Shown piece after piece: positions 1-22,511 of a DNA stretch of 22,511 nt. The notes under the pieces were generated by a model that saw only the letters and a program-made list of their open reading frames with translations, had not been told where the DNA came from and searched no databases. Made by a program: the position numbers and the translations under genes. The stretch comes from Promethearchaeota archaeon. Its GTDB lineage: Archaea; Asgardarchaeota; Lokiarchaeia; Sigyniarchaeales; SOKP01. The stretch's first letter is position 1; every line of letters begins with the position of its first letter. Location: the NCBI GenBank assembly GCA_004524535.1, contig SDNY01000055.1, positions 1-22,511 on the forward strand, in the 5' to 3' direction.

Positions 1-234
1 ATCAGGGACCTCAAAGGTTATTGTTGGATTTGATGCCGTTCCATCAGATGCTTTTATTGTCTGATCTTTTATTTCAGTGTAATATGCGATATCGTCACCG
101 ATTTTCCATTGGATAACCTCACTTATTCCTTTTAATTTTCCTTTAAATTTTTCGTCGACTATCGCAAGTTGTTCCGTGGCGTAGCCAATCATGGCTCCAA
201 GGACTCGTACACATACTTTTTCTTCTGTTGACAT
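1..234 (-). CDS. SCP2 sterol/lipid-binding domain protein (5' part; runs off the left edge)
   Basis: Not in the ORF track. Manual translation from the ATG at 234 gives MSTEEKVCVRVLGAMIGYATEQLAIVDEKFKGKLKGISEVIQWKIGDDIAYYTEIKDQTIKASDGTASNPTITFEVPD, open to the edge. The 'IQWKIG..YYTEIKD.....G....P.ITF' pattern matches the SCP2 beta-strand core. Confidence 0.7.
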   Translation of the reverse strand, partial: MSTEEKVCVRVLGAMIGYATEQLAIVDEKFKGKLKGISEVIQWKIGDDIAYYTEIKDQTIKASDGTASNPTITFEVPD

Positions 235-383
235 TTTTTTAAACACCTATTTTTTAAAAAAATTTTTATATGTTATTTGGAAAAACAGATTAATATTATA
301 TAAATCTTTCATTCATGAATGCTTTAAAAAGATATTTTATGTTCTCTCTTCTATTTTACATAGAATTTTACTTAGAGTAATAT

Positions 384-392
384 AAAAAAAAA
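384..392 (-). terminator. Oligo-T (T9) archaeal-type terminator downstream of sulfatase 1
   Basis: A9 run on + (T9 on the coding strand) ~35 nt after the stop. An equivalent A7 run lies at 2975-2981 after sulfatase 2. Confidence 0.4.
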
Positions 393-427
393 GAAATATA
401 TAAAAATAGACTCTCTGCTATAAGAAT

Positions 428-2746
428 TTATTGCTTGGACATTTCTGCCCGATAATTCGCCTCAGCGCTTTTGCGGTTCTCCTCTTTCACCCTTCTACGT
501 TGAGTCATTCCCCCCAAAAGGTCCCGTGTAGTACGACGCCCTGTGTATTTTATTAGATCGATGACCACGCGATGAATAATCCCAGAAAATTTAAAGGGCC
601 CTTCATAGTCGTTAGTAACGGGAGAAAGGCTGTCTCGACCTATATCCGTACCCGTAGAGGATAAGATATGAAGGAGGTATGGAATTGGGATTGAACCGCA
701 TTCTTTTCCATTTATTGAAAGAGTGAGTGTTCCATCCCTTTTTTTCCTCTCGAAATGAGCGGTGACCGTGGATTTCCCAATAGGGACCGTTATATCAGAG
801 CGTACTACATGATGATCCATGAACAGGTTAAAATCAAAAACCAAATGAGAGTCTTTAATGTAAAAAGTCAACCCCCCATTCATCGTACCCACGGCAACAA
901 GCACGCCTTCGTCAGTATCATTATTTCGCTGGATTTCTGCATTAATTTTCCATGAACGAGCAGCACTTAAAGGACCCACACCCGCAGGTAAATGGCTAAT
1001 CGGCGGATAATAGACATAATGACGACTTGAGTGTACCGAACCTGGTGGTCGAGACGACAAGAACAATTCTATGTTCCTATCGTCAAGCGGTAGTACGCCA
1101 TAGCGCCCAGCCTCAGCCCACCATAGATCAATCATTTCTTTTAGTTTTTCAGGTTTCTCTGAGGCGAGATCATGGCATTCAGAAAAATCTTCATCTAAAT
1201 GATACAATTCCCATTCTTTCATATCAAATGGTTTCCCCTTGGTGTGATGCGTAACGGCTTTCCAGCCATCGTGAACAATTCCTCGATGACCAAACATTTC
1301 AAAATATTGCGTATGTTTACGAGTCTTCTCCTCAGGTCCATCGAAAGTATAAACCATTGATGTTCCAGAAATCGGTATCTGATCGTATCCTTTATAAGAT
1401 GGAGCGGGTTCTATTTCAAGAAGTTCTAAAATTGTTGGCATTATATCGGTGACGTGGTGAAATTGATTACGGATTCCACCTTTATCTTTAATTATTTTTG
1501 GCCAATGAATGATTAAAGGATCGCGAATTCCCCCACCATGCGTGTTTTGCTTATACCATTTGAGAGGGGTGTTGCCTACTTGAGCCCATCCCCATGGATA
1601 ATTTGAGTGACTATTCGGTCCGCCAATATCATCTAAGCGATCTTGAATGGCGTCGACATCTTCTAATCTTGCATTAAAAAATTTCAGTTCCTCCATTATC
1701 CCTGCATGACCGCCTTCTTGACTCGCTCCATTGTCAGAAAACAACACGATTAACGTGTTCTCTTTTTCATCGATTTCTTCAAGGAACGAGATTAATCGTC
1801 CGATTTGATGATCTGTATGATCAAGAAAAGCTGCGAACGCCTCTTGCAACCGGCAAGCAAATCTTTTTTCATTCTCGGATAAATCATCCCACGCTTTAAC
1901 GCCATTATTGCGAGGGGCCAAATCTGTTCCCGGTGGAATGACTCCCATTTCGAGCTGTCTTTTGTACCATTCCTCTCGCGTGATATCCCAACCAGCGTCA
2001 AATTTTCCTCGATATTTTTGACGATATTCTAGCGGAGATTGATGTGGAGCGTGCGTCGCGCCGAACGCTAAATATAAAAAGAAGGGTTTGTTAGGTCGTA
2101 TAGATTTTAAGTCGCGGATGAATTCCATGGAACGATCAACGAGATCTTCACTAACATGATATCCATCTTCAGGTCCATATGGAGGATCAATGGGGTGATT
2201 ATCGTAAGTTAATTCAGGGTAGAACTGATCGGTCTCTCCTTGCATGAAACCATAAAACCGATCAAATCCTCTCTTCAGAGGCCAACTATCAAATGGTCCT
2301 CCCATCGATGCTTCCTCCATTTGCGTAAGATGCCATTTTCCTGTCATAAATGTGATATAGCCTTCTTCTTGCAAGATTTCTCCAAGAGTCGCTGCGTGCT
2401 TTGAAATGGAACCACGTAGGTTGGGGAATCCCGAATTCATGTTCGAAACTGCCCGCATCCCCACTGCGTGATGGTTACGCCCAGTTAACAAGCAAGCTCT
2501 CGTAGGGGAGCATAATGCCGTGGTGTGAAAGTTCGTATACCTTAAGCCTCCAGCAGCGAGCTTGTCAATGTTTGGAGTATCAATGGACGAACCATAGCAT
2601 CCAAAATGGGAGAAGCCAGTATCATCCAGTAGAATCACCACAATATTTGGACTTCCATCGCCAAGGCGCTTCGGTGTAGGCCACCAAGGTTCTGATTCCT
2701 TAAGTGTTCGACCGATCTTTCCTTTAAAAATTTCTTTTCCAGTCAT
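428..2746 (-). CDS. Cys-type (formylglycine-dependent) arylsulfatase, ~772 aa, with C-terminal beta-sandwich extension; copy 1
   Basis: PNIVVILLDD metal-binding motif, LCSPTRACLLTGR (CxPxR signature, Cys79), GKWHL, APH and SDNG motifs. Start placed at ATG 2746 (MTGKEIF) because the paralog shares this start; the ORF track extends to 2779. No signal peptide apparent. Confidence 0.93.
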   Translation of the reverse strand: MTGKEIFKGKIGRTLKESEPWWPTPKRLGDGSPNIVVILLDDTGFSHFGCYGSSIDTPNIDKLAAGGLRYTNFHTTALCSPTRACLLTGRNHHAVGMRAVSNMNSGFPNLRGSISKHAATLGEILQEEGYITFMTGKWHLTQMEEASMGGPFDSWPLKRGFDRFYGFMQGETDQFYPELTYDNHPIDPPYGPEDGYHVSEDLVDRSMEFIRDLKSIRPNKPFFLYLAFGATHAPHQSPLEYRQKYRGKFDAGWDITREEWYKRQLEMGVIPPGTDLAPRNNGVKAWDDLSENEKRFACRLQEAFAAFLDHTDHQIGRLISFLEEIDEKENTLIVLFSDNGASQEGGHAGIMEELKFFNARLEDVDAIQDRLDDIGGPNSHSNYPWGWAQVGNTPLKWYKQNTHGGGIRDPLIIHWPKIIKDKGGIRNQFHHVTDIMPTILELLEIEPAPSYKGYDQIPISGTSMVYTFDGPEEKTRKHTQYFEMFGHRGIVHDGWKAVTHHTKGKPFDMKEWELYHLDEDFSECHDLASEKPEKLKEMIDLWWAEAGRYGVLPLDDRNIELFLSSRPPGSVHSSRHYVYYPPISHLPAGVGPLSAARSWKINAEIQRNNDTDEGVLVAVGTMNGGLTFYIKDSHLVFDFNLFMDHHVVRSDITVPIGKSTVTAHFERKKRDGTLTLSINGKECGSIPIPYLLHILSSTGTDIGRDSLSPVTNDYEGPFKFSGIIHRVVIDLIKYTGRRTTRDLLGGMTQRRRVKEENRKSAEANYRAEMSKQ

Positions 2747-3017
2747 TATAATCAACTTTTTTGTTGAGATTATTATCATTTCCTATTATTTAAGGATTAC
2801 TCTTAGTGGTTACCAGTAGTGTAAAGTCTAAATAAAATCCTTCATATTAATAAAATGAGTAAAAACGGGGAAAGAAGGGATTTTTTAAAAGAAATTTCGA
2901 CTTTTCTACTAATTAATCCTTCTGGGATATAAAATTTTATAGAAAAATAGGACTATCCTTTAAATAAAATTATTAAAAAAAGGAAATATATAAAGATAGA
3001 GCCGCTGTTATAAGAAT

Positions 3018-5336
3018 TTACTGCTTGGACATTTCTGACCGATAATATGCCTCAGCGCGCTTACGTCTATCCCCTTTCAGCTTTTCCCCTGAAGCTCTTC
3101 CCGCAAAAATATCCAGTGACGTATAAGGTCCTTTGTATTCTGGAACATCGATAATTATGCGACGAATATCCCCGGAAAATTCAAAGGGACCTTTATAGTC
3201 GTTAGTAATCGGGGAAAGCGTATCTTTTCCGATGTCCATACCTGTGGAAGAGAAAATATAAAGAATGTATGGAATTGGGATTGAACCACACTCTTTTCCA
3301 TTTATTGAAAGGGTGAGTGTTCCTTTTCTTTTTTTCCTCACGAAATGAGCGCGAACCGTGGATTCTCCAGTAGGTATCGTTATATCAGAACGTACTACAT
3401 GATGCTCCATGAACATGTTAAAATCAAAAACCAAATGAGAATCTTTGATATAAAACGTAAATCCTCCATTCATCGTACCTAAAGAAAGAAGAACACCTTC
3501 GTCGGTATCACTAGCTCGTTGGATTTCTACATCCATTGTCCATGTACAACCACCCATTTGTGGAGCTGCATCTGCTGGTATGTGGCTCATAGGGGGATAA
3601 TAAACATAATGACGATTTGCATGTACTGATCCAGGTTGATATCGACTTCCAAATAATTCAAGGAGCCTATCATCAAGCGGTAGCACATCATAGCGCCCAG
3701 CCTCCGCCCACCATAGATCAATCATGTCTTTTAGTTTTTCAGGCTTCTCTGAGGCGAGATTATGGCATTCAGAAAAATCTTCGTCTAAATGATATAGCTC
3801 CCATTCTCTCACATCAAATGGGTGCCCCTTAATGTGATGAGTAACGGCTTTCCAACCATCGTGTACAATACCCCTGTGACCAAACATTTCAAAATATTGA
3901 ATGTGCTTACGAGTCTTTTCTTCAGGTCCATCGAAGGTATAAACCATTGATGTTCCAGATATTGGGATCTGATCATATCCTTTATAAGATGGAGCGGGTT
4001 CTATATCAAGAAGTTCTAAGATGGTCGGAACGATATCGGTTACATGGTGAAATTGATTTCGGATCCCGCCTTTATCTTTAATTCTTTTTGGCCAATACAT
4101 GATTAAAGGATCTCGAACTCCCCCGCCGTGTGTGTTCATTTTGTACCATTTGAGTGGAGTATTGCCCACTTGGGCCCATCCCCATGGATAATTTGAAGAA
4201 CTATTTGGTCCGCCAATATCATCTAAGCGATCTTGAATGGCGTCTACATCTGTTGACCTTGCATTAAAATATCTCAATACATCCATCATTCCTTCTTGAC
4301 CGCCTTCTTGACTCGCTCCATTGTCAGAAAACAACACGATTAACGTGTTCTCTTTTTCATCGATTTCTTCAAGGAACGAGATTAATCGTCCGATTTGATG
4401 ATCTGTATGATCAAGAAAAGCTGCGAATGCTTCTTGCAATCGACATGCGAATCTTTTTTGGTTTTCAGATAATTCATCCCATGCTTGCACACCTTTATTA
4501 CGTGGAGCCAGCTCAGTTTCAGGAGGTATGACGCCCATTTCGAGTTGTCTTTTGTACCATTCCTCTCGCGTGATATCCCAACCAGCGTCAAATTTCCCTC
4601 GATATTTTTGCCGATACTCTAGTGGAGATTGATGTGGAGCGTGAGTCGCGCCAAAAGCTAAATATAAAAAGAAAGGTTTGTCAGGTCGTATGGATTTTAG
4701 ATCCCGGATGAATTCAATGGAACGATCAACGAGATCTTCACTAACATGATATCCATTTTCAGGCCCATACGGAGGATCAACGGGGTGATTATCGTAAGTT
4801 AATTCAGGGTAGAACTGATCGGTTTCGCCTTGCATGAAACCATAATACCGATCAAATCCTCTCCTGAGAGGCCAACTATCAAATGGTCCTCCCATCGTTG
4901 CTTCCTCCATTGGAGTAAGATGCCATTTTCCTGTCATTAATGTGGTATAGCCTTCTTCTTGCAAGATTTCTCCAAGAGTCGCTGCGTGTTTTGAAATGGA
5001 CCCACGTAGGTTAGGGAATCCCGAAATCATGTTCGAGAGTCCCCGCATTCCAACGGTGTGATGATTACGCCCAGTTAACAAGCAAGCCCTCGTCGGGGAG
5101 CATAATGCCGTGGTGTGGAAATTTGTATATCGCAAACCCCCATAGGCGAGCTTGTCAATGTTTGGAGTATCAATGGAAGAACCAAAGCAACCAAAATGCG
5201 AAAAGCCAGTATCGTCAAGCAAGATCACGATTACATTTGGACTTCCATCGCCAAGACGCTTCGGTGTCGGCCACCAAGGTTCTGATTCCTCAAGTGTGCG
5301 ACCGATCTTTCCTTTAAAAATTTCTTTTCCAGTCAT
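3018..5336 (-). CDS. Cys-type arylsulfatase, ~772 aa; copy 2 (tandem paralog)
   Basis: Same motifs (LLDD, CSPTR, GKWHL, SDNG). Same length as copy 1 (2319 nt) at a constant offset of 2590 nt. The ORF track start at 5345 is an upstream TTG. Confidence 0.93.
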   Translation of the reverse strand: MTGKEIFKGKIGRTLEESEPWWPTPKRLGDGSPNVIVILLDDTGFSHFGCFGSSIDTPNIDKLAYGGLRYTNFHTTALCSPTRACLLTGRNHHTVGMRGLSNMISGFPNLRGSISKHAATLGEILQEEGYTTLMTGKWHLTPMEEATMGGPFDSWPLRRGFDRYYGFMQGETDQFYPELTYDNHPVDPPYGPENGYHVSEDLVDRSIEFIRDLKSIRPDKPFFLYLAFGATHAPHQSPLEYRQKYRGKFDAGWDITREEWYKRQLEMGVIPPETELAPRNKGVQAWDELSENQKRFACRLQEAFAAFLDHTDHQIGRLISFLEEIDEKENTLIVLFSDNGASQEGGQEGMMDVLRYFNARSTDVDAIQDRLDDIGGPNSSSNYPWGWAQVGNTPLKWYKMNTHGGGVRDPLIMYWPKRIKDKGGIRNQFHHVTDIVPTILELLDIEPAPSYKGYDQIPISGTSMVYTFDGPEEKTRKHIQYFEMFGHRGIVHDGWKAVTHHIKGHPFDVREWELYHLDEDFSECHNLASEKPEKLKDMIDLWWAEAGRYDVLPLDDRLLELFGSRYQPGSVHANRHYVYYPPMSHIPADAAPQMGGCTWTMDVEIQRASDTDEGVLLSLGTMNGGFTFYIKDSHLVFDFNMFMEHHVVRSDITIPTGESTVRAHFVRKKRKGTLTLSINGKECGSIPIPYILYIFSSTGMDIGKDTLSPITNDYKGPFEFSGDIRRIIIDVPEYKGPYTSLDIFAGRASGEKLKGDRRKRAEAYYRSEMSKQ

Positions 5337-5420
5337 TTTAATCAACTTTTTTGAATAAAAATTATACTATTCCTAATTCTTTAATATATCATAATATAAT
5401 TAAAATTGAATTTAAATTTA

Positions 5421-6629
5421 TTATTTCATACAACAATCTTTATATTTTTTACCGCTTCCACAAGGGCATGGAGCATTACGACCAATTTTTGGTATTTTAA
5501 TTGGAATATGAGTCTTAATATTGCGTTCAGTTCTAATTTGCTGCGCTATTCTTTTAAATTGCGTTAAAGTATGTGCATAAAACATCCTCCAGCCTTTGCA
5601 TAGAACGCTTAATGTTCTTGATGAATTAGAACCACCAATTCGAAATTTTTGGCAATCTCCATGACAGAGATTTATATAATGACAGTTATTACAATACTCA
5701 TTCCAATTAGCTTTTTGGCGTCCAAAGCGAAGATATACGGGAGATTTTAAAAAATCATCCCAAGTACCTGTTTTCAGATTTCCAAGCAAAAGATCTTTGC
5801 GAACAAAAAAATCGCATGGATAAACATTACCATCGTATTCAACAACAAAATACTGACAACAATTATTATTCATGAAGCAAACATTATACCTTCCATATAC
5901 TAAATACTCCAAAATTGAATCAAATAAACGGATAGAAATCTTATACATGTCCTCCTTTATCCATTCGTCAAATAATTCGCATAGAAAAGTTCCCCATTCT
6001 TTTCCCGTTATGGAATAGCTATGAGGTTTATTATTGTTATCAAATTCAACACAAGGGATATATTGATGATAGAAAAAACCTTGCGACTTCATATATTGAT
6101 ATATTTCCCTTGCTTTCTTTACAGTTTTATTATTAACTAAAATTAAGATGTTAAACTCTACATTATGTTTTTTTAGAATTTCAATACCACGCATAACTAA
6201 AGAATGAGTTGGTGTCTTACCGATAGTTTTTCTGTAATAATCGTGAAGATATGGAGGTCCATCTAGACTCACTCCAAGAAGGAATTTATATTTTCCAAAA
6301 AACTTAGCCATCTCTTCCGTAATTAACGTCCCATTTGTCTGAAGGCCATTACTTACAGCAGCACCAGGAGGGCCGTATTTTTTTTGGAATTCTATAACCT
6401 TTTCAAAGAATTTTAATCCCATTAACGTAGGTTCCCCTCCTTGCCATCCAAAAGAATAATTATTATATTGATTTGTGCTCATATAGCTTTTTATCAAAAT
6501 TTCTAATATCTCATCAGACATGCGAGGGGCATTTTTTCCCTCTTCTAAATGGTCTATATAAAAACAATATTTACATCTGAGATTACAATCTGCTGAAGCG
6601 GGTTTTATCAATAGGGAAAAAGGTTTCAA
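5421..6629 (-). CDS. Anaerobic sulfatase-maturating enzyme (anSME; radical SAM/SPASM) with C-terminal SEC-C motif
   Basis: IKPASADCNLRCKYCFY (CxxxCxxC), WQGGEPTL, LQTNG, SLDGP, SPASM cysteines (VYPCDF; CNNCHYINLCHGDC) and terminal GRNAPCPCGSGKKYKDCC. TTG start. Sits directly upstream of the sulfatases. Confidence 0.93.
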   Translation of the reverse strand: MKPFSLLIKPASADCNLRCKYCFYIDHLEEGKNAPRMSDEILEILIKSYMSTNQYNNYSFGWQGGEPTLMGLKFFEKVIEFQKKYGPPGAAVSNGLQTNGTLITEEMAKFFGKYKFLLGVSLDGPPYLHDYYRKTIGKTPTHSLVMRGIEILKKHNVEFNILILVNNKTVKKAREIYQYMKSQGFFYHQYIPCVEFDNNNKPHSYSITGKEWGTFLCELFDEWIKEDMYKISIRLFDSILEYLVYGRYNVCFMNNNCCQYFVVEYDGNVYPCDFFVRKDLLLGNLKTGTWDDFLKSPVYLRFGRQKANWNEYCNNCHYINLCHGDCQKFRIGGSNSSRTLSVLCKGWRMFYAHTLTQFKRIAQQIRTERNIKTHIPIKIPKIGRNAPCPCGSGKKYKDCCMK

Positions 6630-6679
6630 TGTATTATTATAATAATTATTTTAATTTTTAATTAATTTTTTTTTCATAT

Positions 6680-7642
6680 TTAATTTATTTCATACAGTTT
6701 ATCATCACTCTGTCTTTCTCTTACAATCATAATTATTGAAAAGATTACTATAATAGTTCCAATTAAGTGAAAAATTGTAAAAGGATCTCCTAATATAAAA
6801 TAAGCAAATAAAGCTGTAATAATGGGAGTAGGAGCAACTAGTATTGTAGCTTTTGAGAACTCCATGTACGAAATCGTTTTATACCAACAAAATAAACCTA
6901 ATCCTTGAACAGCTCCAATAGCTATAAAATAAAAAATATTAACAGGGTCGTAAAACAGATTTACTTGAAAGGGAAAGAACAATATGTAGATACAAAATAA
7001 AACTAACGCTCCTATAATGCTTCTTGTAAAAACTATCGAAACCGGTGTAGCTTCTTTATTATCAATAATAGGTTTGGTTTGAGTATGAGCTAAAGTCCAT
7101 AAACCACAAACAATTACTAAAATTATTACTCCAATTATTATCTCGGCATTAAACTCAGATACATCCACATTAAACTCAGTTACAGCTAAAAAAAGACCAA
7201 AAAGCAATAAAATTGAAAAAACAATTTGTTTTTTTGAAATTTTCTCTGTTAACAATAAATACCCAAATAATAAGGCAAATATTATCCTTGTTTTTGTAGC
7301 TAATGAACCATTAATCGCTCCTGCTAATTCAAATCCTATGAAGTAAAAAATACGTCCAAGGCCAAATAAAACTCCTAAATATATTAAAAGTTTTTTATTT
7401 TTTTTCCAACCATTTAAAAGAGATTCACTCTCATCTTGAGTTAATAGCCCATTTTCATAGTTCGCTTTAAGTTTCTTTCTCTCCATTATCATTAATGGCA
7501 GGAACACAATACTCACAATTAAGAACGATGTAGCGGCGAATATAAAAGGATCCAGAACTACTGGTCTTGAGATTATTATTATTGGTTGTATACCAATTAA
7601 AAATCCACAAATAATGCCGAAAATATACCCTTTTTTTTCCAA
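6680..7642 (-). CDS. EamA/DMT family transporter (~10 TM)
   Basis: Two-repeat hydrophobic pattern with EamA signatures 'IFALLFGYLLLTEKISKKQ' and 'PIITALFAYFILGDPFT..HLIG'. TTG start. Confidence 0.85.
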   Translation of the reverse strand: MEKKGYIFGIICGFLIGIQPIIIISRPVVLDPFIFAATSFLIVSIVFLPLMIMERKKLKANYENGLLTQDESESLLNGWKKNKKLLIYLGVLFGLGRIFYFIGFELAGAINGSLATKTRIIFALLFGYLLLTEKISKKQIVFSILLLFGLFLAVTEFNVDVSEFNAEIIIGVIILVIVCGLWTLAHTQTKPIIDNKEATPVSIVFTRSIIGALVLFCIYILFFPFQVNLFYDPVNIFYFIAIGAVQGLGLFCWYKTISYMEFSKATILVAPTPIITALFAYFILGDPFTIFHLIGTIIVIFSIIMIVRERQSDDKLYEIN

Positions 7643-7696
7643 GATATAGATGAAAAAGAGGAGAAAATTAAAAACTTTGAGAACCTTAAAAAAAAT
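7643..7696. promoter_or_regulatory. Putative compact bidirectional BRE/TATA promoter between divergent EamA and nitroreductase genes
   Basis: The spacer is only 54 bp. The central 'gagaaaattaaaaactttgaga' (7661-7682) places a TATA-like AT block ~25-30 nt from both start codons. Confidence 0.3.
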
Positions 7697-8194
7697 ATGA
7701 ATTTAAGAGAAATATTTGAAAAGAGAAAGAGCATTCGCAAGTTTACAGGCGAGCCAATTAAAGAGGATCAGATCAAATTAATTATGGAAGCTGCCCAAAT
7801 CGCTCCGTCCGCATCCAACAAGCAACCTTATAAATTCATTGTAATAAAAAATGATGAATTCAAGAAAGTATTGAGAAAAAAAGCTGTACCACAGCGTTTC
7901 ATAGAGAAAGCCGCCGTGATTTTTGTAGCATTAGGAAATAAAAAAGAAGCTGAGTATTTTTATAAAGTGGATATTGGAATAGTAGTTCAACACATGGCTT
8001 TACAAGCAGCGGAATTAGGTTTGGGATCTTGCTGGATGGGAGCAATTAAGAGAGATGAGCTCAGAGAATTGTTAAAAGTTCCAAAGGATTGGGAAGTAGT
8101 TGCCATATTGCCAGTTGGCGTTCCTGGTCAAGACCCTCCTGCCAGAGCACGTAAGTCATTGGATGAATTATTTGTTAATGACAGTTTTCAATAG
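7697..8194 (+). CDS. Nitroreductase family protein (FMN-dependent)
   Basis: KRKSIRKF, APSASNKQP and LGLGSCWMG motifs; 165 aa. Confidence 0.92.
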   Translation: MNLREIFEKRKSIRKFTGEPIKEDQIKLIMEAAQIAPSASNKQPYKFIVIKNDEFKKVLRKKAVPQRFIEKAAVIFVALGNKKEAEYFYKVDIGIVVQHMALQAAELGLGSCWMGAIKRDELRELLKVPKDWEVVAILPVGVPGQDPPARARKSLDELFVNDSFQ

Positions 8195-8280
8195 ATAAGT
8201 TATTAAAGAAGAAATAGAAAATGATATTTGTTTTGATGTTTTTTTAATACTAAAACAGAATTATGAGTACAAGTGATTGA

Positions 8281-9642
8281 ATGTCCAAGAAATTTTCAAG
8301 ATTACCTTTGAAAGGCATGGAGGATTTTTTTCCCTCAGATATTAGAGAAATTAATTGGATTATAGAACAAATCATAGATATTGTAGAACTTTACAATTAT
8401 GAAGAATATCTAGGACCATTGTTAGAGCCTATTGAAATCTATGCAGCAAAATCATCTGAAGAGCTAGTTTATGAACAATCTTATTACATAGAGGATAAAA
8501 AAGGAAGGAAATTTATTTTAAGACCAGAGATAACTCCAACTTTAGCGAGAATGATTGCTCGTAAAAGTCAAGAACTTAAAAAACCAATTAGATGGTATGC
8601 AATTCCAACTTGTTATCGCTATGAAGCTCCACAGAAAGGAAGAAGGAGAGAATTTCTTCAGTTTAACGCAGATATTTTAGGAGAAGATAGTCTTTATGCA
8701 GAATTAGAGATATTTAGCATCAGCGTCGATATTTTTACGAGTTTTGGTGCAACTGCTGATCAATTTCAGATTTTTTATAATAACCGTAGATTTATAGATG
8801 ATATTTGTGAGCTTATTCTTGAGATTCCTAAGGATAAAATGCCTCTCGTCTTTAAGATTTTAGATAAATCAGATAAAATGGAAGAAAGCGAATTTGAAAA
8901 GTATGTCATTGATTCCTTCCAAGATGAGTTCATTGTTCAAGGAATCTTAAAACTGAAGGAATCTAACGGAATACAAGAATTATTGGATAAATTTGATGAG
9001 ATTCCTGAAAAATTCTACGATTCTGAGGGATATAAGGATATTAAATCTTTAGAAGTTCTAATCAATGAAACGGGACTTTCAGAATTTTGTACATTCTCAT
9101 CGAGTGTCGTAAGAGGATTAGATTATTATACTGGAACCGTATTTGAGGTATATGATACAGGGAAAGAAAATATAAGAGCTATTTTTGGTGGTGGAAGATA
9201 TGATGATTTATTATCTTTATTTTCTGAGGAGCAATTATCTGGGATTGGATTTGGAATGGGAGTGCTGATGTTCTCTTTATTTTTAAATACGTATAATTTA
9301 ATTCCAGACTTTGTTTATGAAAGGGATTTCTCTGATACAGTTTATATTACGTGCGTCAACGAATCCGTAGCCAAATACGCTATCCAGCTCGCAAATATTA
9401 TTCGGGGTGAAGATTTTCCTTGTATTATTGATTATAAATTTAAGAGTTTAAAAAGTCAATTGAGCAGAGCGAGTGAGTTAGGGATTCTAATAGCTTTAAT
9501 CGTTGGAGAAAAAGAGATGGAACAAAATGAAGTCTCAATAAAAAATATGGCTACAAATAAACAAAAAACAATAAATTCTGAAGATATAATAGAGGAAATT
9601 TACAAAATTCTTGATGAATTAGAAGAAATGGAATCAGAATAA
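8281..9642 (+). CDS. hisS: Histidine--tRNA ligase
   Basis: KGMEDFFP, LRPEITP, motif 2 YRYEAPQKGRRREFLQ, His-A loop VRGLDYYTG, His-B GGGRYDDL, and a C-terminal anticodon-binding domain. Confidence 0.96.
   Translation: MSKKFSRLPLKGMEDFFPSDIREINWIIEQIIDIVELYNYEEYLGPLLEPIEIYAAKSSEELVYEQSYYIEDKKGRKFILRPEITPTLARMIARKSQELKKPIRWYAIPTCYRYEAPQKGRRREFLQFNADILGEDSLYAELEIFSISVDIFTSFGATADQFQIFYNNRRFIDDICELILEIPKDKMPLVFKILDKSDKMEESEFEKYVIDSFQDEFIVQGILKLKESNGIQELLDKFDEIPEKFYDSEGYKDIKSLEVLINETGLSEFCTFSSSVVRGLDYYTGTVFEVYDTGKENIRAIFGGGRYDDLLSLFSEEQLSGIGFGMGVLMFSLFLNTYNLIPDFVYERDFSDTVYITCVNESVAKYAIQLANIIRGEDFPCIIDYKFKSLKSQLSRASELGILIALIVGEKEMEQNEVSIKNMATNKQKTINSEDIIEEIYKILDELEEMESE
9266..9642 (+). repeat. Left copy of ~377-bp direct repeat (hisS 3' end, anticodon-binding domain)
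   Basis: Aligns by eye to 14760-15135 from 'tgatgttctctttattttta' to the stop codon, with ~26 substitutions plus one 1-bp indel (~93% identity). Confidence 0.95.
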
Positions 9643-9928
9643 TAGAAAATTCTAAAAGAAATTAAGAGAAGTAATTGTAAATTACCCCAGACTACAGATA
9701 AAGCAATGAATGGAATCAAAAAAGTATTATACTGGGGAAACTGGAATGATTTTGAGATAAAGAATTGGAAAGATCTAATTAACTATGTATTTATATAAAG
9801 TAATATCTTCTTATTACCCCAAGTTGTATATTCAAGGTATATACAATTCTTAGAAGAAGTAAAAGGAGCAAAAATATCCTTAAACAAAAAAGAATAAAAT
9901 TTAATAACTCTAAAAATATAAATTTTCT

Positions 9929-11155
9929 ATGATAGATATTAGAAGAGAGGGTATTTTACTTGAAGCGACTGATTTAGAATTTGAAAATCAAGCAGTTTTA
10001 AATCCTACAATATATCAAGAGGGTAGGACTCTTCATATGTTCTACCGTGCAGTAAGACAGGGGAATTATTCAAGTATTGGATATATTAAATTAAATGGAC
10101 CGTTAGATATTATTGAAAGAAAAGAAGAACCAATAATTTTTCCCGAATATGACTATGAAATCCACGGTGTCGAAGATCCTCGGATAGTTTCCCTCGATGG
10201 GATCTTTTATCTTTTTTATACAGCATATGATGGAAAAAATGCAAGAGTTGCATTCGCAACGAGTAAAGATTTGATTAATTGGGAGAAACATGGACTAATT
10301 ACTCCTTCAATGAGATATGAAGATGCTAAAGACTTATTCAAGCAATCGCGGTTGAAACATAAATATTATCACTTTGTATCTTATATAAAAGAGATTACTG
10401 CTCCAGATGTTCTTTTATGGGAAAAAGATAGTTATTTATTCCCTAAAAAATATAACGATAACTTTGTTTTTATCCATAGGATATTACCAGACATTCAATT
10501 GATTTCTTTCAAAGACTTCAATCAATTAAAGGATCTAACATATTGGGAAGAATATTTAAAGAAATTAGACCAGTATGTCTTGATGGAGCCTGAATATGGT
10601 TATGAGTCTCACATAGGAGCTGGAGCACCTTTAATCAATACATCATTAGGTTGGCTCTTAATCTATCACGCAGTTGAGGATACTAACGCAGGTCAAATCT
10701 ATCATGCCTCTGCAGCATTACTTGAAAAGGATCCACCCTTTAGAGTCATTGGTCGGTTAAAGAAACCGCTTTTTTCTCCAAAGGAAGATTACGAGAAAAT
10801 GGGGGATGTTTGGAATGTAGTATTCCCTACAGGCACTGCAATTATCAAGAAGAGATTGTATATCTATTATGGAGCCGCCGATAAGCGAATAGCTGTAGTA
10901 TCATGTAATCTTAATGCGTTATTAAAAAAGTTAATAAAATCCCAATCCAAATTCGATGTAGATATCGGATTCCTTGCTGGAGAAATCTTTAGAAAAACTT
11001 TAAGAAAAGAAATTGCTTTGGAACAACTGGAGGAAGAGTATAAAGACAGACGGGAGTTATTATTAATGGCAATAGGTTGGCTAGCGAGGGAAGAAAAAGT
11101 CATTATTAGACGGGAAAATGGTAAGTTAAAAATCTGGACAGGAAATATTAAATAA
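9929..11155 (+). CDS. GH130-like (PF04041/PH1107-type) 5-bladed beta-propeller glycosidase/phosphorylase with C-terminal DUF2582-like winged-helix domain
   Basis: AVLNP, GVEDPRI, YTAY, EKD..LFP, HRI, IGAGAP, WLLIYH, NVVFPTG and YYGAAD motifs. The tail from 10961 reads DIGFLAGEIF...LLMAIGWLAREEKV. Confidence 0.85.
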   Translation: MIDIRREGILLEATDLEFENQAVLNPTIYQEGRTLHMFYRAVRQGNYSSIGYIKLNGPLDIIERKEEPIIFPEYDYEIHGVEDPRIVSLDGIFYLFYTAYDGKNARVAFATSKDLINWEKHGLITPSMRYEDAKDLFKQSRLKHKYYHFVSYIKEITAPDVLLWEKDSYLFPKKYNDNFVFIHRILPDIQLISFKDFNQLKDLTYWEEYLKKLDQYVLMEPEYGYESHIGAGAPLINTSLGWLLIYHAVEDTNAGQIYHASAALLEKDPPFRVIGRLKKPLFSPKEDYEKMGDVWNVVFPTGTAIIKKRLYIYYGAADKRIAVVSCNLNALLKKLIKSQSKFDVDIGFLAGEIFRKTLRKEIALEQLEEEYKDRRELLLMAIGWLAREEKVIIRRENGKLKIWTGNIK

Positions 11156-11198
11156 TTAACTGTCGAATTATTAAAAAATTGTGAGTTGTTGAAAAAGT

Positions 11199-13484
11199 AT
11201 GAGAAGATATCCAAATTTGAAGACTATTGCGTTCATCGGGAATTATCTCCCGAGGAGATGTGGTATTGCAACATTTACCAGTGATTTATTACAAGCTGTT
11301 GCTAAAGAAGGAGATAAAATCGATTGTTGGGCAATCGCGATGAATGACATACCAGAAGGGTATGCCTATCCAAAACAAGTTCGTTTTGAATTGAACGTTA
11401 ATTCTATAGCAGATTATCAATTAGCTGCAGAGTTTCTTAATGTAAATAAGGTTGATGTTGTTTCGCTTCAACATGAATACGGAATATATGGAGGAGATTA
11501 TGGTAATCTTATTTTAAGTTTAATTCGAAATCTAAGAATGCCAGTTATTACTACTTTACACAGTATTTTGCCAAATCCAAATACAACACAAGAAAAAATA
11601 ATAAAATCTATTGCCGAAATTTCAAATAAAATAGTAGTCATGAGCCAAAAAGCAGTATCGTTTCTAAAAGATATTTATAAAGTTCCCATAGAAAAAATTG
11701 CTTTAATCCATCATGGAATTCCTGATCTACCATTCATAGATCCCAATTTTTTCAAGGATCAATTCGGAGTAGAAGGAAAAAAAGTGTTTTTAACATTTGG
11801 TCTTATTAATCCCGGCAAAGGAATAGAAATAATGATTGATGCTTTGCCAGCAATCATTCGAAAACATCCTGATGTCGTTTATATTATATTAGGTGCGACT
11901 CATCCAAATATAAAAAAAGAAAATGGCGAAGCTTATCGTCATTCTCTTCAAAGAAGAGCTCGAGATCTTGATGTTGAAAACAATCTCATTTTTCATAATA
12001 GATTTGTTGATTTAAATGAATTGTGTGAGTTTCTAGGCGTTGCCGATATATATATCACACCATATTTAAATAAGGAACAAATCACCTCTGGAACCTTAGC
12101 CTATGCTCTTGGTGCAGGTAAGGCGATAATCTCAACACCTTATTGGTATGCTGAGGAGATTCTAGCTGAAGGAAGGGGAATTATCGTCCCATTCAATGAT
12201 TCCAATTCTATAGCAGAAAAAATAATTAACTTACTAGATAATGAAGCAGAAGGACATAATATGCGAAAACAAGCATATTTATTCTCCAGAAAAATGATTT
12301 GGAAAGAAGTTGCTAGAAATTATTTAGAAATTTTTGATGAGCTCGTACAAAAGAGATCATGCTATCCAGAGTCTTTATCACGGAGAAAATCTCTGAGAAC
12401 CACACCTTTTGAAATGCCTGACCCAAAATTTGATCACTTATATCGTTTAACAGATGATGTTGGTATTCTACAACACGCTAATTATATCATACCAAATCGA
12501 AATCATGGATATTGCACCGATGATAACGCGAGGGCAATAATCACTGTTTTACTTGCACAAAATCTTTCACTCGAGGATAAATTTCTAAATAAATATGGAT
12601 ATCGATATTTGAGTTTTATCTTGCACGCATTCAACGAAGATAATAACAGATTTCGAAATTTTATGAGTTATGATCGGAAATGGATAGAAGAGATGGGATC
12701 TGAAGATAGTCACGGTCGTGCAATCTGGAGTTTAGGTTTCACTATTGGTGTTTCAGATGTTAAAGAATATGAAAATGTAGCATTGGAAATATTTGATAAA
12801 GCTGTAGAAAGTCTATCCAAATTTAATTCGCCTCGTGCCTTAGCTTTTGGTCTGATAGGTATTCACGCATATTTATCAAGATTTAGTGGTGATCGCAGAA
12901 TTAAACTGTATCGAAAAGAGATTGCACATAAGTTATTTGAGATGTATTGTCAAAACGCTCAAGATGATTGGCCTTGGATTGAAAATATTGTTGCGTATGA
13001 TAATGGGAAAATTCCACAAGCTTTATTAATGTCAGGACAATGGTTACAGCGACAAGATATGGTTGAAGCGGGACTGCAGTCGCTAGATTGGTTACTAAGA
13101 ATTCAAACAAGTGAAAAAGGACATTTAACACCTATTGGTAATAACGGTTGGTATCCAAAAGGTGGTGAGATTGCACGATTTGATCAACAACCACTCGAAG
13201 TCCAGAGCATCCTTGAGGCATGTATTGAAGCTTTCAAAGTCACTCAAGATAAAAAATGGATTCTCGAAGCACAACGGTGTTTAGAATGGTACTTAGGACG
13301 CAATGATTTGAACATTTCTATCTATGATTATAAAACTGGAGGATGCAGTGATGGATTATCAGCCAAAGGAAAAGCTAGAAATCAAGGTGCAGAATCTACC
13401 TTAGCTTGGTTGCTCTCACTTTTAAACATGTATTACTTAGACACGCTCCTTGAAGTTGATATAATAACAAAAGAAAGTGAATGA
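11199..13484 (+). CDS. GT4 glycosyltransferase fused to a C-terminal six-hairpin (alpha/alpha)6 glycosidase-like domain
   Basis: N-terminal PRRCGIATF, QHEYGIYGG, TFGLINPGKGIE, TSGTLAYALGAGKAIISTPY. C-terminal GILQHA..GYCTDDNAR, SEDSHGRA, YDNGKIP, FDQQPLE, NQGAESTL. Confidence 0.88.
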   Translation: MRRYPNLKTIAFIGNYLPRRCGIATFTSDLLQAVAKEGDKIDCWAIAMNDIPEGYAYPKQVRFELNVNSIADYQLAAEFLNVNKVDVVSLQHEYGIYGGDYGNLILSLIRNLRMPVITTLHSILPNPNTTQEKIIKSIAEISNKIVVMSQKAVSFLKDIYKVPIEKIALIHHGIPDLPFIDPNFFKDQFGVEGKKVFLTFGLINPGKGIEIMIDALPAIIRKHPDVVYIILGATHPNIKKENGEAYRHSLQRRARDLDVENNLIFHNRFVDLNELCEFLGVADIYITPYLNKEQITSGTLAYALGAGKAIISTPYWYAEEILAEGRGIIVPFNDSNSIAEKIINLLDNEAEGHNMRKQAYLFSRKMIWKEVARNYLEIFDELVQKRSCYPESLSRRKSLRTTPFEMPDPKFDHLYRLTDDVGILQHANYIIPNRNHGYCTDDNARAIITVLLAQNLSLEDKFLNKYGYRYLSFILHAFNEDNNRFRNFMSYDRKWIEEMGSEDSHGRAIWSLGFTIGVSDVKEYENVALEIFDKAVESLSKFNSPRALAFGLIGIHAYLSRFSGDRRIKLYRKEIAHKLFEMYCQNAQDDWPWIENIVAYDNGKIPQALLMSGQWLQRQDMVEAGLQSLDWLLRIQTSEKGHLTPIGNNGWYPKGGEIARFDQQPLEVQSILEACIEAFKVTQDKKWILEAQRCLEWYLGRNDLNISIYDYKTGGCSDGLSAKGKARNQGAESTLAWLLSLLNMYYLDTLLEVDIITKESE

Positions 13485-13528
13485 TACATGAAGCCAACTA
13501 ATTATTATTCTGAAGGAGGAAATAAGGA

Positions 13529-14536
13529 ATGCATGTAGCAATGATTTCCCCAATTGCTTGGCGAACTCCTCCACACCATTACGGTCCTTGGGAATATGTT
13601 GTTTCATTATTGACTGAGGGGCTTGTTGAAAGAGGAATTGAAGTAACCCTTTTTGCGACTGAAGACTCGGTAACTAATGCGCATCTAGTTGGATTGTGTC
13701 CTAAAGGGTACGAAGAAGATAAAGAATTAAACCCAAAAGTTTGGGAATGTTTACATATTTCAGAAGTGTTCGAAAGAGGAGACGAATTTGATATAATTCA
13801 TAACCATTTTGATTTTCTTCCCTTAACTTACACTAAGATGACAAAAACTCCGGTATTAACAACGATTCATGGATTTTCTTCACCAAAAATTTTGCCTGTA
13901 TATAAAAAGTATAATAAAAAATGTTATTATGTATCGATTAGCGAAGCAGATCGTAACCCTGACCTTGATTATATTGCTACTATACATCATGGAATTGATC
14001 TCACTCAATTCGCATTTCGAGAACAAATTGGAGACTATTTATTATTCTTTGGTAGAATTCATAACGATAAAGGAGCTAAAGAAGCAATCGAAATATCGCT
14101 CAAATACGGAATGCGATTAATCATGGCAGGAATTATACAAGACGAGATGTATTACGAGCACGAAATTAAACCTCATTTAAGTGCTAATAACATCGAATAT
14201 ATCGGAATTGTTGGTCCCAAACAAAGGGATAAAATATTAGGAAACGCCTATGCATTACTTCATCCAATTAATTTTAACGAACCATTTGGATTGTCTGTTG
14301 TCGAAGCAATGGCTTGTGGTACTCCCGTCATTGCCTTTAACAAGGGAAGCATGCCTGAAGTCGTTAGTGATAAAAAAACAGGCTTCTTAGTCGAATCAAT
14401 TGAAGAATCTGTCAAAGTATTAGATGATATTAAAGGTATTAGCAGATTAAATTGCCGTAAATGGGTTGAAGAAAAATTTTCCCTTGATAGGATGGTTGAT
14501 GATTATATCAATGTATATGAAAGAATAAGTGTTTAG
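13529..14536 (+). CDS. GT4 family glycosyltransferase
   Basis: PP..YGPWE, HNHFD, FFGRI..DKG and EPFGLSVVEAMACGTPVIAF (Ex7E motif). GGAGG/AAGGA upstream. Confidence 0.92.
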   Translation: MHVAMISPIAWRTPPHHYGPWEYVVSLLTEGLVERGIEVTLFATEDSVTNAHLVGLCPKGYEEDKELNPKVWECLHISEVFERGDEFDIIHNHFDFLPLTYTKMTKTPVLTTIHGFSSPKILPVYKKYNKKCYYVSISEADRNPDLDYIATIHHGIDLTQFAFREQIGDYLLFFGRIHNDKGAKEAIEISLKYGMRLIMAGIIQDEMYYEHEIKPHLSANNIEYIGIVGPKQRDKILGNAYALLHPINFNEPFGLSVVEAMACGTPVIAFNKGSMPEVVSDKKTGFLVESIEESVKVLDDIKGISRLNCRKWVEEKFSLDRMVDDYINVYERISV

Positions 14537-14759
14537 ATAATAAAGGAATTTAAATAGCTAAGAATAAAATAAGAGAAACTTGCCCATGAAAGTTGAATAG
14601 GTGTAATACCTTCGTATTACCATACTTTTGTGCAATCAGATTAACGAAATAAGGAAATTTTCTTGCGGTTAAATTAACAGAAACTCATGCTCTACTTAAG
14701 TGTTTTTTTAACGAACTTTTAGAAATAAATGATAAAGATCTCATTGAAAGTATTTCTTA

Positions 14760-15135
14760 TGATGTTCTCTTTATTTTTAAAAACTTATAATTTAATTCCA
14801 GATTTTGTGTATGAAAGGGATTTCTCTGATACAGTTTATATCACGTGCGTTAACGAAAATGTAGCTAAATACGCTATTCAGCTCGCAGATATTATTCGGG
14901 GTGAAGATTTTCCTTGTATTATAGATTATAAATTTACGAATTTAAAAAATCAATTGAGCAAAGCGAGTGAGTTAGGATCCTAATAGCTTTAATCGTTGGA
15001 GAAAAAGAGATGGAACAAAATAAAGTCTCAATAAAAAATATGGCTACAAATACACAAAAAACGATAAATTCTGAAGACATAATAGAGGAAATTTACAAAA
15101 ATCTTGATGAATTAGAAGAAATGGATTCTAAATAA
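14760..15135 (+). pseudogene. hisS: Displaced hisS 3' fragment (anticodon-binding domain), frameshifted
   Basis: Copy of 9266-9642. GAG TTA GGG ATT CTA becomes GAG TTA GGA TCC TAA (1-bp deletion near 14975, stop at 14981-14983). Homology continues to ATG GAT TCT AAA TAA at 15135. This accounts for the 84-aa ORF 14729-14983. Confidence 0.9.
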
Positions 15136-15138
15136 TAT

Positions 15139-15154
15139 AAATACTTGAGTATTT
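15139..15154. terminator. Short inverted repeat between convergent hisS fragment and nitroreductase
   Basis: aaatact-tg-agtattt followed by T residues, within a 22-bp spacer. Confidence 0.3.
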
Positions 15155-15157
15155 TTG

Positions 15158-16009
15158 TTATTCTTCAATCCAAGAGATTTTATATTCAAAACCTTCTGAT
15201 GGAATATTTGGTTTAGAAATTTTCCATTTTCCCTTAATTCCCAATTCTTCTGCTGTAAGGTCCCAATGACAAACGGATATTCCAATATCAAGAGGCGGAA
15301 ATGGTTTATATCTACCTGTTACCTCAAGAATATAGAAATGAAAAATATCCTTATTAGAATCCTTGACTATTCTCCATGGTTGTTTGTTGCCTGCAGATGG
15401 ACCAAGCCTAACCATTTCCAATAAAAGGGTATGTTTCTTAACCTCGTCTTGATTAAGTGGATTATTAAAATCGTCTTTAAAAAACAGTTGCTCCCATGGA
15501 AATCTTTTATCAGCTTTTATTACCTTTCGAATTACTTTTTCCTTTGTACGTCTTTTTTCGGGAAAAGACCCTATTGGTGTGATAGCAGGCATTATCTCAT
15601 CTGGTTTACAATTAATTTTTGACCTAAATAAACCTCTATTAAACGTACCACCAAGCCAGCAGGTCCCCAATCCCATATCAGTTGCCACTAGGATAAGATA
15701 TTCCATCATATATCCAAAATGCTCCCTCGCATATTCGGATCTCTCTATCGCTCCCACTATGAACTCCTGTGCTCCGAGAATTAAACCATAGGTTCCTAAC
15801 TTTTTTTTCTCTTTCGGATCAAATTCAGGTATTGCTATTAACTCGAATCGACATTTTCCAACGTATTCACTAAAAGGACTCCTAATATCTTTAAAAAGTA
15901 ATAATTCTTTTATGTAGTCCCTTGACTTTTCATCAAGTAGTTTCGCATCGTAAGTACGTCGAGAGGTTCTTTCCTTTATAATTTCTATTATTGATTTGTT
16001 AAATTTCAT
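15158..16009 (-). CDS. Nitroreductase family protein, two-domain TM1586-like type
   Basis: IKERTSRRTY, GLGTCWLGGTF, second-domain LGPSAGNKQPWR, LDIGI...HWDL. Confidence 0.85.
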   Translation of the reverse strand: MKFNKSIIEIIKERTSRRTYDAKLLDEKSRDYIKELLLFKDIRSPFSEYVGKCRFELIAIPEFDPKEKKKLGTYGLILGAQEFIVGAIERSEYAREHFGYMMEYLILVATDMGLGTCWLGGTFNRGLFRSKINCKPDEIMPAITPIGSFPEKRRTKEKVIRKVIKADKRFPWEQLFFKDDFNNPLNQDEVKKHTLLLEMVRLGPSAGNKQPWRIVKDSNKDIFHFYILEVTGRYKPFPPLDIGISVCHWDLTAEELGIKGKWKISKPNIPSEGFEYKISWIEE

Positions 16010-16069
16010 GATACTTACCTATTTTTTTTTAAGAATAATATTCTCACATTAATTATATTAGAATGTTTA

Positions 16070-18205
16070 TTATTTTTTACGTACTTGGCACATTACTCCT
16101 TGAATACAATTAATTCCAATCTCGGGATCATAAGGAGGGTAAAAAGAACATAAAAAGTTAATATTTGTATTCAGGTATCCATTCTCTTCAGTCTTCTTTT
16201 CAGGCATCCACCATCCATAAATTCCATTTACTGTATCAGGACGAATACCTTCAAATATTTTTACCTTATGTTGGATCGATCCTTTGGGAGTTTCAATAAT
16301 TACCATATCTCCATCTTTAATTCCGCGTTCATGTGCTGTATTAGGATTTATTAGTAATTCCGGATATTGGTTTTCTTTCTTAACCCAAGGATATCCTGCT
16401 CCTCGTGTAAGGTAATAATTCTGCACTCTTCTAGTAGTCAAATAAAGAGGATATCGTTCACTTAGATGTGGTAAAGATACTGCGCTATCCCCACATTCAT
16501 GATACGTAGGTAAGGGGTCATACCCTAATCTCTCCATGCGTTCTGAATAAAGCTCTACTTTACCTGAGGGGGTTTTGAAACCCTTTTTTTTATATTTTTT
16601 ATACTTGGGTCTCCATGTCATTGGACTCACCTTACAAAGAGTCTCAAAATTTATTGGCCCCCCATTACTAACTGTCTGCTCTACAAAACTTTGTGCGTTT
16701 TTCCATGGTAAGTAATTTTTCTTTATATAGCCCTTCTTTACCATTTTTTCAGCTATGTCATATAAAATTTGAAAGGAATCACGACAACCCTCGGGCGCAT
16801 CCACTAATTTGGGCATTGTACTTATCCAACTCCCATAAGAGCTTATCATAATAAAATCATATTCATACAAATGTTTTATAGGTAGAATGAGATCTGCTAA
16901 GTCTGAGGATGGACTAGGGGTATATGCCAAAACCATCAGAAAATCAATCTTCTTCATGGCTTCAATCACTTTTTGCGCACTAGCATATGCCATAACTGGA
17001 TTATTCCAAAATACGATCCATGCTTTCACGGGATAAGGTTCATTATGAATCATACCATTAATCAGGGATGGGTTGTGTGGTCGTCTCATAACAGCGTCAG
17101 GACCAGCCCATAAAGGAAATCGATCGGCTCCCATGGTTTGATCTTCGACCTCTTTGTCTACTATGGCACTTTTAAGAAAGTCCCCAAAAACAAAGTCTTC
17201 TCTGCCTGGAGGTCCTTGCGCAAGTCTATTTCCTCCTTTTACATCAATATTACCACAAATTGAAATCAATGCTGCAAAACTGCGACATGCCTGAGTAGAA
17301 TTCGCGTGTTGACAAACACCATTATTACCTCGATAACTAGCTGGTCCATTTGTAGCATACATTCTAGCAGCCTTTACAATCTCATCAACTGAAAGCGACG
17401 TGACCTCTGCTGCCCATTCTGGAGTATATTGTTGAATATGACTTTTAAGTTTATCAAATCCTAAGCAATAATTGTTGACGAATTCATCATCATAAAGCTT
17501 TTCTTCTATTATAACATTAACCATTGCCAAAGCTAAAGCACCATCACTTCCAGGACGAATCTGAAGATAAAGATCCGCGAATTCGGCAGCTTCACACCGT
17601 CGGGGATCCACAACAATGAGTTTAGCTCCATTACTCATAGCTGTTTTAATATCTTGCCATTGACCTCCACATGAATGTGGCAAATTCGTTCCTACCAAGA
17701 GAATACATTTAGAGTTTTTAAAATCTTGAGAACTACGATAAATTGTAATACACTCCCCATAAGTTAACGGATCAGCAGTCTCAGCAGTCCCCTGACAAAG
17801 ATCTCGATTAGTTATTGTATTTGGACTATTTATCGATTTCATAAATAAGGCAACGCTTGGCCACTCTGCCATTGTTGCACATATAGATTTCGGGTTGAAT
17901 TTTTCAATGACTTCCCCTAATCGATCAGCTGCTATTCCATAAGCTTCTTCCCAAGATATTTCTTTAAATCCTGATGTGGTCCTTAAAAGGGGTTTTGTGA
18001 AGCGATTAGGATGATAAATAACCTGCCAATCATTAAGTCCTTTAGGACATGCATAACCCTTACTCTGCGGATGGTTCTTATCTCCTTCCATTTTGATTAT
18101 TTTGTTATTTTTCACATCTACAGTTGCTACAATCCCGTCATAAGAGGGACATGACCACCAGGGACAAATTGTCCTAATTTTTTTAAAATTATTGTTATTA
18201 CTCAT
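16070..18205 (-). CDS. Mo/W-bisPGD (DMSO reductase family) enzyme, acetylene-hydratase-like clade, cytoplasmic
   Basis: N-terminal Fe-S segment (C14, C19, D23, ACPKG C53), HPNRFTKPL, ISWEEA, SPN...LC (Cys137, candidate metal ligand), VDPR, IRPGSDGAL, TPSGKVELYS, INP..A..RGI.DGD and C-terminal GWWMPE. No Tat signal. Confidence 0.85.
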   Translation of the reverse strand: MSNNNNFKKIRTICPWWSCPSYDGIVATVDVKNNKIIKMEGDKNHPQSKGYACPKGLNDWQVIYHPNRFTKPLLRTTSGFKEISWEEAYGIAADRLGEVIEKFNPKSICATMAEWPSVALFMKSINSPNTITNRDLCQGTAETADPLTYGECITIYRSSQDFKNSKCILLVGTNLPHSCGGQWQDIKTAMSNGAKLIVVDPRRCEAAEFADLYLQIRPGSDGALALAMVNVIIEEKLYDDEFVNNYCLGFDKLKSHIQQYTPEWAAEVTSLSVDEIVKAARMYATNGPASYRGNNGVCQHANSTQACRSFAALISICGNIDVKGGNRLAQGPPGREDFVFGDFLKSAIVDKEVEDQTMGADRFPLWAGPDAVMRRPHNPSLINGMIHNEPYPVKAWIVFWNNPVMAYASAQKVIEAMKKIDFLMVLAYTPSPSSDLADLILPIKHLYEYDFIMISSYGSWISTMPKLVDAPEGCRDSFQILYDIAEKMVKKGYIKKNYLPWKNAQSFVEQTVSNGGPINFETLCKVSPMTWRPKYKKYKKKGFKTPSGKVELYSERMERLGYDPLPTYHECGDSAVSLPHLSERYPLYLTTRRVQNYYLTRGAGYPWVKKENQYPELLINPNTAHERGIKDGDMVIIETPKGSIQHKVKIFEGIRPDTVNGIYGWWMPEKKTEENGYLNTNINFLCSFYPPYDPEIGINCIQGVMCQVRKK

Positions 18206-18256
18206 CTTTTTTTACCTATATAATTTTTAATCTTTCAAAAATAAATGAGACCTTAT

Positions 18257-19384
18257 TCATTCAATAAATTGTTTAATTTTAATAGGTTTCCCTCCCGAAC
18301 GAGCTGATTGAGATGCAGCTATTCCCGCTAAACAGAAATTTGCCCCGATTTTCGCATGTATTGGTGATTTTTTATTATTTTCAATTGCGGTTAGCCACTC
18401 ATTCATAATCCGAGTTGAAGCCCCATAATGAAGGCCATCTAAAGATGGAACAATTTCAGCTAATTTATCTTTATCAATTTTTTTTGATCTTCCTTTTCTA
18501 TGGAGACTTATCGTGATTTTATGCCCATCTGCGAGGAATAATTTACCTGGTTTATCAATTTGATAGCATTCATAGGTTCCCGTTCTACCAACAACTTGGA
18601 TTATAATGCGTGTAGGCTCCCGGGCAAAAATAAATGCATTGGCACATTTCGCAATTGCTCCTGTTTCGGTTCGAAATAGTCCTACATGAAACGCTTTAGC
18701 AGGACTGCATATAGGCTTCCCTTCAAATCCCCCAATATCATTTGAATAGCTTACTACTTCTATAAAGGGCATAGGATTCTCAATACCACCCATAGCAACT
18801 TGAGCAGGACCAATTGAATGAGCATACATTAAAGGATCAAACTGTTGATACCAAGAATCCACACGTGGGACATCAACATCCCCGTGTCTTTCTTTTCTCC
18901 ATCGATAAGTAACATCATGTAGATATTCCGATTCTGCATATACAATTGGACCAATTTTACCAGATGAAGCAAGATAACCTGCATATAAGACCTCGGAAAA
19001 AAAGCAATAATTTTCTCCTAAGAGATATATTTTTCCTGATTGGTCTTCAGCAGCGATAATTTTCTCAAGAAATTTTTCCTCTATTGCCATTGGTACTTCA
19101 GAAAACACGTGTAAACCAGACTCCAATGCAGCAACAGCTTGTTCTGCATGAAATCGTGGTGGACTACTAATAATTATAGCATCAAGCTCGGGAGTATCCA
19201 GAAAATCATCAAATGATTTGGCTGCTTTAACCTCGTTTAATTCCTTTAATTTTTGAGTAGCTTCTGGATTTGGATCAAATCCTGCAACTAGGTTGGAGCG
19301 TCCTTGAAGTATTGGAAATTTCGAAAGCTCCATTACATGACTGAATCCATTAAGTCCATAACCTACTAAACCATAATTTATCAT
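18257..19384 (-). CDS. Gfo/Idh/MocA family NAD(P)-dependent oxidoreductase
   Basis: GLVGYGLNG Rossmann motif, IISSPPRFH, HVFSEVPMA (variant of EKP), GENY, ESEYLHD. Confidence 0.88.
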   Translation of the reverse strand: MINYGLVGYGLNGFSHVMELSKFPILQGRSNLVAGFDPNPEATQKLKELNEVKAAKSFDDFLDTPELDAIIISSPPRFHAEQAVAALESGLHVFSEVPMAIEEKFLEKIIAAEDQSGKIYLLGENYCFFSEVLYAGYLASSGKIGPIVYAESEYLHDVTYRWRKERHGDVDVPRVDSWYQQFDPLMYAHSIGPAQVAMGGIENPMPFIEVVSYSNDIGGFEGKPICSPAKAFHVGLFRTETGAIAKCANAFIFAREPTRIIIQVVGRTGTYECYQIDKPGKLFLADGHKITISLHRKGRSKKIDKDKLAEIVPSLDGLHYGASTRIMNEWLTAIENNKKSPIHAKIGANFCLAGIAASQSARSGGKPIKIKQFIE

Positions 19385-19542
19385 TATAATATTCTTAAAT
19401 CTATATTAATTGAGACTAATAATAATTATAGAATATAATATGCTAAAAGTTAATTGATTAAAAACTAAAAAATTAATGTCAGTTCTTAAAATATTTTGTT
19501 AATTCTCAATAATTAATATTATTTTTACATCAAAAATGAAAT

Positions 19543-20460
19543 ATGATCTTTGTAGAAAAATTAATTGAACTAATCAAAGAGAAGAAAAGTGTTGTCTGTA
19601 TGGGTCTTGATCCCCGAATGGACGACGAAGGTCAAATTCCTAAGTATTTAGTTGATGATTTTAATGAACCAAACGAAATTATCACAGAATTCAATAAAAC
19701 TCTAATTGATAATGTACACGATTTAATCCCAATTATTAAACCTCAAATTGCCTTCTATGAAAAATATGATGCATTAACCGCTTTAAAAGAAACTATAAAT
19801 TATGCTCGTAAAAAAGACTTATTAGTAATTTTAGATTCTAAGAGAAATGATATTGGATCAACTTCAGAAGCATATGCTCATTCTAATTTTAAAGTATATG
19901 GTGCTGATGCTTGCACCATAAATGCTTATTTTGGAATTGATGGCGTCCAACCTTTTTTGGACTATATAGATAAAGGCGTATTTATTCTCGTAAAAACTTC
20001 AAATCCAAGCAGTCGAGAATTTCAAAATCTTTTTAGTGCTGAGATGCGAGGCATTCCTGATACTCAGATTGAGACGACTGTAAAAGAGATAAAATTAGAG
20101 CGAAATTATATCTATATGGCAAGATTGGTGAATAAATGGAGTAAAAATTTAACGGATTTTTCAGGATATCATAATCTTGGTGTAGTCGTTGGTGCTACCT
20201 ATCCTGATGAATTAAAAAAAATCAGAGAGATACTAAAAAATTCGTTTATTTTAATTCCTGGTTATGGTGCTCAAGGAGCTCAAGCAAAAGATATTAAATA
20301 TGGTTTTAATAGTGATAGATTAGGAGGGATAGTAAATTCGTCGCGAAATATTATGTTTGCTTACCATGACAAGAATTATCCTCCTGAAAAGTTCGGGGAA
20401 GCTGCCAGGGAAGAAATTATTGATATGAACATAAAAATAAATAGAGAAATAGGAATCTAA
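19543..20460 (+). CDS. pyrF: Orotidine-5'-phosphate decarboxylase (long, KPQxAFxE subfamily)
   Basis: GLDP, KPQIAFYE, catalytic DSKRNDIGST (DxKxxD), KTSNP, VVGAT, PGYGAQG, NSSR. Confidence 0.95.
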   Translation: MIFVEKLIELIKEKKSVVCMGLDPRMDDEGQIPKYLVDDFNEPNEIITEFNKTLIDNVHDLIPIIKPQIAFYEKYDALTALKETINYARKKDLLVILDSKRNDIGSTSEAYAHSNFKVYGADACTINAYFGIDGVQPFLDYIDKGVFILVKTSNPSSREFQNLFSAEMRGIPDTQIETTVKEIKLERNYIYMARLVNKWSKNLTDFSGYHNLGVVVGATYPDELKKIREILKNSFILIPGYGAQGAQAKDIKYGFNSDRLGGIVNSSRNIMFAYHDKNYPPEKFGEAAREEIIDMNIKINREIGI

Positions 20461-20485
20461 ACTTATAGTTTAGGCATTTAAAATT

Positions 20486-20902
20486 TTAGGTTGGAGTAAA
20501 TTGAACTATTAACGCAATGATTGAAAATGAAACAATTAAAAAAGGTGCCACCATTAACGCAAAGACGAGCAATGCCCGTTTTAATCCAAGTCGATGAATA
20601 ATATTTAAAAGATTAACTTCTATAAATAAAGCTAAAACTAAAAATATAATTATCAAAATTATTTCAGGACCCTGTTCCCCAAAAGCACCTGAGATACCCA
20701 ATAATATCAAAGGACTGCCAACAAAAAAGAACATTCCAACTTGAATTCCAAAACTTCCTAAAAGCCACTTAAATCCGGTTCTAGTTTCAGCTTTGCTAAT
20801 CACTAATCCAATTTTTAATAAAATTAGCCCTACTATGAAAGCAATAACAATTACATAAATTATTACTATGACCCAGTATGGTCCACCATTTTGAAGTAAC
20901 AT
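20486..20902 (-). CDS. Hypothetical membrane protein (~4 TM helices)
   Basis: 138-aa ORF with four hydrophobic stretches that fills the gap between pyrF and hdrA. No recognisable family. Confidence 0.7.
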   Translation of the reverse strand: MLLQNGGPYWVIVIIYVIVIAFIVGLILLKIGLVISKAETRTGFKWLLGSFGIQVGMFFFVGSPLILLGISGAFGEQGPEIILIIIFLVLALFIEVNLLNIIHRLGLKRALLVFALMVAPFLIVSFSIIALIVQFTPT

Positions 20903-21114
20903 ACTACAAGTAATTCTTTAATAATTAGTACATTTTATTTTTAAATTTAATTTTATTTCTTGACTTATAAAACATATAAGCAAGATTTTTGATTTAAATT
21001 TATTTTTTCATAATTAGATATTTTAAATTACATTAAATATATTTAATCTTAATTAAAATAATTTACAACAATTTTAGGAGGAATAACTAAAAAATTAGAA
21101 AGGAATGATTTGCA

Positions 21115-22511
21115 ATGGTAGAAACTAAAAGCGATATTTCTAAAGATAACGAGGAAATTCGAATTTTCGTTGCTGTCTGTCAATGAGGGATAAATATAGC
21201 AGAAATTATTGACTGTACTGCTCTTGTAGAATTCTCAAAGGCGCTTCCGAATGTTGTTGAGGCCTCAGATTATATTAGTCTTTGCACAGAACCTGGTGCT
21301 GAGTTTATAAAAGAAAAAATGATTGAATGCAACGCTAATAGGTTAGTAGTAGCATCATGCACACCGAAGACACATGAACCTGTCTTTAAAAGCATATTAG
21401 AATCAATGAATCTAGACCCATCATTTTTAGAGTTTGTAAATATCCGTGAACATTCAAGTTTTGTTCATCGAAATGATAAACCAGGTGCTCAGAAGGTTGC
21501 TGAAGATTTAATTCGGTCAGGAGTTGTGAGAGCTGCAGTTTTAGAACCAATTTTAATTAAAGAAGTTGATATAACTAAAAAAACATTAATAATTGGCGGC
21601 GGAGTCGCTGGCTTATCTGCCGGAATTGATATAGCTGAACAAGGTTTTGAAGTTCACTTGGTTGAAAAAAGTCCTACAATAGGAGGAAAAATGGCTCAAT
21701 TAGATCGCACATTCCCAACAGACGATTGTAGCATATGAATTCTCGGACCAGTAATGCTTCAAACCACAAGAACTCCAGGGCTCAATCTTTACACTTATAG
21801 TGAGATAGAATATGTAGAAGGCTTTATTGGAAATTTTAAAGTAAAAGTAAGAAAGAAGGCTCGATATGTTACTAATGATTGCAATGGATGCGGAGCTTGT
21901 TTTGAAGTATGTCCTGCGTTTGGAAATAACGAGTTTAACGAGGGAATGGACCCAAGAAAAGCAATTTACGTCTCATTTGCTCAAGCTGTTCCTTCTTTAG
22001 CTCAAATTGATATGGATAGATGCATAAAATGTGAATTATGTAAAGATGCTTGTGAACTTGAAGCTATAGATTTTAATCAAGAAGATGAAATTATCGAGCT
22101 GGAAGTTGGTTCAATTATAGTCGCTACAGGTTGGGATGAATACACGCCTGAAATCGGCTATTTAGGCTATAATATATATCCAAATGTAATCACTGAGTTA
22201 AAACTCGAAAGAATATTAGCACCGAATGGACCAACTATAGGGCACCTTGTTAGACCATCTGATGGAAAACGACCCAAAAGAATTTTATTTATTCAATGCG
22301 TAGGATCCCGAGATTTAAACAAAAATACATATTGTAGTGCTGGTGTTTGTTGTATGATTGCTATTAAAAATACGAAACTAATCAAACAACATTATCCAGA
22401 TACAGAAATCGATGTTGCTTACATGGATATACGAGCTGCTGGAAAAGATTATGAAGAATATTTTACAGCATCTAGAAAAGAAGGGATAAGATATATTAGA
22501 ACAAACATCTC
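21115..22511 (+). CDS. hdrA: Heterodisulfide reductase subunit A-like FAD/Fe-S protein, probable selenoprotein with two in-frame UGA (Sec24, Sec208); partial, runs off the right edge
   Basis: From ATG 21115: ...IRIFVAVCQ-TGA(21184-6)-GINIA...LCTEPG...ASCTPKTHE...NIREH...IIGGGVAG...IGGKMAQLDRTFPTDDCSI-TGA(21736-8)-ILGP...CNGCGACFEVCP...CIKCELCKDAC...IQCVGSRD...YCSAGVCCMIAIK...YMDIRAAGK. No other stop in 465 codons. Confidence 0.93.

Follow-up and report, generated by a model that had tools for sequence, protein, structure and literature searches.

The window analysed here, i.e. the whole stretch of 22,511 nucleotides of a Promethearchaeota archaeon (contig SDNY01000055.1, positions 1 to 22,511 of the forward strand), ends inside hdrA. 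From the ATG codon at 21115-21117, the reading frame was open to the end of the window (22509) except for two TGA codons, which were the only in-frame stops within the 465 codons. The first one (codon 24) was found in the context VCQ(TGA)GINIA and the second one (codon 208) in the context FPTDDCSI(TGA)IL. The listed 139-aa ORF (21319-21738) corresponded to the stretch bounded by both TGAs. The positions and motifs of the two codons, the length of the frame and the nature of the 139-aa ORF had been described correctly in an earlier reading of the letters without database searches (the sequence-only reading). Genes for hdrB, hdrC or a hydrogenase beside the hdrA-vhuD pair were not found within the window.

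When the PDB was searched by phmmer, the hdrA product matched the HdrA chain 5odc_A (E 2.1e-156), which was collinear over residues 13-462; the HdrA chains of 8rvu, 9sfi (9sfi_A, E 3.7e-142) and 7bkb were also matched. The AlphaFold2 model of the N-terminal domain had a pLDDT of 92.9, and a Foldseek search with this model returned HdrA chains at ranks 1-7, with TM-scores of 0.90-0.93. The invariant Cys of this domain in alignment A1 were C11, C13, C46 and C71. With the two TGA codons counted as U, the set of HdrA cysteines was complete (22, 24(U), 57 and 82 in the N-terminal domain, 205 and 208(U) in the CxxC motif beside the FAD).

Features of the hdrA gene in the window (positions of the window; U, selenocysteine)
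Feature	Residues	Position	Strand	Basis or remark
5' part of hdrA (heterodisulfide reductase subunit A-like flavoprotein), 465 codons		21115..22511	+	phmmer against PDB, Pfam
N-terminal alpha/beta domain	12-140	21148..21534	+	four invariant Cys (22, 24=U, 57, 82); mobile [4Fe-4S] 'shuttle' cluster HA3
UGA codon, almost certainly read as Sec; second Cys of the N-terminal C-x-C-G motif	24	21184..21186	+	Cys13 in 5odc_A numbering
FAD-binding Rossmann segment with GGGVAG	159-196	21589..21702	+	Pfam NAD_binding_8, FAD_binding_2 (158-196), FAD_oxidored
UGA codon, almost certainly read as Sec; canonical HdrA Sec site, second position of the CxxC beside FAD	208	21736..21738	+	Cys197 of 5odc_A, Cys205 of M. 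marburgensis, Sec197 of M. maripaludis
Inserted ferredoxin domain, two [4Fe-4S] Cys motifs	251-318	21865..22068	+	Pfam Fer4, Fer4_8, Fer4_7

The remainder of hdrA was located on a second contig, C96, where the frame stayed open across the join and ended with a TAG codon at positions 730-732 of L003. This join (C145/C96) relies on an exact overlap of 149 nt and could be a branch of the assembly graph among several hdrA paralogs. Two CxxCxxCxxxCP motifs, read by eye in the translation, precede the TAG codon and mark a C-terminal ferredoxin domain. Over the window and C96 together, about 660 codons were free of any further stop or frameshift. The predicted product is a standard five-domain HdrA, with the N-terminal cluster, FAD, inserted ferredoxin and C-terminal ferredoxin domains.

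In the alignment with 5odc_A, U24 was paired with Cys13 and U208 with Cys197, both of which are invariant in solved HdrA. A match to HdrA was detected in 39 of 40 genomes of the order. Among the 30 best loci of relatives, column 208 was U in all cases, whereas column 24 had U in 19 loci and C in 10, with a single gap. Codon by codon, in 80 named Promethearchaeota loci, position 208 was TGA in 79/79 covering loci and position 24 was TGA in 74/77, the sole alternative being TGT in the other three. Since these three orthologs have Cys at codon 24, Sec would not be essential there. Within the aligned HdrA, the in-frame stops of the 30 best and the 80 named loci were without exception TGAs, and all of them fell on a set of five Cys columns; the U's given at or before residue 6 for the 30 loci belong to 5' leaders or poorly aligned N-terminal ends, the script having read upstream of the start codons. 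For the 80 named loci, four Cys columns were occupied by in-frame TGAs (24, 57, 82 and 208). As both TGAs fall on Cys columns invariant in solved HdrA and the in-frame stops of the orthologs are all TGAs on Cys columns, their placement is more than chance, and we conclude that both in-frame TGAs of hdrA are almost certainly read as selenocysteine.

Directly behind hdrA, on contig C96, vhuD starts one base after the TAG codon. It contains two in-frame TGAs, at codons 21 and 72, and both were aligned with the X (Sec) positions of Methanococcus maripaludis VhuD (9sfi_K). One nucleotide past the vhuD stop, a hairpin was found at L003 1221-1255, which reads AUGA / AUAUCCAAU / AAAAAUUGUAG / AUUGGAUAU / GA and consists of a 9-bp stem closed by the A-rich 11-nt loop AAAAAUUGUAG. 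This hairpin agrees with the published definition of the lokiSECIS (PMC4989117), or Asgard type I eSECIS-like element, in its AUGA...GA core, in the length of its stem (9 bp) and in an 11-nt apical loop that opens with an A-run. In minimum free energy folds, it was surrounded by a basal helix and followed by a small 3' hairpin.

Of 27 loci, 21 had a similar hairpin at 45 nt or less from the vhuD stop, three had a weak candidate and three had none. In the 16 hairpins of 9-11-9 geometry, stem positions 2-9 were paired in 14 to 16 cases and compensatory pair types occurred at several positions, the latter being the informative part, as the scan by which the hairpins were picked required pairing and biased the pairing percentages upward. 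No SECIS family was found among the five weak Rfam matches on L003 at E values up to 10. A loose sequence-only SECIS pattern gave a single match in the window, at 8996-9030 inside the HisRS gene, where 0.95 match was expected by chance; it was regarded as noise.

As judged by homology, the genome encodes a complete Sec machinery, composed of tRNA-Sec, PSTK, SepSecS, EFSec and SelD. SepSecS (484.8 bits) and EFSec (245.6 bits) scored over their respective cut-offs, and the best PDB match of EFSec was the archaeal SelB 4ac9 (5.5e-74). The PSTK candidate stayed under the NCBIfam cut-off (144.4 versus 290.5 bits), and its best PDB match was L-seryl-tRNA(Sec) kinase (1.6e-24). SelD was recognized with 187.5 bits and contains itself one in-frame TGA.

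The gene for tRNA-Sec was located by blastn with the tRNA-Sec genes of relatives; it adjoins the SepSecS gene and has a UCA anticodon. Its identity depends on the scripted removal of two introns, one of 31 nt in the T-loop and one of 30 nt in the D arm, after which a 9/4 cloverleaf was obtained and called tRNA-SeC by ARAGORN. The Rfam tRNA-Sec model (RF01852) gave nothing above the cut-off in this genome or in eight others of the genus, and its matches below the cut-off in this genome were ordinary tRNAs (Arg, Ser, Gly). When ARAGORN was run without introns, nine tRNAs were called genome-wide and tRNA-Sec was absent among them; with introns and a lowered threshold, 254 calls were obtained, and six SeC calls were implausible and were discarded. 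The two-intron structure may explain why covariance-model matches to tRNA-Sec above the cut-off are missing in the nine genomes of the genus that were searched.

Taken together, the gene pair hdrA-vhuD of this Loki-type Asgard archaeon (Promethearchaeota) is very probably a selenoprotein unit, in which four UGA codons are decoded as Sec by means of one SECIS element. According to this scheme, both genes would be translated from one mRNA, and the UGAs at codons 24 and 208 of hdrA and at codons 21 and 72 of vhuD would be read by Sec-tRNA(UCA), delivered by an EFSec of the archaeal/eukaryotic type. The single eukaryote-like SECIS behind vhuD would direct all four events; its distance from UGA24 and UGA208 of hdrA, both upstream of it, is about 2.4 kb and 1.85 kb, respectively. 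The actual insertion of selenium, the common mRNA and the chemical role of each Sec discussed below are inferred, whereas the gene anatomy, the Cys/Sec columns with their conservation, the SECIS hairpin with its compensatory changes and the genes of the machinery were observed. The sequence-only reading had proposed Sec at both hdrA codons, with Cys in the homologs, TGA kept in relatives, a Sec machinery in the genome and an intact downstream part of the gene; all of these expectations were borne out. The SECIS lies outside the window and was therefore beyond the reach of that reading.

A different reading would be that one of the standard amino acids Trp, Gly and Cys is encoded by UGA throughout the genome, without any Sec, and stop-codon reassignment has indeed been reported in some Asgard lineages (PMC9723677). 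However, TGA terminates two of the 15 other window ORFs checked (11199-13484 and 18257-19384), whose read-through would meet another stop after 17 and 9 codons, respectively, i.e. after short non-coding extensions, and by a crude count 190 of 1450 long stop-to-stop frames of the genome end with TGA. Since TGA is a stop elsewhere, recoding rather than a code change is indicated, as the sequence-only reading had argued from the same two genes. Moreover, the in-frame TGAs of HdrA are confined to Cys columns, and a dedicated machinery and a SECIS are present, so that reassignment is barely conceivable. We regard as equally improbable that two nonsense mutations have turned hdrA into a decaying pseudogene, or that the TGAs are sequencing or assembly errors. 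Standard ORF calling does split the gene, and at least six other full-length HdrA paralogs in the genome, four of them all-Cys, could compensate for its loss. This is contradicted by the dozens of genomes that have TGA at both codons, by the uninterrupted frame of about 660 codons and by an identity of 76-93% with orthologs within the family. In contigs of X1, the best DNA run, which may represent the source sample, 0 differences were seen over both TGA codons. Contigs from RNA libraries were also considered; they show only that these libraries contain related sequence.

It could also be supposed that UGA208 alone is read as Sec and that UGA24 terminates translation, always or under certain conditions, either giving a 23-residue peptide followed by a downstream start or acting as a selenium-sensing attenuator. 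The canonical site is the only HdrA site experimentally shown to be Sec, in methanococci (PMC13518236), and codon 24 is both far from the SECIS (about 2.4 kb) and less fixed than codon 208, with Cys in 10 of 29 covering loci among the best ones and TGT in 3/77 named loci. On the other hand, 74 of these 77 loci retain the TGA at codon 24, and residues 12-23 in front of it are conserved as protein, including the invariant Cys22 (C11 in A1). An N-terminal domain deprived of residues 1-24 would be left with only two of the four invariant Cys. Furthermore, one SECIS is on record as serving HdrA genes that contain as many as four Sec (PMC4989117). A stop at codon 24 is therefore very unlikely, though a shade less so than the two readings above.

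With Sec as the preferred decoding of both codons, Sec208 would stand for the second Cys of the CxxC motif beside the bifurcating FAD. In the crystal structure, the residue at this position ligates the N-terminal [4Fe-4S] cluster of the partner subunit; in the cryo-EM structures, it belongs to a Cys-Sec or Cys-Cys pair holding an unidentified density. Sec24 would take the place of an invariant Cys in the mobile N-terminal domain, which has four of them and whose cluster HA3 is described as a shuttle (PMC13580544). The ligands of this cluster are N-domain Cys together with Cys197 of the partner subunit (PMC9012536). As there are four invariant N-domain Cys and the partner provides one ligand, one of the four would not be a ligand. 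The literature searched, which did not cover the crystal-structure paper, does not name the N-domain Cys that ligate HA3.

That Sec24 is a direct selenolate ligand of HA3, a proposal of the sequence-only reading that is compatible with its decoding as Sec, appears possible, at somewhat less than an even chance. As three of exactly four invariant Cys would be ligands, each of them starts with a prior of three in four. Against this, a local hhalign comparison of the HdrA N-terminal domain with VhuD placed Sec24 opposite VhuD Sec21, in a weak alignment (E 0.011, probability 3.9%). Sec24 was again opposite VhuD Sec21 in the Foldseek search, in which the HdrA chains were immediately followed by MvhD chains at ranks 8-11 (E 2e-4 to 9e-4, TM 0.43-0.48). 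The VhuD Sec21 position is that of MvhD Cys16, listed as an 'additional conserved Cys' apart from the cluster (PMC13580544). A global hhalign comparison of the HdrA N-terminal domain with VhuD gave nothing significant (E 0.69), and a wide VIA-align search with this domain returned generic Rossmann-like folds (Z up to 9.6), with no MvhD chain among the matches listed. If the N-terminal domain is MvhD-like, Sec24 would be the counterpart of MvhD Cys16, i.e. a spare chalcogenol beside the cluster; the non-ligand among the four N-domain Cys may thus be at the Sec24 position.

More generally, the Sec positions of Loki-type HdrA coincide with three of the four invariant N-domain Cys (Cys13, Cys46 and Cys71) and with Cys197 of the CxxC motif, and those of Loki-type VhuD with MvhD Cys16 and, by elimination, with a probable [2Fe-2S] ligand. 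Given an MvhD-like N-terminal domain, matching selenols would be found on both swinging arms (VhuD Sec21 and HdrA Sec24) and at the docking site (Sec208). It is conceivable, although rather unlikely, that they form a selenol/selenylsulfide or ligand-swap relay for the entry and the low-potential exit of the bifurcating flavin. The relay, if true, would provide a natural genetic marker of the residues behind the electron-transfer step called unresolved in 2026 (PMC13518236, PMC13580544). In the literature searched, no paper was found that locates the Sec sites of Loki archaea in the structure of HdrA.

In practical terms, gene callers fragment the hdrA gene of roughly 660 codons and, likewise, vhuD, selD and two further hdrA paralogs of the genome, so that such fragmented Sec genes may be overlooked or misinterpreted when the metabolism of Asgard MAGs is reconstructed. 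As to biology, the locus is one more instance of a published pattern and brings no new principle. Some interest remains in the natural Cys-to-Sec swaps, which mark HdrA and VhuD cysteines that the two structural papers of 2026 flag as mechanistically unresolved, in the extra Sec24 site on the mobile domain of the shuttle cluster and in the two-intron tRNA-Sec.

Compared with the all-Cys HdrA of Methanothermococcus thermolithotrophicus (5odc_A) and Methanothermobacter marburgensis (8rvu), all the cofactor-binding Cys columns are kept, whereas Cys13 and Cys197 are replaced by Sec and the host is an Asgard archaeon. Methanococcus maripaludis, with a Sec197 HdrA and a two-Sec VhuD (PDB 9sfi, PMC13518236), shares with the present system the canonical CxxU beside the FAD, which the sequence-only reading had rightly named as the known Sec site of methanococcal HdrA. 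The domain order of HdrA (9sfi_A) and the two Sec columns of VhuD (9sfi_K) are also the same. However, methanococcal HdrA has a single Sec, while the one described here would have an extra Sec in its N-terminal domain, and the Sec-using archaea described previously have another type of SECIS (PMC4989117).

The enzyme is not hidden in the sense given by the sequence-only reading, the multi-Sec HdrA of Lokiarchaeota being already in print. Two-Sec HdrA is known from multi-Sec HdrA-VhuD pairs with a shared lokiSECIS, published in 2016 and 2024 (PMC4989117, PMC11227280), the latter work being an Asgard-wide catalogue. The features of the Lokiarchaeota pairs (PMC4989117) recur here: more than one Sec in HdrA, always with one at the canonical position around residue 200; UAG instead of UGA as the stop codon of hdrA; a two-Sec vhuD that follows immediately on the same strand; a single SECIS behind vhuD; and an intron of 31 nt in the T-loop of tRNA-Sec. 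The five Sec positions on conserved Cys given for Lokiarchaeota HdrA (PMC4989117) agree in number with the five Cys columns found here. Two details are additional here: the second tRNA-Sec intron (30 nt, D arm), where PMC4989117 mentions one intron only, and the basal helix and small 3' hairpin around the SECIS, which go beyond the 9-bp stem and 11-nt loop described there. With respect to the multi-Sec HdrA-VhuD pairs of Lokiarchaeota, there is no difference in kind.

The frame that opens close to the 3' end of the window was read again over its 465 codons, and it contains two TGA codons and no other stop, as the sequence-only reading had maintained. The 139-aa ORF of the mechanical ORF list (21319-21738) is the stretch between both TGAs. 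When selenocysteine (Sec, U) was placed at the TGA codons, the solved HdrA chains matched the translation end to end: 5odc_A of Methanothermococcus thermolithotrophicus (E 2.1e-156, residues 13-462), 8rvu of Methanothermobacter marburgensis (E 1.6e-145), 9sfi_A (E 3.7e-142) and 7bkb_A (E 8.9e-122). Both TGAs had been proposed to replace conserved cysteines, and the alignment bears this out: U24 lies opposite Cys13 of 5odc_A (motif C-H-C-G-V-N-I) and U208 opposite Cys197 (D-C-S-I-C). In M. marburgensis numbering, by offset to 8rvu, U208 corresponds to Cys205 and C205 to Cys202.

The window is the complete contig C145 of a 3.66-Mb genome in 198 contigs, and its last 149 bases (22363-22511) are an exact match to the first 149 of contig C96 (L003 1-149), on which the gene continues. 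In the best-matching sequencing run, a second contig variant with 46 differences spans window 21775-22263, pointing to variation among strains or paralogs as the cause of the assembly break inside hdrA. The 161-codon gene that follows hdrA matches MvhD/VhuD chains from five solved complexes. It contains two in-frame TGAs, at codons 21 and 72, both opposite X residues of M. maripaludis VhuD (9sfi_K) that are taken to be Sec; codon 21 is also aligned to Cys16 of M. marburgensis MvhD (9sw2_D).

Location of hdrA, vhuD, related genes and Sec machinery (positions without prefix, window; L003, locus on contig C96; other C-numbers, contigs of the same genome)
Feature	Location	Strand	Remarks
hdrA, 5' part	ATG at 21115, off window at 22509	+	465 codons, exactly two in-frame stops
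TGA, codon 24	21184-21186	+	within VCQ*GINIA
TGA, codon 208	21736-21738	+	within FPTDDCSI*IL
FAD/NAD Rossmann segment	HdrA residues 158-196		Pfam
Ferredoxin-type [4Fe-4S] motifs	HdrA residues 251-318		Pfam
hdrA, 3' part	L003, to TAG 730-732		243 further codons; two CxxCxxCxxxCP motifs
vhuD	L003, 734 to TAG 1217-1219		starts one base past hdrA stop; 161 codons; Pfam FlpD 9.1e-43
lokiSECIS-type hairpin	L003 1221-1255		AUGA, perfect 9-bp stem, 11-nt loop starting AAAAA, GA
Sec-type HdrA paralog	C27:11017-12372	-	TGA at columns 24, 208
Sec-type HdrA paralog	C83:5077-6453	+	TGA at columns 24, 82, 208
SepSecS	C188:20404-21705		484.8 bits (cut-off 224.85)
EFSec	C188:25057-25968		245.6 bits (cut-off 242.25)
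PSTK candidate	C148:7941-8696		144.4 bits (under cut-off, 290.5)
SelD (selenophosphate synthetase)	C64:5004-5780		187.5 bits (cut-off 125); one in-frame TGA
tRNA-Sec(UCA)	C188:21778-21931	-	73 nt from SepSecS, ~3 kb from EFSec
tRNA-Sec intron, D arm	C188:21886-21915	-	30 nt, by alignment to relatives' genes
tRNA-Sec intron, T-loop	C188:21796-21826	-	31 nt, by alignment to relatives' genes

Both TGA codons are conserved in relatives. Of 40 genomes in the same order (own included), 39 gave an HdrA match at E <= 1e-60, and the top matches mostly carried two or three TGAs without other stops. In an alignment of the best hdrA locus from each of 30 genomes (L018-L047), U occupied column 208 in all 30 loci (no Cys, no gap) and column 24 in 19, with Cys in 10 and one gap due to a truncated locus. 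Three more columns alternate between U and Cys: column 57 (5 U, 24 Cys, 1 gap), column 82 (6 U, 24 Cys, no gap) and one C-terminal column (1 U, 27 Cys, 2 gaps), which gives five Sec-capable columns, Cys otherwise in all. Extra U's at or before residue 6 belong to 5' leaders or poorly aligned N-terminal ends, since the script translated upstream of start codons. Among 80 named loci of a species-representative collection (titled Promethearchaeota, Promethearchaeia or other Asgard names), codon 208 was TGA in 79/79 covering loci, and codon 24 was TGA in 74/77 and TGT in 3/77; TGA also stood at codon 57 in 33 loci and at codon 82 in 1, and none of the 80 showed another in-frame stop in hdrA. As the two sets share genomes and are kin, they are not independent samples. 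In our locus vhuD follows hdrA, as it does in 26 of the 29 loci from relatives, with two TGAs in 25 of these 27 and one in the other two, one of these two alignments beginning past the first site. Contigs of RNA-labelled libraries from other samples covered both TGA sites with no difference among the rows listed, such libraries being able to contain DNA.

The Sec machinery could be located in the genome. The best PDB match of EFSec was archaeal SelB (4ac9, 5.5e-74), followed by human eEFSec, and that of the PSTK candidate, over its full length, was L-seryl-tRNA(Sec) kinase (1.6e-24). Given its in-frame TGA, SelD is probably a selenoprotein itself. The tRNA-Sec gene was missed by Rfam RF01852 and ARAGORN in our genome; RF01852 scored above cut-off in 11 of 24 genomes and in 0 of 9 of the same genus. 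By blastn, relatives' tRNA-Sec genes matched C188 in three pieces adjoining SepSecS. After removal of both introns by script, the 90-nt sequence folds at -46.6 kcal/mol into a 9-bp acceptor stem, a 7-bp D stem with a 4-nt D loop, a UCA anticodon, a long variable arm and a 4-bp T stem, with a G discriminator, and ARAGORN calls it tRNA-SeC(tca). The Lokiarchaeota tRNA-Sec described in PMC4989117 has the same architecture with only one 31-nt T-loop intron in that description, whereas a 30-nt D-arm intron is additional here.

Measured from the SECIS hairpin, hdrA codon 24 is ~2.4 kb and codon 208 ~1.85 kb away. No second comparable hairpin was found elsewhere on L003, and on the window a looser pattern gave a single chance-level match inside another gene. 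In a relaxed scan of the 200 nt 3' of vhuD, an AUGA-stem-loop-GA hairpin was present within 45 nt of the vhuD stop in 21 of 27 loci, weak in 3 and absent in 3. Pairing at stem positions 2-9 holds in 14-16 of the 16 hairpins of 9-11-9 geometry, with several pair types per position; the percentages lean upward because the scan requires pairing, and it is the compensatory variety that carries information. Position 1, adjoining the AUGA/GA core, pairs in only 6/16. The MFE fold of L003 1212-1278 sets the SECIS hairpin within a three-way junction: the other arms are a basal helix (1212-1217 with 1273-1278), which the vhuD stop overlaps, and a short 3' hairpin (CCCAU-AGC-AUGGG, 1260-1272). A similar helix and 3' hairpin, of different sequences, appear in most relatives' loci (MFE folds, 97 nt around the SECIS). 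A 78-aa minus-strand ORF (L003 1395-1631) with a CPICxxxxxxxxxxFCQKCG zinc-ribbon motif and no Pfam match converges on this region.

A decayed gene, a sequencing error or a genome-wide reassignment of UGA could each place TGAs in an hdrA frame. All three are contradicted by the conservation pattern of the TGAs, by their confinement to Cys columns, and by true TGA stops together with the Sec machinery. The assertion that TGA still terminates translation was upheld: ORFs 11199-13484 and 18257-19384 both end in TGA, and their read-through meets the next stop after 17 and 9 codons, respectively. The remaining 13 window ORFs checked stop at TAA or TAG. Across the genome, a rough count puts TGA at the end of 190 out of 1450 stop-to-stop frames with at least 300 codons. 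UGA24 might alternatively act as a conditional stop; this is unlikely, because the coding sequence upstream of codon 24 is conserved and TGA is kept in 74/77 orthologs.

The hdrA-vhuD pair lies at the contig end, behind two sulfatases, a radical-SAM/SPASM protein, HisRS, a GH130 phosphorylase, glycosyltransferases, a molybdopterin oxidoreductase and OMP decarboxylase; no hdrBC or hydrogenase is beside it. The paralogous sulfatase genes (775-783 aa) and then the radical-SAM/SPASM gene occupy 428-6629 on the minus strand; the latter ends in a SEC-C motif and is probably an anaerobic sulfatase-maturating enzyme. The 711-aa molybdopterin oxidoreductase (16070-18205, minus strand) is encoded 3 kb upstream, on the strand opposite to hdrA, and has an N-terminal Fe4S4 domain and no in-frame TGA. 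Besides the Sec-type paralogs, the genome holds four all-Cys HdrA paralogs and, at four loci (C147, C152, C15, C113), complementary HdrA halves in tandem, where the neighbouring copy has the CxxC pair and lacks the N-terminal domain. The arrangement corresponds to the heterodimer pattern that PMC9012536 describes in ANME archaea.

Regarding chemical roles, according to PMC4989117 none of the Sec sites serves as a cluster ligand, except one C-terminal site; by its date, this statement predates the first HdrA structure, released in 2017. As PMC9012536 reads the crystal structure, the ligands of the N-terminal [4Fe-4S] cluster are N-domain Cys and Cys197 of the other HdrA subunit; Sec208 would then be a selenolate ligand in that state. 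Two cryo-EM papers of 2026 draw a different picture of the canonical Cys/Sec pair. For M. maripaludis, PMC13518236 describes continuous density between cluster A3 and FAD that is held by Sec197 together with a Cys; it is interpreted as a possible selenylsulfide, whose role those authors call unresolved. For M. marburgensis, PMC13580544 describes an unknown ligand bound to Cys202/Cys205.

Exactly four Cys are invariant in the N-domain (5odc positions 11, 13, 46, 71), and all N-domain-bearing paralogs of the genome keep them. If Cys197' is the fourth ligand in the crystal, we infer that three of them are ligands and one is spare. A Foldseek search with the AF2-predicted domain structure (pLDDT 92.9) listed MvhD/ElpC chains at ranks 8-11, next below the HdrA chains (E 2e-4 to 9e-4, TM 0.43-0.48), and a local profile alignment, though weak (E 0.011, probability 3.9%), set HdrA C22/U24/C57/C82 opposite VhuD C18/U21/C47/U72. 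On these comparisons, Sec24 could tentatively be the counterpart of MvhD Cys16, the spare Cys. A direct Fe-S ligand at Sec24, as the sequence-only reading proposed, is a real possibility, but a relay function appears the likelier of the two.

The double-Sec hdrA is real, was interpreted correctly and has already been published, and interest is low except in how the Sec sites map onto the structure and in the side findings. For Lokiarchaeota, PMC4989117 describes multi-Sec HdrA, VhuD always directly downstream with two Sec, a single lokiSECIS (9-bp stem, 11-nt loop) 3' of VhuD, and an HdrA stop that is always UAA or UAG; going by our own five-column count, the CxU site at codon 24 is probably among its five Sec positions. 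PMC11227280, with 1439 Asgard selenoprotein sequences, repeats the hdrA-frhD/vhuD neighbourhood and the shared SECIS. Our hdrA-vhuD locus agrees with these descriptions in each of the features named here.
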